DNA of 64,000 nucleotides from a candidate division WOR-3 bacterium (GCA_039804105.1 JBDRZU010000001.1:672001-736000); one strand, 5' to 3'; positions 1-64,000 are shown, counted from the first letter of the stretch. Notes: generated from the letters alone by a model not told the origin. Numbers and translations: made by a program.

Positions 1-357
1 CAGATCCAAAAAGAAAATAAAGAACCTATAAAAAATTTCAACATTTCAATAGAAGGGTCAGTTTGCGATACGAACTCTAAATTTAAAGATGTTGTTTCTT
101 TCTATATTTTAAACGAAAATGGTTTAATAAAGGAAATTTCAGTAAAATGTGGACCTTGTGATCCTTACGCTTACATAGTATCCAATATACTTTCTAAAAT
201 CTTAAAGGGATTAAAAATCGAACAGATAAGAATAACCAACGATATGATATACCAAGAATTTTTAAAATACCTAGATTATAAGATAGATGAAGATATGAGA
301 TTCCATTTTGAAACTCTTCTAAAAATCTTGGAAGATAAATTAAACAACAAAGTTTAA
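1..357 (+). CDS. 3' part of a protein (truncated by window edge), possibly NifU/IscU N-terminal-like domain
   Basis: Frame 1 is open from base 1 to TAA at 355-357: ...GSVCDTNSKFKDVVSFYILNENGLIKEISVKCGPCDPYAYIVSNILSKILKGLKIEQIRITND... The D-x-x-x-F, I-x-E-I, C and helix 'GLKIEQ' pattern resembles U-type scaffold domains. Confidence 0.4.
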   Translation, partial: QIQKENKEPIKNFNISIEGSVCDTNSKFKDVVSFYILNENGLIKEISVKCGPCDPYAYIVSNILSKILKGLKIEQIRITNDMIYQEFLKYLDYKIDEDMRFHFETLLKILEDKLNNKV

Positions 358-366
358 ACTTTTTTT

Positions 367-2757
367 ATGTTAAAACAAAAATTTTTAACTGTATCAATTT
401 TTGTTTTTCTATGTTTTAAAATAATTTATGGAGAATATTTCCATACGGTGTTGTTAACAACAAAAAACCATAAAATATCTGATATAAATTTTATCTTCCT
501 ATGTAAATATTATGGACTCAAAGTTAAGGAGATTAAACTCGAAACCACACAACCATTAGATGATTCAATGTTCAAAAATGAAAATGGAGAATATATTAAA
601 TCTATCTGCATAAGTTTCAAAAATCTTGAAGATTCATCACTCATAAATACAGAAGAAATCTCTCTTTTAAAATCCACAGTTCTTAAAGGAACCAATATTT
701 TGATAAATGATATTTCTGACTCTTTTAACTTTACAAATATAAAAATTCTAACTGATTTTAAATTTTTCAAAACAGAGTATTTTAAAAACTATAAAGCATG
801 GTTATTTAATGAAGATAGTTGTAAAATTTCTGATGTTTTCTCAAAAAAAGTTATTCCATGTGAATATTTTTTTGAAGATGGTTTTACCATTACTGGAGAT
901 GGGAAAACAGATTTAATAACCGATAGTGAAAATAACAATTCAATCTTTTCTTATTTTAACTTCGGAAAAGGAAAAATATTTTTGAATGGCTGTATAATTA
1001 ATAAAAGTTTGTTAACAAATAAACTTGTTAATCTTTATTATGGATCAGAAAATAAACCAAAATCAATAAATAATATTTTACCGATTATGATATTCTTAAA
1101 ATTTTCAAATGGAGCAATGTGCTGGCATAATCACAAAAAATACGCTAATCTGACGATAGATGATCCCAATTTGATCGAACAGTTTGGGGCATTAAATTAT
1201 AAAGAACTATTAAAGCAGATGGAAACACACACATTTCACACAACGATAGCGTTCATACCCAGAAATTTTGAAACTAACTTTGATACATCAGTGTTGAACT
1301 TATTCAAAAATTATCCTGATAAATTTTCTATAACTATACATGGAAACAACCATGATGGATATGAATTCATATGCTTTACTCAGGAACAGTTAGATTCCTT
1401 AAATAAACTATATAATAATCGTTGGATAACACAAATCCCACGGCCTTTTAAAGATCAAGAGTGTGATATAGTTGAATCTTTAACTAGAATGGAACTTTTT
1501 AAATTGAAAATGGGAATCGATTACTCTATAGATATGGTTTTTCCATGGGGGATACCACTTTCACCAACACTTGGAATTTTAAAAAAATATAATTTTAATT
1601 CAACCATAAATGCTCAAACACAACCATTTTTATTTTTAGAAAATGATTATGATACAAATTATGATTTCAACATGAGACCTGTGAATCTAAATTTCTCTAA
1701 CTTTGCTGTAATCGGAAGAAATCCACCCTATTTTTCAGATGATTCTGTTTGTTTAAAATTTCTTTTAGATCTGTTTATAGATAAACCTCTTCTTTTATAT
1801 TGTCATGAAAACTTTTTTTCAAAAGGGATGGATTCGTTCAACCCTTTTGCATATTTTGTTAACTCTTTATTTTACAAAATTGAATGGAAATCTCTTGGTT
1901 ATATAACGAAAAGGACTTATCTAGAAAAAGAGAATTTTGATGGAAGTGTCGATGTTCAATTTTATGGTAACAGTTTAATAATATCGAACAATTCCAACAC
2001 TCAAAAAACATATAACCTGAAAAAATGTGAAAAATTCACTTCTTCATTTTTAACCGTTCTTGTTGATGGGATGAATTTCCCATATAATATAGAAAATGAT
2101 ACACTTTATATCAATCTTGTAATACCACCAAATAAAGAAAAAGAAATAAACATAAAATATCGAAATCCCATAGATTTTAGTTTTACAGAAAAAATCGATT
2201 TTAATGTTAACAAAGATAGTTTATCATTGTCCTGCCAAATAGTGAATCTAACTTCGGATAGTGGTGCGTGTCCGATTTTCTTTTATGAGTCGAACAAGAG
2301 TAATCTCCAGTATGTTTCAACAATCTTTTTTAATCCTTTTGATACACAAACAATCTACTTATCATTAGACAAAAATTTTGATTTTGAAAGGGATAGTTTT
2401 TCTGTCATGATTGATCCTTATAATTTAGTATACGAAATGGAAAAGGCAAACAATAAACTAAATTTTAACAAGAAAATCAAAAATTTATCTATCAATTCTT
2501 TTTCAAAAAATAATGTGTATTTAATCAATCAAAATAAAAATGAATTAACTTTTGTTTTTGATACTCCAACCGATTTGAAAGAAATATCAGTTTATATCTA
2601 TGATACAACTGGTAGATGTATTTTAGAGGAAATATTTAAAAATGATAAAAGGATTTTCACTTTAAACATATCTAAATTACCAACAGGTATGTTCTTTGTA
2701 AAATTTAAAACCGGAACTTTTTACACGAAAATATTAAAATTTTTAAAATTAGAATAA
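367..2757 (+). CDS. secreted polysaccharide-deacetylase-like protein with CARDB-like domain and T9SS type A-like C-terminal sorting domain
   Basis: N-terminal hydrophobic signal; NodB-like 'LTIDDP' and 'IHGNNH'; CARDB-like 'MIDPYNLVYEMEKANN'; C-terminal 'SVYIYDTTGRCI...LNISKLPTGMFFVKF...K'. Confidence 0.65.
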   Translation: MLKQKFLTVSIFVFLCFKIIYGEYFHTVLLTTKNHKISDINFIFLCKYYGLKVKEIKLETTQPLDDSMFKNENGEYIKSICISFKNLEDSSLINTEEISLLKSTVLKGTNILINDISDSFNFTNIKILTDFKFFKTEYFKNYKAWLFNEDSCKISDVFSKKVIPCEYFFEDGFTITGDGKTDLITDSENNNSIFSYFNFGKGKIFLNGCIINKSLLTNKLVNLYYGSENKPKSINNILPIMIFLKFSNGAMCWHNHKKYANLTIDDPNLIEQFGALNYKELLKQMETHTFHTTIAFIPRNFETNFDTSVLNLFKNYPDKFSITIHGNNHDGYEFICFTQEQLDSLNKLYNNRWITQIPRPFKDQECDIVESLTRMELFKLKMGIDYSIDMVFPWGIPLSPTLGILKKYNFNSTINAQTQPFLFLENDYDTNYDFNMRPVNLNFSNFAVIGRNPPYFSDDSVCLKFLLDLFIDKPLLLYCHENFFSKGMDSFNPFAYFVNSLFYKIEWKSLGYITKRTYLEKENFDGSVDVQFYGNSLIISNNSNTQKTYNLKKCEKFTSSFLTVLVDGMNFPYNIENDTLYINLVIPPNKEKEINIKYRNPIDFSFTEKIDFNVNKDSLSLSCQIVNLTSDSGACPIFFYESNKSNLQYVSTIFFNPFDTQTIYLSLDKNFDFERDSFSVMIDPYNLVYEMEKANNKLNFNKKIKNLSINSFSKNNVYLINQNKNELTFVFDTPTDLKEISVYIYDTTGRCILEEIFKNDKRIFTLNISKLPTGMFFVKFKTGTFYTKILKFLKLE

Positions 2758-2760
2758 TTT

Positions 2761-3912
2761 TTATTTCATAAAATCGACTATCTTGGTAATATAATCATAA
2801 TCAATCTTTAAATTTCTTGTTGGAGCACATTCGATTACATTCTTTTTTATATCCTCATATTCATTTATCCCGTAAAATGACAATCGCGTTGGGGATTTTA
2901 TATCTTCAAAAAAATTTTCAATTTTTTCAATAGATTTTTCAATAACATACTCTTTTGAACCATTCAATCCAAAAACATTTTTTCCAAAAATAAAAAATTT
3001 CTCAGAGTATTTATTTTTGTTTACCTTCATCCATGCTGGAATTACTATCGAAAGTCCAGCACCATGTGGAACATCAAACAATGCACTTAAAGCATGTTCA
3101 ATAAGATGGTTTTCAAATTTGTATTTACCTATACCTGCTGTTGTTATACCTGAGAGTCCAAGCGCCGCAGCCCACATAATATTGGCTCTTTCGTTAAGAT
3201 TTTCCGGATCTTTGAGGACTTTATAAGTTGAATCAATAACTGTTTTAACTATCGTCTCTGTAAAACCATCCTGAATAGGGGTATTTTTTTCTTCTGCTGT
3301 AAAATATCCTTCAAGAACATGAGATATTATATCAACCGAAGCGTATGCGGTATAATCTTTCGGAAGAGTAACAGTTAATTTCGGGTCAAGAATTGAAAAT
3401 TTTGGGAAAAGATTTTCGCTCTGTATTCTTATTTTATGCTTTAAATTATCATTTTGAATTACAGAAATCGGATTGAATTCACTCCCGGTTGCAGAAACTG
3501 TTAAAATAACCATAAGCGGAAGCGCTTTGTCTATTTTAATATCCTTTGAGAAAAGATCCCATGGATCATTCTCATAAAAATAGCCAGCCGCAATCGCTTT
3601 TCCAGTATCGATAACACTTCCCCCACCGAGTGTGACTATGGAATCTATTTTTTCCTTTCGTGCAATTTCAATTCCCTCTTTTACTTTTTCAATAACAGGA
3701 TTAGGTTTCACCCCCTCAAGAATAAAATATTCGGATCCATTTTCCTCTATCATTTTGACAAGTTTTTCTAAAAGACCATATTTTTTTACAGATCCTTTGC
3801 CAATTATAACTAAATGTTTTTTCCCTAAAATTTTTAAATACTCCTTTGATGAATAGAATTTATCGACACCAAAAATGATCTTTACTGGATTGTAGAAAGT
3901 GAAACTGTTCAT
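2761..3912 (-). CDS. iron-containing alcohol dehydrogenase (NAD(P)H-dependent butanol dehydrogenase-like)
   Basis: Begins MNSFTFYNPVKIIFG; motifs GGGSVID, TGSE, ILDP, H-x-x-EH and HGAGL. Start moved to ATG 3912, which follows an AAGGAG RBS. Confidence 0.92.
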   Translation of the reverse strand: MNSFTFYNPVKIIFGVDKFYSSKEYLKILGKKHLVIIGKGSVKKYGLLEKLVKMIEENGSEYFILEGVKPNPVIEKVKEGIEIARKEKIDSIVTLGGGSVIDTGKAIAAGYFYENDPWDLFSKDIKIDKALPLMVILTVSATGSEFNPISVIQNDNLKHKIRIQSENLFPKFSILDPKLTVTLPKDYTAYASVDIISHVLEGYFTAEEKNTPIQDGFTETIVKTVIDSTYKVLKDPENLNERANIMWAAALGLSGITTAGIGKYKFENHLIEHALSALFDVPHGAGLSIVIPAWMKVNKNKYSEKFFIFGKNVFGLNGSKEYVIEKSIEKIENFFEDIKSPTRLSFYGINEYEDIKKNVIECAPTRNLKIDYDYITKIVDFMK

Positions 3913-3934
3913 ACTTTCTCCTTTTTTACAAATC

Positions 3935-3962
3935 ATTATAAATTTTTATCATCAAATTTCAA
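3935..3962 (-). promoter_or_regulatory. sigma70-like promoter TTGAAA-N16-TATAAT for the alcohol dehydrogenase
   Basis: Read directly on the minus strand upstream of the RBS. Confidence 0.5.
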
Positions 3963-4015
3963 TATTCATTAAGAAAATTTAAAAAAAATTGTCAAAAGCT
4001 ATTTCTTTGATACTG

Positions 4016-4043
4016 TTGACATAGTAAAATCATTCTATATAAT
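4016..4043 (+). promoter_or_regulatory. consensus sigma70-like promoter TTGACA-N16-TATAAT
   Basis: TTGACA at 4016-4021 and TATAAT at 4038-4043, upstream of AGGAGG RBS and ATG 4077. Confidence 0.75.
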
Positions 4044-4076
4044 TCCAAAAAATTTATTTAAAGGAGGTATTATAAA

Positions 4077-4757
4077 ATGAAGAAACTGTTTGTTTATTTG
4101 CTTGTCATTTTAACAATCATTGCAATTTCCTGTTCAAAACAGAAAGTAAAAATTGAAGGTATTTACAAATACTCAGTTGCATTCACAAAAAAGGTTAATT
4201 TCAAAGACATCAATAATGTAACTCTTGGAGACACTTCTTACACTTTTGGTGAAATTAACCTCTACTGGGATTTAAAAGAGGAACCAAAAGGAACAAACAT
4301 TATTATTGAAAAAGCAGAAAACACTGATTCTGTTTATCAGGAACCGATAGGATATCAACTTAAAAAAACAGACTTTTTTACAGACAAAATTTCATCATCA
4401 GGGAAATATTACTATAAAATTTCAATAGATAAAAATCTTATAAATAAATATTCTATTGATATCCCAGAGTTAATAATATATTCACCAACAACAAAAGATA
4501 CAGCAGTAGCAAGCAAAAATTTAACAATCTATTTTAACAAAATCGATGGAGCACAGAAGTACAATATTATTCTTATCGATTACAAAAATAACCCTGTATG
4601 GACACTCGAAAGTGCAGACACACAGATTACATATACAGGTGATCCACTTCAGCAAGGTTATGTTTACAATCTTATAGTTTCTACAGAAATTTTAGTTGAT
4701 TCAATAAATAAAATAAATATTTCTTCAGAATCACAATTTTTGGTAAACAAAAAGTAA
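4077..4757 (+). CDS. lipoprotein of unknown function (beta-rich, FN3/Ig-like)
   Basis: MKK, hydrophobic stretch and lipobox IAISC; strong RBS. Confidence 0.75.
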   Translation: MKKLFVYLLVILTIIAISCSKQKVKIEGIYKYSVAFTKKVNFKDINNVTLGDTSYTFGEINLYWDLKEEPKGTNIIIEKAENTDSVYQEPIGYQLKKTDFFTDKISSSGKYYYKISIDKNLINKYSIDIPELIIYSPTTKDTAVASKNLTIYFNKIDGAQKYNIILIDYKNNPVWTLESADTQITYTGDPLQQGYVYNLIVSTEILVDSINKINISSESQFLVNKK

Positions 4758-4781
4758 AAGATTCAAATCAAGGATAAAACT

Positions 4782-4812
4782 AAAAAAGGGGAGTTCAACA
4801 CTCCCCTTTTTT
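4782..4812. terminator. bidirectional intrinsic terminator
   Basis: AAAAAAGGGGAG-TTCAACA-CTCCCCTTTTTT inverted repeat between convergent genes. Confidence 0.85.
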
Positions 4813-5701
4813 AATTGCTCGGTTCTATATGGATATTTATATAGAAATTTTTCCCATATTTTTCTGTTAATTTATCTTCTACAACTTCAGTTATTTTATG
4901 CGCTTTTTCAACAGTTATCGATTTGTCAACCTCTATATGAATATCTATAGCGATATAATTTCCAATTCTTCTCGTCTGGATACTGTGAGGATTCAAAACT
5001 CCGTCAACACTGTTTATTATTTTCAATATATCATCCTCCTCTTTTGAAGTCAACGATTTTTCTGTTAATTCATCATAAGCGTCTTTCACAATATCGAAAC
5101 CAACCTTAATGATGAAAAAAGTAACTATTATTGCTGAAATTGGATCAAAAATAATCAAACTCTTATTAAAAACTGCAAGTCCAATTCCTACACTTGTTGC
5201 TATCGAGGAAAATGCATCAGATCTATGATGCCAAGCATTTGCTTTTATCGATTGGCTTTTTATTTTATCTGCAATAAAAATGGTATATCTATATAAACCC
5301 TCTTTTATAATTATGGATAAGAAGGCAAAAATAAATGTTATCCTGGTTGGTTGTATAACATGATATCCTTTAAAAATTGAAAAAATTGTTTTTACAGAAG
5401 AATAAAAAATAAAAACACCAACAAAGATCAAAAAAATTCCAACAACGAATGTTGCGAAAGTTTCAATCTTACCATGTCCATAGTCGTGTGATTCATCAAC
5501 AGGTTTTGAGGAAAATTTTAAGCCAAAGATTACAACAATATCTGTGATAAAATCAGACAATGAATGAAAACCATCAGCTATAAGTGCTTTACTTCTACCA
5601 ACTATCCCCAAAAAAATTTTTAACAAAGTTAAAATAATATTTACAAAAAGTCCAATCAAAGTAACTTTGATACCTTCATGTTTTCTTTTTTCATTCTCCA
5701 T
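4811..5701 (-). CDS. cation diffusion facilitator family transporter (FieF/YiiP-like)
   Basis: 'ADGFHSLSD', 'HDYGHGKIE', 'NAWHHRSD', six TM segments and a C-terminal 'IHIEP' dimerisation domain. Confidence 0.93.
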   Translation of the reverse strand: MENEKRKHEGIKVTLIGLFVNIILTLLKIFLGIVGRSKALIADGFHSLSDFITDIVVIFGLKFSSKPVDESHDYGHGKIETFATFVVGIFLIFVGVFIFYSSVKTIFSIFKGYHVIQPTRITFIFAFLSIIIKEGLYRYTIFIADKIKSQSIKANAWHHRSDAFSSIATSVGIGLAVFNKSLIIFDPISAIIVTFFIIKVGFDIVKDAYDELTEKSLTSKEEDDILKIINSVDGVLNPHSIQTRRIGNYIAIDIHIEVDKSITVEKAHKITEVVEDKLTEKYGKNFYINIHIEPSN

Positions 5702-5707
5702 GGTTTA

Positions 5708-5735
5708 ATTATAAAATGTAAATATAGTTAGTCAA
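5708..5735 (-). promoter_or_regulatory. promoter TTGACT-N16-TATAAT, 6 nt before the CDF ATG (likely leaderless)
   Basis: Read on the minus strand; there is no RBS between the -10 box and ATG 5701. Confidence 0.6.
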
Positions 5736-5737
5736 TA

Positions 5738-5765
5738 TTGACTTTAAAACTAATCAATATAAAAT
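5738..5765 (+). promoter_or_regulatory. promoter TTGACT-N16-TAAAAT for degP-like operon
   Basis: TTGACT at 5738-5743 and TAAAAT at 5760-5765; GGAGG RBS before ATG 5795. Confidence 0.6.
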
Positions 5766-5794
5766 TATTAATTCAGAAAACTCGGAGGTATCAT

Positions 5795-7255
5795 ATGAAA
5801 AGAAACCTAATGGTATTTTTCATAGTTTTATCAGTTTTTGTTCTAGGGATAATTTCTGCAAAAATAGTTGATATAGTTGAAGCGCAATCAACACTTGGTG
5901 AAGTGAAAACAATTTCTTCAGATTATACAATTTCGGGTTATCCAAATTTCAGAGAATTGGCAAAAAAAGTTATTCCAGCCGTTGTACATATTTCTAGTGA
6001 ATCTGTTGTAAAGGTTTCTCCCTTTTTTCCATTCGATGACCCATTCTTTAGAGAATTTTTCAAAGATTTTCCTCAACTTGAGAATAAAAACAGATCTCTT
6101 GGGACCGGATTTTTAATTTCTGCTGACGGTTATATAGTAACAAACTATCATGTTATAAAAGGTGCGCAAAAAATTTCTATCAAACTCCTCGATGGAAGAG
6201 AGTTCAAAGAAAAGGAAATAGAGGTTGTAGGTAAAGATGACAGAACTGACATAGCACTTTTAAAATTAAAAAATGTAAAAAATATGCCATATTTAAATTT
6301 CGGAGATTCTGATAATATAGAGGTTGGAGATTGGGTAATGGCTGCTGGTAATCCATTCGGTTTTGATGGAACAATAACTGTTGGAGTTATATCAGCAAAA
6401 AACAGAACCAACATAAACCTTTCAGAAGGACCAGTATATCAAGATTTCATTCAAACGGATGCATCCATAAATCCAGGGAACTCAGGGGGGCCACTTGTTG
6501 ATGTATATGGAAATGTCATAGGTGTTAACACCGCAATCGCATCACCATCAGGTGGAAATGTTGGTATAGGTTTTGCAATTCCTTCAAATATGGTTGTTAT
6601 GGTCATAAACCAACTTAAAGATAAAGGTCTTGTTTCAAGGGGTTACCTTGGAATATATCCTCAGGAGTTAACAACTGATCTAAAAAAGAAATTTAAGATG
6701 AAAGATGAAGAGACAGGAATACTTGTATCACAGGTTGAAGAAAATTCCCCAGCATATAAAGCAGGCATAAAAGAGGGAGATATAATTTTAGAATTTGATG
6801 GAAAAAAAGTTGAAAATGTAAGTAAATTCAGAATTCTTGTAGCACAGACTAAAGTTGGAAAAAATGTAAAGATTTTAATTTTAAGGGAAGGGAATAAAAT
6901 CACTCTTGAAGCAAAGATAGGTGAACTTAAAGAAAATGTTGCTCAAAAAGAAGAAGAAAAACAAATCGAAAGTAAATGGCTTGGAATAGTTGTTGATGAT
7001 ATAAAAAGTGAATATAAAGATAAGTTCAATATAACTGTCGACAAAGGTGTTGTGATTACAAATATAGACAACAATTCTCCAGTATTAGAAGCAGGACTAA
7101 GAGTCGGTGATGTTATCGTAAAAATTGAAGATACGAAGATAACCAATATTGCAGATTACAAAAATGCAGAAAAAAAGTATAGTAAAAATGAAGATGTTCT
7201 TTTAACTCTTAAAAGAGGAAATCTTAATATCTGGGTTGTTGTGAAAACAAAATAA
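5795..7255 (+). CDS. degP: Do/DegP/HtrA family periplasmic serine endoprotease with two PDZ domains
   Basis: TNYHV, DIAL and 'INPGNSGGPL' catalytic triad; 'RGYLGI' PDZ1 and a second PDZ. Start set at ATG 5795 after GGAGG. Confidence 0.93.
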   Translation: MKRNLMVFFIVLSVFVLGIISAKIVDIVEAQSTLGEVKTISSDYTISGYPNFRELAKKVIPAVVHISSESVVKVSPFFPFDDPFFREFFKDFPQLENKNRSLGTGFLISADGYIVTNYHVIKGAQKISIKLLDGREFKEKEIEVVGKDDRTDIALLKLKNVKNMPYLNFGDSDNIEVGDWVMAAGNPFGFDGTITVGVISAKNRTNINLSEGPVYQDFIQTDASINPGNSGGPLVDVYGNVIGVNTAIASPSGGNVGIGFAIPSNMVVMVINQLKDKGLVSRGYLGIYPQELTTDLKKKFKMKDEETGILVSQVEENSPAYKAGIKEGDIILEFDGKKVENVSKFRILVAQTKVGKNVKILILREGNKITLEAKIGELKENVAQKEEEKQIESKWLGIVVDDIKSEYKDKFNITVDKGVVITNIDNNSPVLEAGLRVGDVIVKIEDTKITNIADYKNAEKKYSKNEDVLLTLKRGNLNIWVVVKTK

Positions 7256-7303
7256 AACTCAAGGAAGGTAAAGATAAAAGAGATAAACGATGTTTCACTT
7301 GAG

Positions 7304-8107
7304 ATGTATCTTAAAGAGATAAAGAAATATCCTTTACTCTCTGAAAGGGAAGAAAAAGAACTTGCAAAAAAAATAAGAGAAGGAGACAAAAAAGCACTTG
7401 AAAAGTTGATTTTGGGAAACCTTCGTTTTGTGGTTAATGTTGCGAAAGAGTATCAAGGCAAAGGACTAACACTAGCTGAACTCATCAATGAAGGAAATTA
7501 TGGTTTAATAAAAGCAGCTCAAAAATTTGATGAAACAAAAAATGTTAAATTTATATCCTATGCTGTATGGTGGATAAGACAATCGATTATGAAAGCAATT
7601 CTTGAAAATAACAGTAATATAAGAATTCCTTTATCCCAGATAACAAAAATAAACGCAGTTAATAGAGCACAACAGGAAATACTCGACCAAGAAAACAGGG
7701 CCCCAACCTTCAAAGAGATAGCAGATAAAATTGGGATCTCTGAAAATGAAGTTAAAAATATTCTGAATCTCAACAAAGTCGAACTATCACTTTCAGATCC
7801 AATAGGAGATGATGAAAACCTATATCTTGGTGACACGATAATAGAAGAAAATGAGTTATCACCAGAAGAAACATTACTGAGAAAAAGATACAAAGAAACT
7901 TTAAAAAATCAACTCGAAAAACTTTCGGAAAGGGAAGCCTTGGTATTGAAAAAATATTTTGGACTTGAGGATTATAGGCCGCATACACTTGAAGAAATAG
8001 GAAAGGAATTGAATATTTCAAGAGAAAGAGTCAGGCAGATCAAAGATAGAGCGATAAACAAATTAAAAGAGATGACCAAAAATGTTCTGGAGCCATACGA
8101 TGGATAA
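7304..8107 (+). CDS. RNA polymerase sigma factor, RpoD/SigA family, short form lacking region 1.1 (true start possibly upstream)
   Basis: Region 1.2 'YLKEI..YPLL', region 2 'NLRFVV...ELINEGNYGLIKAA.KFD...KFISYAVWWIRQSI', region 4 'TLEEIG..LNISRERVRQI'. Confidence 0.93.
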   Translation: MYLKEIKKYPLLSEREEKELAKKIREGDKKALEKLILGNLRFVVNVAKEYQGKGLTLAELINEGNYGLIKAAQKFDETKNVKFISYAVWWIRQSIMKAILENNSNIRIPLSQITKINAVNRAQQEILDQENRAPTFKEIADKIGISENEVKNILNLNKVELSLSDPIGDDENLYLGDTIIEENELSPEETLLRKRYKETLKNQLEKLSEREALVLKKYFGLEDYRPHTLEEIGKELNISRERVRQIKDRAINKLKEMTKNVLEPYDG

Positions 8108-8981
8108 ATTTTTCAGAAAAAGAAAGATCAACATCTCAATAATACCCAGTGACTCTTCAGAGACAAAAGGTTTTAAAATGCTATTCATCATATTACCTGT
8201 GTTTTTGATACTTCTAATATCTATAACAATCTTCTTAACTTTTTCAACTGTTCAAAATTTAAGAAATATAAATAAATACTCATCAGTTAGAAAAACAAAA
8301 GAAGAAATTAAACTTTTATCAAAGAAAGATCAAGAGATTAAAAAAAGTATAGTTCAAATAGAAAAAGAAATCGTAGATCTAAAAAAAGAGATTAAGGAGT
8401 TGGAACCATTATTTGATTTTTTCTCAGGTCACATAGGTTCACAAAAAGTAAATACCGAATTACCATCAAATATTGATACTTTACTTTTCATAACAGAATA
8501 TCTAAATGGATTATCTGATACTATAATCACATTTTTGAAAAATAATAATGAAAGAACTCCTTCAATAGTTCCAATTAATGGATGGGTTTTAAGAAAATAT
8601 GGAAAGGTAAAAGATCCTTTTACAGAAACTGAAAAATTTTCAAATGGGATACTTTTTGTCTCCGAACTCAACAGTGATGTTTTTTCTTCGATATCGGGAA
8701 GGGTCTTATTTGCAGGTATTAAAAACTCAAAAAATGGTAATGTTGTAATAATAGACAATGGACTCTTTACAGTTGAATATTCACATCTTTCCTTTATAAC
8801 TGTTAAAACTGGGGATCATGTGAAAAAGGGACAGAAGATTGGAACAGCTGGTAAGAGTGGAAAAACTTTAACATCATCCGTTTTTTATAAAATCATAAGG
8901 GGTACAGAATTGATTGATCCTGAACTATCATTTTTAATACCAACATTTTTTCTTTATGATACTCTTAATACGAATTTATAA
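8100..8981 (+). CDS. membrane-anchored coiled-coil protein with degenerate M23/LytM domain
   Basis: TM segment and coiled coil, then 'PSIVPING', 'DPFT', 'YSHLS..VKTGDHVKKGQKIG..GKSG'. Start set at ATG 8100 after GGAG. Confidence 0.8.
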   Translation: MDKFFRKRKINISIIPSDSSETKGFKMLFIILPVFLILLISITIFLTFSTVQNLRNINKYSSVRKTKEEIKLLSKKDQEIKKSIVQIEKEIVDLKKEIKELEPLFDFFSGHIGSQKVNTELPSNIDTLLFITEYLNGLSDTIITFLKNNNERTPSIVPINGWVLRKYGKVKDPFTETEKFSNGILFVSELNSDVFSSISGRVLFAGIKNSKNGNVVIIDNGLFTVEYSHLSFITVKTGDHVKKGQKIGTAGKSGKTLTSSVFYKIIRGTELIDPELSFLIPTFFLYDTLNTNL

Positions 8982-10630
8982 AAATAGTATGTTCTTAAAA
9001 CTCTTTTCACATAATTCTTCGTTTCTATAAACGGTACTCCATCTATAAAAAGTTCCCAATCAGCATATTTTCTCTTCCACTTTTTTACATTTCCAACACC
9101 CGCATTGTAAGCCATTATAGCTTCTGATGGAGAATCCGGAAAACGATTTAGATAATCTTTTAAATGTTTTGCTCCAACTCTTATATTCTTTTCTAGATTG
9201 AAATAGTCCCTATCTTTATAGTAGGAATCATATACAAAATCCATCAACTGCATTATGCCCTTTGCATTCGAAGTCGATAAAGCATTTGTATTGAAATTGG
9301 ATTCTTCTCTTGCGATTGAAAGTAGAAGTGATAAATCAACATTTTCTTCACTTGAGATTTTTTTAAAGGTTGCAAGATAGGGTGTTGGAAATAAATAATT
9401 TATATATTTTCTGTAATCATTGCCATCCTTTATCCTTTTTTCTGAATAGTATGTTGAAAAATTATAAAACTCAAATTTATTTAGAAGATATATAATATAA
9501 TCTTTGTCTGAATTTTCATTTCTGTATTTTGAAATGAGAAAATCTTTAAAATTTTCTCTAAACCCATTACCTTCAAAAATATTATACAATTTTAAAATTA
9601 AACTGTCACATTGAAATTCCTCTTCTTTTATCTCAAGCCTCTTTTTCAAATGTATAAAAGCTCTAACAGAATAGAGTGTGAGAGGGAAATCAAGAGCAAC
9701 CAAATTCAACAAAGAATCACCTTTTTTTTTATCCCCAATCATGTAAAAATATTTTGCCTGATGGTATAAAAAGTTTTTATCATTACCTTTGTAGTTTTTC
9801 ATTATCGAATCATAGAAGTTCAAATCATTTTCATTTCTTGCATTTGAAACGATCCTAAGCAAAGCTTCATCATCATTTATCTTATAATAAATTAAAGCGG
9901 CTTTCTTATAATCTTTCTGATTCTCATAATATTTCCCAAGAAAATATACAAGATTTCCTTTTAACTTATCTTCTTCAACGAATCTGACATATTCAGATTT
10001 AATTTTTTTATCTTCAACTTTGGAGAAAATATCTGTATAAATGTTAATGTAATTTTTGATTTTTAAAGTATCATTTTCTTTTAAACTCAATAAAAATAGA
10101 ATCCAATCTGAACTGTTTTTTCTATCGATAAGTTTATCAAAATTTTTGTTAGAAAAGTTTTTTAAAAAAATAAAAACTGAATCATCATGATCAAAGATTT
10201 TTGGATTGGTTTTAAAAAAATTTATTGAATTTGAATCTTGAGGGAATTCTCTGACAAAATTAATCAAAAATCCCTTATCATGAAAAGATCTTTTAAGCAT
10301 TGTTGTATAATTTTTTATTTCTAAGCCATTTTTTGCAAAAAAATCTAACCTATTCGTATCAGTTTCATTTTTTAAAAGTTGATTCAAAACTTTTTCTTTC
10401 CTGTTATATTTTAATTTAATAATTTTATCAAGTTCATTTTTTTTAAGATAATCCATTATCAAAATCTTATATAAAATATCCTGTAAATCTTTATCTTGCA
10501 GTGAATCTATAAATTCAGTTTCATTTTCCGAAAAAAATTTTTCAACCCATAAAACATCTTTTCTTTCAACAAGGATGTTCGAAAAAATTAAAATTGGGAA
10601 AAGAAAAATCAGAACAAAGCAATTTTTCAT
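8954..10630 (-). CDS. soluble lytic transglycosylase (SLT domain) with helical/TPR-like N-terminus
   Basis: 'IAREESNF', 'AKGIMQLM', 'AYNAG', 'ETKNYV'. Confidence 0.88.
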   Translation of the reverse strand: MKNCFVLIFLFPILIFSNILVERKDVLWVEKFFSENETEFIDSLQDKDLQDILYKILIMDYLKKNELDKIIKLKYNRKEKVLNQLLKNETDTNRLDFFAKNGLEIKNYTTMLKRSFHDKGFLINFVREFPQDSNSINFFKTNPKIFDHDDSVFIFLKNFSNKNFDKLIDRKNSSDWILFLLSLKENDTLKIKNYINIYTDIFSKVEDKKIKSEYVRFVEEDKLKGNLVYFLGKYYENQKDYKKAALIYYKINDDEALLRIVSNARNENDLNFYDSIMKNYKGNDKNFLYHQAKYFYMIGDKKKGDSLLNLVALDFPLTLYSVRAFIHLKKRLEIKEEEFQCDSLILKLYNIFEGNGFRENFKDFLISKYRNENSDKDYIIYLLNKFEFYNFSTYYSEKRIKDGNDYRKYINYLFPTPYLATFKKISSEENVDLSLLLSIAREESNFNTNALSTSNAKGIMQLMDFVYDSYYKDRDYFNLEKNIRVGAKHLKDYLNRFPDSPSEAIMAYNAGVGNVKKWKRKYADWELFIDGVPFIETKNYVKRVLRTYYFYKFVLRVS

Positions 10631-11430
10631 AAAAGATTATAACCAATAAATATGGGTGTAACCTTTCCTTCAAGAAAAACTTTTGAATAGTTCTCATCAA
10701 AATAGATTGTCAAGAATTCTCCAGATCTTGCAAGAATTTTTACAGGTGAAGAGATATTGTATCTTAAAGACATTATTATCGCTGATGCAACAGAACCTGT
10801 TCCACATGAAAGAGTTTCATCCTCGACTCCCCTTTCATAGGTTCGTATTTTTATAAATTTTTTTTCTCTTTTGACGAAGTTGACATTTGTTCCCTCTTTT
10901 TTGAAAACCTTTGAAAATCTTATCTCTCTTCCAATATTTCTTACATCTATACTTTCTATATCATCAACCTCGATAACAAAATGAGGAACTCCTGTATTGA
11001 TAAACGATCCAGTAAAAATACCATAACGTGTTTCAACCTTTATGTTCTGTTTTAGAGAGTGTGGAGGAGACAATTCTAACTTTACTATGTTGCCTTTCTT
11101 TATTTGGGCTTGATGCACACCATTTTTTGAACAGAAAAGAACTTTTCTTTTTTTAATTATCCTCATCAGATAAGCAAATAGTACTATCGATCTCCCACCA
11201 TTTCCACACATCTCAGCTTCTTTGCCATCATTGTTGAAATAAACCATTTTAAAGTCACAATTTTTAATTCCCTTTTCAAGTAGTATCAAACCATCAGCAC
11301 CTATACCTGTCTTTGGTGAACACAATTTTTTTATGTAAAAAGGGGATGGTCTTTTCTGACCATCCCTATTATCGACAATTATAAAATCGTTTCCACTTCC
11401 GGAAACTTTCATAAAAAAATCAACTTTCAT
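10627..11430 (-). CDS. dapF: diaminopimelate epimerase
   Basis: GNDF, GADG, EMCGNG, NTGVPH, ERG and SCGTG (both catalytic Cys). Start set at ATG 11430. Confidence 0.95.
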   Translation of the reverse strand: MKVDFFMKVSGSGNDFIIVDNRDGQKRPSPFYIKKLCSPKTGIGADGLILLEKGIKNCDFKMVYFNNDGKEAEMCGNGGRSIVLFAYLMRIIKKRKVLFCSKNGVHQAQIKKGNIVKLELSPPHSLKQNIKVETRYGIFTGSFINTGVPHFVIEVDDIESIDVRNIGREIRFSKVFKKEGTNVNFVKREKKFIKIRTYERGVEDETLSCGTGSVASAIIMSLRYNISSPVKILARSGEFLTIYFDENYSKVFLEGKVTPIFIGYNLL

Positions 11431-11800
11431 AAAACGCGACAGCTTCCATTTCGATAGGACTATTTTTTGGAAGATTAGAGACCTCAACTACCGCTCGTGC
11501 AGGTAGATGATCTTTAAAATATTTTTCGTAAACAGAGTTGATTCTTGAAAAATCTAATATATTTTTGATGTAGATGTTGACTTTTACAAGATTATCAAAA
11601 GAGAGTTTTTCACCTTCAAGAATTATTTTAATGTTTTCAAGTGTTCTTTCAGTTAAAGTCTCTATATCTCCCTCAACAATGTTTCCCGTTAAAGGATCGA
11701 TTGGGAGTGTGCCGGATATAAACAAAAAATCACCGGCTCTTATTGCCTGACTGTATGGACCTACAGGTTTTGGTGCTTTTTCATTAAAAATTTTCTTCAT
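11420..11800 (-). CDS. ridA: RidA/YjgF/UK114 family enamine deaminase
   Basis: 'APKPVGPYSQA', 'PAR..VEV..LP', 'IEMEA'. Confidence 0.93.
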   Translation of the reverse strand: MKKIFNEKAPKPVGPYSQAIRAGDFLFISGTLPIDPLTGNIVEGDIETLTERTLENIKIILEGEKLSFDNLVKVNIYIKNILDFSRINSVYEKYFKDHLPARAVVEVSNLPKNSPIEMEAVAFYES

Positions 11801-12726
11801 TCGTTAACTCCAAGAAGTTTTAACATAACCGCTTTCTGTGCATGTAATCTGTTTTCCGCTTCATCGAAAACAACCGAGTTTGGAGAATCGATAACATCAT
11901 CTGTCACTTCTTCACCCCTATGTGCTGGTAGACAATGCATAAATATCGCATCGCTTTTTGCATTTTTAAACAGTTTCATATTAACCTGATAATCTTTGAA
12001 CGCTTTTGCTCTTTCTTCTTTCTCTGCCTCTTCTCCCATCGATGCCCAGACATCTGTGTAAACAACATCAGCATCTTTTACAGCTTCAACAGGGTCATAA
12101 GTTATAATAACTTTTGAATTATTCTTTTTCGCCATCTCCTTTGCTTTTTCAACATACTCATTACCCGGTTCATATCCTTTTGCACAGGCCATATAAAAAT
12201 CAGCACCAAGCATCGATGATATGAGCATCAAAGAATGACTCATGTTGTTACCTGCTCCAACAAAGGTAAATTTGATTCCACTTGTTTTACCTTTATGTTC
12301 TTCTATGGTCAAATAATCAGCAAGCACTTGACATGGGTGTTCTTTATCGGATAGCCCATTTATAACAGGGATCTTAGCATATTTTGCTAGATCTTCAACA
12401 GATTTGTGTGAAAAAACTCTTGCCATAATTATGTCAACCATTCTATCAAGATTCCTTGCTATGTCTGGGACACTTTCCCTTGAACCAAGTGATATATCCT
12501 TTGGGCCAAGATATATCGCATGTCCACCAAGTTGTGTGAAACCTGTTTCGAAACTAACTCTTGTTCTTAAAGATGGTTTTTCAAAAATCATAGCAAGTGT
12601 CATCTGGTTAAAACAGTTACGATATTTTTTCTCTTTTACTTCTTTTTTAACTTTTTTTGCGAGTTTGAAAATTTCTAAAATTTCTTCTTTTGTTAAATCA
12701 AGAATCGAGATAAGATCTTTTTTCAT
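11797..12726 (-). CDS. argF: ornithine carbamoyltransferase
   Basis: FEKPSLRTR, HPCQ, WASMG, HCLPAHRG, ENRLH. Start set at ATG 12726 after GGAGG. Confidence 0.92.
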   Translation of the reverse strand: MKKDLISILDLTKEEILEIFKLAKKVKKEVKEKKYRNCFNQMTLAMIFEKPSLRTRVSFETGFTQLGGHAIYLGPKDISLGSRESVPDIARNLDRMVDIIMARVFSHKSVEDLAKYAKIPVINGLSDKEHPCQVLADYLTIEEHKGKTSGIKFTFVGAGNNMSHSLMLISSMLGADFYMACAKGYEPGNEYVEKAKEMAKKNNSKVIITYDPVEAVKDADVVYTDVWASMGEEAEKEERAKAFKDYQVNMKLFKNAKSDAIFMHCLPAHRGEEVTDDVIDSPNSVVFDEAENRLHAQKAVMLKLLGVNE

Positions 12727-12739
12727 TTTACCTCCATTT

Positions 12740-13216
12740 TTATTCAAAAATTTTTGCTTGAAATTCTTCAACCAATTTTGAAGTTAATTCCGTATGTTTT
12801 TTTGAAATGTTTTCAATTAATTTTTTTAACCTTTCAAAATCTATATCATCAATCGATTTTATTGAAAAAAGAATAGAAAAATTTTTTTCAACTCCAATTG
12901 AAAGATCTATCAACGTCAAATTCTCTTCAAGTAATTTTCTATAGTATGGAAGAATATTGTTTTTTGGAAGATATGTCAAGGGTGAAATCAATTTTACAAA
13001 AAATTTACCATCCTCTTTGATGAGATAAAGATAAATAGGTGTTATTCCGATCTTAAAAAACCAGCCAAACATATTTTTATCAGATAGTTCAAGTTTCGCA
13101 TCCTCATGCGTTGTTCCAACGGTTGTTAAAATTTCTTCAATTATTTTTAAGATATCTTCAATTTCATCATTTTTTTCAGTTCCAAAAATTTTTTTCACTA
13201 TATGTAATATATCCAT
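12740..13216 (-). CDS. YbjN/CesT (type III secretion chaperone-like) family protein
   Basis: About 158 aa, acidic; 'GW.F.IG', 'LPK.N..PYYRKLLEEN' and a C-terminal amphipathic helix typical of this fold. Confidence 0.6.
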   Translation of the reverse strand: MDILHIVKKIFGTEKNDEIEDILKIIEEILTTVGTTHEDAKLELSDKNMFGWFFKIGITPIYLYLIKEDGKFFVKLISPLTYLPKNNILPYYRKLLEENLTLIDLSIGVEKNFSILFSIKSIDDIDFERLKKLIENISKKHTELTSKLVEEFQAKIFE

Positions 13217-13218
13217 AG

Positions 13219-13992
13219 TCACTCCAGATCAAGGTTATGTCCACATTTTTTACACCATTTATTTTCTGGTGGATTCTTTTCACCGCATTCAGAACATTTT
13301 TTGTATTTGGTTTTTCCTTTCTCAGAACTTTCAACAAGTTTTGCTCCACAATTTTCACACCATAAGGAGTTTGTTGTGTTTCTATATCCACAAACATTGC
13401 AGTAAACACTATCAGGAGTCAGTTTATATTTTTTTATTGTTAAATTTATTAAAGGTAAAATATCAACTATTGGTATAGCAAATCCAATCCCGGATGCATC
13501 AGCTATTTTTAGTGTATTGATCCCTATCACTCTTCCCTTCTTATCAATAAGTGGTCCCCCTGAATTTCCAGGGTTAATTGGAACATCTGTTTGTATATAT
13601 TTTATACCACCGATTTCTCTATTAAGTGCAGAGATGATACCTTTTGTGACAGTATTTTCAAAACCCAAAGGATTACCGTAAGCGATAACTTCATCTCCGA
13701 CCTTATAATCTTTTTGTTTAGCGACCGTAGCTGTTTGAAAATTTTTGTTCGATATTATTTTTATAAAAGCGATATCCATGTCAAAATTTGATTCTATAAC
13801 TTTTGCCTTAAAAATCGAATTATCAAACATCTGTATTTCGCAATCTGTACTATCTTCAACTACATGAGCGTTTGTGATAACTATTCCTGTTTTATCAGCT
13901 ATAAAACCTGTTCCAATGTTCTTATCAGTTTTTACAACAACTATACTGTCTTTTAATTTTTCAATTATTTTAGATATAGAAAAGTTTTTCAT
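13219..13992 (-). CDS. cytoplasmic trypsin-like (S1C) serine protease with C-terminal double zinc ribbons
   Basis: TNAHVV, DIA and GNSGG triad; no signal peptide; four CxxC pairs (CNVC, CENC, CSEC, CKKC). Confidence 0.88.
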   Translation of the reverse strand: MKNFSISKIIEKLKDSIVVVKTDKNIGTGFIADKTGIVITNAHVVEDSTDCEIQMFDNSIFKAKVIESNFDMDIAFIKIISNKNFQTATVAKQKDYKVGDEVIAYGNPLGFENTVTKGIISALNREIGGIKYIQTDVPINPGNSGGPLIDKKGRVIGINTLKIADASGIGFAIPIVDILPLINLTIKKYKLTPDSVYCNVCGYRNTTNSLWCENCGAKLVESSEKGKTKYKKCSECGEKNPPENKWCKKCGHNLDLE

Positions 13993-15245
13993 TTCTTTTT
14001 CATTTCTTTCAAGATCTCTTGAGCAGCTTCATCGAGAACTTTTTTACTATCCTGATTACCTTTTATAGCATACTCAAGCGCGTTTCCAAGGTATTTTCTT
14101 CCGAGGTACCATAATCTATCCTGTGGCTCCATATAAGAATTTTCAAGTTGTAAATAGACGTCCTTCAGTCGAGGATACTCTTCAAATCTTTTTTTCAAAA
14201 GTTCTGAGTCCATTGCACTTTTTCTGACAGGTAAATAACCTGTTTTGTATGACCATAATGATTGTATTTCTGGAGAAGTAAAATATTTTATAAATTTAAC
14301 TGCTCCTTCTTTTTGTTTATAGGATGCTTTTTTAAACACGGCAACATTTGTTCCAGATATTACAACAGCTCTTTTATCTCCACCTGGTACAGGGGCAATT
14401 CCAAATTCAAACTCTGGTTTTGCTTCTTTGATGAATGATAAAGAAACTGTTGAACCATAAATGATAGCAACTTTTTTTGCAAGAAAATCATCCTGATGTT
14501 GGTACCCTGTTGTTATGTATCCACTTTTATCAAAGTTTATTATCCGCTTATCTATTTCTATCGCCTTTACACCGGCTGGAGAGTTAAATAATGGTTTCAT
14601 ATTCGAATCCACAAGTGCTCCATTGTATTGGAACAATCTGCATTCAAACATCCAGACATTAATATTGAAAGCTGTCCCATGTAAATCTACTTTACCATCT
14701 TTATCCAAATCGATCGTCAATTTTTTTGTAACAGCAATAAACTCTTCCCAATTTTCAGGAAACTTTTCGATAGAAAATTTTTTAAATATATCTTTGTTAT
14801 AAAAATATGCTGGAACAGATTTATTAAAAGGAAGGGATAAAAGTTTTCCATTGAAAGTGTTATCCTTGACAAAAATTTCAAAGAAATCATTTTGGATATC
14901 TTTTTTAAACTCTTCATCGATAAGTTCTTCGATCGGTTCAATAACCCCATTATTATAGAATTCACTTGTCCATGATTCATATACCTGAGATATTACAGGA
15001 GGATTTGACATTGATGCCATCAGTTTAGTTGATAATGCTTCATAAGTTCCAACGGAAATTGGAACTATTTTGTATTCTGGGTTCTTTATATTGAACGAAT
15101 CAACAATTTCCTTCAAAGCATCTCCAGCAGGCCCACCCATCACATGCCAGAAAGTAATCTCTGTAACATTCTTATCTTTTATATCGCATGAAAACAAAAA
15201 GAAAATTGTTAAGACAATCATTGTTGTGATTTTTATAAATTTCAT
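13989..15245 (-). CDS. ABC transporter substrate-binding lipoprotein (UgpB/sugar-binding family); no permease genes adjacent
   Basis: Lipobox LFSC; 'ITFWH', 'LPFNKS...YNKD', 'TGYLPVRKSA'. Confidence 0.88.
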   Translation of the reverse strand: MKFIKITTMIVLTIFFLFSCDIKDKNVTEITFWHVMGGPAGDALKEIVDSFNIKNPEYKIVPISVGTYEALSTKLMASMSNPPVISQVYESWTSEFYNNGVIEPIEELIDEEFKKDIQNDFFEIFVKDNTFNGKLLSLPFNKSVPAYFYNKDIFKKFSIEKFPENWEEFIAVTKKLTIDLDKDGKVDLHGTAFNINVWMFECRLFQYNGALVDSNMKPLFNSPAGVKAIEIDKRIINFDKSGYITTGYQHQDDFLAKKVAIIYGSTVSLSFIKEAKPEFEFGIAPVPGGDKRAVVISGTNVAVFKKASYKQKEGAVKFIKYFTSPEIQSLWSYKTGYLPVRKSAMDSELLKKRFEEYPRLKDVYLQLENSYMEPQDRLWYLGRKYLGNALEYAIKGNQDSKKVLDEAAQEILKEMKKK

Positions 15246-15253
15246 AGATTCTC

Positions 15254-16315
15254 CTATTCATCAAGTGGTTTCAAAACGTATCCAAATTCAGTTTTCATAT
15301 AAAAAAATCTATCTACTATTTCTTCATCAATCCATTTAAGATCAACGAGTTCTCTTAAATTTTCAGGGTATTTTCGATACTGTAAAAAGAAAACAGTCAA
15401 AACGTTATCAATATTTTCCATCATATACCTATCTGTTGCTCTATACTTAACTACACGATAAGAAAAAACTTTTTTATAAAATCTTTTAGCAATAAAACCT
15501 GTTGATGTTAGAACCAAAATGAGAATCACTAGAATGATCCAGTTTACAACAACTTTTATATCGAATAGGGCTTTTTCTTTAACTTCTTTTGTCTCCTCTT
15601 CAACTTCTCTTTTTTTCGTCTTTTCTATAAGATTCATTTTTAAAAGGTTATAAACTGATTGGTATGTTAAAAATTTACCAAGCCCACTTATTTTTATTAG
15701 ATCACCAAGCGATTTTTCGGGTGAGATTAAATCAAGGACACTCTTTTCTTCTAAACCAATATTTTCAGGGATTTGAACATTATCAATTTTTTTAAAGTAA
15801 AGATCAGTTGTAGGCAAAACCGATTGAATATTTGGCCACTCATCCATTCTTCTCATACCTTCCATCATCAACGCTTGGGTATTGATACTGACTTTTACTA
15901 TCGAGTTTGGATACATTATCAAATCTTCAATAAATTCGTAAGTACCAGTATCCCAGGTAAAAAGTTCATCAAAAATTTCCTGGATTTTAAAATTTATTAT
16001 CTCCTTCAACTGCTCCTGATCTACATATTTTTCATCTATTAAAATCTTTTCGAGTGGAATCTTTGTTTCTCTATGCATTTCCAGAATTTTTTTATAATTT
16101 TCTAACGTTATCTTCCCGCTGTTCACAAGATATTCTTTTATCAATTCCTGAATCCCACCCCTCGTATAAACAGCACCATTAACATTCCCCTTGATAAAAC
16201 CTATTTCGATCTTGTCATTCTTTTTATTTAAAACCAAAACACCAGTTTTTTCAGTTTGAGCTATGAAACCTATAATATTAGGTAGATCATCTTTTGATCT
16301 TAATTCACCTTTCAT
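15254..16315 (-). CDS. DUF4388 (PatA-N-like) domain protein with winged helix, TM segment and short periplasmic tail
   Basis: 'MKGEL...LP.II..I...KTGVL', 'LFTW..G.YEF', 'LMMEGMRRMDEW'. Confidence 0.85.
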   Translation of the reverse strand: MKGELRSKDDLPNIIGFIAQTEKTGVLVLNKKNDKIEIGFIKGNVNGAVYTRGGIQELIKEYLVNSGKITLENYKKILEMHRETKIPLEKILIDEKYVDQEQLKEIINFKIQEIFDELFTWDTGTYEFIEDLIMYPNSIVKVSINTQALMMEGMRRMDEWPNIQSVLPTTDLYFKKIDNVQIPENIGLEEKSVLDLISPEKSLGDLIKISGLGKFLTYQSVYNLLKMNLIEKTKKREVEEETKEVKEKALFDIKVVVNWIILVILILVLTSTGFIAKRFYKKVFSYRVVKYRATDRYMMENIDNVLTVFFLQYRKYPENLRELVDLKWIDEEIVDRFFYMKTEFGYVLKPLDE

Positions 16316-18378
16316 TTTTCTTCCTTTATCGTTAAAAAGCTTATCAGATAAAATATTATGATCAAAAATACAAACAAAAATCTTATATCAAAAAATTTCA
16401 ATTCAAGAATTAAATCAGTATTTTTTCTTAGAAAAATATTTTGAGAAAATATAAAAATCAAAGAGATCAGGGAGAAAACCATTAAGATTCCACCTTTGAA
16501 ATAACGACCCTCATAAATCTTTCCAAACCCAGGGAATATTAAAGATAATATCTTTCTAACAAAATAATTCTTTTTCTTTTTTAATCTGACAAAAGATTCG
16601 AATTTTCTAATTTTCATTATATCAGATATTGTATCACTTATCGTTTTATAATCATCCAAACAAATATCTTTGTCATTATACTTTATTTTATCACCATTCG
16701 ATATAGGTGTATTACAAGTATAACATCTAAATATTCTAACCTTTTGGCTTGTTAAAAGGTTTAAAATTAAAGAAAGAACCAATGTAAAAAATGGGATTAT
16801 ATTAAAAAGATCGATCCTTAAACCCATCATAACCGGTGTATCCATAACATTTTTCTTTTTCAAAAATTCTTCATAGATAAATCTTTCAGGTATTTTGCAA
16901 TCTATTACAACCGTGTTGTAGAAATTTTCATCAGTATTCTCAAGAAATGTACTTATCAATTCATAGTTGAGTCTATTTGCCTTTTCAATATACTGGTTTG
17001 ATTCTTCAAGTCTTAAAAGTTTCAGATAAACCTGGCCAAGATTGAAATATGACTCTGCTATATCAGAATAAATTTGAATAGCTTTATTGTAATACTCGAT
17101 CGCTTTATTATAATAACCTTTTAAAAACATTATGTTTCCAAGGTTGTTATAGAGTTCAGGAAAACTCTCACCCTTTAAAAGTATTTTTGAATATTCACTT
17201 TCTGCTTCATCAAAAAAACCACCTTTTTTATAAAGTTTTCCCTTTGAGAACAGAAGAGCAGTATTATATGGTTGCTCTTCAAGTAATGAATTCAATTTGT
17301 TCAAAAGTTTGGTATTCCAATAAGAATTTTCAACTTTAAGAATTACACTTATGTTATCGTTAGGATTCAGGTGGCCAATTATATGTGATTCAATTCTGTA
17401 AATCAACGGTATAAAGAAAATCAAAAGTATAAGCACTGAAATGATGATCTTTTCTTTTTTCTCATAGAAAATAAAAACAAGGAATACAACATAGAAAAAC
17501 CATATAATTACATTTATCTGTAGTATTAAAGGTATCAAAAGTACAATCAAAGCAAGAAAAATTCTCTGTTTTGGCAACAATTTCCATTTAACATACCTCT
17601 TGTAAAAATAAAAGTATTTATCAAGATTTTTTATAGTAAAAATCAAAGTATAAAAAATAAAGATTAAAAGAATAAAATATCTTAAAAATTTCAAAATGTT
17701 AAAAAGAAAAACAAATTTTATAACATCATCCCTAAAATAATTCTTATATCTACTTAAAGCAAAACCAGTATACTCAAACCTTTTTTCTTTTAAACTCAAA
17801 TTCAAAATGTTATTAACTATCTGAAAATTGAATGGATCAAGTTTATTGGCGAGCAAAAGATTCGAAAACGCTTCATCAATATTTTTATTTCTATAATTTT
17901 CAATCGCCAAGATGTTCAAATACATTGAAATTTCTGGAAGTGAAGTAGCTCCCACCATATACTTGAGTTTTTCAAGTTGATCTAACTCATACTTTACATA
18001 GTTCTTCACAACATTCACCGAAAAAATTTGATACAATCTTAAATGTAGAAGATAATCAAGACCAGATTTTTCAGATGCTTTTTGAAAATAGAATGAAGCG
18101 GAGTCAATCTCTTTTTTATAATGGAATGTAAATCCATAAGCAAGGTATATGAAAGGATTTCTATCCCCATCCTGAAGGATTTCTCTATATTTCTCCCTCA
18201 TAAGATCAAAATCAATATCCGAAACAAGACCTTCTCCCCTTAACACTTTACCATAAGCGGGGAAAATATCAAAAGCTTCATTCTCAAGAATTATAACCTG
18301 TTTGAAAATATCATTAACTTCTTGAGAAAAGATTAAAATAGAAACCGATAGGAGAAAAATAAAAACTAACTTCTTCAT
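16312..18378 (-). CDS. TPR-containing multi-pass membrane protein
   Basis: Signal peptide, TM cluster, TPRs 'YNNLGNI...AIEYYNKAI...YFNLG', CxxC, and 'SLIFPGFG.IY.G' near the C-terminus. Confidence 0.8.
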   Translation of the reverse strand: MKKLVFIFLLSVSILIFSQEVNDIFKQVIILENEAFDIFPAYGKVLRGEGLVSDIDFDLMREKYREILQDGDRNPFIYLAYGFTFHYKKEIDSASFYFQKASEKSGLDYLLHLRLYQIFSVNVVKNYVKYELDQLEKLKYMVGATSLPEISMYLNILAIENYRNKNIDEAFSNLLLANKLDPFNFQIVNNILNLSLKEKRFEYTGFALSRYKNYFRDDVIKFVFLFNILKFLRYFILLIFIFYTLIFTIKNLDKYFYFYKRYVKWKLLPKQRIFLALIVLLIPLILQINVIIWFFYVVFLVFIFYEKKEKIIISVLILLIFFIPLIYRIESHIIGHLNPNDNISVILKVENSYWNTKLLNKLNSLLEEQPYNTALLFSKGKLYKKGGFFDEAESEYSKILLKGESFPELYNNLGNIMFLKGYYNKAIEYYNKAIQIYSDIAESYFNLGQVYLKLLRLEESNQYIEKANRLNYELISTFLENTDENFYNTVVIDCKIPERFIYEEFLKKKNVMDTPVMMGLRIDLFNIIPFFTLVLSLILNLLTSQKVRIFRCYTCNTPISNGDKIKYNDKDICLDDYKTISDTISDIMKIRKFESFVRLKKKKNYFVRKILSLIFPGFGKIYEGRYFKGGILMVFSLISLIFIFSQNIFLRKNTDLILELKFFDIRFLFVFLIIIFYLISFLTIKEEK

Positions 18379-18578
18379 TTTTTAAAAATTGCAAGAGGTA
18401 TTAAAATTATATATCCTATTGTTAAAAGAACTGGTGCAAACTTTAAATCACCTTTTGATAGAAGAAAATATCCTAAAAACATGGATATCAAAGATAAAAT
18501 GAAGATCAAGATACTCAGTTTTGAAAATTTAATTCCCTCGGTATCTTTTTTTACTACATCATTCTTCTCTTTCATCAA
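18375..18578 (-). CDS. small two-TM membrane protein (DUF3098-like)
   Basis: 'LGYFLLSKG...APVLLTIGY..LIPLAI'; overlaps both neighbours by 4 nt. Confidence 0.65.
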   Translation of the reverse strand: MMKEKNDVVKKDTEGIKFSKLSILIFILSLISMFLGYFLLSKGDLKFAPVLLTIGYIILIPLAIFKK

Positions 18579-20227
18579 AACTCCTTTTTTACAAAATTTG
18601 AATTTTTTATATAGTACACATCAAAATTCAATCTATTCTTTTTGAAAGAAATTTTTCCAGAAACACCCTTATAATCTTGAACATTCTTCACATAATCGTT
18701 TATACCTTTTCGGTCCTTAACTCCACTTTTGAGTAAACCAGATAGAAACTTAAACAGATCATAAGAAAGTATAGCAAATCTATCTGGTTCTTCGTTGTAT
18801 TTATTGTAGTAATTAAGTTTGAAATTTTGAAGACCGGAGGAGAAATCATCAGCAACTCTTGGATAAATTATATAAGTTTTTTTTAAGTAATCTTTTGCAA
18901 GCCTTATAAGGTTATCATTGTACCATAGAGATGAACCATACAAATAACAGTTAATATCTTTAAAAGCTAACTGTGTGGTTAAAAGTATAGCATCCTCATA
19001 ATTCGTTGGAAGATATATAGCATCAAAATTCATTTTTTTTATCAAATCGATCTTTTCAATAAAGTCCTGTGTTCCAGGGCTATAAACTATATCAAAAACT
19101 ATATTGATTCCCAACTTTTTAGATTCTCTTTTAAAAGCACTACTCATACTTTTTCCAAAAGAATCATCAGGGTATATGATACCTACATTTTTAAGGGTTG
19201 AATCCTTTTTTATAATTTGAGCAGTAAAAATAGCTTCTTCAATGAGGGTTCTGTTTAAAAGGAATATATTATCTTCAAAATTCAGCAAATCTCCATCAGT
19301 TGCTGTTGGTGTAAAAACTGGCAGAATTTTTCCGTTGAAAAGATACGATCCCACAATAGCTGTTTCTTGACTCGTAAGCGGCCCTATCACGGCAACATAA
19401 CTCTTATCTTTGAATATTGAGTCAATCAAAAGAACAGTTTTAAAATTACTTCCCTCAGTATCGAAAACATTAATAACAATATTTTCATCTTCATTTGCTA
19501 TTGCACACCCTCTCAGTATCTGTTCTCCAAATCTTGCCATATCACCTGTTAACTGTAAAAGTAAGGCTATCTTTATTTTTGATTGTTTCGTTTCCTTTAT
19601 TCCGAACAACTCTTTTTTTGTTTCCTCAGATTCTGGATATTCCTTTATTAATTTTTGTTTGTAAACTTCAGATTTGTCAAGATCACCTTTTTCTTTATAG
19701 ATCTTATACAATGTTAACAGTACCAAAGGATTTATATAATCATCACTAAAATTATAGTAGATATATTCAAGTTCTGATTCATTTAAATAACTCTTTATAA
19801 GATTCTGTAGATTTTTCAAAGCATTATTTTTATTGGGAGAATTTTCGTTTGTGAATTTAAAAACTTCATAAATCCATTTGAAAGATTCAAAATAAAGTTT
19901 TTTGTTTATATAAGTGTTCGCCATCTCTACTCTGATATTGTTTGTTACAGAATCAAAAGGGAATCTTTCAGAAAGAAACTCAGCATAGGTTACTTTATTT
20001 GTAAAATATTGTGAATGGCTTTTTCTTATAAAACTAACCACTAAATCTTTCGTTCTTATATTTTCAGGATAGTTGGTTATAAAAAGATCGATTATCTTTA
20101 CACTATTTTCAAAATCATTGTTTTCAAGAAATTTTTTCCCATCAAGATAAAGTTTATCAATATCCTGTGAAAAGAGCATGAAAAAAAATAAAAAGAAAAA
20201 TAAAAGATTAACTATTTTTAATCTCAT
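18575..20227 (-). CDS. LppC/LpoA-like penicillin-binding protein activator (TPR-like + type I periplasmic binding fold)
   Basis: Signal peptide, TPR-like 'YPES', 'KIALLLQLTG', 'VIGPL', 'YKGVSGKISF'. Confidence 0.75.
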   Translation of the reverse strand: MRLKIVNLLFFFLFFFMLFSQDIDKLYLDGKKFLENNDFENSVKIIDLFITNYPENIRTKDLVVSFIRKSHSQYFTNKVTYAEFLSERFPFDSVTNNIRVEMANTYINKKLYFESFKWIYEVFKFTNENSPNKNNALKNLQNLIKSYLNESELEYIYYNFSDDYINPLVLLTLYKIYKEKGDLDKSEVYKQKLIKEYPESEETKKELFGIKETKQSKIKIALLLQLTGDMARFGEQILRGCAIANEDENIVINVFDTEGSNFKTVLLIDSIFKDKSYVAVIGPLTSQETAIVGSYLFNGKILPVFTPTATDGDLLNFEDNIFLLNRTLIEEAIFTAQIIKKDSTLKNVGIIYPDDSFGKSMSSAFKRESKKLGINIVFDIVYSPGTQDFIEKIDLIKKMNFDAIYLPTNYEDAILLTTQLAFKDINCYLYGSSLWYNDNLIRLAKDYLKKTYIIYPRVADDFSSGLQNFKLNYYNKYNEEPDRFAILSYDLFKFLSGLLKSGVKDRKGINDYVKNVQDYKGVSGKISFKKNRLNFDVYYIKNSNFVKKEF

Positions 20228-20627
20228 AGGTATAACTCACATCACAACTTTTTTTTAACATTGCAGAAACAGAACAGTACTTGTTAAAAGACAGTTCAAT
20301 AGCTCTCTCTACTTTGTCCTTTTCAAGATTCTCACCCTCAAAAAAATATTGTATATTGATTTTTGTGTAAACTTTTGGATGTTCGTCTGCTCTTTCCCCG
20401 GACACGGTTAATTTAAAATTTTTAACATTTTGTCTCATCTTTTTTAATATGGATATAACATCCATTCCCGTACATCCTGCAAGTGATACCAACACAAGTT
20501 CCATAGGAGAAAAAAAATTTTTCATCACCTCTTCATCTTCTGATGAATTCATTATTATCTCGCTGGTTCCTTTTTTCGATACAAATTTTAAATCCTCTTT
20601 CCATTCTATATTAACAGTTTTTTTCAT
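20208..20627 (-). CDS. OsmC family protein (YhfA-like)
   Basis: 'SPMEL...LAGCTGMDV', 'KYCSVS'. Confidence 0.92.
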   Translation of the reverse strand: MKKTVNIEWKEDLKFVSKKGTSEIIMNSSEDEEVMKNFFSPMELVLVSLAGCTGMDVISILKKMRQNVKNFKLTVSGERADEHPKVYTKINIQYFFEGENLEKDKVERAIELSFNKYCSVSAMLKKSCDVSYTYEIKNS

Positions 20628-21112
20628 TTTTTCTCCTTATTTTCAATTATTTTTATATTATAGTTAAATTTTTCTTCAGGTTCAAGATAATCTACTATTA
20701 AAATTCCATTGATATGGTCAACCTCATGCTGGATAGCTCTTGCATATATACCATCAAAAGTGTTTTCTTTTGGATTACCATTCTCATCAAAGTATTTAAC
20801 CTTTACAGATTTACTCCTTGAGATGTTTACATTTAGGTCAATAAAAGATAAACAACCTTCCATCATCTTTTCCTTTTCTTCTGAAAACCATGTTATTACA
20901 GGGTTAACCATTACATAAATTTCTTTTTCATCTCCAATGAGTATGATCCTTTTGGTTATACCTATCTGGTTTGCAGCAAGACCAATGCCTTCCTCCAAAA
21001 GCATTCCTTCCTTCATCGCATTGATTATATTTTTCAATGTCTTATCAAAAGTTTTTATCTCTTCAGATTTTATCCTCAATACAGGGTCAGGATATTTCCT
21101 TATTTTTTTCAT
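20624..21112 (-). CDS. def: peptide deformylase
   Basis: GIGLAANQ, EGCLS, QHEVDH. Confidence 0.96.
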   Translation of the reverse strand: MKKIRKYPDPVLRIKSEEIKTFDKTLKNIINAMKEGMLLEEGIGLAANQIGITKRIILIGDEKEIYVMVNPVITWFSEEKEKMMEGCLSFIDLNVNISRSKSVKVKYFDENGNPKENTFDGIYARAIQHEVDHINGILIVDYLEPEEKFNYNIKIIENKEKK

Positions 21113-22829
21113 CGTATACCACCTTTATTCCAACTTCTTTTAACTGTTTCTCAGAAACATAATCTGGAGTATTTTCCATCAATCCAATCCCATTCAATGT
21201 TTTAGGAAAAGCGATAACATCTCTTATATTTTCCTTTTTCAACAGAAGAGAAACTAACCTATCAATACCTGGTGCTATTCCTCCATGTGGAGGGGCTCCA
21301 TATTTAAACGCTTCAAGTAAAAATCCAAATTTTGATTCAAGTTCTTCCTCACTCATTCCGATTATTTTCATAATCTCTTTTTGAATGTTTCTATCATGAA
21401 TCCTGATACTCCCGGAAGCAAGTTCAACACCGTTACATACAAGGTCATAAGTATCAGCTCTCACTCTCAATGGATCTTTTGATAATAACTCAAGATGTTC
21501 CTTTTTGGGCATAGTGAACATATGATGACATGCGATATATCTTTTTTCTTCTTCATCATATTCAAAGAGAGGAAAATCAACAACCCACAAAAAGTTAAAC
21601 TCTTTCTCATCGAAGAGATTTTTTAAAGAAGCCAATTTTTTCCTTAACATTCCAAGATACTCAAGTGTTCTTTTCTTTTTTCCACTTATAAAGAGTATAG
21701 TCCCCTTTTGAATTCCAAAAAGATTCTGATTAAAATATTTTGATACGGACCCAGACATCGTCGAACCATCAATTTTTAAATATGCAATTCCATTTCCACC
21801 AGTCGATTTTATAAAATCGTTCAAAATGTCTATCTCTTTCCTTGTGATCTCATTTTCAAAAACTATTCCTCCAGTAAATTCGGAATCGGTGAAGACCTTA
21901 AAATCTGTTTTTTTAACTATGTCAGTATAATCTTTTATGGAAAGATCGAATCTCAGATCAGGTTTATCTGTTCCATATTTTTCAAAAACTTCATCATAGG
22001 TCAACCTTTTAAAAGGTATTGTAACCTCCATGTTGAAAATCTCTTTAAATATTTTATGTATCAATCTTTCTATCAATGAAAGTATATCATCCCTTTCGAT
22101 AAAAGACATTTCGATATCAAGTTGCGTAAATTCTGGCTGTCTATCTGCTCTTTGATCCTCATCTCTAAAACATCTTGCAATCTGAAAATATCTATCAAAT
22201 CCAGCAACCATTAAGAGTTGTTTATATATTTGAGGTGATTGAACGAGAGCATAAAATTTCCCCTTATGGATCCTCGATGGAACGAGAAAATCCCTTGCAC
22301 CTTCAGGTGTAGATTTTGACATTATAGGTGTTTCGATCTCCACAAAACCTTCCTCAAACAAAAAGTTTCTGATCGTTTTTATAATTTCAGATCGTTTTAT
22401 GATCGTTTCTTTCATGCAATTTCTTCTCAGATCAAGGTATCTATATTTCAACCTGAGTTCTTCTCCCGCTTTGACATCATCTTCTAAAACGAAAGGTAAA
22501 ACCTCAGATTTGTTGATCAATTTTAAATCCTTCAAATCAACCTCTATCTCTCCAGTTTTCATTTCTTTGTTTATCATATTATCAGGTCTTTTCTTTACAA
22601 CACCTGTTATCTGTATCACATCTTCGCTTCTCAACTCTTTCACTTTTAATATTAGATCCTTTTTATCCGTGAAGATTTGAACAACTCCACTTCTATCCCT
22701 GAGATCTATAAAAACTATGTTACCATGATCCCTTACTCTGTTGACCCAACCGATCAGTTTAATCTCTTTTTCTAAAAATTCTGAATTTACAAATCCACAC
22801 ATCGAGGTTCTTAATGAAGTATTAAACAT
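21087..22829 (-). CDS. aspS: aspartate--tRNA ligase (probably non-discriminating Asp/Asn type)
   Basis: 'RDHG..FIDLRD', 'RLKYRYLDLR', 'QSPQ', 'FRDED.RADRQPEF', 'GAPPHGG'. Confidence 0.97.
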   Translation of the reverse strand: MFNTSLRTSMCGFVNSEFLEKEIKLIGWVNRVRDHGNIVFIDLRDRSGVVQIFTDKKDLILKVKELRSEDVIQITGVVKKRPDNMINKEMKTGEIEVDLKDLKLINKSEVLPFVLEDDVKAGEELRLKYRYLDLRRNCMKETIIKRSEIIKTIRNFLFEEGFVEIETPIMSKSTPEGARDFLVPSRIHKGKFYALVQSPQIYKQLLMVAGFDRYFQIARCFRDEDQRADRQPEFTQLDIEMSFIERDDILSLIERLIHKIFKEIFNMEVTIPFKRLTYDEVFEKYGTDKPDLRFDLSIKDYTDIVKKTDFKVFTDSEFTGGIVFENEITRKEIDILNDFIKSTGGNGIAYLKIDGSTMSGSVSKYFNQNLFGIQKGTILFISGKKKRTLEYLGMLRKKLASLKNLFDEKEFNFLWVVDFPLFEYDEEEKRYIACHHMFTMPKKEHLELLSKDPLRVRADTYDLVCNGVELASGSIRIHDRNIQKEIMKIIGMSEEELESKFGFLLEAFKYGAPPHGGIAPGIDRLVSLLLKKENIRDVIAFPKTLNGIGLMENTPDYVSEKQLKEVGIKVVYDEKNKEIS

Positions 22830-24098
22830 TTATTCTCCATTTTTAATCTCATTTAATAGATCTTCCAAATTTAATGGGATCTCTTTCTGAACACCATTTT
22901 TCATGTTTTTTAAAGATACCTTTCCCCTTGACATCTCTTCCTCTCCAAAAATCAAAACATATTTTGCTTTCTTTTTTGAAGCCAGACCTATCAGTTTGCT
23001 TATTCTTCCCTCATTAAAAGATATTTCTGATCTTATACCTTTTTCTCTCAAATCTTTTAAAACATTCAATCCTTTTTCATAAGTATCTTTTCCAAAATGA
23101 ATTATAAAAACTTCTATTGAATTTTCTTCAATTATTTTTTCTTTTATTTCCTCTGAAATTGAGAGTAATAACCTTTCAACTCCACCTGCAAAACCAACAC
23201 CAACAATTTCCTTTTTAAATATTTCATCTTTTTTATATCTGTATCTTCCACCACCTATCAAGGTTGACTGGGAGCCCAATTTCCCACCTGTCTCAACAAA
23301 CTCGAATACATTTTTTTCGTAATAGTCAAGCCCTCTGACAATATTTGAATCAACCACAAATTCAATTCCATTTTTCGTGAGATAATTTTTCAGTTCTTCA
23401 AAATCCTTTTTACAATCTTCACATAAATTATCTATAATCTTAGGACCTCTTGATGTTACATTTTTACACTTTTCATTTTTACAATCGAAAACTCTTAAAG
23501 GATTCGTTTCGACTCTTCTTTTGCAATCTTCACAGAGATTATCTTTCTCATTTCTTAAAAAATTTTTTAGAATTTCAAGATAAGGTTTTCTGCATATTTC
23601 ACACCCAATGTTGTTCAGATGAAGAGAATATTCCACTTTAAAACTCATTAAAATATTTTTAGCTATTGTAATAACTTCTCCATCCATCTCACTTTTAAAA
23701 TCACCGATAGATTCACATCCATATTGATAAAATTCCCTTAACCTTCCCTTTTGAGGTCTTTCATGTCTGAAAATTTTTGTAAAATAGAAAAATTTTGTAA
23801 AAACCGATGAATCCAAAATGTTTTTTTCAGATAGCCCAGCGATAAGTGGTGCAGTTTCTTCAGCTTTCAAAACTATTTTCTGAGAAGTTGAAACAACTTC
23901 AAACATCTCTTTTTTGACTATATCACTTTCAACACCTATTGTTCTTTTAAATATCTCTTCAGGTTGAAGTATGGATGATTCAACGAATATATAACCAAAA
24001 GATTCAAATACTTTTTCAATGGTTTTTTTTAAACCATAGAAAAGTAAAGATTCTTCAGGTAGAACATCATAAGTTCCCTTAATCTTTTCAAATCCCAT
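22830..24098 (-). CDS. hisS: histidine--tRNA ligase
   Basis: 'FRHERPQKGRLREF.Q', 'VRGLDYY', 'GGGRY'. Confidence 0.96.
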   Translation of the reverse strand: MGFEKIKGTYDVLPEESLLFYGLKKTIEKVFESFGYIFVESSILQPEEIFKRTIGVESDIVKKEMFEVVSTSQKIVLKAEETAPLIAGLSEKNILDSSVFTKFFYFTKIFRHERPQKGRLREFYQYGCESIGDFKSEMDGEVITIAKNILMSFKVEYSLHLNNIGCEICRKPYLEILKNFLRNEKDNLCEDCKRRVETNPLRVFDCKNEKCKNVTSRGPKIIDNLCEDCKKDFEELKNYLTKNGIEFVVDSNIVRGLDYYEKNVFEFVETGGKLGSQSTLIGGGRYRYKKDEIFKKEIVGVGFAGGVERLLLSISEEIKEKIIEENSIEVFIIHFGKDTYEKGLNVLKDLREKGIRSEISFNEGRISKLIGLASKKKAKYVLIFGEEEMSRGKVSLKNMKNGVQKEIPLNLEDLLNEIKNGE

Positions 24099-24540
24099 CT
24101 GTCCTCAACTTTTTATCTTTTAGTATTACATATATCAAAATAACTCCCGAGATATTTGCAAAGAGATCGAACAGAGAGCAACCTCTGTTTTTCAAAAATA
24201 TCTGATGCAGTTCATCAAACATCCCTATCAAAAATACTACTAAAAAAGTTAACCTTATGTTGAAGTTAAAACCTTTGTTCAAATCTTTTTTGGCAGCCAA
24301 AAAAACTAAAACTGCCAAAATAAAATATTGAAGAAAATGATATATTTTGTCAAGATTTAATGCAAGTATTTTGTAAAAAACTCCTTCTTTTGCAATAAAA
24401 AATTTTCTCAAATTAAAAAATATTCTCTTTAAAAAATTTCCTTTATCATACTCATCATTAAAATTCATAGATCCCACAATAAATATAAAGATTGTCCATA
24501 AGGATGGAGGTAACCAGTGCAGAATTCTTTTAAGTTTCAA
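24088..24540 (-). CDS. VanZ family membrane protein
   Basis: 'DKIYHFLQY', 'DELHQ.F...R..S..D..AN'. Confidence 0.88.
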   Translation of the reverse strand: MKLKRILHWLPPSLWTIFIFIVGSMNFNDEYDKGNFLKRIFFNLRKFFIAKEGVFYKILALNLDKIYHFLQYFILAVLVFLAAKKDLNKGFNFNIRLTFLVVFLIGMFDELHQIFLKNRGCSLFDLFANISGVILIYVILKDKKLRTDGI

Positions 24541-24982
24541 GATCGTTCAATTCCTTTTCAAAAATTTCTTTTATTTCAATTTCATCCTTTGCACCAAAAA
24601 TCTTTTGTTTAAAATTTTTTGATGATAACAATCTTTTTAAATATCCCAATAATTCAAGATATCTGGCTTTCAGATTCGAAGGGAATGAAATGATAAATAA
24701 AAACTTTACGTTATCATTTTCGTTTAAATTAATTCCTTTTTCAGAAAATCCTATAATAATTTTTATGTTCTCTATTTTTTCATCCTGATCTTTTAAAAAA
24801 AGTGTTTCATCGAACACAAAAGGGAATGAAAAAATCTGGTCATCAAAAATTTTTTTCTCTTTTTCATCTAAAATTTTATCATCAAAAAATTTCTTTAATA
24901 GAGTTTTCGGGAATTCTAATATATCTTCACTTTTAATTTTATTAACAACAATTTCAATCCAGTTGGTTCTATTTTCCATCAT
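24530..24982 (-). CDS. degenerate PTS EIIA (Ntr/Fru-type) domain protein lacking the phospho-His
   Basis: C-terminal half matches EIIA ('IGFSEKGI', 'VKFLFII..P', 'YLELLG.L.RLL...F...I..AK'); the protein contains no His. Confidence 0.6.
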   Translation of the reverse strand: MMENRTNWIEIVVNKIKSEDILEFPKTLLKKFFDDKILDEKEKKIFDDQIFSFPFVFDETLFLKDQDEKIENIKIIIGFSEKGINLNENDNVKFLFIISFPSNLKARYLELLGYLKRLLSSKNFKQKIFGAKDEIEIKEIFEKELNDLET

Positions 24983-26292
24983 AATATGTATTTTTTCCTA
25001 TCACCTGTTATGCTTACTTCTTTAACCTTGCTTTTAACGAAACTGGAATCGATTAAAATATTCTTAGGATTATAATCTTTTCCTTCAAACATTATATCTT
25101 CAAGAACTTTGTTAACTATTGTTCTTAAGCGTCTTGCTCCAATATCTTCAAGTTTTTGGTTGTACTCTTCTGCGATAGATGATATCAGTTCGATCGCATC
25201 ATCCGAAAACTCTATATCAATCCCATCAACTTTCAAAAGGTTCTTATACTGTTTCAAAATAGAGTTATCAGGTTCTTTAAGAATTCTAATAAAATCATTT
25301 TTCCCTAACCTATCAAGTTCAACTCGAACAGGGAATCTTCCTTGAAGTTCAGGCATAAGATCCGATACAGAACTGTTTGAAAATGCTCCCGCTGCAATGA
25401 AAAGGATATGGTCGGTTTTAACTGAACCAAATTTTGTCATAACAGTTGTTCCCTCAACTATTGGAAGTAAATCCCTCTGAACACCACTTCTTGAAACATC
25501 CACTCCAGCCCCTCTTTCAGGAGCGATGATTTTATCGATCTCATCGATAAAAACTATACCAAAATTTTCAACTCTGTCTTTTGCAACATCTATAACTTTA
25601 TCCTTATCTATTTTCTTGTTTATTTCCCTTTCTTTTATTATCTCTTTTGCGTTCTTTACTTTTACCTTTCTTTTTCTTGTTTTTTTGGGCGAAATATCCT
25701 TTATAAATTCCTGAAAAGATTCTAAAGATTCAAACCCTGGAACAGCAAAAATATCAAATATTGGTCTATCACTTTCCTGTACATTCAATTCTATTTCTCG
25801 ATCATCGAGTATTCCATCTCTATACATCTGTTGAAACTTTTTCCTTGAACTTTCTTCATAAGCCTCAATACCGGGGAACACGAGATCGAGTATTTCGTTT
25901 TCAACAGTTTTTGAAACTTCATTTTCAAGATCGTTGTACATCTCTTTGAATACCATATCATAACCTATATTCATCAGATCTCTTATGATCGACTCAACAT
26001 CTTTTCCTACATATCCTATTTCTGTGAATTTTGTTGCCTCAACTTTTATAAAAGGTGCTTTCAAAATCATCGATAATCTTCTTGCAATCTCTGTCTTTCC
26101 AACTCCTGTTGGACCAATCATGATAATGTTGCTCAAAAAAATGTCCTCTCTCAATTTTTCATCAACAAGTTTTCTTCTGATTCTGTTTCTAACAGCGATT
26201 GCGACCTGTTTCTTTGCCTCATCCTGTCCAACTATATATTTGTTCAACTCTTTTACAATCTCTTTTGGGTTTAATTCAGTATCCTTGATCAT
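24979..26292 (-). CDS. hslU: ATP-dependent protease ATPase subunit HslU
   Basis: GPTGVGKTEIARR, EATKFTE.GYVG, FIDEIDK, ELQGRFP, GARRL, C-terminal YIL. Confidence 0.97.
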   Translation of the reverse strand: MIKDTELNPKEIVKELNKYIVGQDEAKKQVAIAVRNRIRRKLVDEKLREDIFLSNIIMIGPTGVGKTEIARRLSMILKAPFIKVEATKFTEIGYVGKDVESIIRDLMNIGYDMVFKEMYNDLENEVSKTVENEILDLVFPGIEAYEESSRKKFQQMYRDGILDDREIELNVQESDRPIFDIFAVPGFESLESFQEFIKDISPKKTRKRKVKVKNAKEIIKEREINKKIDKDKVIDVAKDRVENFGIVFIDEIDKIIAPERGAGVDVSRSGVQRDLLPIVEGTTVMTKFGSVKTDHILFIAAGAFSNSSVSDLMPELQGRFPVRVELDRLGKNDFIRILKEPDNSILKQYKNLLKVDGIDIEFSDDAIELISSIAEEYNQKLEDIGARRLRTIVNKVLEDIMFEGKDYNPKNILIDSSFVKSKVKEVSITGDRKKYIL

Positions 26293-26819
26293 TTCAAAAC
26301 CTCAACAGTTAAACTATCATTTGTATAAATACAGATTTCTGAAACTATTTTCAACGAGTTTACAACTATATCTTCAGCGGAAAGATTTGAATATCTTACA
26401 AGTGCTCTTGCTGCTGCATAAGCGTAAGCACTCCCTGAACCTATTGAAACTATACCATCATCAGGTTCAATTACATCTCCTTTTCCAGATATTATAAGGG
26501 AATGTTCTTTATCCATAACAACAAGCATCGCTTCAAGTTGTCTTAAAATTTTATCCTGCCTCCATTCCTTCGTTAGATCAGTCGCAGCTTTTATTATATC
26601 TCCTTTTGAGTTCATAAGGTACCTTTCAAATTTATCAAAAAGTGTTAACGCATCAGCAACCGAACCAGCAAACCCTGCAAGAACTTTACCTTCATAAAGT
26701 TTTTTTACTTTTCTTGCACTTTTTTTAACTATCGTTTCGCCAAGCGTAACCTGCCCATCTCCACCCATCACGGTAATTCCATCTTTTCTTAAACCAAGTA
26801 TTGTTGTTGATCTTATCAT
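26289..26819 (-). CDS. hslV: ATP-dependent protease subunit HslV
   Basis: TTI..., GDGQVT, GFAGS.ADA, IGSG, ICIYTN. Confidence 0.97.
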   Translation of the reverse strand: MIRSTTILGLRKDGITVMGGDGQVTLGETIVKKSARKVKKLYEGKVLAGFAGSVADALTLFDKFERYLMNSKGDIIKAATDLTKEWRQDKILRQLEAMLVVMDKEHSLIISGKGDVIEPDDGIVSIGSGSAYAYAAARALVRYSNLSAEDIVVNSLKIVSEICIYTNDSLTVEVLK

Positions 26820-26822
26820 ATA

Positions 26823-29273
26823 TCACTCCAAATAATTGATTAAAGAATCTATCCTTGTTTGCAATTTTAAAAAAGTAAGATTCTCAAAAACTTTTTTCTT
26901 TAAAATCTCTTTCAGATCATTTCTTTCTTTATAAAAAATTAACAAAAAAATCAAAAGTTCAGTTTTTGTTAAAATATTTTTGCCAGGACTGATCGATGAT
27001 AATTTTTCGATAAATTTTCTTAAAACCTCTTCACCAAGTTCTTTTTTATACTTAACCACAAGATTTATAGTCAATTTTTCTAATTTGTTTATTATATCAT
27101 TTTTATTTAAATAATCAAGTTTCGTAGAAGGCCAAAAACCAGATAAAAGATCAAGTTTTACCTTATGAAATACTATATGATCAGGAATTTTTTCTTTTTC
27201 TGAAAATGTTTTTAGAAGTTCATTTAAATAATATACTGATTTTTCAAAATCAAAAAGATTGAAATAAAGATGCGATAAATTGTTGAGAATTCTTCTCTTC
27301 AAACCTATATTTGTTTGAACAAGTACTCCTGCCAAAAGTGAAGAAAAGATATCAAGAGATGTTGAAAAATCACCAATTTTCGAGTAAAGAACAGCAAGGT
27401 TAAGGTATAAACTCTGTAAAGCGTTATCCATATTTGAATATTTAAAAATCTCAAGCGCCCTATTATAATTTTCCAAAGAGAGTTCAAAATTTTCCATATC
27501 ATCATACAAAATTCCCAAACTCATAAAAACTTTTCCCAAATCTCCAATAAAATTGTTATCTCTACAGTTTTTCTTACATCTTTCAAGAAAGAATTCTGCT
27601 TTTCCATAATCCTCAATTATTATGTTAAAATTTCCAACAAGAAAATCGTACGTCATTTTCTGCCTGTTATCAAGATTTTCATACTGTATTTTGTTCATCA
27701 AATTTTTAAACTGTTTCAATTCAAGATTGTTGTAAAGAAAACTAAGATAAAGCAACTTTTGGGTGTTCGATTTACACATTTTTAAATTAAGTTTTTTCCC
27801 CTTTATTAGATCAAGCAATATTTTTATATTTGTTCTTTCCTCTTTATCCTTAATTTTTTGAGAAAAGATCTCTGCTCCATTTATATTCCCTTCTGAAATA
27901 AAAATTTTCGACATGATCACAAGTTTTTTTTCATTTTCACTTTTTATACGTTCAACCATCTTTTTCGAAAGAATATTGTCACCATAATAGTATAACCTTT
28001 CGGAAACTTTAATAAGGTTTTTATCATCTCCTTTCAAAAAACCAAATTTTAAATCCTCAAAGGTTTTTAAAGATTCAGGATATTTTAATTTTATTTTAAA
28101 TTTCTTGGCAAGATAAAAGTATAATGGAGGATACATATACCTGTAATAACCATTTATATTTTTTAAAACCAATCTGTTTGAAAGGTATTCTAAAATTTTA
28201 AAATCATTTTTACTTTTTATTTTACGAGTATCAATAACGAGTCCATATTTTAAAATGCTTTCAAATTTTGATTCTAAATCTTGACCCAACTCGAAATCAT
28301 CATTTAAAAATTCATAAAGATCAAAATCAAACAATTCTTTCTTTTCTCTTATAAATTTTGATACAAGGAACCTGTTTCCACTTGTAATATCAAATAAAAA
28401 ATTCAACAAAAAAATCGACTTCTCTTTTAAGAATAGTTCCAAATTTCTTGAAATTTCATCAAGATAGAGATTTTCTATTGTAAATTCTCTGTAATCTGTT
28501 TTTTTCACAATATTTAAAATTCTATTCAAATTTCCATCTTCCTCGATTGATAAAGGATTATAAAAAAAGCATATATTTTTATCAGATACATTATCAAAAT
28601 ATTTGTCAAAATCATAAAAACAAAAATTTTTATATTCTCTTTCTAAAACATTTTTTAAATATGTTTTTCCAGATCTGAAACCTCCTTTTATTATTACATT
28701 TTTACCTTCATTCAAACATTTTCTTATTTCCCTTTCACACCTAAATGGAATTTTTATTTCTCCAATCCTGTTTTTTTCAAATATTGTTATACAATTTTTC
28801 CCCTTTTCCTTTGATGAGTACAAAGCGTTATCAGCGTTTTCAAGTACACTTTCAATATTTTCAACATCACCTTCTGAAACTCCAAATGAAAGTGTTATTC
28901 TTATCATATTGTTGTTAAAAATTATAGGATTTTTTTCAATTCTTTCCTTAAAACTTTCCAGAACCCTTACAAAATCTTCCTTTGTTTTCAAAGAGGATAT
29001 CAGAATAAACTCATCACCTCCATATCTTATCGGGAAATCTCCTCGTGAGGAAAATTCTGTAAGAATTTCTGAAACTTTTTTGATAACAAAATCTCCAGTT
29101 TGATGTCCATAAATATCATTGATACTTTTAAAATCATCTATATCAAATATTGATAAAACTATTTTATCTGAAAGGAAATTTTTTAAATTGTTAAAAAACC
29201 TTTTATTGAAAATACCAGTAAGATCATCATAATATACAGGTTCCAATCCCTTTAACTTCTCTTCCACTCCCAT
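26823..29273 (-). CDS. diguanylate cyclase (GGDEF) fused to P-loop domain and C-terminal TPRs
   Basis: 'DDLTG.FN', 'DIDDFK.IND.YGH..GD', 'RYGGDEF'; Walker A 'GGFRSGKT'; TPR-like 'LG..Y...YNRALEIF...NLA.LY'. Confidence 0.85.
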   Translation of the reverse strand: MGVEEKLKGLEPVYYDDLTGIFNKRFFNNLKNFLSDKIVLSIFDIDDFKSINDIYGHQTGDFVIKKVSEILTEFSSRGDFPIRYGGDEFILISSLKTKEDFVRVLESFKERIEKNPIIFNNNMIRITLSFGVSEGDVENIESVLENADNALYSSKEKGKNCITIFEKNRIGEIKIPFRCEREIRKCLNEGKNVIIKGGFRSGKTYLKNVLEREYKNFCFYDFDKYFDNVSDKNICFFYNPLSIEEDGNLNRILNIVKKTDYREFTIENLYLDEISRNLELFLKEKSIFLLNFLFDITSGNRFLVSKFIREKKELFDFDLYEFLNDDFELGQDLESKFESILKYGLVIDTRKIKSKNDFKILEYLSNRLVLKNINGYYRYMYPPLYFYLAKKFKIKLKYPESLKTFEDLKFGFLKGDDKNLIKVSERLYYYGDNILSKKMVERIKSENEKKLVIMSKIFISEGNINGAEIFSQKIKDKEERTNIKILLDLIKGKKLNLKMCKSNTQKLLYLSFLYNNLELKQFKNLMNKIQYENLDNRQKMTYDFLVGNFNIIIEDYGKAEFFLERCKKNCRDNNFIGDLGKVFMSLGILYDDMENFELSLENYNRALEIFKYSNMDNALQSLYLNLAVLYSKIGDFSTSLDIFSSLLAGVLVQTNIGLKRRILNNLSHLYFNLFDFEKSVYYLNELLKTFSEKEKIPDHIVFHKVKLDLLSGFWPSTKLDYLNKNDIINKLEKLTINLVVKYKKELGEEVLRKFIEKLSSISPGKNILTKTELLIFLLIFYKERNDLKEILKKKVFENLTFLKLQTRIDSLINYLE

Positions 29274-29280
29274 ATAAATT

Positions 29281-29308
29281 ATTATAAAATATTATGAAAA
29301 AAAGTCAA
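29281..29308 (-). promoter_or_regulatory. promoter TTGACT-N16-TATAAT, 7 nt before the GGDEF ATG (likely leaderless)
   Basis: Fills the 37-bp polA-GGDEF gap; no RBS present. Confidence 0.6.
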
Positions 29309-29310
29309 TT

Positions 29311-31782
29311 TCAAATCTCTCCCCAATTTTTGCCTTTTTTTATATTAACACTGAGTATTCGATCAAAAGGTTCTATATCGACCATACACTTTTCACATAT
29401 CTGAGAATATTTTTCAAACATATTCTCCTTCATCTCAAATATTAGTTCATCGTGAACGGTGAGTATTAACATTATATCTTTTTTTTCTTTAATTTTCTGA
29501 AACACATTTTTAATCGCTATTTTCATAATATCGGCTGCTGTCCCCTGGATTGGAGTATTTATGGCCATCCTTTCCCCACTCATCCTTACAGTTTTATTCT
29601 GGGAAAGTATTTCTGGTATATACCTATATCTTCCAAAATATGTTTTTACATAACCATCTTTTGATGCTTCTTTTATGGTTTTTTCAATCCATTCTTTTAC
29701 CCCACTATACTCTTCAAAATACCTGTTGATAAAATTTTCGGCCTCTTTTTTCGAAATACCTAACTCCTGACTTAAACCGTATGAGGTTTTTCCATAGAGA
29801 ACAGAAAAATTAACAATTTTCGCTATACTCCTTTTTTTCTCGTCTATACTTTTATAATCAACATTAAAAATGTATTTTGCAGTTTCATTGTGTATATCCT
29901 TTCCCTCTTGAAAAGCTTTATTGAGATTTTTATCTTTTGAAAGAAATGCAAGAACTCTTAATTCAATCTGGGAATAGTCAAACGAAACTAATATGTTGTC
30001 CTTATCTCTAACAACAAAACCTTCTCTGATTTCTGGTGGAACATTTTGCAAATTTGGGTTTCTAGAAGAAAATCTTCCAGTTGCTGCATAGGATTGTTCA
30101 AAAGTTGTATGAACAATATCACTCTGTTCTGTCAAAGATATTATTGGTAAAATATAACCTTTAAGAAGTTTTGAAAGTTCTCGATGTCTGATCAATAGAT
30201 CGACAACAGGATGTATACCTTTAAGTTGAACAAGTGTTTCATAATTTGTTGAAAACCCTGTTTTACCTTTTTTAACTGGTTTTAGATTCAATTTTTCAAA
30301 GAGTACTTCTGATACCTGTTTCGATGAATTAACATTGAAACTGGTTCCAGTGACCTCAAAAATTTTTTTCTCAATTTTATATATCTCATTCTCTATCTTT
30401 TCATTTTCTTTTTTAAAAAAATTTACATCAACTTTTATTCCATTTTTCTCCATCTCAACTATTGCAGGGATAATTGGAATCTCTATATTTTTGTATACTT
30501 CAAAATTTATATCATTTTGTGAATCAGTAATAAATTTATGTTTTATCCTTACAAATTTAAACAATAGGTCCTTTTTCGAAATTTCTTCAAAATTTTTACC
30601 GTAGTACTCTTCAACAACTCTATTTATATTTGTACTCTTCATTTGTGTTTGCCTTATAGTGTTTATATCTATTATCTCATTGTCACCCTCAAAATTTAAA
30701 AACTCAGAGAAATTTTTCAAATTATCAAAAATCAGCACTTTGTTTGAAATTTTATGGAGTTCTTTAAAACCTTCCCTTTTGTCACATTCAAAGATCCCTT
30801 TATTTGATCCAAAAAGAATCTTCTCCTGATCTTCGAATATAACTATGGAATCGTCTTTTAAAACCTCATCGATAAAGAGTAATTCGTTTATTTTTATATC
30901 TTCTACTTCTACATTTTCATCAAATTTTTTTAAAAGAGAGAAAATTTCATACTCTTTTAAAATATTGTTTATCTTTTTTATATCTTTCTCTTTTATTTTT
31001 ACATCTTCCAATTCGACATCCAGAGCGATATCATCTTTCAACTTTATCAATTCTCTATACTTTTTTAGATTATCAATATTTTTTATTAGTTTTTCTTTAA
31101 GTTTATCGTTCTTTAAGATATCGGGATTTTTGAAAAACTCATCAAGAGAAACGATTTCCTGTAAAATCTTTTCAGCAGTTTTAGGGCCTATTCCCTCTAT
31201 TCCAGGAACATTATCTATGTTATCTCCAATAAGCGAAAAATAATCAATTATCTGTTCTTTTTTTATGTTCAGTTTCTCTTCAATACCTTTTTCATCGAGT
31301 ACAGGATATTTCCCATTCTCCTTCTTAGGATAGATAATTTTTACTTTATGATCAACAAGTTGTCCCATATCTTTATCGCTTGTAACAATAAAAATATTTT
31401 CAAAACTGTTGTAAAATTTTTTACACAAACTTGCTATCAGATCATCCGATTCAAAACCCTGTAATGAAAGGATATTTATTCCAAAATTTCTGACAATTTC
31501 ATATATAACCGGTATTTGAGAGATCAACTCATCAGGGGCTTTTTCCCTCTCTGCTTTATATTCAGCATACAGATTATGTCTGAATGTTGGTTCTTTCATG
31601 TCTACAGTACATACAATATATTCGATTCTATTTGACTCAAGAAGATCAAGTAAAAAACTTGTTGTTCCAAAAATCGCTGAAGTATTTAATCCCTTTGAGT
31701 TCCTCAAAGGGTTTTTCATAAAAGCGAAAAAATTTCTATAGATAATGTTTGTAAGATCAACAAGAAAAAGTTCTTTTTTCAC
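29311..31782 (-). CDS. polA: DNA polymerase I (5'-3' exonuclease + polymerase; degenerate 3'-5' exonuclease region)
   Basis: 'YKA.R', 'DKD..QL', 'DNVPGI.GIGPKTA', 'TGRFSS.NPNLQN', 'DYSQIELR', 'VHDEL'. Confidence 0.96.
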   Translation of the reverse strand: MKKELFLVDLTNIIYRNFFAFMKNPLRNSKGLNTSAIFGTTSFLLDLLESNRIEYIVCTVDMKEPTFRHNLYAEYKAEREKAPDELISQIPVIYEIVRNFGINILSLQGFESDDLIASLCKKFYNSFENIFIVTSDKDMGQLVDHKVKIIYPKKENGKYPVLDEKGIEEKLNIKKEQIIDYFSLIGDNIDNVPGIEGIGPKTAEKILQEIVSLDEFFKNPDILKNDKLKEKLIKNIDNLKKYRELIKLKDDIALDVELEDVKIKEKDIKKINNILKEYEIFSLLKKFDENVEVEDIKINELLFIDEVLKDDSIVIFEDQEKILFGSNKGIFECDKREGFKELHKISNKVLIFDNLKNFSEFLNFEGDNEIIDINTIRQTQMKSTNINRVVEEYYGKNFEEISKKDLLFKFVRIKHKFITDSQNDINFEVYKNIEIPIIPAIVEMEKNGIKVDVNFFKKENEKIENEIYKIEKKIFEVTGTSFNVNSSKQVSEVLFEKLNLKPVKKGKTGFSTNYETLVQLKGIHPVVDLLIRHRELSKLLKGYILPIISLTEQSDIVHTTFEQSYAATGRFSSRNPNLQNVPPEIREGFVVRDKDNILVSFDYSQIELRVLAFLSKDKNLNKAFQEGKDIHNETAKYIFNVDYKSIDEKKRSIAKIVNFSVLYGKTSYGLSQELGISKKEAENFINRYFEEYSGVKEWIEKTIKEASKDGYVKTYFGRYRYIPEILSQNKTVRMSGERMAINTPIQGTAADIMKIAIKNVFQKIKEKKDIMLILTVHDELIFEMKENMFEKYSQICEKCMVDIEPFDRILSVNIKKGKNWGEI

Positions 31783-32351
31783 CTGTACAACCTTTCACTT
31801 ATTATTATCTTTACAACATTGTCAGGAACAAGACCGTTGACTCTAACACCTTTCTTTATAAGTTCTCTTATCATTGATGATGAAATCTCAATTACAGGGT
31901 TATCTGCAACAATCGCATTTTCAAAAAACTTTTTGTCGAAATCCGGTTTTTCACAATACCTTCTTGTGATGATAAAATTTGCATACCTTTTCAGTTCATC
32001 GTATCTATGCCATTTTATTATGTTGGATGCCTCATCATCACCTATTATCAAAAAAAGTTCATCATTTTTATAATCATCTTTTAACCTTTTTAAGGTATAT
32101 ATTGTGTATGATGGTAATGGAAGTGAACTTTCAATATCTGAAACAACAACCTCAGAAAAGTTCCTAAACGCTTCTGTTGCCATAGCAAGACGGATTCCAA
32201 AAGGTGTAGAGTACTCTTCTTTCAAAGGTTGTCTATATGCTGGAATAACTATTATTTTCTCAACATACTTTTTATCTAAAATGTACTGGACAGAAAAAAT
32301 ATGTCCTATATGAACAGGATCAAACCCTCCACCAAAAATACCTATTTTCAT
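31779..32351 (-). CDS. nadD: nicotinate-nucleotide adenylyltransferase
   Basis: 'GGGFDPVHIGH', 'SYT..TL', 'IIG.D', 'ISSS.IRE'. Confidence 0.94.
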   Translation of the reverse strand: MKIGIFGGGFDPVHIGHIFSVQYILDKKYVEKIIVIPAYRQPLKEEYSTPFGIRLAMATEAFRNFSEVVVSDIESSLPLPSYTIYTLKRLKDDYKNDELFLIIGDDEASNIIKWHRYDELKRYANFIITRRYCEKPDFDKKFFENAIVADNPVIEISSSMIRELIKKGVRVNGLVPDNVVKIIISERLYR

Positions 32352-33100
32352 AGAAATTTTGAGATTTTATCGATTATCTTCTTACTCTCTTTGAAATATT
32401 TACTATTTTCACTAACCTTTTGTAATATTTCGATAGATTTCTGATAGTTTTTATTCATAAACAATGCTCTTCCATAAGAAAAATAGTATCTATCCTTTAA
32501 CTCGTTTTTAAGATTATCTTCATTGATCAACTCATAATAAATTTCCGCTGATCTGTATTTTTTCCCTCTGTAATAGAAATCACCTGTATGCAACTTTTTT
32601 TCTTCGATCCGTGAAAGGAGTAGATTTAATAAGGAGTCAATTTCTTTGCTCCTTTCATCATCATAGTAACTCATCAAAAACTCTCTCATAACTCCTATTG
32701 CCGAAAATGTTAAACTCTGATCGAACTGATATGGTGGTGCAATCTTAAAATAGGATATAGATAACTTATAGAGAGCATCCTTTTTCAGATTATAACTTTT
32801 ATAATTTTTTATAAAATACTCAAATTCAACTATTGATTCAGTATACGATTTTTTATTAAAATATGAATCACCAAGGTAATATTGTGCAAGTTCAGTTTTT
32901 TTGTTTGCAGGATATGTAAAAATATATTTTTGGAAAAGATCTATAGATTTATCCCATTTTTTTTGTTCGTAAAAATTTAATGCTTTATTAAAAAGTTCTT
33001 CATCTGAAATATCGATTTGGGACAATTTTTCCTTTTTCGCACAAGATATTATAAAAAAAAATAAAAACAATAAAAATATAATATAAAAATTTTTTCTCAT
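32348..33100 (-). CDS. bamD: outer membrane protein assembly factor BamD
   Basis: Lipobox IISC; TPRs; 'PPYQFDQSLT..A', 'DFYY...Y.SA..YY'. Confidence 0.85.
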   Translation of the reverse strand: MRKNFYIIFLLFLFFFIISCAKKEKLSQIDISDEELFNKALNFYEQKKWDKSIDLFQKYIFTYPANKKTELAQYYLGDSYFNKKSYTESIVEFEYFIKNYKSYNLKKDALYKLSISYFKIAPPYQFDQSLTFSAIGVMREFLMSYYDDERSKEIDSLLNLLLSRIEEKKLHTGDFYYRGKKYRSAEIYYELINEDNLKNELKDRYYFSYGRALFMNKNYQKSIEILQKVSENSKYFKESKKIIDKISKFL

Positions 33101-34008
33101 TTCATATTCCTTCTTAATATCTCTTTCAACTTTTCGTTCGCTTCATCAAGATTATCTGAAGATCCATAAACTTTTACATCAGAATATTCTTTAACTTTGT
33201 TGTAATGAAAGATCGCTTTATCAAAATCGTTCAGTTCAAAATATATGTTTCCAACATAAAGATGAGCATCATCAAGTAATGAAAGAGGAATGGGTTTGTT
33301 TATAAAATCAAGGAGCAGATTCAAAGCATCATCATAACTTTTTTTCTCATATTTTTCTTTAGCAATATAAAATTTGAGTTCACCTGCGATCACTTTAAAA
33401 TCTACATCTCCACTTGCTCCTTCGACTGAAAATTCATCAGAAGCTTTTTGAGCAATTATAAGAGCAGTATCAATTTTTTCTTCAATTTTATATATTTCTA
33501 TGAGCATTTTATAAACATTTACTTTTTCAGATGATGTTAAAGAGATGTTCAGAGAATTATTTAACATCAATTTTGCCTTTTGGAAATCTTTTCCATCATA
33601 GAAGTATTTCCCAAGATGATAGAAACCTATGTTAATATCATAAGTTGGACTCAGTTCGATTATTTTCAACCAGTACTTTACCGAATTTGCAGTATAACCT
33701 TTCATAAAATCAGTCATCGCAATATTTGAGTATGACTTCAAAACTCTACCTTTTAAAGAGGGATCGGTTTCAAGGGCAAGTGTATAAAAAGAATCTGCAA
33801 CTGATAGTTTTCTTAAATCTTTATACGCTTCAGCGAGATTGAAATAATCTTTGCCTGTTTTTTTACCTTTATTCTCAAGTATATTTATTACTTCAAAATA
33901 CTTCTTCTCCGATAACATTTTTTCAATTTTATCGCTCCCGCTGTTTGTACATGATGTTAACAAAGAAGAAAAAAATAAAGCAAAAATTACACTGTATAGA
34001 GATTTCAT
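33097..34008 (-). CDS. TPR-repeat lipoprotein
   Basis: Lipobox LTSC followed by several TPR-like repeats. Confidence 0.8.
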   Translation of the reverse strand: MKSLYSVIFALFFSSLLTSCTNSGSDKIEKMLSEKKYFEVINILENKGKKTGKDYFNLAEAYKDLRKLSVADSFYTLALETDPSLKGRVLKSYSNIAMTDFMKGYTANSVKYWLKIIELSPTYDINIGFYHLGKYFYDGKDFQKAKLMLNNSLNISLTSSEKVNVYKMLIEIYKIEEKIDTALIIAQKASDEFSVEGASGDVDFKVIAGELKFYIAKEKYEKKSYDDALNLLLDFINKPIPLSLLDDAHLYVGNIYFELNDFDKAIFHYNKVKEYSDVKVYGSSDNLDEANEKLKEILRRNMK

Positions 34009-34824
34009 TTAAAAAGTTACCTTTTCTAAAAATTTTGTTATCAGTTTTTTCAAGTTCTCTTCTGCTCTTTTTGCATTATTAACTACATATTCAAAAGATA
34101 CAGGTTCCATATGATCAGGAAGTCCCATATCTGTTATAACAGAAAACCCTACAACTGGAATATTCATATGTTTTGCTACAAGTGCCTCTGGAACCGTTGA
34201 CATTCCAACAGCATCAGCACCAAGTATTCTTATCATTCTGTATTCAGCACCTGTTTCAAGGTTTGGTCCCTGTATCGCAAGGTAAACTCCTTTTCTCAGA
34301 GGTATTTTAACTTCAAGTGCTGCTTCCTCTGCAATTTCTTGATATTTTTTTGGATATACTTCATAACCATCAGGGAATCTTGGACCAAGTTCATCAAGAT
34401 TTTTCCCTCTTAATGGATTACCTGGTAAAAAGTTGATGTGGTCAGTTATAAGCATTATTTCACCTGCTTTAAAAAGTGGATTGACACCACCCGCTGCATT
34501 TGAAACTATCAAAAGTTTTGCACCAAGATAAAGCATAACCCTAACAGGAAATGTTATCGTTTGGAAATCATAACCTTCGTAATAATGGAACCTACCAGCC
34601 ATCGCTATAACCTTTTTTCCAGCAAGTTCACCAAAAATAAGTTCACCAGCATGACTTTCAACAGTCGATATTGGGAAATCGGGAATATCTTTGTATGAAA
34701 GTTTTGCTTTCACATTTATAATCTTCCCAAGTTCAGACATACCTGTTCCAAGTATTATTGCAACTTCAGGATTCACAAAACCTTTTTCTTTTAAAAATTC
34801 AGATGTCTTTTTTATCTTCTCCAT
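34009..34824 (-). CDS. punA: purine-nucleoside phosphorylase (trimeric PunA type)
   Basis: 'IILGTG', 'GRFHYYEG', 'NAAGG', 'GPNLET.AE', 'VGMSTVPE'. Start set at ATG 34824. Confidence 0.93.
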   Translation of the reverse strand: MEKIKKTSEFLKEKGFVNPEVAIILGTGMSELGKIINVKAKLSYKDIPDFPISTVESHAGELIFGELAGKKVIAMAGRFHYYEGYDFQTITFPVRVMLYLGAKLLIVSNAAGGVNPLFKAGEIMLITDHINFLPGNPLRGKNLDELGPRFPDGYEVYPKKYQEIAEEAALEVKIPLRKGVYLAIQGPNLETGAEYRMIRILGADAVGMSTVPEALVAKHMNIPVVGFSVITDMGLPDHMEPVSFEYVVNNAKRAEENLKKLITKFLEKVTF

Positions 34825-35377
34825 CATTTTCACCTTCCTTTTTAATTTGACTGAATAAAGAACCAAAGTTAACTATTTTTTCTGGATGTTCTCTTAAGAC
34901 TTTGTTTATCTCATTAACTTCTATCTTATGTTCAACAACTTCCTGATCAAGTGTTTTAAAATATGATTCGAGAATACCTCTAAACCTTGATAAGAAATTG
35001 TTTTTTAATGTGATCAAACTTTTTATTTCATTTTTAAGATTGTTGAGTTCAGCTCTTGAACTTGCAAGATATGCTTCCGCCTCAAGTTGAGCGTTCTTTT
35101 TTATAATCTCTGCCTCTTTTAGAGCGTTTGCACGGAGTTCAGATGAACTTTTTGTTGCAGAAGTCAATGTTTCTTGCAATGTTTTTTCAAGATTTTTATA
35201 TCTTTCAAGTTCCTTTGAAAGGTTTTCAATCTGTTCTTTCAAATTATAATTCTCTTTTAAAAGTTCTTCAAACTGCTCTGAAACTGTATTCAAAAAAGTT
35301 GTTACCTCATGTATATCATAACCTTTCAAAGATTTTTTGAATTCCTGTTTTTTTATCTCCAAAGGAGTTATATCCAT
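34799..35377 (-). CDS. divIVA: DivIVA domain protein
   Basis: 'ITPLEIKKQEFKKSLKGYD..EV..FL' followed by a coiled coil. Confidence 0.9.
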   Translation of the reverse strand: MDITPLEIKKQEFKKSLKGYDIHEVTTFLNTVSEQFEELLKENYNLKEQIENLSKELERYKNLEKTLQETLTSATKSSSELRANALKEAEIIKKNAQLEAEAYLASSRAELNNLKNEIKSLITLKNNFLSRFRGILESYFKTLDQEVVEHKIEVNEINKVLREHPEKIVNFGSLFSQIKKEGENDGEDKKDI

Positions 35378-35400
35378 TTTTCCTCCTAATATAAAAAATT

Positions 35401-35428
35401 ATTATATACCCCTAAGCAAAAAAATCAA
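35401..35428 (-). promoter_or_regulatory. promoter TTGATT-N16-TATAAT for divIVA-punA operon
   Basis: Read on the minus strand upstream of an AGGAGG RBS. Confidence 0.55.
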
Positions 35429-35447
35429 TAATTTAAGGTTTTAAACT

Positions 35448-36899
35448 TCACATAAAAAATCTGAAACCACAATTTATCGACAACCCTTTTGGAGAATATC
35501 CTCCACCACCACTCCAAAAATATTGTGTTTTCACATTTAAAAATTTTAATAAGCCAAATGAAAATCCAAAGCCAAAACATCTTGGTTTTGACATCGACTT
35601 GTTAACCATGTTTGAAAAATCAAAAAGAGATATCAGATCACAAGAAAATTCAAGTGAAAAAGATTGATATCCACTTAACATAACAATAGGTAAATATTTT
35701 CCAAAAGTTTCTCCCTCTTTTGCAGGTGAAAAGTAGTAACCAATATATACCCCCCCACCTTCTTCAAGGACACCCAGTCCACCACCAAAATAGTTTCTCC
35801 CAACTGATCTCATATAATCGAGATTTACAAAAAAACCTTCATCTTTTATTCGAAAACCACTACTTGAACTATAATCTTGATACGAGTATGAAGAAGAAGA
35901 ACCAGAAAGTTCTTCATACTTTTCTTTTAATTTTTTTGTCAAATCGTTATATTCGCCATAAAAATCCTTAGCATTTATATATGCTTGATAATAACTTTCT
36001 CTTGCCTGTTTTTTATCATATTTCTGTTCATAAGTGAGTCCAAGCCAATCGTAAAGATTGATCACATTTTTTTTGGAATCTATTGATTTATAGTTATCCA
36101 GTGATTTTTTAAAATAAACTAATGCTGAGTCGTAGTTATATTGACCATAAAAGACCCTTGCAATAAGATAATAATTAAACGCATTAAATGAATATTCCTG
36201 TGGGAATTTTTCACCAATCTGCATTGCTGAAAAAAGATTTTTCTTCGCTTTTTCATAAGATTTATTGTAAAAATATGATTCTCCAAGTCGGGAATAGTCA
36301 TAAGCAAGAAAATCAAATTCTTTTCTTGGATCCTTTTTGTATGTTTTGGATAACATTTTTTTATCAAACTCCAAACTATTTTCAAAATAAACGATTGCAC
36401 TATCATAGTTGTTCACATTGTACAAATAGATCTGTCCTATATAAAACAAAACGAATGATATCCTCTCATTCTGATCATCAAATTGATAAAAGTATTTTTT
36501 CGATTTTTTATAATAATCAAGTGCCTGATAATAATTTTTATCACTCTCTTCTAAATTCCCAAGATAATAGTAATAATGACTGATAAGAAAACTTGAACCA
36601 TCTTCATACTGTTTTGCCTGTTTCAAATATTTCTTTGCTTTTTCATAGTTCTCTTTCTCAAAGTATGATGCACCAACATAAAAAAGAGCACCAAATTTAA
36701 AATTTTCTGAATAAATACTAAATAAATATTCATCACTGATAGTGGGTTCGAGAACTTCGATAATATCATCATACGACTTTAAATAAAAAAATGTTAAAGA
36801 ATCAAGTACTAAAATTGATTTTTCTGTTTCTGTTAGATCTGATAAAGAAAAAATATTAATAGATACCAAAATCAAAACTATAAAAATCAAATTTTTCAT
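35448..36899 (-). CDS. secreted TPR protein with Ser-rich linker and C-terminal putative beta-barrel
   Basis: Signal peptide, multiple TPRs, 'SGSSSSYSYQDYSSSSG', then alternating aromatic/Gly strands ending 'INCGFRFFM'. Confidence 0.65.
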   Translation of the reverse strand: MKNLIFIVLILVSINIFSLSDLTETEKSILVLDSLTFFYLKSYDDIIEVLEPTISDEYLFSIYSENFKFGALFYVGASYFEKENYEKAKKYLKQAKQYEDGSSFLISHYYYYLGNLEESDKNYYQALDYYKKSKKYFYQFDDQNERISFVLFYIGQIYLYNVNNYDSAIVYFENSLEFDKKMLSKTYKKDPRKEFDFLAYDYSRLGESYFYNKSYEKAKKNLFSAMQIGEKFPQEYSFNAFNYYLIARVFYGQYNYDSALVYFKKSLDNYKSIDSKKNVINLYDWLGLTYEQKYDKKQARESYYQAYINAKDFYGEYNDLTKKLKEKYEELSGSSSSYSYQDYSSSSGFRIKDEGFFVNLDYMRSVGRNYFGGGLGVLEEGGGVYIGYYFSPAKEGETFGKYLPIVMLSGYQSFSLEFSCDLISLFDFSNMVNKSMSKPRCFGFGFSFGLLKFLNVKTQYFWSGGGGYSPKGLSINCGFRFFM

Positions 36900-36901
36900 A
36901 G

Positions 36902-37579
36902 CTACCTCTCAATTATAGTGTCAAGATTTAACACAACACTAACAGGAACATAGAACCCATAAACATCGTATATATATTCTGAGTCCTTAACCATTCCAAC
37001 ACCCTCTTTATACCATCTTATATATTCATAAACATATCCATAGTATATTTCTCTTTCAAAAAATTTAACCTTAACTTTCCAGCATCCATCATAACCATTT
37101 ACATCCTCTTTTCCTTCAACGGATGCAACAAGTGTATCATACGAAGAGAAAAAATAATAATTCCCTGAATGTCCTTCCCATTTTTTGCCTTCATAAAGAG
37201 GAAAATCTAAAAATTTTATTGGATAATCTGTAAACAAACTCGTTCCATAAGAAAAAAATCCAAAATCGTTGATCGAATAATAAATATTATCGTAATACCA
37301 GAGTAAATAACCATTCTGATCGTATGCATATTTATTTAAAACCCATAACTTATCCCCAGTATCAATTTCTATCTGGTTTTCATTATAAAAATATTCAAGT
37401 TTTGAAACATTGTAATAGGTGTTAGTTCCATTGTTGATAACAGAATAAATATAAATTTTTTTTGGATCAACAGGCATAACTTCCTTTCCAGCACTATCGG
37501 AGAAAGGATTATAAGGACCTGAACAAGATAGTAAAAATAAAGCAAGAATTATGGGGAAAAAGATAATTATTCTTTTCAT
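36902..37579 (-). CDS. Tyr-rich lipoprotein of unknown function
   Basis: Lipobox LLSC; 'FPL..GKKW', 'GCWKV', 'WY.EGVGMVK' pattern. Confidence 0.75.
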   Translation of the reverse strand: MKRIIIFFPIILALFLLSCSGPYNPFSDSAGKEVMPVDPKKIYIYSVINNGTNTYYNVSKLEYFYNENQIEIDTGDKLWVLNKYAYDQNGYLLWYYDNIYYSINDFGFFSYGTSLFTDYPIKFLDFPLYEGKKWEGHSGNYYFFSSYDTLVASVEGKEDVNGYDGCWKVKVKFFEREIYYGYVYEYIRWYKEGVGMVKDSEYIYDVYGFYVPVSVVLNLDTIIER

Positions 37580-37598
37580 ACAATCTCCCTTTTTTTTG

Positions 37599-37626
37599 AT
37601 TCTATTAAAATATTTTCCACTGTCAA
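37599..37626 (-). promoter_or_regulatory. promoter TTGACA-N16-TAGAAT
   Basis: Read on the minus strand upstream of a GGGAG RBS and ATG 37579. Confidence 0.6.
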
Positions 37627-37702
37627 TACAGTTTTCATTTTATTTTCGGGGACGGTGCTTGACTTTTTGACATTTTGCTGTAACTATTTTTAAATATACA
37701 TC

Positions 37703-37730
37703 TTGCAAAAAATTAAATGCTGGTTAAATT
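37703..37730 (+). promoter_or_regulatory. possible promoter TTGCAA-N16-TAAATT, 7 nt before ATG 37738
   Basis: Weak match, but same geometry as the other leaderless candidates. Confidence 0.35.
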
Positions 37731-37737
37731 TACAAAA

Positions 37738-38324
37738 ATGGATTCAACAAAGATAATTTCAACAATATATATTTCAACTTTTTTTTGGTACTCTTGGTTA
37801 ATATTATTTTTAAACTAAAAACGGAAAAAAATAATATTTTTAACTTTTCCTTAAAAAGTAAAGATGGTATTTATTCATTTATAATCTTTTCATTCACAAA
37901 CATCTGGATTTTTGAAATTTTCAGGAATTCATTTTTTCCTTTTGATAATATTTTGTTTAAAAATTTTTTAACTTACTCAGTTTTTAAAATTTTTTCTGCA
38001 ATCCTTTTTTTGTTTGGAATAATATTTTATATAAGATCTTTGGTCGATTTAAACAGTGAATGGGTAGTTGGAACAGATCCGAAAAAAGTAAAACAACTTG
38101 TAACAACAGGTATCTATTCTTATACAAGAAATCCAATCTATATATTTTTCATAATATTTTATTTTTCCATCTTTTTACTTTTTGGATCAATTGAAATGTT
38201 TTTATTTTTTATAGCTGCAACATTTATATTTTACAGAATCGTTTTAATCGAAGAAAAAGAACTTGAAAAAAGATTTAAGGGTAAATATATAGATTACAAG
38301 AAAAAGGTAAAAAGATTCATTTGA
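37738..38324 (+). CDS. isoprenylcysteine carboxylmethyltransferase/PEMT family membrane protein, apparently frameshifted in a T8 run near the 5' end
   Basis: 'LVTTGIYSYTRNPIY', 'EEKEL...F...Y.DYKKKVKRF'. ATG 37738 joins the 37785 ORF if T8 (37779-37786) is T9. Confidence 0.75.
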
Positions 38325-38331
38325 ATTCTTC

Positions 38332-38405
38332 TGGCTGGGGAGCAGGGATTCGAACCCCGATAGCATGATCCAGAGTCATGAGTCCTGCCGTTGGACGACT
38401 CCCCA
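38332..38405 (-). tRNA. tRNA-Gln(CTG), CCA encoded
   Basis: TGGGGAG...CTCCCCA-G-CCA acceptor; anticodon arm CATGA-CT-CTG-GA-TCATG; GTTCGAATC T-loop. Confidence 0.95.
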
Positions 38406-38429
38406 ATTTTATGATAAGGTATAAAAGAG

Positions 38430-38501
38430 TAGCGGTACGGGGAATCGAACCCCGGTTTTATGGCTGAGAACCACACGTCCTAGCCGCTAGACGATACCGC
38501 C
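38430..38501 (-). tRNA. tRNA-Glu(CTC), CCA not encoded
   Basis: GGCGGTA...TACCGCT-A acceptor; anticodon arm TGTGG-TT-CTC-AG-CCATA; GTTCGATTC T-loop. Confidence 0.95.
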
Positions 38502-38504
38502 ATT

Positions 38505-39932
38505 TCAGGATTTTAATATATCAGATTCAAGAACTTTTGTCAAGCGTTTGAGAACCTCATCTTTTCCGAAAATTTCCATCATCAAGAACAACGATGGGCC
38601 TTCAGTTCTCCCTGAAAGTGCAACTCTTGTTGGATGAATTATATCACCACCTTTTATTCCCGTTTTTTCAACATAATTTTTAAAAACTCTTTCAATCTCA
38701 TGTTCTGTGAAACTTTCAAGAATTTTTAATTCATCGATTAAAACTCTTAAATGTTTCAACTTTTCTTCAACAAAATGTTTCTCAACTCCTTTTTTATCAT
38801 ACTCTTTTATATCTTTGAAAAAAAACTCTGTTAAATATGGAAAATCTTTCAAATATCGTGCCTTTTCCTTTACACTATAAACTATCTTTAAAATCTTTTC
38901 CTTATCAAACTTTTCAAGATCTATTCCATAATCTTTATAAAAAGGTTTTACAAGTTCATATAGTTTTTCATCTGAACTATTTGTGATATACTTTGAGTTC
39001 ATCCATTCAAGTTTTTTATAGTCAAATACTCCACCTTTTTTTGCAACTCTATCAAAAGAAAATAGTTCAATCATCTCATCAATCGTTAATATCTCCCTGT
39101 TATCACCAGGGCTCCAACCGATCAAAGCAATAAAGTTTACAAATGCTTCAGGAAGAACACCCATATCCCTGAAAGCGAGAACTGAAACGGTTCCAGACCT
39201 CTTAGAAAGTTTTGCTTTGTTTTCATCGAGTATCAAGGGTAGATGTGCAAATTCTGGAGGTTTCACACCGAGTAATCTATATATATGTATCTGTTTAAAA
39301 GTGTTTGATATATGGTCATCACCTCTTATCACATGAGTAATCCCCATCCTGTAATCATCAATCACAACTGCAAAATTGTAAACTGGTGTATTATCACTTC
39401 TGACTATAATAAAATCCTCTATTTCGCTGTTATCCTTTTCTATCCTGCCATGGATCAGATCATCAAAATATGTCTTACCTTCAGGGATAAAAACTCTCCA
39501 GACATAAGGTTTTTTTTCTCTAAGATTTTTTTCTATCTCTTCCTTTGAAAGGTTAAGACATTTTCTATCATATTTCCACGCTTTCTTCTGCGCAATAACC
39601 TGATTTTTTCTTTCTTCCAACTCTTCAGGGGTGCAAAAACATCTATATATCCCTCCACTCTTTTCAAGTTGTGGAATATGATCTATATAATGTGAAAAAT
39701 AGTCTGACTGAAAAAATGGACCCTCATCATAATTAAGTCCAAGCCATTTCAGTCCTTCTATGATTATCTCTGTCATCTCTTTCGATGACCTTTCAACATC
39801 AGTATCCTCAATTCTTAATATAAACTTACCTTTATTTTTCCTTGCGAAAAGATAATTATAAAGTGCTGTTCTTGCTGTTCCAACATGGAGATAACCTGTT
39901 GGACTTGGTGCTATTCTAACTCTTACTGTCAT
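38505..39932 (-). CDS. gltX: glutamate--tRNA ligase
   Basis: 'RIAPSPTGYLHVG', 'RIEDTD', 'RGDDH', 'KLSKR'. Start set at ATG 39932. Confidence 0.97.
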   Translation of the reverse strand: MTVRVRIAPSPTGYLHVGTARTALYNYLFARKNKGKFILRIEDTDVERSSKEMTEIIIEGLKWLGLNYDEGPFFQSDYFSHYIDHIPQLEKSGGIYRCFCTPEELEERKNQVIAQKKAWKYDRKCLNLSKEEIEKNLREKKPYVWRVFIPEGKTYFDDLIHGRIEKDNSEIEDFIIVRSDNTPVYNFAVVIDDYRMGITHVIRGDDHISNTFKQIHIYRLLGVKPPEFAHLPLILDENKAKLSKRSGTVSVLAFRDMGVLPEAFVNFIALIGWSPGDNREILTIDEMIELFSFDRVAKKGGVFDYKKLEWMNSKYITNSSDEKLYELVKPFYKDYGIDLEKFDKEKILKIVYSVKEKARYLKDFPYLTEFFFKDIKEYDKKGVEKHFVEEKLKHLRVLIDELKILESFTEHEIERVFKNYVEKTGIKGGDIIHPTRVALSGRTEGPSLFLMMEIFGKDEVLKRLTKVLESDILKS

Positions 39933-41415
39933 TTTGCCTCCGTGCAATCTTTATATATACAAAAAGAATGAAAAGATAGATTAAAATTTTTCCAGCAATA
40001 TTATCAGAATAAACAAAAAATGTCAACCTATCGTTTAATCTAACAGTTTCCGTCTTGACCTCTTTTTTTCCAATAGCACTTTTCCAGATTATGTTTCCAT
40101 ACCAATCTATTACACCAGAAATTCCAGGATTTGAAACTCTTACAAGGTATCTTCTGTTTTCGACCGATCTTAAAATACCAGAATAAAAATGTTGTTTTAA
40201 ACCATCACCTTTAATAAACCAGATATCCTCAGAAACATTTATCAGAAACTGTGCACCATTTTTTGAAAAACCTGAAACGAATTTTGGAAAGATCGATTCA
40301 AAACAAATATATCCAGAAAACTTTTTTCCATCATAAGCAAAAACTTTTTGAGTTTCTCCTGGAGAATATTCACCCTGTCCATAATCAAGTTTTTTTATCA
40401 AAGAAACTTTATCATCATAAGGTAAATGTTCGACAAAGGGAACAAGTCGTATTTTATCATAGTATTCTATTGAAGAATCAGGTTTAAAAAGGAAAATTGA
40501 ATTATAGTACTTGTCATCCTCTTGAGATTCCCTTATCGCTCCAATAAAAATAAATCTTTTGTTTGCAGATGAAAAATCTTTTAAGTATCTTCTAAAAGGT
40601 GATTCGTATGAAAAGAATATCGGTGAAGATGTTTCGGGAAAAACCAATATTTCACCATCATCCTGTAACGATAATTCAAGGAGTTCTTTTATCATATTGA
40701 CTCTGTAATCGACAAAATCTCTGTATGACTCTTTCATATAACCTTCAAGGTTTGGCTGTATCAGAGTTATTCTTGGTTTCTTATCTTTTGTTGAAAAATC
40801 TTTCTTCAAAGAATATATTCCATAATAAAAGATGAAAAGGAAAAAAATTATAAAGATCAAAAGATAGAGTTTTACATTTTTTCTATCAGCAAAACTTTTA
40901 TACATCAAAACTGCGTAAAGAATTACAAAAAATGTTATAAGGTATGAACCACCGATATCTGCTGTTTGGATAAAAAGAGGATATTTTACAAGAGAAACTG
41001 AGGGAAACAACCATATAAAAGAAAAATCTCTTGTTGAACTCATCAAAATCTCTATTACAGAATAAGCAATCGGAATCACAAAGATTTCAAAATTTTCTAT
41101 AGAAAAAACAAAGAATGGTATCGAGAAAAGAAAAGCATAAAGTGCTGAAAGAAAAAACCAACCAAAAAATAAAAGAACTTTCTGAAGACCTGTAAGATCA
41201 ACATTCAGATTCAAAATCCATAAAAGTGTTAATAACCAGTAAATAAAAAAAATCAAAAATATTATTTTTTTTCTGTTCTTTTTAAAAAGTGAAATTGTAA
41301 AAATAATCAAAGCAAAAAATGGAATATAGAGAAAACCAAAATCTATAAATTTGAGAGAAAGATATAGAAAAAATGGTGATAAAACAATAAGAAAAAATTT
41401 AACAAAAATAAACAT
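39916..41415 (-). CDS. lnt: apolipoprotein N-acyltransferase
   Basis: TM N-terminus; nitrilase triad 'FPET', 'YDK..LVPF.E', 'ICFE'; 'RSVEN'. Confidence 0.93.
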   Translation of the reverse strand: MFIFVKFFLIVLSPFFLYLSLKFIDFGFLYIPFFALIIFTISLFKKNRKKIIFLIFFIYWLLTLLWILNLNVDLTGLQKVLLFFGWFFLSALYAFLFSIPFFVFSIENFEIFVIPIAYSVIEILMSSTRDFSFIWLFPSVSLVKYPLFIQTADIGGSYLITFFVILYAVLMYKSFADRKNVKLYLLIFIIFFLFIFYYGIYSLKKDFSTKDKKPRITLIQPNLEGYMKESYRDFVDYRVNMIKELLELSLQDDGEILVFPETSSPIFFSYESPFRRYLKDFSSANKRFIFIGAIRESQEDDKYYNSIFLFKPDSSIEYYDKIRLVPFVEHLPYDDKVSLIKKLDYGQGEYSPGETQKVFAYDGKKFSGYICFESIFPKFVSGFSKNGAQFLINVSEDIWFIKGDGLKQHFYSGILRSVENRRYLVRVSNPGISGVIDWYGNIIWKSAIGKKEVKTETVRLNDRLTFFVYSDNIAGKILIYLFILFVYIKIARRQNDSKS

Positions 41416-42010
41416 TTCTATTTTCTACTTTCCATTTTGAAAATAACAATTTTTTCATAACCTCAAAATAGAGTTGATGTTCTTTTTCAAGAATTTTTTT
41501 CGAAACATCTTCAACACTTTTTGCATCAGAAATATCAACACACATCTGTGCTATTATCGGTCCCGTATCAACACCTCTATCAACAAAGTGAACAGTACAT
41601 CCTGAAATTTTTACACCGTATTCAAATGCCTGCTTCTGTGCATCCTTCCCTTTGAATGAAGGTAGAAGAGAAGGATGTATGTTTACAATTTTCAAATAAT
41701 ATTTTTCAACTATTTTTATAGGGATTATTCTCATAAAGCCCGCAAGGAGAATAAGATCTGGAGAAAAATCTTCAAGTATCTCTAAAAGTTCAACTTCTCC
41801 CTCATCTTCAATTTTCCATCCTTTTTTAAGATTTTTTAAAACTTTCGTTTTAACATCAAACTTTTCTGCCTTTTTCAAACCTTCTGCATCAGGATTATCT
41901 GATATTACAAGAAAATCTATCTGAAGTTTTTCTTCAAAAGATTTTACAAGAAGGGACTCCATATTGGAGCCCCTTCCAGATATAAGTATTGCAACTCTTT
42001 TATTCATCAC
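41399..42010 (-). CDS. purN: phosphoribosylglycinamide formyltransferase
   Basis: 'ISGRGSN', 'LAGFM', 'NIHPSLLP', 'GCTVHFV..GVDTG'. Confidence 0.96.
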   Translation of the reverse strand: MMNKRVAILISGRGSNMESLLVKSFEEKLQIDFLVISDNPDAEGLKKAEKFDVKTKVLKNLKKGWKIEDEGEVELLEILEDFSPDLILLAGFMRIIPIKIVEKYYLKIVNIHPSLLPSFKGKDAQKQAFEYGVKISGCTVHFVDRGVDTGPIIAQMCVDISDAKSVEDVSKKILEKEHQLYFEVMKKLLFSKWKVENRNVYFC

Positions 42011-44526
42011 TCACCCTGCAGGACTTTAAATTCCACTCTTCTATTTTTCTGATAATCCTCTTCGTTCTTTTCAGGGAATACGATGGGTTTATCCTCTCCA
42101 AAACCTATCGCTATTATCCTCTTTGGATCAATCTTGTGAACACTGATAAGATAATTCCTTACAGATTCTGCTCTTGCCTGTGAAAGTTTTTTGTTGTATG
42201 AGTTCGAACCTCTTGAATCTGTATGTCCACTTATCTCAACCTTTATAGATGGATTCTCTTTCATTATCAAAGCGAGTGAATCACAAACAGGATACGATTC
42301 AGGTCTTAAAGTTGCTTTGTTAAGATCAAAGAGAATATTGTTGAATACAAACACCATCTTCTCTTTCAAAAGCCCAACCTCAAGTGTTGAAAGAACTCCT
42401 CCCTTGATTTCAACATTGAATTTATCCTGCTTGATATATTTTGGTGGTATCGGATCTATTTTAATATTATAGAACCCTTTCTTAATAGCCTTCGAAGTAT
42501 CCATCCCTATATCACCTGTTATGAATGAATCAACAACGGTTTTCATATCGAGTGTGTAGATTTTTATGGTTGAGTTAACAGGTTCAAGTGTTGTCGCATT
42601 GAAAGTTTTTACAACAAGTTTTCCATGAGTTGGGAACATTTCAACGATCTGTTTATAGTCCTTTCCTCTTTCAACATCTATTGTAAACACAACATCATCT
42701 CTACCACTTGATTTCACGGTAACAGCATGTGTCCCCTCATCAAGTCGTTTTGTTACGATTCCAAGTGTATCAGTGTAAAGTGTATCGTTATCAGTAAAGA
42801 TAACCTGAGCGTTCTCTATCGGTTTTTTCGTGATTCCGCTGATAACCTCAACTACAAGTGTTCCCATCGATGGATTCATCTTATATATCCTGTTAACCTT
42901 TCCATTCGCTTTCAAAAAGAATGAATCGATGATCGTATCATACTTATCCGCTGTAACTAAAACTTTAAGATTTGTTTTTGGGAAATATTTTCTAAATTTA
43001 CCAAGAGAGTCAGAATAGAACGAATCTTTTTTATTCATCGGATTATCCTGTATAACCTCAATCTTTGCAATAAGAGGTTTTTCTGTTATAGAATCTATGA
43101 TCGTTCCAGAAAAAACTGAGATTATGTTGGAATGTGCTGCTGCGTTCATGTTAAGATGTGCACCTTTTGTATAGTAAATCAAGCCATGATCCTGTGAAAT
43201 TGAAAGATCTGATGTAAAATTACCGAAGTTAAAACCAAGTCCAGCATTGAATCTAAATGTCTCCCTTCCACCCAAAGTTACCATACTTTCGAGTAAAAGG
43301 AAATGGAATGCTGTATACTGCATACCTAAACTTAATTTTGGTCTTTTTGTTGAAAATGATGTCTCTTTAAAACCCTGGGTGTATCTTGCAAAAATGTTGA
43401 ACGGCTGGTATCTTGCCGAATACGATACACCAACATTTATCTGTGGTTCAAGAAAAGTTGTTAGATCACTTCCGTTATAAACAAGAGAATCACCAAGAAG
43501 TGAACTGATTATAGAATCAGATTTTTGATCATCTGGAATCGTTGAGTCAGAATTTATCGTCGTTATAACTCTATGAAGATTAATAACATTTAAAGAATCT
43601 GTTGCCATAAAGAAAGTGTATCTTCTCGCTCCATATTTCCAGAATATTCTTGATATAAGATGTTCCCAGGAAAATTCAACCATCCATTTATCATCGATAT
43701 TCCATGAAACTCCACCTGTTAAATCGAACCCATGTCCAGGAAGATTTGAAAAACCTGGGCTTATATTACCAATAAAATTTGAAATATTATCAAATCCCGT
43801 AATCTGGTCTGTTGAAAAAGGAATCGCATAATCGAGGTTCATCCTTGTGACAACTCTTAAAAAACTTGAGTCTGACTCAAAATAAAATGAATCAGCGTAA
43901 AGATTAAAATAGGAAACTCCAGCAAGATAAGATAAAGAAAGACCGAAATTCAATCTTCCATTATTTTCAAGATCAACTCCCCCACCAAGACCGAATCCAA
44001 ACTGACCCAAAACCTGAGTTTCAAATTTCAAATCTTTGAAATCATAAGTTGAATCAAACTGGTTTCCATAAAGCATTATATCAAAAAAAGCATCAGGTAT
44101 CTGTAAAGAAGAACCTTGTTTAACATCAAATCCAAAACCAAAAAGTCCTATTTTAAAACCAAATAATGGGAGTCCCATCCTGAGATATTGATCAAGCAAA
44201 AAGTAAGGACCTATATAATGTAGAATCGCTTGTTTTTTCTCTTCATTTATAGTATCTATTGGAAAAGAATCAATCGGCGCTGTTGCTGAATTGTTGAAAA
44301 GGTATGCAAGGAAGGAATATGATATGAGATTGTTCGTCAGACCTGTGTTCAACCTTAAAAGTTCCCATGAATACCAGGGAGTATCTGTTCTTCCTAAAAA
44401 TGAAGGGTTATAGAAAAGCGAAGTATATCCTGTATTCAAAGGTGAATTCATATACCTGTAGTCATAATCAGCAAAAATGTATGTTATCGATAAAAGTATG
44501 ATGAACATTAAAAATATCTTTTTCAT
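42007..44526 (-). CDS. outer-membrane beta-barrel (DUF5723-like) fused to Ig-like repeats and C-terminal OmpA peptidoglycan-binding domain
   Basis: Signal peptide, 'LFYNPS.LG', beta-rich region, repeated 'D..T..PI.A', and 'ILFD..KATL', 'GHTD.RG', 'LS..RA', 'NRRVEF'. Start set at ATG 44526. Confidence 0.75.
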   Translation of the reverse strand: MKKIFLMFIILLSITYIFADYDYRYMNSPLNTGYTSLFYNPSFLGRTDTPWYSWELLRLNTGLTNNLISYSFLAYLFNNSATAPIDSFPIDTINEEKKQAILHYIGPYFLLDQYLRMGLPLFGFKIGLFGFGFDVKQGSSLQIPDAFFDIMLYGNQFDSTYDFKDLKFETQVLGQFGFGLGGGVDLENNGRLNFGLSLSYLAGVSYFNLYADSFYFESDSSFLRVVTRMNLDYAIPFSTDQITGFDNISNFIGNISPGFSNLPGHGFDLTGGVSWNIDDKWMVEFSWEHLISRIFWKYGARRYTFFMATDSLNVINLHRVITTINSDSTIPDDQKSDSIISSLLGDSLVYNGSDLTTFLEPQINVGVSYSARYQPFNIFARYTQGFKETSFSTKRPKLSLGMQYTAFHFLLLESMVTLGGRETFRFNAGLGFNFGNFTSDLSISQDHGLIYYTKGAHLNMNAAAHSNIISVFSGTIIDSITEKPLIAKIEVIQDNPMNKKDSFYSDSLGKFRKYFPKTNLKVLVTADKYDTIIDSFFLKANGKVNRIYKMNPSMGTLVVEVISGITKKPIENAQVIFTDNDTLYTDTLGIVTKRLDEGTHAVTVKSSGRDDVVFTIDVERGKDYKQIVEMFPTHGKLVVKTFNATTLEPVNSTIKIYTLDMKTVVDSFITGDIGMDTSKAIKKGFYNIKIDPIPPKYIKQDKFNVEIKGGVLSTLEVGLLKEKMVFVFNNILFDLNKATLRPESYPVCDSLALIMKENPSIKVEISGHTDSRGSNSYNKKLSQARAESVRNYLISVHKIDPKRIIAIGFGEDKPIVFPEKNEEDYQKNRRVEFKVLQGE

Positions 44527-44527
44527 T

Positions 44528-45583
44528 TCATTCTCCATTTGGCAAAAAGTATGGATCAAAATCCATATTCATCTGTAAAGCACCTTTTACTCTTATAAAA
44601 TCAGCAGGAGTAACAAAAACATCGATATCTGTAGGTGCGGGAATTTCAAATCTTCCTTTAAATTTGAATGTTGAATATCTGAACAAACTATCAAGTTCAT
44701 GTGTTATATCAATGTTGAGGTTACTGTAAACTCCTGTGCCTGTTGCCCTTCCAATACTATCTTTTGGTGTTTGAGCAAGCAAAAATGTATCTGAAAAAAC
44801 AATGTTTCCAACTGAATCGTATAATAACAGAATAAAATTTGAACTTATTGGTAGTCTATTCCATATATCAAGATTTAATCTGACCCAATTTATCATATTC
44901 AAAGGTGACGACTCTGGTGGCGCAAATGGTAATGTCTGCTCTTTTACTACAGTCATAACTCTATCACCTGTGAGTTTTGCCTGAAATGCGATCATTGAAT
45001 ATGCTTCAAGAGAATCAACAAAAGTTTGCCCTGAATCGATCTGCACCTCTATTTCATGGTAATAATCTCCAATCGGGAAATCATCAACTGAATATGTATA
45101 TAAAGTATCAAGGAAAGATCTTTGGTTGAAAAACACCTCAACTGTATCAAGATATATAAGTCGTCCACTCGAATACATTCTGTGTATCAATCTTCCACCA
45201 GTTGTAAATGGCACTTTCCCCCAGAATCTTACAAAGTTATGGACTTTGTTTATCGTTGAGGTGAAATATGTTGAATCTCTTGAGGTATCTATCCATTCCT
45301 CAGGCAACAATTCTTCAATGTTTATACTAATTTTGATTGTATCACTTTTGCCATTGAGATGAGCTGCGTTGATCCATTTTTCTCTTTGTGTATATCCAAA
45401 AACAGTATCTCCTTTTATAGAAATTCGTTCAGGATGATCAAGTGCAACTTCAAGAACGGTCATCAAAGTATCACCTATTGGAAGAGAATAAGTCAAATTC
45501 TCAACAACAGGTGGTTTTTTGGGAAGTGGGATTGAACAGGAAATAAAAAGAAATATTAAAAAACAAAACAATATTTTTTTCAT
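44528..45583 (-). CDS. beta-rich lipoprotein of unknown function
   Basis: ATG 45583 after GGAGGTG; lipobox FISC. Confidence 0.75.
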   Translation of the reverse strand: MKKILFCFLIFLFISCSIPLPKKPPVVENLTYSLPIGDTLMTVLEVALDHPERISIKGDTVFGYTQREKWINAAHLNGKSDTIKISINIEELLPEEWIDTSRDSTYFTSTINKVHNFVRFWGKVPFTTGGRLIHRMYSSGRLIYLDTVEVFFNQRSFLDTLYTYSVDDFPIGDYYHEIEVQIDSGQTFVDSLEAYSMIAFQAKLTGDRVMTVVKEQTLPFAPPESSPLNMINWVRLNLDIWNRLPISSNFILLLYDSVGNIVFSDTFLLAQTPKDSIGRATGTGVYSNLNIDITHELDSLFRYSTFKFKGRFEIPAPTDIDVFVTPADFIRVKGALQMNMDFDPYFLPNGE

Positions 45584-45605
45584 TTCACCTCCAGACATTT
45601 TAATT

Positions 45606-45634
45606 ATTTTATTCTCTTTTATAAAATCAGTCAA
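45606..45634 (-). promoter_or_regulatory. possible promoter TTGACT-N17-TAAAAT
   Basis: Lies in the intergenic gap upstream of the lipoprotein RBS. Confidence 0.45.
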
Positions 45635-45643
45635 TAAAAAGAA

Positions 45644-46453
45644 TCAATGTCTTTTTTCAAATAAAATGATTGTATAATCAATTATGAAATTTAAAAGTTT
45701 GAAGATAAGATAAAAAGAAAATGAAAATGTAAAAATTTCAAAAAAAGAGAAGGGATACAAAAGCGTCACTTTCCTTAAAAATATACCAGAGAATGAACAA
45801 ACAAGAAAAGATATTAAAATATCATAATAAAGATATTCAGCACCTTTTTTTATAGAATAGATTATCCTTGGTATTACCATAAAGGGTAAACATAGAAAAA
45901 AATATCCATGCATATATGAGAATATGAAAAGGAAAATTTTTTCAATCTCCTCAATATAGTAATAATATTTGTCTTTTACAACTTTAATCCTCAAAATACC
46001 ATACAAACTTCTGATAAGATATTTTAAAAAATAAAGAATGAAAATAAGACCTATCATAAGATAGATCATTTTAAAAACAAAACCATTTTTATACTTTTGG
46101 AGAATAAAAAAATTTGATAGAGCAGAAAGAAACAAAATAACAAAAAAATGGAACAACTGATCAAGTATAAAATTTATTCCATTATCAAGATTATTTTTAC
46201 TTTTCAAAAGATCAATAAAGTAATGGGAAAAAAATGTAAAAAGAGAAAATAGTGTTGAGAAAAAAAAATTTTTTGAAAACAAGAAAAGTGAAACAAAAGT
46301 TGGTAAAAGAATAAAAAAAGAATGTAGAAATAAACCAATCTTACTCTTTATTTTGAGACGAAATATTTGATCAGTTTGAAAAATAAAGTCACCCAAAAGG
46401 TGACCCAACAAAAGAATTGTAATTATATCAACATCAGGAATAAAACTATTCAT
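45644..46453 (-). CDS. DUF3307 family membrane protein
   Basis: 'GHLLGDF.FQ', 'LFLH', 'HYFID..K', 'F.LDQ.FH'. Confidence 0.85.
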   Translation of the reverse strand: MNSFIPDVDIITILLLGHLLGDFIFQTDQIFRLKIKSKIGLFLHSFFILLPTFVSLFLFSKNFFFSTLFSLFTFFSHYFIDLLKSKNNLDNGINFILDQLFHFFVILFLSALSNFFILQKYKNGFVFKMIYLMIGLIFILYFLKYLIRSLYGILRIKVVKDKYYYYIEEIEKIFLFIFSYMHGYFFLCLPFMVIPRIIYSIKKGAEYLYYDILISFLVCSFSGIFLRKVTLLYPFSFFEIFTFSFSFYLIFKLLNFIIDYTIILFEKRH

Positions 46454-46892
46454 CCTTTACAACCGAAAGGTTTAATACCCCTATAACCTCCGGATGTAAT
46501 TTTATATTCACTGTATAATCACCCAACCTCTTTATAGGTTCATCAAGCAAAACCGCATGTTCATCTATTTTGATCCCTTTTGCTTCCAATTCCTCACAGA
46601 TCAATTTTTTTGAAACTGAACCATAAAGAGTATCATCATCATGAACTTTTTGTTTTATGGTTAAAGTTATCGAGGAAAGTTTATCTTTTGCTTGAAGTGC
46701 TATCTCTTTATTTTTCAATTCTTTCTGTTCATATTTTATCTTTTCCTGTTGAAACCTTTTCAGATTGTTTTCAGAATACTCATAAGCGAGTTTGTTTGGT
46801 ATCAAATAGTTTCTTGCAAATCCATCCTTTACATTTACAACATCACCTCTTTTACCAAGATTTTGAACATTTTCTCTCAATATAACTTTCAT
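46446..46892 (-). CDS. rplI: 50S ribosomal protein L9
   Basis: 'MKVIL..V.NLG..GD.V.VKDGFARNYL.P', 'LYGSV', 'LHPEV'. Confidence 0.97.
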   Translation of the reverse strand: MKVILRENVQNLGKRGDVVNVKDGFARNYLIPNKLAYEYSENNLKRFQQEKIKYEQKELKNKEIALQAKDKLSSITLTIKQKVHDDDTLYGSVSKKLICEELEAKGIKIDEHAVLLDEPIKRLGDYTVNIKLHPEVIGVLNLSVVKDE

Positions 46893-46901
46893 ACACGACT
46901 C

Positions 46902-47171
46902 CTATCTCATATTTTCATCAACATATGGAAGAAGTGCCATCTGTCGTGCAGTTTTTATCGCTCTTGCGACCTCTTTTTGATGTTTTTCACAAAGTCCGGT
47001 AGCTTTTCTTGGCAATATTTTTCCTCTATCGTTTATAAATTTTGATAAGAACTGGATATTTTTATAATCTATTTTTTCTTTTCTGGTACAAAGCTTACAA
47101 ACTTTTACCTTTTTTGCACCATTTCTTGAATCTGAAGAACCGTTGTTCTCTTTAGAATGGAATGGACTCAT
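46902..47171 (-). CDS. rpsR: 30S ribosomal protein S18 (Zn-binding C+ form)
   Basis: 'CKLC..IDYK...GKILPR..TG.C.KHQ...AIK.AR..ALLP'. Start set at ATG 47171 after GGAGGT. Confidence 0.96.
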   Translation of the reverse strand: MSPFHSKENNGSSDSRNGAKKVKVCKLCTRKEKIDYKNIQFLSKFINDRGKILPRKATGLCEKHQKEVARAIKTARQMALLPYVDENMR

Positions 47172-47628
47172 CAGTACCTCCGTTTTCAATTTCTTCTATT
47201 TCATTAAAATCTTTTTCTACATCATCTATTATCTTATCATAGGAAACATCATTAACTTCACCTTCAAGGTCAGAAACTTCTCTTGATAAAAAGTAGATCT
47301 TTGTTGCTCTGATCTGAAAGGAAACCTTTTTTTCATGTGTTCTCTTATCCTCATAATTGTTCGCTTCAAGAGATCCTTCGACTATCACAGGTGTTCCAGT
47401 TTTCAATCTCTTTTCAAGATTATCTTCAAATTTTGTAAAATATGATACACTGATAAAAAGTGGATTATCTTTCCATTCTCCATTTTTGTCCTTATATCTT
47501 CTTGAAGATGCAAGACGAAAACCAATTACACCGGTATTATCTGATGTGTACCTTTTCTCAGCATCCTTTGTTACTCTTCCAGCGATAATGATTCTATTTA
47601 GATTCGGAAGGTTTATTTTTTCACCCAT
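47152..47628 (-). CDS. ssb: single-stranded DNA-binding protein
   Basis: 'LNRIIIAGRVTKD.E.RYT', 'VEGSL', acidic tail ending IPF; lies between rpsF and rpsR. Confidence 0.95.
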   Translation of the reverse strand: MGEKINLPNLNRIIIAGRVTKDAEKRYTSDNTGVIGFRLASSRRYKDKNGEWKDNPLFISVSYFTKFEDNLEKRLKTGTPVIVEGSLEANNYEDKRTHEKKVSFQIRATKIYFLSREVSDLEGEVNDVSYDKIIDDVEKDFNEIEEIENGGTDESIPF

Positions 47629-47925
47629 TTATACCTTCACTTCATCATTCTTTTTAATCATATATCTCCATATTGTTTCATCAAGTTTTATTTCTCTTCT
47701 GAGTTCCTCAACTTTCAATGGATCGAGGTTAAAGTTTATCAAAATAAAATGCCCTTGAGCAGTTTTGTTTATTTCGTATGTAAGTTTTTCAATACCTTTA
47801 TCCTCTACATTTTCAACTTTACCTGCAAGTTCCTCAATCCATTTTTTAAAACTGGAAATCCTTTCTTCAAGAACTTCCTTAGATAATGTAGGATCATAGA
47901 TGATCAAAATTTCATAGTTAACCAA
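47629..47925 (-). CDS. rpsF: 30S ribosomal protein S6
   Basis: 'YE..II.DP', 'G..KL.YEI.K...G', TTG start after GGAGG. Confidence 0.93.
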   Translation of the reverse strand: MVNYEILIIYDPTLSKEVLEERISSFKKWIEELAGKVENVEDKGIEKLTYEINKTAQGHFILINFNLDPLKVEELRREIKLDETIWRYMIKKNDEVKV

Positions 47926-47937
47926 AATTTCCTCCTG

Positions 47938-48494
47938 TTATTTTTCTTCTTTTTTATTAATTATACTCATAGATTTTTCAAATCCATTTTCAACTATTGT
48001 GTAAATATGTTCTATTCCTTTTTCTAGAACTTTATTGTAATCATCTTCTTTCATTTTTCCTAAAACAAAATCTTTATCCTTCTTTTCTTCAAACTCTCCG
48101 ATGCCAACTCTTAACCTCGCAAAATTTTCAGTTCCAAGATGGTATATTATTGACTTTAATCCATTGTGACCACCATCTGAACCTGATAATCTTAACCTAA
48201 AAGTGAAGAGTGATATATTAAAATCATCAACAATTATAAGAAGATTTTTTAAATCGATCTTATAATAGTTTAAAAACTCTACAACAGCGATTCCACTCTC
48301 ATTCATATAAGTTGTTGGAACGACTAAAAATAACCCATCTTTCAAAGAACATTCAGAAAAAAAAAGTGCCCTTTACCTGTTTTAAATTTCAACTGCTCTT
48401 TTTTAGCAAAACCAATAATGATTTCTTTTCCTATATTGTGCCTTGTCTTTTCATAAATTTTATCAGGATTTCCGAGACCAACAAGAGCAAACAT
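47938..48494 (-). CDS. pth: peptidyl-tRNA hydrolase, split by a frameshift in a T9 run (48357-48365)
   Basis: 5' frame from ATG 48494 reads MFALVGLGNPDKIYEKTRHNIG... and stops at 48342. The 3' frame has PTTYMNESG, DD, GGHNGLKS, RLRVGIG. One extra T joins them. Confidence 0.9.
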
Positions 48495-48503
48495 ATAACC
48501 CCA

Positions 48504-49193
48504 TCACTTCTTTTCTTTCTTCTCTTTTTCTTTCTCTTTTCCTTTATCTTCTTTTTCTTCCTCTTCTTCACCCTCTTCTTTCTTTTCCCTGATGAGTTCT
48601 GGCTCTTTTGCTTCCTCTTCAGGTTTTGGTGCTTCTTCAACATACGCCTTTGGAGCAAGAATAGTCACAACAACCTCTTCTGGATTTTCGACGATTTCAA
48701 ACTTTTCAGCCTTTATATCTTTCACATGTATTGAATCACCTATTGCAAGTTCTGAAATATCAACTTCAACATGTGATGGTATGTCTGCTGGCAAACATTT
48801 GATTTCAAGATCTCTGAGAAGGTGCTCAACTATTCCACCCTCTTTAACTCCCTTTGCTGAACCTTTTAGAATGATCGGTACTGTAAGTTTCAATTTTTCA
48901 GATTTATGGATTATCTGAAAATCGATATGTAAAATTCTGTTTGTTCTAGGGCTTCTGAAAATCTCTTTTATGATCGCAAGAAAATTATCTTTTCCCATCT
49001 TAATATTTATAAGAGATTTCTCTCTTCCAATTGCGTGAAACATCTTATTCAACTCAACCTCATCGACAGAGAACAACCTGTTCTCCTCTTTGTGTCCATA
49101 TGCGACACATGGAATTTTGTTATTCTTTCTTAAGAGGGTAAGAATATGTTTACCCTTTTCTCTTTTTTCAACTGGTAAATCGTATTGAAGCAT
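48504..49193 (-). CDS. rplY: 50S ribosomal protein L25/general stress protein Ctc
   Basis: 'LRK...IP.V.YG', 'HIDF', 'GVKEGG', 'IP..VEVDISEL.IGDSIHV', Glu/Lys-rich tail. Confidence 0.95.
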   Translation of the reverse strand: MLQYDLPVEKREKGKHILTLLRKNNKIPCVAYGHKEENRLFSVDEVELNKMFHAIGREKSLINIKMGKDNFLAIIKEIFRSPRTNRILHIDFQIIHKSEKLKLTVPIILKGSAKGVKEGGIVEHLLRDLEIKCLPADIPSHVEVDISELAIGDSIHVKDIKAEKFEIVENPEEVVVTILAPKAYVEEAPKPEEEAKEPELIREKKEEGEEEEEKEDKGKEKEKEKKEKK

Positions 49194-49201
49194 TTATCCT
49201 C

Positions 49202-50131
49202 CTAATCAAAAAGTGCACTGATAGATTCTTTATTATAAACTCTTTTTATAGCATTCGCAAAAAGTTCTGCCATAGACAAAACTTCTATTTTTTCGATCCT
49301 CTTCTCCTCAGGTATCACAACACTATCCGAAGTGTAAAGTTTATCTATAGGTGAATTTTTGAGTTTTGCAATAGCATCACCTGAAAGCAAAGGATGTGTC
49401 ACACATGCTATTATCCTTTTAGCACCATTATACTTTAAAGCTTCAGCTGCTTTTGTGATTGTTCCCGCAGTATCGATTATATCGTCAACCATTAAAACAT
49501 TCTTATCCTTAACCTCTCCAACAACATGCATCACTTCGGATTGGTTTGGAGAACTTCTTCTTTTATCGATAACAGCAATCGGTAGATTGTTCAGTTTTTT
49601 CGCTATATTTCTTGCTCTGTTAACTCTTCCTGCATCAGGAGAAACCACAACCGTATTGTCAAGTTTTTCGTTCTTTAAAAGATGTTCAACAAAAACTGGT
49701 GCAGAATAAAGATGATCAACTGGAACATTGAAAAAACCCTGAATCTGTTCAGCATGAAGTTCAAGTACCATAACCCTTGAAACACCCGCTGCTGTCAAAA
49801 GGTTTGCAACAACTCTTGAACTTATTGGAACCCTTGGAGCATCCTTTTTATCCTGTCTTGCATATCCATAATATGGTATGACCGCAGTTATCATATCCGC
49901 TGATGCTCTCCTCAAAGAGTCAATGATAAAGATAAGTTCAAGAAGATTATCCGCTGGTGGATTTGTTGACTGTATAACAAACACATGGCTTCCCCTTACA
50001 GATTCATTAATCTGAACCCTTATCTCACCATCAGAAAATTTTGTAATAAGAGAATCAACAAGTGGAATATTCAACTTGTTAGATATCTCTTTTGCTATTT
50101 TGGCATTCGAATTTCCCGCTATAAGTTTCAT
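49202..50131 (-). CDS. prs: ribose-phosphate pyrophosphokinase
   Basis: 'FSDGEI', 'PYYGYARQD', 'SPDAG', 'VDDIIDTAGT'. Start set at ATG 50131 because the ORF-track extension runs through the tRNA. Confidence 0.97.
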   Translation of the reverse strand: MKLIAGNSNAKIAKEISNKLNIPLVDSLITKFSDGEIRVQINESVRGSHVFVIQSTNPPADNLLELIFIIDSLRRASADMITAVIPYYGYARQDKKDAPRVPISSRVVANLLTAAGVSRVMVLELHAEQIQGFFNVPVDHLYSAPVFVEHLLKNEKLDNTVVVSPDAGRVNRARNIAKKLNNLPIAVIDKRRSSPNQSEVMHVVGEVKDKNVLMVDDIIDTAGTITKAAEALKYNGAKRIIACVTHPLLSGDAIAKLKNSPIDKLYTSDSVVIPEEKRIEKIEVLSMAELFANAIKRVYNKESISALFD

Positions 50132-50150
50132 ATAAAACTCACATTTTTCT

Positions 50151-50223
50151 CTGGGGCGGTAGGATTCGAACCTACGAATGCGGGAACCAAAATCCCGTGG
50201 CTTGCCAGCTTGCCGACACCCCA
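50151..50223 (-). tRNA. tRNA-Gln(TTG), CCA not encoded
   Basis: TGGGGTG...CGCCCCA-G acceptor; anticodon arm CGGGA-TT-TTG-GT-TCCCG; GTTCGAATC; conserved position between ispE and prs. Confidence 0.95.
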
Positions 50224-50257
50224 ATAAGTGTTAGTTAAATTTTACTTCCTAAAAGTT

Positions 50258-50518
50258 TTACTTCTTACTCACTTCCTGCTGATATTTTTCAAGAACGACT
50301 TTTTCAATCTTCTGTCTCATCTCATTGTTGATAGGATGGGCAATGTCTCTATATGTCCCATCTTTAGCCCTTCTTGAAGGCATGGAAATGAAAAGACCTT
50401 TTTTTCCGTCGATAATCTTTAAACCCCTGATAACAAATGCGTTGTCAAAAGTTACATTAGCAAATGCTTTCAACTTGGGTTCATCTCTTAATGTGATTCT
50501 TACTTCGGTAATTTCCAT
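50258..50518 (-). CDS. spoVG: septation regulator SpoVG
   Basis: 'MEITEVRI', 'LKAFA.VTFD', 'GLFISMPSR', 'YRDIAHPIN'. Confidence 0.96.
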   Translation of the reverse strand: MEITEVRITLRDEPKLKAFANVTFDNAFVIRGLKIIDGKKGLFISMPSRRAKDGTYRDIAHPINNEMRQKIEKVVLEKYQQEVSKK

Positions 50519-51429
50519 TCTTCCTCCTGAATTTTTGTTAGTAGTTCTTTTTTTATCCTATTTCGAGTTATCGGGGTGGTAAAAAAAATCCTGTTCCCAC
50601 CGAACTCTTTTCTTAGCGAATCAAAATGTTTTTCATTTTCAAAGATCGCAAAAATTGAAGATCCACTTCCACTCATAAGTGAAAGTAAAGGTTCATACTT
50701 TGTTATCCTATTTTTTATATCCTTCAATAAAGGATACCTTTCAAAAACAACCGTTTCAAAAATGTTATAAAAATTTTTGAAAGAACTTTTCAAATTTTTA
50801 TAATCAATTTTTGAATTTATAATATTATAAGATTTTCTATCATTTGTCAAGTGTTTAGATAGAAGGTTATATGCCTCTTTCGTTGAAACCTGAATATCTG
50901 GAGATATGATAAAAATTTTAAGATTTTCAATCTCAGGTATATCTAAAAATTCAAGTTCCTCACCTATACCAGTTCCTATTGCACTCCCACCTTCAACAAG
51001 AAATGGACAATCAGCACCGACCTTCAAAGAAAGTTGCCTAAGTTCTTCTTTTTCAAAGGGATAATCATAATAAAAATTTAAAAAATTGAGTATCGAAGAA
51101 CCATCAGCACTTCCACCACCAAGACCAGCACCTGATGGAATCTTTTTGTTGACTTTAAAATGGAAATCAACCCATTCACTTTCAGATTTGTTTAAAAAGG
51201 ATTCTTTAAAAATATGATACGATTTGTAAATAGTGTTGTTTTTCGGATCTATCATGCAATCACTGTTAAAAAATTCTATGTTTAAATCTTTACTTTCATA
51301 AACCTCGATATTATCAAAAAGATCTATCGATTGAAAAAAGGTGAGAATCTCATGAAAACCATCATCACGCCTGTTCAACACATCAAGAAAAAGATTTATT
51401 TTACAGAAAGATTTTACAAGATATCTCAT
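50500..51429 (-). CDS. ispE: 4-(cytidine 5'-diphospho)-2-C-methyl-D-erythritol kinase
   Basis: 'KINLFL.V...R.DGFHEI', 'IP.GAGLGGGSAD', 'GAD.PF', 'MSGSGS'. Confidence 0.95.
   Translation of the reverse strand: MRYLVKSFCKINLFLDVLNRRDDGFHEILTFFQSIDLFDNIEVYESKDLNIEFFNSDCMIDPKNNTIYKSYHIFKESFLNKSESEWVDFHFKVNKKIPSGAGLGGGSADGSSILNFLNFYYDYPFEKEELRQLSLKVGADCPFLVEGGSAIGTGIGEELEFLDIPEIENLKIFIISPDIQVSTKEAYNLLSKHLTNDRKSYNIINSKIDYKNLKSSFKNFYNIFETVVFERYPLLKDIKNRITKYEPLLSLMSGSGSSIFAIFENEKHFDSLRKEFGGNRIFFTTPITRNRIKKELLTKIQEEEWKLPK
50822..50850 (-). promoter_or_regulatory. candidate internal promoter within ispE for spoVG-tRNA-Gln-prs-ribosomal operon
   Basis: TTGACA (50845-50850) followed by TATAAT at 15 nt or TAATAT at 17 nt, in the variable linker of IspE. 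Confidence 0.45.
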
Positions 51430-52157
51430 TTTCTGAAAATGTTAACTACCTCAGAGAATTCAAAAATTTTATCAGGATCTTTTTCTATAGAATTCCCTGT
51501 TACGATAAAATCTGCTCCACTTTCAAGAATTTCAAGTGCTCTTTTTCGATCCTTTATACCTCCACCGACAATCAGTGGTTTTGATAAAATCTTTTTTGCA
51601 CTCTTAATAAAATTTAACGGAACAGTTTTTTCAGATCCACTCCCTGCCTCAAGGTAAACTATTTTGAAATTCGATATTTCTGAGAGATAGATATAGTTCA
51701 AAAAAGTTTTCATATCTTTTATAAAGTTTATAGGCACCCTTTTTGCAACACTCGTCTTTTTATCATCCATACAGAGTATATATGATGTTGGGATGATCTT
51801 TAATGATGATTTGTATAGATTTTCAGCACCGTTGATATGTTCTCCAATTATATAGTCAAGTTTTTTTGTATTCAAAAGAAAAAGCAATAAAAGAAAATCT
51901 GCATTTTTCGATATCTGATAGTGAGAACCAGGGAAAATAAAAGTTGGTTTTTTTGTTTTTTCTTTTATCGAAAGTATGAATCTATCAAAACCTTTAATCT
52001 TCTTATCACTTCCACCGATAAATATCCCATCAACTTTTGAACTATTTATATTTTTTATGATTCTTTCAAAATCTATTTTTTTTGCTGGATCAATTAAAAC
52101 AAAATATCCTTTTTTGTTTTCGTTGAAAATCTTTTCTATAGGGGAAATTACTTCCAC
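51426..52157 (-). CDS. geranylgeranylglyceryl-phosphate synthase family protein, group II (archaeal/Bacteroidota type)
   Basis: 'FVLIDPAK', 'IFIGGS', 'IFPGS', 'IIPTSYIL', 'VYLEAGSG', 'LIVGGGI', 'GADFIVTGN'. Confidence 0.9.
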   Translation of the reverse strand: MEVISPIEKIFNENKKGYFVLIDPAKKIDFERIIKNINSSKVDGIFIGGSDKKIKGFDRFILSIKEKTKKPTFIFPGSHYQISKNADFLLLLFLLNTKKLDYIIGEHINGAENLYKSSLKIIPTSYILCMDDKKTSVAKRVPINFIKDMKTFLNYIYLSEISNFKIVYLEAGSGSEKTVPLNFIKSAKKILSKPLIVGGGIKDRKRALEILESGADFIVTGNSIEKDPDKIFEFSEVVNIFRK

Positions 52158-53362
52158 AGCAACCTCATAATTATTTTCAAGATATATTTGTCCTTCATCA
52201 AACTACCCATAAAGTTTATAACCATACCTATCGCTTTAACTGAAGATTTAAAAGAATAAATCGTATAATAAAAATCTGATGAAAGTATTTTCTTACCATT
52301 GAAAAGATTTATCGCTGATGTAAAGAATTTATCCCTCTCCTCATCGGTCATTTCAAGCAACATCTCTCTTAACTGGTTCTGTTTTTTAATAGAGTAACTG
52401 TTATCCTTTTCAACAAGTTCCTGATATTGGGACATCCGCTTTGCTGAAAAATCTTTTCCTTTTAAAACGGTGTTTGCAACTATCGCTGCAAAGTTCGCCG
52501 TTCTTAAAGCATTATCTATACCACCACCTGTTATCGGATCAGCAGCTCTTGCACTATCACCTATAACCATAACCCTTTCAGAATACATTTTCGAAAGTTG
52601 ATTAACACTCACACATCCGGGAAATTCTCTTAAAATTTTTGCATCAGGATAATATTTTTGCCTGTATTCATTCAAAAGTTTGTAAGGTTTATCACAATCT
52701 ATAGAAGAAGTTATTCCTACTCCAAAGTTCGCTTCATTTTTTCCTCGTGGGAAAACCCAAAGATAACCACCTGGAGCAACCGACGGTGTGAAATCGAATA
52801 TTATCTCTTCATCATTTATTTTTGGATCATATATTATCTGCTGATAGCATGAATACATATCGTTAAGATTACAAACCGAGTTAATTCCAACTTTATATGG
52901 CAGATATGATTCAACTCCATCAGCTATTATGAGAATTTTTGCAAAATATTCTTCTCCATTTTCGAGTATAACTTTAACATAATCTTTTTCTACCTTGGCA
53001 TCAACGACAAAACTATTTGTTTTTATTTCAAAATTGTTTTCCTCTGTAACTTTCTGTGCAATAAACTTTTCAAACTTTGATCTATCTATTATAAGTCCCA
53101 TATCAGGTATATCAACATTCGCTTCAAGTTCTTTATATTTCACTTTCAGTTTTGTAAACCTGTTTCTTATGAAAGGGAAATCTGTCTCTTTAAAAAAATG
53201 TTTTAATGTGTTGTTCGAAATCCCTTCAGCACAGATTATAGGTTCTCCTATAATATCATCCTTTTCAAACACTATAACTTTATAGTTTTTATCTATCTTA
53301 TAAGCAGCATAAAGACCCGCAGGTCCACCACCAACAATGATCACATCATAATTTTTATCCAT
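52148..53362 (-). CDS. geranylgeranyl reductase family flavoprotein (digeranylgeranylglycerophospholipid reductase-like)
   Basis: GGGPAG FAD motif, 'IG.P..CAEG', 'DR..F', 'ADGVES', 'APGGYLWVFP' (PxxYxWxFP), 'GDSA...DPITGGGI', C-terminal amphipathic helix. Confidence 0.9.
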   Translation of the reverse strand: MDKNYDVIIVGGGPAGLYAAYKIDKNYKVIVFEKDDIIGEPIICAEGISNNTLKHFFKETDFPFIRNRFTKLKVKYKELEANVDIPDMGLIIDRSKFEKFIAQKVTEENNFEIKTNSFVVDAKVEKDYVKVILENGEEYFAKILIIADGVESYLPYKVGINSVCNLNDMYSCYQQIIYDPKINDEEIIFDFTPSVAPGGYLWVFPRGKNEANFGVGITSSIDCDKPYKLLNEYRQKYYPDAKILREFPGCVSVNQLSKMYSERVMVIGDSARAADPITGGGIDNALRTANFAAIVANTVLKGKDFSAKRMSQYQELVEKDNSYSIKKQNQLREMLLEMTDEERDKFFTSAINLFNGKKILSSDFYYTIYSFKSSVKAIGMVINFMGSLMKDKYILKIIMRLLWK

Positions 53363-53531
53363 TTTTACTCAACGCTCCTACTGGACAAACTTTTATACAT
53401 TTATCACATTTAACACAACCTTCGTTTATCTGTAACCTATTCTTATACATCACGATAACCTTCACCGGACAGACAGCAACACAACCACCACAAAGTCCAC
53501 ATTTATCTTTTTCTACTTTTATATATTCCAT
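53355..53531 (-). CDS. 2x[4Fe-4S] ferredoxin, 58 aa (below ORF-track cutoff)
   Basis: MEYIKVEKDKCGLCGGCVAVCPVKVIVMYKNRLQINEGCVKCDKCIKVCPVGALSKNG: two CxxCxxCxxxCP motifs. Starts 2 nt after the alaS stop and overlaps the GGR start by 8 nt. Confidence 0.93.
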   Translation of the reverse strand: MEYIKVEKDKCGLCGGCVAVCPVKVIVMYKNRLQINEGCVKCDKCIKVCPVGALSKNG

Positions 53532-53533
53532 AC

Positions 53534-56092
53534 CTACTCCAAAATTATCTTTTTCAAATTTTCTAACATATTTTCATCAAACTCTTTAGAAACAGAACTA
53601 CCTGACGCAAGATCTTTTCTTCCACCACCTTTTCCCTTTAATATCTGGTTGATTTTTTCTATCACTTTCTTTGCATCCAGGTCAGTATTTGAACTGAAAA
53701 CTAAATAATTTATCTTATCTTCATCCTTACTCAAAAGTGTTCCACACACATGTTTCTCTTTACTTTTAATATTATCCATAATTTTCTTAAGGATGTCAAT
53801 AGTATAACCCTCGAAAAATCCAAAAACAGAAAGGTTACCATTCATTTTCTTCCCTTCGGATATCAATCGATCGGTTATAGAATTTATTTCATAAGTTAAA
53901 TATTTTTCGTTCTCTTTTTTCAACCTGTTATTTTCTTCAATTATTTTTTCAAATCTTTTTTCGAATTCATTAACATCTTTGATCTTATGTTTCAAAAACA
54001 ACATTTCTATTTTGTCGTTCAACTCTTGATAACTCTTTAAAGCGTATAAAGAAGTAAGAGCTTCTATCCTTCTGATACCTGTTGCTATTGATTCCTCTTT
54101 AACTATTCTAAAAAGTCCTATCTCTCCGGTTCTTTCTACATGTGTGCCACCGCACAATTCTTTCGAAACATTTTTTATGGAAACAACTCTAACTTCTCTG
54201 TCATATTTTTCGTTGAAAAAAGCCAGAGCACCTTCTTTTATCGCTTCTTCATATGGCATAATCCTCTTTTCAACTGGAATATTCTGGGATATTATCTCGT
54301 TGACACTATTTTCTATCAACTCTTTCTCCTCATCAGTCAACGGTTTAAAATGTAAAAAATCAAATCTGAATCTATCATAAGATACAAAAGAACCTTCCTG
54401 CCTTACATGTTCTCCAAGAACCTTTCTTAAAACTGAATGTAAAATGTGAGTCGCTGTATGGTTTCTCTGTATGAGATATCTTCTTTTAATATCAACATTT
54501 TGTTTATAGATTTTCCCTTTTTCAAATTCACCTAAAATCTTCTTTCCGATGAGCATATTTCCAAGTGGTGATTTGATGCAGTTTAGAACTTCAAACTCAA
54601 ATTGATCAGAAAAAACTGTTCCTGTATCTGCTATCTGTCCACCAGATTCAGCATAAAAAGGTGTTTCTTTCATCAAGAGTTCATACAAAGAATCTCCAAG
54701 ATCTCTATATCTTAAAATATATGATTCATTCTCAAGTGTCTCATACCCAACAAACTTTGAAACATCATCTTCGAACACAACAAAATCTTTTTTTTCAAAA
54801 TCTGTAAACACTTTATCCTTCCTGGATCTTTCTCTTGCTTCCTCAAGTAGTTGTTCAAATCCATTCTGATCGATTTCAAGGTTATCCTCTTCAGCCATCT
54901 GTTTTAGAAGATCGATAGGAAATCCAAATGTATCATAAAGTAAAAATAATGTTTTTCCATCAACAATATTCCCTTTCAGATTTTTCTTATAATCGTTGTA
55001 AAGTTGCATTCCTTGACCTATAGTTTTTAAAAATCTCTCCTCTTCTGATTTTATTATATTCTTCACTTTATCAACTGTATATAAAAGATATGGGTATTGA
55101 GTTTTCATTATTTTAACCACCTCAGATGTAAGATCATAAAGGAATGGTTTCTCTATCCCCATTTTAAATCCAAACCTAACCGCTCTTCTAAGAACTCTTC
55201 TAATAACATAACCTCGTCCCTCATTTTCAGGTATCACACCATCTGAGATTGAAAATGTAAGGGCTCTTATGTGGTCAGCTATAGAGTTTATCTCTTTTTT
55301 ATACTTTTCATAATCAAGATTGTATGTTTCAGAAAGTGTATTTATGATCGGCTTAAACAGATCAGTTTCGAAAATCGACTTTTTATTCTGCATGACAGTA
55401 GCAAGTCGTTCGAGTCCCATTCCAGTATCAACCCCTTTATTTTTAAGCAAAGTCCTATTTCCAGAACTATCCTGGTTGAACTGAGGGAAAACTATGTTCC
55501 ATATTTCAACATATCTTTTACAATCGTTTTCGATAGAACATGGTTTCTTATTTTCAAGTTCTTTCCCAAAATCATAAAATATTTCAGTTGAAGGCCCACA
55601 AGCACCTGTCCCTCCTGCTGGTCCCCAGAAATTCGTTCTGTCATCCATTTTGATTATTCTTTCAACTGGAATTTTTATAATATCCTTCCATATCCTGTAA
55701 GCTTCACTATCATCCTTATGAACAGTTACAAACAGTTTATCTTTATCTATCTTCAACTCATCAGTTAAAAACTCCCATCCCCATTTTATAGCTTCAAGTT
55801 GGAAGTAATCGTTGAAGGAAAAATTCCCAAGCATTTCAAAAAAAGTATCATGAAAAGGTGAAATCCCAACCTCTTCTAGATCAACCACCCTTAAACATTT
55901 TTGAATCGATGTGGCTCTTTTAAAATCAAAATCAACAAGACCTGCAAACATTGGCTTAAATTGAACCATTCCAGCAACAGTGAAAAGAAGTGTAGGGTCA
56001 TTTTCGGGTATTAAAGATGATGATTCAAAAACTCTATGCTCTCTATCCTTAAAAAATTTGATAAACTTTTCTCTTAAAATCTGACTTTCCAC
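53534..56092 (-). CDS. alaS: alanine--tRNA ligase
   Basis: 'DPTLLFT.AGM.QFK', 'H.TFFEMLGNFS', 'DTGMGLER', 'NHTATH', 'ELCGGTHV', 'GGG'; GTG start. Confidence 0.97.
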   Translation of the reverse strand: MESQILREKFIKFFKDREHRVFESSSLIPENDPTLLFTVAGMVQFKPMFAGLVDFDFKRATSIQKCLRVVDLEEVGISPFHDTFFEMLGNFSFNDYFQLEAIKWGWEFLTDELKIDKDKLFVTVHKDDSEAYRIWKDIIKIPVERIIKMDDRTNFWGPAGGTGACGPSTEIFYDFGKELENKKPCSIENDCKRYVEIWNIVFPQFNQDSSGNRTLLKNKGVDTGMGLERLATVMQNKKSIFETDLFKPIINTLSETYNLDYEKYKKEINSIADHIRALTFSISDGVIPENEGRGYVIRRVLRRAVRFGFKMGIEKPFLYDLTSEVVKIMKTQYPYLLYTVDKVKNIIKSEEERFLKTIGQGMQLYNDYKKNLKGNIVDGKTLFLLYDTFGFPIDLLKQMAEEDNLEIDQNGFEQLLEEARERSRKDKVFTDFEKKDFVVFEDDVSKFVGYETLENESYILRYRDLGDSLYELLMKETPFYAESGGQIADTGTVFSDQFEFEVLNCIKSPLGNMLIGKKILGEFEKGKIYKQNVDIKRRYLIQRNHTATHILHSVLRKVLGEHVRQEGSFVSYDRFRFDFLHFKPLTDEEKELIENSVNEIISQNIPVEKRIMPYEEAIKEGALAFFNEKYDREVRVVSIKNVSKELCGGTHVERTGEIGLFRIVKEESIATGIRRIEALTSLYALKSYQELNDKIEMLFLKHKIKDVNEFEKRFEKIIEENNRLKKENEKYLTYEINSITDRLISEGKKMNGNLSVFGFFEGYTIDILKKIMDNIKSKEKHVCGTLLSKDEDKINYLVFSSNTDLDAKKVIEKINQILKGKGGGRKDLASGSSVSKEFDENMLENLKKIILE

Positions 56093-56095
56093 ATT

Positions 56096-56839
56096 TCACC
56101 TCTTTTTGATTAGATTTTTTAAAAGTATCCAATAGTATTGCAATTTTATATAAATATGCAAAACCATCAATAATATAAAAATAATCCCTGTAAAATTATG
56201 AAGATATACAAGTTTTGCAATATTTTTAAGATGAACCATTCCATACTCTCTTAATACAAGTAAAAGAGAGGTAAAGAGAACTGGAACAAAAATTATTATC
56301 AACAGAATGTTAACTATTCTGTTTATATCGCAAACATCAACGGGGATTTTTTTTCTTTTTGAAAAATAGATAAGCACCATCCCAAAAAGAAACAGAGGGA
56401 GAAGAACGAATATAAAATATTTATCACCCTCACTATAGGATTCATCCAAATTATCTTTTTTTTCATGTTCGTAAGCTGTTGGCAAATTTGTATCAGTTTT
56501 TTCAACTGGATTAAAATTTTTATATTCTGGCTGATTCTGTTCAGTTTCATGACCAGTCAAATTTTCCTGAACTTTTGCTTCATCCGTTTTTTCCTCTAAA
56601 ACCGTTTCACTTTTGTTATCAGTGCTAACATTCAAATTCGTATCCTGAACACTATCAGTAAGTTCCTGTGAAAGATCACATATAGAATCATTATTTTCAT
56701 CTGTATATCTACCACATCTTCCCGGATATGGATCATTTTTTTCATCAAATGGACAATATCTTTCAGCAAAGATGTGAACGATAACAAATATCATTAAAAA
56801 TGTTAGTACTATTTTTTTCATAGGTTTATAAAATATCAC
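56096..56839 (-). CDS. membrane protein with extracytoplasmic Cys motif and C-terminal DUF4405-like His-bearing TM domain
   Basis: Signal peptide; 'CP...NDPYPGRCGRYTD.NND.ICDLSQ'; acidic linker; three TMs with 'LH...G..F...M.LH'. Confidence 0.6.
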   Translation of the reverse strand: MIFYKPMKKIVLTFLMIFVIVHIFAERYCPFDEKNDPYPGRCGRYTDENNDSICDLSQELTDSVQDTNLNVSTDNKSETVLEEKTDEAKVQENLTGHETEQNQPEYKNFNPVEKTDTNLPTAYEHEKKDNLDESYSEGDKYFIFVLLPLFLFGMVLIYFSKRKKIPVDVCDINRIVNILLIIIFVPVLFTSLLLVLREYGMVHLKNIAKLVYLHNFTGIIFILLMVLHIYIKLQYYWILLKNLIKKR

Positions 56840-56854
56840 AAGAAGGATAAATTG

Positions 56855-57574
56855 TCAATGTTTATAGATCTTTCTATAACCCTTTAAAAATCTTATCCTC
56901 TCCTCTTTAGAAAATCTTTCAGTTGCATAATTTATTGTTATAGAAGAAAGATCTTCATAATTTTCGTTTAAAAATTTTTTCAAGATATTTTCACCACAAT
57001 TTTTTCCAACTTCTCTTAACATCCAACCTGTTGCTTTTTTCAAAAGTTCATTTTGATCCTTGATCAATTTTTTTAAAATCTTTAAAGGAAAATCACATTT
57101 TTTTCTTTTTATAAAATAGAACAGTGAAACAATAGAGATTCTCTTCTCCCATAAATTTTTAGAATCTGAAAGTTTTTCTATTATACCGTATTCATTATTT
57201 TCAAAAGAGTATCTTCCAAGAATTCTATAAGATGAAGTATCAACAAGATCCCAGTTGTTAACATATTTTAAGTTTTTAAGATAAAAATCTAAAATTTTTT
57301 CTTTTTCCTCTAAACTTTTCTCATACTTCATGACAAGTATATTCAAAGCAAGAAATCTTACCTCATGGTATTCTGAAGATATCAGGTTCTGTAAAACTTT
57401 CCAATCAACATCTTTATATTTCTTTGCAAAGAATTTTAAAGTTGGTGTATCTATCCCCAAGAATTCATCACCTTCTCCATACTCTCCCTTTTTCGTTTTG
57501 AAAAATCTTTTGTACACCATCTTTTTTTCTTCATCCTTCAATTCAAACAACTCTTTTAAAATTTTTGAATACAT
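56855..57574 (-). CDS. DNA alkylation repair protein (AlkD-like HEAT-repeat family)
   Basis: 'FFKT.KGEYGEGD.FLG', 'NNWDLVD', 'WEKRI', 'KATGWMLREVGK', 'YA.ERF'. Confidence 0.92.
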   Translation of the reverse strand: MYSKILKELFELKDEEKKMVYKRFFKTKKGEYGEGDEFLGIDTPTLKFFAKKYKDVDWKVLQNLISSEYHEVRFLALNILVMKYEKSLEEKEKILDFYLKNLKYVNNWDLVDTSSYRILGRYSFENNEYGIIEKLSDSKNLWEKRISIVSLFYFIKRKKCDFPLKILKKLIKDQNELLKKATGWMLREVGKNCGENILKKFLNENYEDLSSITINYATERFSKEERIRFLKGYRKIYKH

Positions 57575-57579
57575 CTTTA

Positions 57580-58560
57580 TTAATAACCTTTTTCAAGATC
57601 AACTATATTTTTTAGTTTTTTTCCTTCAATGAGATTTTTAATATTTTCAATTGTAAAATCTACATCACCTTTTTCCGCCTCCTCTGTGTGTGCACCTTTA
57701 TGGGGTGATATTACAACATTCTCGAGTTCATATATCGGATAGGTCGAAGGTGGTTTTTTGTTCTCTTCTCCATCTTTTGGATAATTATACCAAACATCAA
57801 GTGCAGCACCTTTTAAAATTTTATTCTTTAAACTTTCATATAAAACTTTTTCATCAATTATTCTTCCTCTTGAAACATTCACAAGATATTTTCCCTCAAG
57901 TAAAGAAATATTCTTTTCATTTATTAAATTTTCACTCTCTTTCGTCAAAGGTAATGTTAATAAAACTATTTGACCAAACTTTAAACCTTCAGATAAATTA
58001 TCTGTTATAAAATCAAAATTTTCGAGATTCTCGTTTTTTTCAAGTTTTCTTTTCACTCCCATTATTTTGCAGTTAAAAACCTTTAGCAAACGAGCGAGTT
58101 CCTTTCCAATACTTCCTGTTCCAACTATGGTACATTTTTTTTCGCGTATCGTATCCCAGTATTCTTTGTAAAGTCCATCCCTATGCCAGATCCCTTTTTT
58201 AAGATCTTTATGAAAAATAACGATCTTTCCAAGAAGTGCAAGAGTCAATGCGAAAGCCCTTTCAGCAACATATTTTGTATTCTCATGAGAATTACAAACA
58301 ACAACATCTCTTTCTTTAAGAGTATCAAGCGGAAAATTGTTTAAACCAGCGTAGGGAACAAAAAGATATTTTAAATTTTTCGAAAATTCTATCTGCTCTT
58401 TTTTTAAACGATAAGTTATGAGAACATGTGTAAATTCGATTTCTTCCTTTTCAAATTCTCTTTTAACTTCTTTGAAAAGATGCTCTTTATAATTATGTTT
58501 CAATTCTTCTATCTTTTTTTTCCAGTATTCAGATGAACAACCTGCAAAAGTTATTTCCAT
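57580..58560 (-). CDS. D-isomer-specific 2-hydroxyacid dehydrogenase
   Basis: 'VAE', 'GTGSIG', 'LPLT', 'VNVSRG', 'AALDVW', 'SPH'. Confidence 0.92.
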   Translation of the reverse strand: MEITFAGCSSEYWKKKIEELKHNYKEHLFKEVKREFEKEEIEFTHVLITYRLKKEQIEFSKNLKYLFVPYAGLNNFPLDTLKERDVVVCNSHENTKYVAERAFALTLALLGKIVIFHKDLKKGIWHRDGLYKEYWDTIREKKCTIVGTGSIGKELARLLKVFNCKIMGVKRKLEKNENLENFDFITDNLSEGLKFGQIVLLTLPLTKESENLINEKNISLLEGKYLVNVSRGRIIDEKVLYESLKNKILKGAALDVWYNYPKDGEENKKPPSTYPIYELENVVISPHKGAHTEEAEKGDVDFTIENIKNLIEGKKLKNIVDLEKGY

Positions 58561-58567
58561 AGAAATT

Positions 58568-58595
58568 ATACTATCCGATTTATTCTTTTAGTCAA
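58568..58595 (-). promoter_or_regulatory. promoter TTGACT-N16-TAGTAT (overlapping TATAAT), 7 nt before ATG 58560; likely leaderless
   Basis: Read on the minus strand; no RBS. Confidence 0.5.
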
Positions 58596-58709
58596 CATTT
58601 GAAATTATAAAACTGATGATGTTATTGAATGAGACCAAAAAATCTATTTAATTCTTTCATCTAAAATGTTTCCAATATATTTTTTTATAAAAAGCCACCT
58701 ATATCTCTA

Positions 58710-58737
58710 TTGACAAAAAGAGGTTTAAATATATAAT
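58710..58737 (+). promoter_or_regulatory. consensus promoter TTGACA-N16-TATAAT for rpsT
   Basis: TTGACA at 58710-58715 and TATAAT at 58732-58737; AGGAGG RBS downstream. Confidence 0.78.
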
Positions 58738-58760
58738 AAAGCAAAAAAATAGGAGGTAGT

Positions 58761-59012
58761 TTGCCAAAAAGTAAAGCGCAGGAAAAATCAGTCAGACAGA
58801 ATAAGGTTAGAAGAGAAAGAAACAGAAAAGAGAAGGAAAAAATCAAAAAGATTATGAAACAGGCACTTAAAGCCACAAGTGAGGAAGAAAAAATTAAGAT
58901 ATTAAAAGAAGGTTACAAAATAATAGACAAAGCTGCTTCAAAAAATGTTATAAAGAAAAACAATGCTGCAAGAAAAAAATCAAAAATTGCAAAAATTTTA
59001 AAAGTTAAATAA
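58761..59012 (+). CDS. rpsT: 30S ribosomal protein S20
   Basis: 'K..EK.VRQN..RR.RN', 'IDKAASK.VIKKN.AARKKS'; TTG start. Confidence 0.95.
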   Translation: MPKSKAQEKSVRQNKVRRERNRKEKEKIKKIMKQALKATSEEEKIKILKEGYKIIDKAASKNVIKKNNAARKKSKIAKILKVK

Positions 59013-59019
59013 TCAATAA

Positions 59020-59047
59020 AAAAACTCCGCATAAAAGCGGAGTTTTT
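59020..59047. terminator. bidirectional intrinsic terminator
   Basis: AAAAACTCCGC-ATAAAA-GCGGAGTTTTT between convergent rpsT and tonB. Confidence 0.85.
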
Positions 59048-59071
59048 AATTTCCAACTTTTTATAAATATT

Positions 59072-59689
59072 TTATTTTGTTAATCTGAAAGTTATAGGAT
59101 ATGTTACATAACATCTTATAGGTAAATCTCTCGTCATCGCAGGAGACCATTTCAACTGGTATGCTGCCTTAACTGCAGCCTCATCAAGTAATGGATGAAC
59201 GCTTTTTAAAACTTTTACCTGTGATACTGTTCCATCCTTTTCAACAACAAGTTCAAGAAATACTGTTCCTTCAATTCCAAGTTGTCTCGCCATCTGTGGA
59301 TATTCAGGATCTATTCTTTGAATCAACTGTGGTGCCTGTTCATATATTCTAAAGATTTCACCTTCATATTTTTCAATATTTAGATCCTCTGTTTCAAATG
59401 TTGTCTGAATATCTATATTTTTTGTTACCTCTGATTCTTTCGTTGTTTCAACAATCTTTTTTGGGAGTTGAGGTTTTGAGATTTCTTGAGGTTCATTTAT
59501 TTTCTGTATCTGATCAGGTAACTTCTCCATTACGACTACATCCTTTTTCTCCTTCATTTTGTAGGGATTCGTTTTCAGTTTTGGAATAAAAAGGAAAAGT
59601 ATTATGAAAAGTATAAGTGTGGTCAAAAGTGATGATTTCACGAATGTAGGATACTTTTCTTTCAAATCATTTCTAATAAATTTTTCCAT
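59072..59689 (-). CDS. tonB: energy transducer TonB
   Basis: N-terminal TM; C-terminal 'P.YP..A..GIEG.V.L..V..DG.V', 'LDEAA..A', 'W.PA', 'PI.F.L'. Confidence 0.92.
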   Translation of the reverse strand: MEKFIRNDLKEKYPTFVKSSLLTTLILFIILFLFIPKLKTNPYKMKEKKDVVVMEKLPDQIQKINEPQEISKPQLPKKIVETTKESEVTKNIDIQTTFETEDLNIEKYEGEIFRIYEQAPQLIQRIDPEYPQMARQLGIEGTVFLELVVEKDGTVSQVKVLKSVHPLLDEAAVKAAYQLKWSPAMTRDLPIRCYVTYPITFRLTK

Positions 59690-59697
59690 ATGCTCTC

Positions 59698-60126
59698 CTA
59701 TTTGATCGCATTGACTTTCTTAGCACTTAAAGAAACATGAAGAGCGTTCGCTTTTATAAGTTGACCAAAAACATCGTTTGATATCCAATAAGGAGTATTC
59801 TTATCAGCCATTATCGAAACTATCAGATTTGGGTTAACTCTCTTTTTCTGTTCTATTATGTTTTTTATCTGTCCTATTGGAACGATTCTGTCATCTATGG
59901 ATACAACTCCCCTATCTCCATCGTAGCCAATCCAAACATGAGCAAGGTTTTTTGTTTCAATCTTTTTAGATGATAACGCCTGTGGAAGATCTATTCTTAA
60001 TCCCTGTTCAGTTCTGAACACTGTTGTCACCATAAAGAATATGAGAAGGAGAAAAACTATATCTGAAGTTGTTGATGTTGGAATCGAAGGTGATGTTTCT
60101 TCAACTTTTCCAAAATGTTTTTTCAT
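59698..60126 (-). CDS. exbD: biopolymer transporter ExbD
   Basis: 'DIVFLLLIFFMVTTVF', 'LP', 'I.ADK..PY'. Confidence 0.92.
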   Translation of the reverse strand: MKKHFGKVEETSPSIPTSTTSDIVFLLLIFFMVTTVFRTEQGLRIDLPQALSSKKIETKNLAHVWIGYDGDRGVVSIDDRIVPIGQIKNIIEQKKRVNPNLIVSIMADKNTPYWISNDVFGQLIKANALHVSLSAKKVNAIK

Positions 60127-60135
60127 CTTTCCTCC

Positions 60136-60573
60136 TTACATCTCATCATCTTCTGCTGGAGATAGAGATATTTTCTCTTTCTTCTGTGCTTTTTCAAACG
60201 CTATTTTCAATTGGTCAAAAACTCTTATCATATAATCATATTTAGCAGATCTTGTTGGTATTATAGAAAATATCAAGGAATCTCCATTTGGTTGATTTAA
60301 AAGTTCCATCGCTTTATCAGAAACCGCTGTCCATTCGACCGGATCATTTTCTATTCTAACATCTCCAAACCTGTTTATTCTAACATGTACGATATTCTTT
60401 GATAAGACTGTGATCGTCTCTTTTGATTCTTCAGGTAACACTATTTGAAGCCCCATCTCAGTGTTAAAACTTGATGTCACAAGAAAGAATATGAGCATCA
60501 AAAAAGTGATATCACCCAAAGATGCTGTTGGAATATCAGGTTTTTGGAGTGTCTTTTTTCTTTTAAATAACAT
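60136..60573 (-). CDS. exbD: biopolymer transporter ExbD (second copy)
   Basis: 'IPTASLGDITFLMLIFFLVT', 'Y..MI.V.D.LK'. Confidence 0.9.
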   Translation of the reverse strand: MLFKRKKTLQKPDIPTASLGDITFLMLIFFLVTSSFNTEMGLQIVLPEESKETITVLSKNIVHVRINRFGDVRIENDPVEWTAVSDKAMELLNQPNGDSLIFSIIPTRSAKYDYMIRVFDQLKIAFEKAQKKEKISLSPAEDDEM

Positions 60574-60585
60574 ATTATCTCCTGA

Positions 60586-61212
60586 TTATGCTTCCTCTAT
60601 CTCCAAACTCATCAAAATTTCAACTATTTTGTTCGATGCATCTTCAAGTGTTCTCGAATAACCGTTCACAACTGTCTGAAAATATGTGAATGCTGCAGAA
60701 ACTGGTATTGCGATCACAAGACCTGTAAGGGTTGTTATCAGTGCCTCTGAAATACCACTTGCAACGAGTTTTGGTTCAACAGTTCCCGCAAGTGCTATAG
60801 CATCGAATGCGTTTATCATTCCTGAAACCGTTCCCAAGAATCCAAGCATTGGAGCAAGTGTTATAACTGCTGATAAGAATGGCATTCCTCTATCAAGGAA
60901 AGCGAGTTCTGTCACACCTGCTTTTGCTATTGCATCCTCAATAGCACCTTTATCCTTTCCAACATATTGAAACTCTGTCAAAGCTGCCTCAATAACTCTT
61001 GCAAAAGGACTTGGATTTTTTGCACAATATTGTATTGCAGCTTCTATTCCCTCTTTCTCTATTTTATTCTTTAACTCTTCAACAAACTTCTTTGGATTCT
61101 TGTTCATTATAAGAAGAGTTACGAATCTTTCAATGATAAAAACAACTCCAATGATAGCGCATGCGAGTAGTGGCCACATTGTCCATCCACCTCTCTGGAA
61201 TAAATCTAACAC
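60586..61212 (-). CDS. exbB: MotA/TolQ/ExbB proton channel protein
   Basis: 'GG..M.PL', 'APMLGFLGTVSGMI.AF', 'GISEALITT..GL..AIP'; GTG start. Confidence 0.94.
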   Translation of the reverse strand: MLDLFQRGGWTMWPLLACAIIGVVFIIERFVTLLIMNKNPKKFVEELKNKIEKEGIEAAIQYCAKNPSPFARVIEAALTEFQYVGKDKGAIEDAIAKAGVTELAFLDRGMPFLSAVITLAPMLGFLGTVSGMINAFDAIALAGTVEPKLVASGISEALITTLTGLVIAIPVSAAFTYFQTVVNGYSRTLEDASNKIVEILMSLEIEEA

Positions 61213-61255
61213 AACTTCCTCCTGGTTAATTTTAGTTTATCTTTTTAAGTAGTTA

Positions 61256-61283
61256 ATTATACTTTTTAATCCAATTTTGTCAA
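61256..61283 (-). promoter_or_regulatory. consensus promoter TTGACA-N16-TATAAT for exbB-exbD-exbD-tonB
   Basis: Read on the minus strand; AGGAGG RBS downstream. Confidence 0.78.
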
Positions 61284-61286
61284 TAA

Positions 61287-61637
61287 TTATCTTGTTGACC
61301 AAATATAGTATATCAAAGAAGCGAGTATTGCAAAAAGTCCGGCAAGAAGGATCATCAGTCCTTCAAGTGATCCAACCTGCATCGTCTTTGCTATCTGGGG
61401 CAAAAGATCGTAGGGGTTTGATCTTGCTAGTGCTGGGAAATAAACTGTAAGTTTGATTATATGTACCACAGCGCCAACAAGCACCAGAATACTACCTAAA
61501 ATTTCAAGAACCCATATTGATGGTTTTCTTATTATTTTCAACAACCTTTTCAAAATTAAAGCTGAGATGAATAGAGATATTGAAAAAAGTATTATCCCTA
61601 TGGCAAGCATTATTTCCGCTGGGAATAAAACTTTCAT
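61287..61637 (-). CDS. small three-TM membrane protein, unknown function
   Basis: Three hydrophobic segments; GGAGG RBS; 4-nt overlap with the upstream gene. Confidence 0.75.
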   Translation of the reverse strand: MKVLFPAEIMLAIGIILFSISLFISALILKRLLKIIRKPSIWVLEILGSILVLVGAVVHIIKLTVYFPALARSNPYDLLPQIAKTMQVGSLEGLMILLAGLFAILASLIYYIWSTR

Positions 61638-62023
61638 TTTGCCCCTCCTTTGTGAGGTTTAACAACATTGTAGAATTTTAAACTTCCGATAAGGGAAAGG
61701 ACTCCTGAAAGGAAAAAGAAAAAGTATCCGATCCATGTCTGGATATCTGTCATTTTCAAATTTCCAACTATGATCAAACTGTATGCCTGAATCATCGCAT
61801 AAACTATTATTCCAGTAGGTGATATCATTATAAACTGCCAGTCAGTTTTCTTATGCAAAACCTTTTCATATCTTTGTGCAATTATGCCAACAAGAAAAAG
61901 AGAAAACCAAAGAAGAACAGCACCTAAAATTGTAAGAACACTTGATAACATTTTTGAATCTGTGACATATTTGGGGATTCCGGTTTGAGTTATAGAAACA
62001 AGTTCAAAAAATTTTAACACCAT
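61634..62023 (-). CDS. small three-TM membrane protein, unknown function
   Basis: Three hydrophobic segments, 'RYEKVL.KKT.WQF...P.G'; GGAGGAG RBS. Confidence 0.75.
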   Translation of the reverse strand: MVLKFFELVSITQTGIPKYVTDSKMLSSVLTILGAVLLWFSLFLVGIIAQRYEKVLHKKTDWQFIMISPTGIIVYAMIQAYSLIIVGNLKMTDIQTWIGYFFFFLSGVLSLIGSLKFYNVVKPHKGGAK

Positions 62024-62033
62024 ATCTCCTCCA

Positions 62034-62711
62034 TTATTTCAAACTTTGTAAAATTTTTTCAACCATCTTCTGTGATTGGCTTGGACCTATGATCATCGAT
62101 GATGCCTTCGAAAATCTTTTCAAAAATTCATCGAGTTTATTCTGATTGAGATTTTTTATATCAAGTTTCATCTCTGTAATAATATTGTTGATTATGTCAT
62201 CAGCAAAATCTTCAAGGAACTCTGCTGCAATTTTTTTAATCTTGTTAAAAGATTGATCATCTATTTTTAAAGTTGGAACACTCTCCTCTTTTTCGACAGT
62301 TTTTTCTTTTACATCTTCTTTTACCGGTTGTGCAGGTTTGATCACTATCTTTTTCTTATCTTTTAAAGCGACTTTTACTTTCCCTTCCTTTTCCTCTTCA
62401 ACAACCTCTTTTTCTGCGATTTCTGCAAAATCTATACTATCAACTGAAACATTTTTGTTAACTATGATTCCAAAAAAAGAATTGTTTTTTTGAAAAAATA
62501 CTATTTTTTTATTTTCATTCTGAAATTCAATTTTTTCAACTCTCGAAACATTTGCAGCATCAAGAGATTGTTTCAATACAACTATCACCTGTTTTACAAC
62601 ATCATCAGTATATCCAACGATTCCGGTCTTTGAAATCGTTTCGTTTTCATTTGAGAACACGAAATCAGCGTTGAATTTTTCCCTTATTTTCTCAATATTG
62701 TACCCCATCAC
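62034..62711 (-). CDS. hypothetical protein: roadblock-like N-terminus, charged linker, helical C-terminal domain
   Basis: About 95-aa alpha/beta N-terminal segment ending 'FFGIIVNKNV'; Lys/Glu/Val linker; helical C-terminus ending 'IIGPSQSQKMVEKIL'. Confidence 0.55.
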   Translation of the reverse strand: MMGYNIEKIREKFNADFVFSNENETISKTGIVGYTDDVVKQVIVVLKQSLDAANVSRVEKIEFQNENKKIVFFQKNNSFFGIIVNKNVSVDSIDFAEIAEKEVVEEEKEGKVKVALKDKKKIVIKPAQPVKEDVKEKTVEKEESVPTLKIDDQSFNKIKKIAAEFLEDFADDIINNIITEMKLDIKNLNQNKLDEFLKRFSKASSMIIGPSQSQKMVEKILQSLK

Positions 62712-62718
62712 TTCCCCC

Positions 62719-63489
62719 TTACCTTTTACTCAATTTTTCAATAACATTCTGAACCATCTTTTTTGCTTCAGATGCTCCATAAACCTCAACCGCTTTTTTA
62801 CAAACTCCATCGATCAAAACTTTTGTTGTTCTCTGGATATCATCTCTACTGATCTCAACAGGAACTACATCCTTTACATCAATTTTATCTTTGATATCGA
62901 GTGCTTTTTCAAGAATATCAACACTTGAAAGGTTTTCTTTAATGAAATTGTTCCAGATCTTTCGATCTCCACCTTGTGAAAACTCATCCACAAGATAGTT
63001 CAACTGTAAAACTTTTGAAATTAAAAGTTTCCTTTCAATTTCACCTAATCTGTTGACTTCCTGTGTTTGAAATTCCTGTTTGGGTGAATTAAAGGTTTGC
63101 TCAACAACTGGTTCTTTTATAGGTTCACTTTCAACTATCTTTGGCTCCTCAACTATTTTTGTAGTTTCAAAAATATTTTTGAATTCATTGTAAAACTTAT
63201 CGATTTCAACTTCCCCATTGATTTTAAAAAGTAGAAACTCACTTTTCTGAGAAATTAGAATAAGATTGTTACCATCAACTTTCATAAAGGAAATCAAAGG
63301 ATAGTTCATCTGAAACTTTTTAAATATAACATCACCAGCAGAACCAAGAAATGCTCCAATATCACCAAGATTTGCTGGTTGTTCTCCGAATTTTTCAAGT
63401 ACCGTCCCATCCTCTTTGTTCAACCTCATAGCCCCAAATATGGGAACAAGGTTCTTCAATTTTTCAACTATTTCAGAAAGTCCCATCAC
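62719..63489 (-). CDS. hypothetical protein: roadblock/LC7 (MglB-like) N-terminus, Pro/Glu linker, helical C-terminal domain
   Basis: 'I..KLKNL..IFGAM.L..DG.VL...G...GDIGAFLGSAG..I...' followed by three beta strands, the typical roadblock topology. Confidence 0.6.
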   Translation of the reverse strand: MMGLSEIVEKLKNLVPIFGAMRLNKEDGTVLEKFGEQPANLGDIGAFLGSAGDVIFKKFQMNYPLISFMKVDGNNLILISQKSEFLLFKINGEVEIDKFYNEFKNIFETTKIVEEPKIVESEPIKEPVVEQTFNSPKQEFQTQEVNRLGEIERKLLISKVLQLNYLVDEFSQGGDRKIWNNFIKENLSSVDILEKALDIKDKIDVKDVVPVEISRDDIQRTTKVLIDGVCKKAVEVYGASEAKKMVQNVIEKLSKR

Positions 63490-64000
63490 TCACCCCTTCT
63501 TTATTTAAAAGTTCCCTGTATTTTTTCTTTGCTATCATACCACCAAGTTCTTCGATACCTTTTTCAAGGACCTTTTCAAAAAGAATTTTTTTCATATTTC
63601 TAATCTTCGCTTCATCCAAAAATCTGTCAGCACTTTCATCTATTTCAATCGTTTCATCTTTAAATTTTAAAAGACCTCCAATAGTTTCGAATCCAGAATT
63701 TGTTAAAACGTCTACTATGAAATGGAACCAATCCTTTGTGTTTGTGTTTTTGACTGCAAAAGTATCAAGGATATTGTTTAAACTTTGTTTGAATTCGTTC
63801 CTGATCTTTTCGACAAACGATTTATCAAAGATGAGTCCTTTTGAGATTAAATACTCGAGAGATTTATACGATTCAAGCAGAGGGAGATTGCTTTCCTTGA
63901 TTATTGTTCTTATATTCTTTTTACCATCAACTATTCTTATTATAACCCAATCAGTTTTTCTTAAACTTATATTATCCCCAAGCCCTTCAGCCCTTTTTTC
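63473..64000 (-). CDS. 3' part of a DUF4388-associated winged-helix protein (truncated by window edge)
   Basis: Open frame from 64000 to TGA at 63473: ...ISLRKTDWVIIRIVDGKKNIRTIIKESNLPLLESYKSLEYLISKGLI... (the wHTH typically found after DUF4388), then a helical domain. Confidence 0.65.
   Translation of the reverse strand, partial: EKRAEGLGDNISLRKTDWVIIRIVDGKKNIRTIIKESNLPLLESYKSLEYLISKGLIFDKSFVEKIRNEFKQSLNNILDTFAVKNTNTKDWFHFIVDVLTNSGFETIGGLLKFKDETIEIDESADRFLDEAKIRNMKKILFEKVLEKGIEELGGMIAKKKYRELLNKEGVSDGTF

Follow-up and report, generated by a model that had tools for sequence, protein, structure and literature searches.

A candidate archaeal-type ether-lipid pathway and the loss of gpsA in the family of a WOR-3 bacterium

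A cassette of four genes in the analysed window (a 64,000-nucleotide stretch of DNA from a candidate division WOR-3 bacterium) and further genes on other parts of the genome probably encode an archaeal-type route to isoprenoid glycerol ether lipids, and the loss of gpsA argues that this pathway is central. An archaeal-type lipid gene module in FCB bacteria has already been published (Villanueva 2021, PMC7852524; Coleman 2019, PMC6431249). The new result is the loss of gpsA with retention of sn-glycerol-1-phosphate (G1P) dehydrogenase (G1PDH), PlsX, PlsY, PlsC and CdsA; in an uncultured hot-spring bacterium, the usual bacterial backbone enzyme appears to have been lost family-wide and the archaeal one kept. 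A first-pass annotation had proposed a saturated ether-lipid module at this locus, a reading that holds for every prediction testable by sequence.

A lipid cassette within a housekeeping operon

The first-pass annotation had described four coupled minus-strand genes placed 2 nt after alaS, and the ORF listing agreed with it to the exact coordinates. The genes for alanyl-tRNA synthetase (alaS), a ferredoxin (fdx), a geranylgeranyl reductase (GGR), a GGGP synthase (GGGPS) and ispE follow one another with a 2-nt gap between alaS and fdx and then overlaps of 8, 10 and 4 nt (Table 1). A further overlap of 19 nt, between ispE and spoVG, had been absent from that annotation. The four genes are real and form a predicted co-transcribed segment of a long housekeeping operon, alaS-fdx-GGR-GGGPS-ispE-spoVG-tRNA-Gln-prs and onward. 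The start of prs was set at an internal ATG, since an ORF begun at the earlier TTG overruns tRNA-Gln; the first 31 residues of that long ORF align in a different frame in relatives.

Table 1 Positions in the window of the features of the predicted operon
Feature	Position	Strand	Description
alaS (alanyl-tRNA synthetase)	53534..56092	-	852 aa; ends 2 nt before fdx; Pfam tRNA-synt_2c 592 bits, tRNA_SAD, DHHA1
fdx (2x[4Fe-4S] ferredoxin)	53355..53531	-	58 aa; Fer4 families
GGR flavoenzyme (archaeal DGGGPL-reductase-like)	52148..53362	-	404 aa; GGR_cat, TIGR02032
Group II GGGPS (PcrB family)	51426..52157	-	243 aa; GTG start; PF01884, TIGR01768
ispE (CDP-ME kinase, MEP pathway)	50500..51429	-	309 aa; TIGR00154 196.8 bits (cut-off 138.7); GHMP kinase domains
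spoVG	50258..50518	-	86 aa; PF04026 118 bits; NF009749 118.4 bits (cut-off 108); operon continues downstream
tRNA-Gln (anticodon ttg)	50150..50224	-	Between spoVG and prs; ARAGORN
prs (ribose-phosphate pyrophosphokinase)	49202..50131	-	Start at internal ATG

The genome under study (G000) belongs to a family (f1) of 13 genomes including itself. The order fdx-GGR-GGGPS-ispE-spoVG-prs, for which a synteny check had been suggested, was kept with intact frames in all 12 other family genomes (40-96% protein identity; fdx in 9 of 12), a recurrence that is more than chance. Moreover, alaS adjoins the cassette in those own-genus loci long enough to show it (L012-L016) and in representatives of families f4, f6, f7, f11 and f21. 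A same-strand GGR immediately precedes GGGPS in all 13 f1 genomes, G000 included, and in 32 genomes from 10 other families. The base composition of the cassette is that of its surroundings. Both this and the synteny, family-wide and partly beyond, fit the earlier suggestion of long-term integration, and the cassette is evidently old. Across the phylum, a fixed sample of 200 genomes contained GGGPS in 133, DGGGPS-like matches in 125, GGR in 95 and G1PDH-like matches in 90. Families without GGGPS (f2, f5, f10, f29 and others) were also without DGGGPS; G1PDH-like matches in two GGGPS-less families (2/3 genomes of f23, 5/7 of f26) count against the pathway reading.

Enzyme identities and the proposed pathway

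As had been read from its motifs, the synthase belongs to group II of the GGGPS family, and it is predicted to transfer a geranylgeranyl chain to G1P. It passed PF01884 (123.2 bits, cut-off 23.9) and TIGR01768 (139.9 bits, cut-off 113.25) and stayed under the equivalog cut-off of TIGR01769 (148.8 vs 161.55 bits). Group II structures (4jej, E = 1e-33; 6nke, 1.6e-32; 6jo3, 6e-32; 4mm1, 1.8e-24) far outscored those of group I (3vzx and 1viz, approximately 6e-12; 2f6u, 3e-10), and the PcrB model gave only 51.9 bits; group labels and catalytic residue roles follow the available text of PMC9385802. All motifs quoted in the first-pass annotation for GGGPS and GGR were located by regex search, those of GGGPS being LIDPAK (from residue 21), FPG (75), YLEAGSG (168), VGGGI (197) and VTGN (219). 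The best solved relative, the group IIb enzyme of Flavobacterium johnsoniae (FjGGGPS, 4jej; residues 15-228), has the YLEAGSG and VGGGI phosphate/catalytic motifs in common with it. In an alignment with FjGGGPS and the Thermoplasma enzyme, the Y-L-E of YLEAGSG, the Tyr of PTSYIL and the GSG and GGG loops all align, and the conserved Tyr/Tyr/Glu catalytic residues and TIM-barrel phosphate-binding loops are present. A minor feature is the column of AfGGGPS Asn216, where the group II Thr is replaced by Asn (VTGN), the group I residue; this position is Thr in FjGGGPS and Ser in the enzyme from Thermoplasma.

The reductase is the genome's only protein above the cut-off of its family and scored 175.2 bits against TIGR02032 (cut-off 158.8). 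Among specific models, those for DGGGPL reductase gave the best scores, below their equivalog cut-offs (NF041160, 162 bits vs 780; NF041080, 126.5 vs 580; NF041385, 79.8 vs 700) and ahead of BchP (69 bits) and MenJ (50 bits). Among solved structures, the Thermoplasma-type DGGGPL reductase 3oz2 is closest to it (E = 3e-38). The motifs GGGPAG (from residue 11), CAEG (44) and PGGYLWVFP (197) correspond to the GxGxxG, Cys47-equivalent and PxxYxWxFP definitions in PMC10821996, and C44, Y200, W202, F204 and P205 are invariant among 32 aligned homologues. A FastTree phylogeny of 121 homologues, built without a BchP/MenJ outgroup, placed the enzyme in a long-branched clade of its own with 23 tips and a support of 1.0; archaea and FCB bacteria together make up the sister clade. 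On these profile and structure comparisons it is closest to archaeal DGGGPL reductases, in line with the archaeal-lipid type first assigned. The amphipathic helix also claimed for its C-terminus stood in part: residues 371-391 have a high hydrophobic moment (0.43), but in the available text of PMC10821996 such a helix is reported only for the GGR of Sulfolobus acidocaldarius, and not as a trait of archaeal GGRs generally. A point against the pathway reading is that one relative (G007, LGFX01000007) carries a TAG stop approximately 289 residues into GGR.

The ferredoxin has two CxxCxxCxxxCP motifs (regex), and all eight Cys are invariant among 11 aligned homologues. Its link to GGR, whose gene overlaps fdx by 8 nt, gained from two further observations that agree with it, namely conserved pairing and a natural fusion. 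The fdx-GGR pair is kept in 9 of the 12 other f1 loci and also in f6, the only two families of the phylum in which fdx was found beside GGR; fdx was not found at two of the 12 loci, both of genus g4, and one further locus ends at a contig edge. The fusion protein, P0045 (487 aa), has the domain order of the operon, with an N-terminal ferredoxin part 44% identical to fdx (E = 7e-16) and a GGR part 32% identical to the operon GGR (E = 1e-59). The genome also encodes HydG, and an [FeFe]-hydrogenase and a pool of reduced ferredoxin are therefore plausible. Methanosarcina acetivorans offers a precedent, with GGR-ferredoxin synteny described in Euryarchaeota (PMC9385802, available text), and the ferredoxin is proposed as the electron donor of GGR.

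DGGGPS and G1PDH had been listed as missing from the window, and homologues of both were located elsewhere in the genome, on contig 2. The G1PDH homologue scored 286.9 bits against NF002022, below the equivalog cut-off of 413, vs 83 bits for GldA. It matched G1PDH structures (4rgq and 4rfl, E = 4e-47; 5fb3, 4e-42) better than the glycerol dehydrogenases 1kq3 and 1jpu (approximately 1e-16); its top PDB match, 3ce9, carries the label glycerol dehydrogenase. These scores place it in the G1PDH clade of Fe-ADH_2 proteins and not among the glycerol dehydrogenases, and its sn-1 product is predicted. The DGGGPS-type UbiA enzyme (281 aa), whose gene adjoins uppP, matched DGGGPS 6m31 over residues 10-279 (E = 3.3e-38), followed by chlorophyll synthase (2e-10). 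Both of its Asp-rich motifs, in the stretches NIINDIFDLETDRINKPQRPL and KDIEDINGDK, align with 6m31, and its score is under the NCBIfam DGGGPS cut-off (NF009521, 182.2 vs 296 bits). The scores of G1PDH, DGGGPS, GGGPS (TIGR01769) and the DGGGPL reductase below equivalog cut-offs indicate that these enzymes are divergent.

The genome search suggested for CarS and a GGPP synthase had a mixed outcome. No CarS was found in the genome with PF01864, the sole match reaching 19.5 bits (cut-off 22), and this ORF is CdsA instead (PF01148, 190.8 bits). Exactly one trans-prenyl synthase is present in each of the 13 family genomes. That of G000 scores above the cut-off of the FPP-synthase subfamily model (294.7 vs 275 bits), and the fifth residue ahead of its first Asp-rich motif is a Tyr, which by a general rule restricts the product to C15. 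As the single synthase is of FPP type, C20 chains and GGPP supply are therefore putative.

In the proposed pathway, the G1PDH homologue would convert DHAP to G1P, and the cytosolic group II GGGPS would form the first ether bond, using a polyprenyl diphosphate supplied by the MEP pathway (ispE in the operon) and the single IspA-type synthase. The UbiA enzyme may then attach the second chain, bacterial CdsA and a CDP-alcohol transferase might give the head groups in place of CarS, and the FAD enzyme GGR would saturate the chains with electrons from the 2x[4Fe-4S] ferredoxin encoded just upstream. Gene identities, linkage and conservation rest on sequence; substrates, chain length, saturation order and product amount are what we infer from them.

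Loss of gpsA and alternative explanations

The GpsA domain PF07479 was present in 179 of the 200 phylum genomes and in none of the 13 family genomes, of which G000 is 85% complete and the 12 others at least 91%; Bacillus subtilis, which carries the domain, served as the positive control. PF01210 gave only weak Rossmann-type matches in the family (at most 28.7 bits), and tblastn with three GpsA queries did not find gpsA in the 85% complete own genome (best E = 1.65e-4). The order der-plsY-merR, without gpsA, occurs at 12 of 13 family loci, the 13th ending at a contig edge, while in other families plsY is followed by gpsA at 4/4 loci and merR comes next at three of those. Judged by this gene order, gpsA has been cleanly excised from a conserved der-plsY-gpsA-merR array in the family. 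GlpK and DAO_C were each found in 0/13 family genomes, hence neither GlpK nor GlpD was found, whereas G1PDH is encoded in 13/13 (56-96% identity). G1P is thus the only glycerol phosphate that any known enzyme found here could make, which argues that the pathway is central and not accessory, and G1P may be the sole backbone of the family's lipids. This reading is workable, as G1P is accepted by the PlsY and PlsC enzymes of both B. subtilis and Escherichia coli (PMC13400652, available text).

It is also conceivable, if unlikely, that the genes are active but serve a minor specialised lipid, either a mono-ether comparable to those that Bacillus derives from heptaprenylglyceryl phosphate or a small amount of archaeol-like lipid, and that the bulk is G3P-based diacyl lipid, with G3P imported or made by an unrecognised enzyme. 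All bacterial acyl-lipid genes are present (PlsX, two PlsY, PlsC, FabF, CdsA and Lnt), and with this set complete, most of the lipid need not be ether-linked; in the available text of PMC7852524 and PMC6431249, the amount and role of such lipids in Bacteroidetes and Cloacimonetes are not established. The window also encodes a UgpB-like binding protein (13989-15245; 145 bits, cut-off 411), and G3P uptake is therefore conceivable. However, just two permease ORFs with an EAA motif turned up, PstC and PstA, neither of them of Ugp type, and no GlpT-like MFS was recognised. Further arguments against a minor role are the failure to find gpsA, glpK and glpD in the 13 family genomes, the cleanly emptied gpsA slot, and the conservation of G1PDH in G033 (57% identity), which is similar to that of der (51%) and plsY (55%).

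GGRs are promiscuous in vitro (PMC9385802, available text), archaeal and bacterial paralogues have quinones and sterols as substrates, and GGR occurs in a few genomes of GGGPS-less families (1/1 in f12, 2/6 in f20). GGR and its ferredoxin could instead saturate other polyprenyl compounds, for example polyprenol carriers, the side chains of quinones or free GGPP, and share only an isoprenoid theme with GGGPS and ispE. We consider this improbable, as HMM scores are higher for lipid GGRs than for MenJ and BchP, GGR directly precedes GGGPS in 45 genomes of 11 families, and each family genome has just one trans-prenyl synthase. Reverse or salvage activity, by which the homologues would degrade or remodel archaeal lipids of the hot-spring community, was put forward by Coleman et al. 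2019 to explain bacteria without G1PDH (PMC6431249, available text) and might suit an archaea-rich habitat (sequencing runs with this DNA are labelled hot springs metagenome), but it is very improbable here, where G1PDH is present and the ground for that proposal is gone, and where the genes are coupled to ispE and core housekeeping genes and not to catabolic genes.

Relation to known systems

The gene set resembles that of Ca. Cloacimonetes and other FCB bacteria as described in the available text of PMC7852524 and PMC6431249, with a group II GGGPS, a DGGGPS-type UbiA enzyme, a Euryarchaeota-like GGR and the MEP pathway, CarS absent with CdsA as its proposed substitute, and bacterial fatty-acid lipid genes kept. 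With regard to the backbone, the f1 family is the mirror image of the Cloacimonetes MAGs, in which gps (G3P dehydrogenase) is present and G1PDH absent (PMC7852524). In contrast to Cloacimonetes, the genes here lie in an operon with ferredoxin, ispE and alaS; the terms 'operon' and 'gene cluster' do not occur in the main text of PMC7852524. G1PDH, GGGPS and DGGGPS are found in one genome in Fibrobacteres (Chitinispirillum, Chitinivibrio), also of the FCB group, but, unlike here, a gpsA loss, an operon or a ferredoxin-GGR link is not reported for them in the available text of Coleman 2019 (PMC6431249).

The AraM-PcrB pathway of B. subtilis is similar in that an AraM/EgsA-type G1P dehydrogenase feeds an isoprenoid glycerol ether in a bacterium. 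PcrB differs from the GGGPS described here in being group I, C35-specific and limited to a mono-ether (heptaprenylglyceryl phosphate). To our knowledge, no DGGGPS or GGR takes part in that pathway.

An FAD-dependent GGR beside a small ferredoxin is known from M. acetivorans (Isobe et al. 2014, as cited in PMC9385802 and PMC7852524), and in E. coli the complete saturation of archaeal lipids depended on that ferredoxin. In M. acetivorans the ferredoxin gene follows GGR, whereas here it lies upstream, with an 8-nt overlap and in a bacterial host.

Layout and conservation of the fdx-GGR-GGGPS-ispE operon

The source genome (1.81 Mb in two contigs, 85% complete, G+C approximately 30%) carries genes for a ferredoxin, a putative geranylgeranyl reductase (GGR) and a putative geranylgeranylglyceryl phosphate synthase (GGGPS) between alaS and ispE. 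The ORF coordinates bore out the spacing described in the first-pass annotation (successive gene overlaps of 8, 10 and 4 nt, with alaS ending 2 nt before the ferredoxin gene), and every motif that it quoted was present in the sequence. Downstream, ispE, which passed its equivalog model, overlaps spoVG by 19 nt, and the chain continues with tRNA-Gln, prs, L25, pth, S6, ssb, S18 and L9. As the 340-aa, TTG-start ORF called prs covers the tRNA-Gln gene, the true start of prs is probably an internal ATG near 50131. The G+C content of the cassette (0.31–0.32) was in line with that of the rest of the window (0.27–0.35), which also encodes several marks of a diderm FCB bacterium, namely a BamD-like protein, OmpA, Lnt and a Por_Secre_tail domain. 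Scanning for promoters and terminators gave counts no higher than those of shuffled sequence. Sequencing runs containing this DNA were DNA only and labelled hot springs metagenome.

Coordinates of the operon genes and of the pathway genes found elsewhere in the source genome (window positions, or positions on contig C2)
Feature	Coordinates	Strand	Source or context
alaS	53534-56092	-	ORF list
Ferredoxin, 58 aa	53355-53531	-	ORF list
Reductase (GGR), 404 aa	52148-53362	-	ORF list
Synthase (GGGPS), 243 aa, GTG start	51426-52157	-	ORF list
ispE	50500-51429	-	ORF list
tRNA-Gln (anticodon ttg)	50150-50224	-	between spoVG and prs
DGGGPS-type UbiA protein, 281 aa	C2:107355-108197		between SPFH protein and uppP
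G1PDH homologue (Fe-ADH_2 protein), 359 aa	C2:905-1981		

The order GGR-GGGPS-ispE-spoVG-prs was kept in all 12 other genomes of the same family (f1), and the ferredoxin gene was located upstream in nine of these loci; none was seen in the two genomes from genus g4, and a contig end truncates the remaining locus. Close relatives are labelled 'candidate division TA06 bacterium 32_111' at NCBI, and one GGR homologue 'candidate division WOR-3 bacterium'; the label 'Acetofilamentum sp.' on DYMB01000006 was discounted, as it denotes a Bacteroidaceae genus and is at odds with them. This same contig has a tandem duplicate of fdx-GGR (locus L013, 2941-5969; also G014:C3:16034-18887), with each GGR approximately 77% identical to that of the window. 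In another relative (locus L012, 5089-5955, LGFX01000007; also G007:C23:16872-17738), a TAG stop follows approximately 289 residues of GGR, which could reflect a disrupted or split gene or an error in sequencing.

In a fixed set of 200 phylum genomes, GGGPS was present in 133, DGGGPS-like proteins in 125, GGR in 95 and G1PDH-like proteins in 90. DGGGPS was missing wherever a family has no GGGPS, yet G1PDH-like matches were seen in two GGGPS-less families (f23 and f26). According to coordinates, GGR lies immediately upstream of GGGPS in the source genome, in the 12 other members of its family and in 32 genomes from 10 other families. Among 20 representatives of other families, alaS adjoined the cassette in f4, f6, f7, f11 and f21, and ispE-spoVG-prs was found at most 6 kb downstream in f6, f7, f13, f17 and f19; seven representatives had none of these links. 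The synteny within the family, together with the partial synteny in other families, indicates that the locus is old within the phylum, in keeping with the long-term integration into a housekeeping operon that had been proposed.

Identity of the operon products and the rest of the pathway

The reductase passed the GGR family model TIGR02032 (175.2 bits; cut-off 158.8). Its best-scoring models were those of the archaeal digeranylgeranylglycerophospholipid reductase (162, 126.5 and 79.8 bits, all three far under their equivalog cut-offs), and it scored 69 bits against BchP and 50 bits against MenJ. The top solved relatives were 3oz2 (E 3e-38) and 3atq (E 6e-20); in the alignments, the catalytic Cys and PxxYxWxFP match up. 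Beyond its own clade, the nearest homologues share approximately 30–35% identity and belong to FCB bacteria (Calditrichaeota, Marinimicrobia, Latescibacteria, KSB1 and Fidelibacterota) and archaea (Archaeoglobus, Poseidoniia and Methanimicrococcus); several outside homologues are named 'digeranylgeranylglycerophospholipid reductase' at source. In a FastTree phylogeny of 121 GGR sequences, built without BchP or MenJ outgroups, the own clade (23 tips, support 1.0) formed a long branch beside a mixed bacterial and archaeal clade. The assignment to lipid-type GGR, suggested earlier by motifs, over MenJ or BchP is therefore based on the HMM scores and the PDB ranking, both of which support it. Similarly, structure matches ranked the synthase within group II of the PcrB/GGGPS family (4jej, 6nke, 6jo3 and 4mm1, 1e-33 to 2e-24, versus 1e-10 to 1e-12 for group I structures; group labels follow the review PMC9385802), as its motifs had suggested.

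The 58-aa protein belongs to the 2x[4Fe-4S] ferredoxins, and its eight Cys are invariant across 11 homologues. Its putative functional link to GGR, already suspected in the first-pass annotation, is supported by the overlap of the two genes, by a natural fusion and by published precedent. The fusion, a 487-aa protein of Latescibacteria (P0045), consists of an N-terminal ferredoxin and a GGR that are 44 and 32% identical to those of the window, respectively, and the operon order is kept. As for precedent, the GGR of M. acetivorans is reported to depend in E. coli on the ferredoxin encoded beside it, and this kind of gene arrangement to be common in Euryarchaeota (PMC9385802, PMC10821996). Among the loci examined in the phylum, a GGR-adjacent ferredoxin occurred in f1 and f6 only. 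As the genome encodes HydG, a [FeFe]-hydrogenase and, through it, a pool of reduced ferredoxin are plausible.

The remaining pathway genes, noted earlier as lying outside the window, were partly recovered: homologues of DGGGPS, G1PDH and a prenyl synthase are encoded elsewhere in the genome, and CarS was not found. The 281-aa UbiA protein aligned over its full length with the DGGGPS structure 6m31 (E 3.3e-38), and the alignment takes in both Asp-rich motifs. For the 359-aa Fe-ADH_2 protein, the top NCBIfam model was G1P dehydrogenase (286.9 bits; cut-off 413), with glycerol dehydrogenase at 83 bits, and it matched solved G1PDHs at E 4e-47 versus approximately 1e-16 for true glycerol dehydrogenases. 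A single trans-prenyl synthase, which passes the FPP-synthase subfamily model, lies beside dxs; this isoprenoid cluster (locus L007, 1393-3731; G000:C2:67526-71257) reads IspA-type prenyl synthase, DUF212 (divergent PAP2) and dxs. The sole weak match to CarS was ruled out because the gene is CdsA. Villanueva et al. (2021) argued that bacterial CDP-diacylglycerol synthase is able to replace CarS. The genome also encodes bacterial lipid genes, namely PlsX, two PlsY, PlsC, FabF, CdsA and one CDP-alcohol transferase. At the level of sequence, every test agrees with the proposal that this bacterium may make saturated isoprenoid ether lipids, with less certainty on chain length, as the single prenyl synthase is of the FPPS type.

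Absence of gpsA and candidate sources of glycerol phosphate

The weightier point is a pattern across the whole family, in which G1PDH is retained, gpsA is excised from a conserved slot, and glpK and glpD were not found. The C-terminal domain of GpsA (PF07479) was present in 179 of the 200 phylum genomes and was retained in every other family with several genomes (4/5 up to 20/20), and it was detected in none of the 13 f1 genomes, 12 of which are at least 91% complete (the source genome being 85%). Matches to the N-terminal domain in the family were weak and of Rossmann type only (at most 28.7 bits), and three GpsA proteins of other families had no match in the source genome (best E 1.65e-4). 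Gene order tells the same story: all four loci from other families read der-plsY-gpsA-merR (merR being present in three), with gpsA between plsY and merR in L059, L060 and L062, and 12 of the 13 f1 genomes read der-plsY-merR, in which plsY abuts or overlaps merR; a contig end truncates the 13th locus. A response regulator follows merR in the array kept in f1 (L040 at G000:C1:360704-364267, L063, L064 and L112-L121). Glycerol kinase (TIGR01311) and the GlpD/GlpA C-terminal domain (PF16901) were likewise detected in none of the 13 genomes, and G1PDH (56–96% identity) and PlsY were found in all of them. Genomes of the phylum carry between 1 and 7 copies of PlsY, a number unrelated to G1PDH presence, and the idea that the second PlsY paralogue might be specific for G1P was dropped as unsupported.

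According to a 2026 study (PMC13400652), PlsY and PlsC from B. subtilis and E. coli accept G1P besides G3P. Given this, the retention of G1PDH and the failure to find gpsA, glpK or GlpD, the gene content suggests that the family may build its lipids on G1P alone. The competing explanation is that G3P is taken up or formed by an unrecognised enzyme, which could still be the case. The search for G3P sources covered gpsA, glpK and DAO_C across the 13 genomes and other families by motif in the source genome alone, a weak test in one 85%-complete genome. In that genome, a GDPD motif had no match; of 25 polytopic ORFs (370–540 aa), one was MFS_1, without an NCBIfam match; and the CUT1-type permease motif had no match, the sole EAA-motif permease ORFs being PstC and PstA. 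Counting against a G1P-only membrane is a solute-binding protein on the minus strand of the window (13989-15245) whose top NCBIfam model is UgpB (sn-glycerol-3-phosphate binding; 145 bits, cut-off 411). No ABC permease adjoins it, and its flanks encode a trypsin-like protease and a DUF4388 protein.

On balance, we consider it rather unlikely that, in stereochemical terms, the family has moved across the lipid divide, i.e., that gpsA was lost and that G1P supplied by G1PDH became the sole backbone of both isoprenoid ether lipids (GGGPS/DGGGPS/GGR) and fatty-acyl lipids (PlsX/PlsY/PlsC). If so, these would be diderm bacteria whose membrane is homochiral for G1P. As FCB bacteria are already known to carry archaeal-type lipid genes, the operon by itself contributes a further lineage and a neat gene order. 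In the survey of Coleman et al. (2019), all 12 FCB phyla covered had GGGPS and DGGGPS, and G1PDH was reported from Fibrobacteres and Cloacimonetes alone; activity of both Cloacimonetes synthases was shown in E. coli (Villanueva et al. 2021). In the Cloacimonetes MAGs described in the latter study, gps and GGR are present and G1PDH and CarS absent, whereas f1 is the opposite with respect to the backbone, with G1PDH kept and gpsA deleted. The published picture is extended in two respects: G1PDH coexists with a deletion of gpsA, and the cassette is lodged between alaS on one side and ispE on the other. The text of a WOR-3 genome survey (PMC12542636) contains none of 'geranylgeranyl', 'ether' and 'glycerol-1-phosphate', and 'lipid' occurs in it twice, once in connection with fatty-acid degradation and once in the name of a journal. 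No report of a natural bacterium or lineage lacking a G3P-forming enzyme was found in the literature searched. Together with the acceptance of G1P by PlsY and PlsC, the family offers a natural system for the long-standing question whether a bacterial membrane can run on the archaeal glycerol phosphate, and it also bears on the evolutionary stability of mixed or G1P-only membranes. Its conserved gene set supplies defined enzymes for expression and assay.

Further candidate lipid genes

A PEMT/ICMT-family membrane methyltransferase (37785-38324), among the few plus-strand genes of the window, might modify lipids or prenylated substrates. On contig C2, the gene of a 293-aa protein with a weak UbiA-family match (43.6 bits) overlaps that of a 443-aa FAD/NAD(P) oxidoreductase (locus L003, 1393-3592; G000:C2:146221-149922), and the two may form a second prenyltransferase-reductase pair. 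Candidates for a tetraether synthase were sought among 15 ORFs of at least 300 aa with CxxxCxxC; the seven of at least 400 aa were scanned against NCBIfam, and none was Tes-like by name. These seven comprised MiaB/RimO/MtaB types, HydG, TIGR03960, TIGR03279 and one unnamed B12-binding radical SAM protein. The latter (445 aa; locus L051, G000:C2:390301-391638) fits no named family, and its top matches, at 86 and 61 bits, were PhpK-type and a model named 'lipid biosynthesis B12-binding/radical SAM', respectively.
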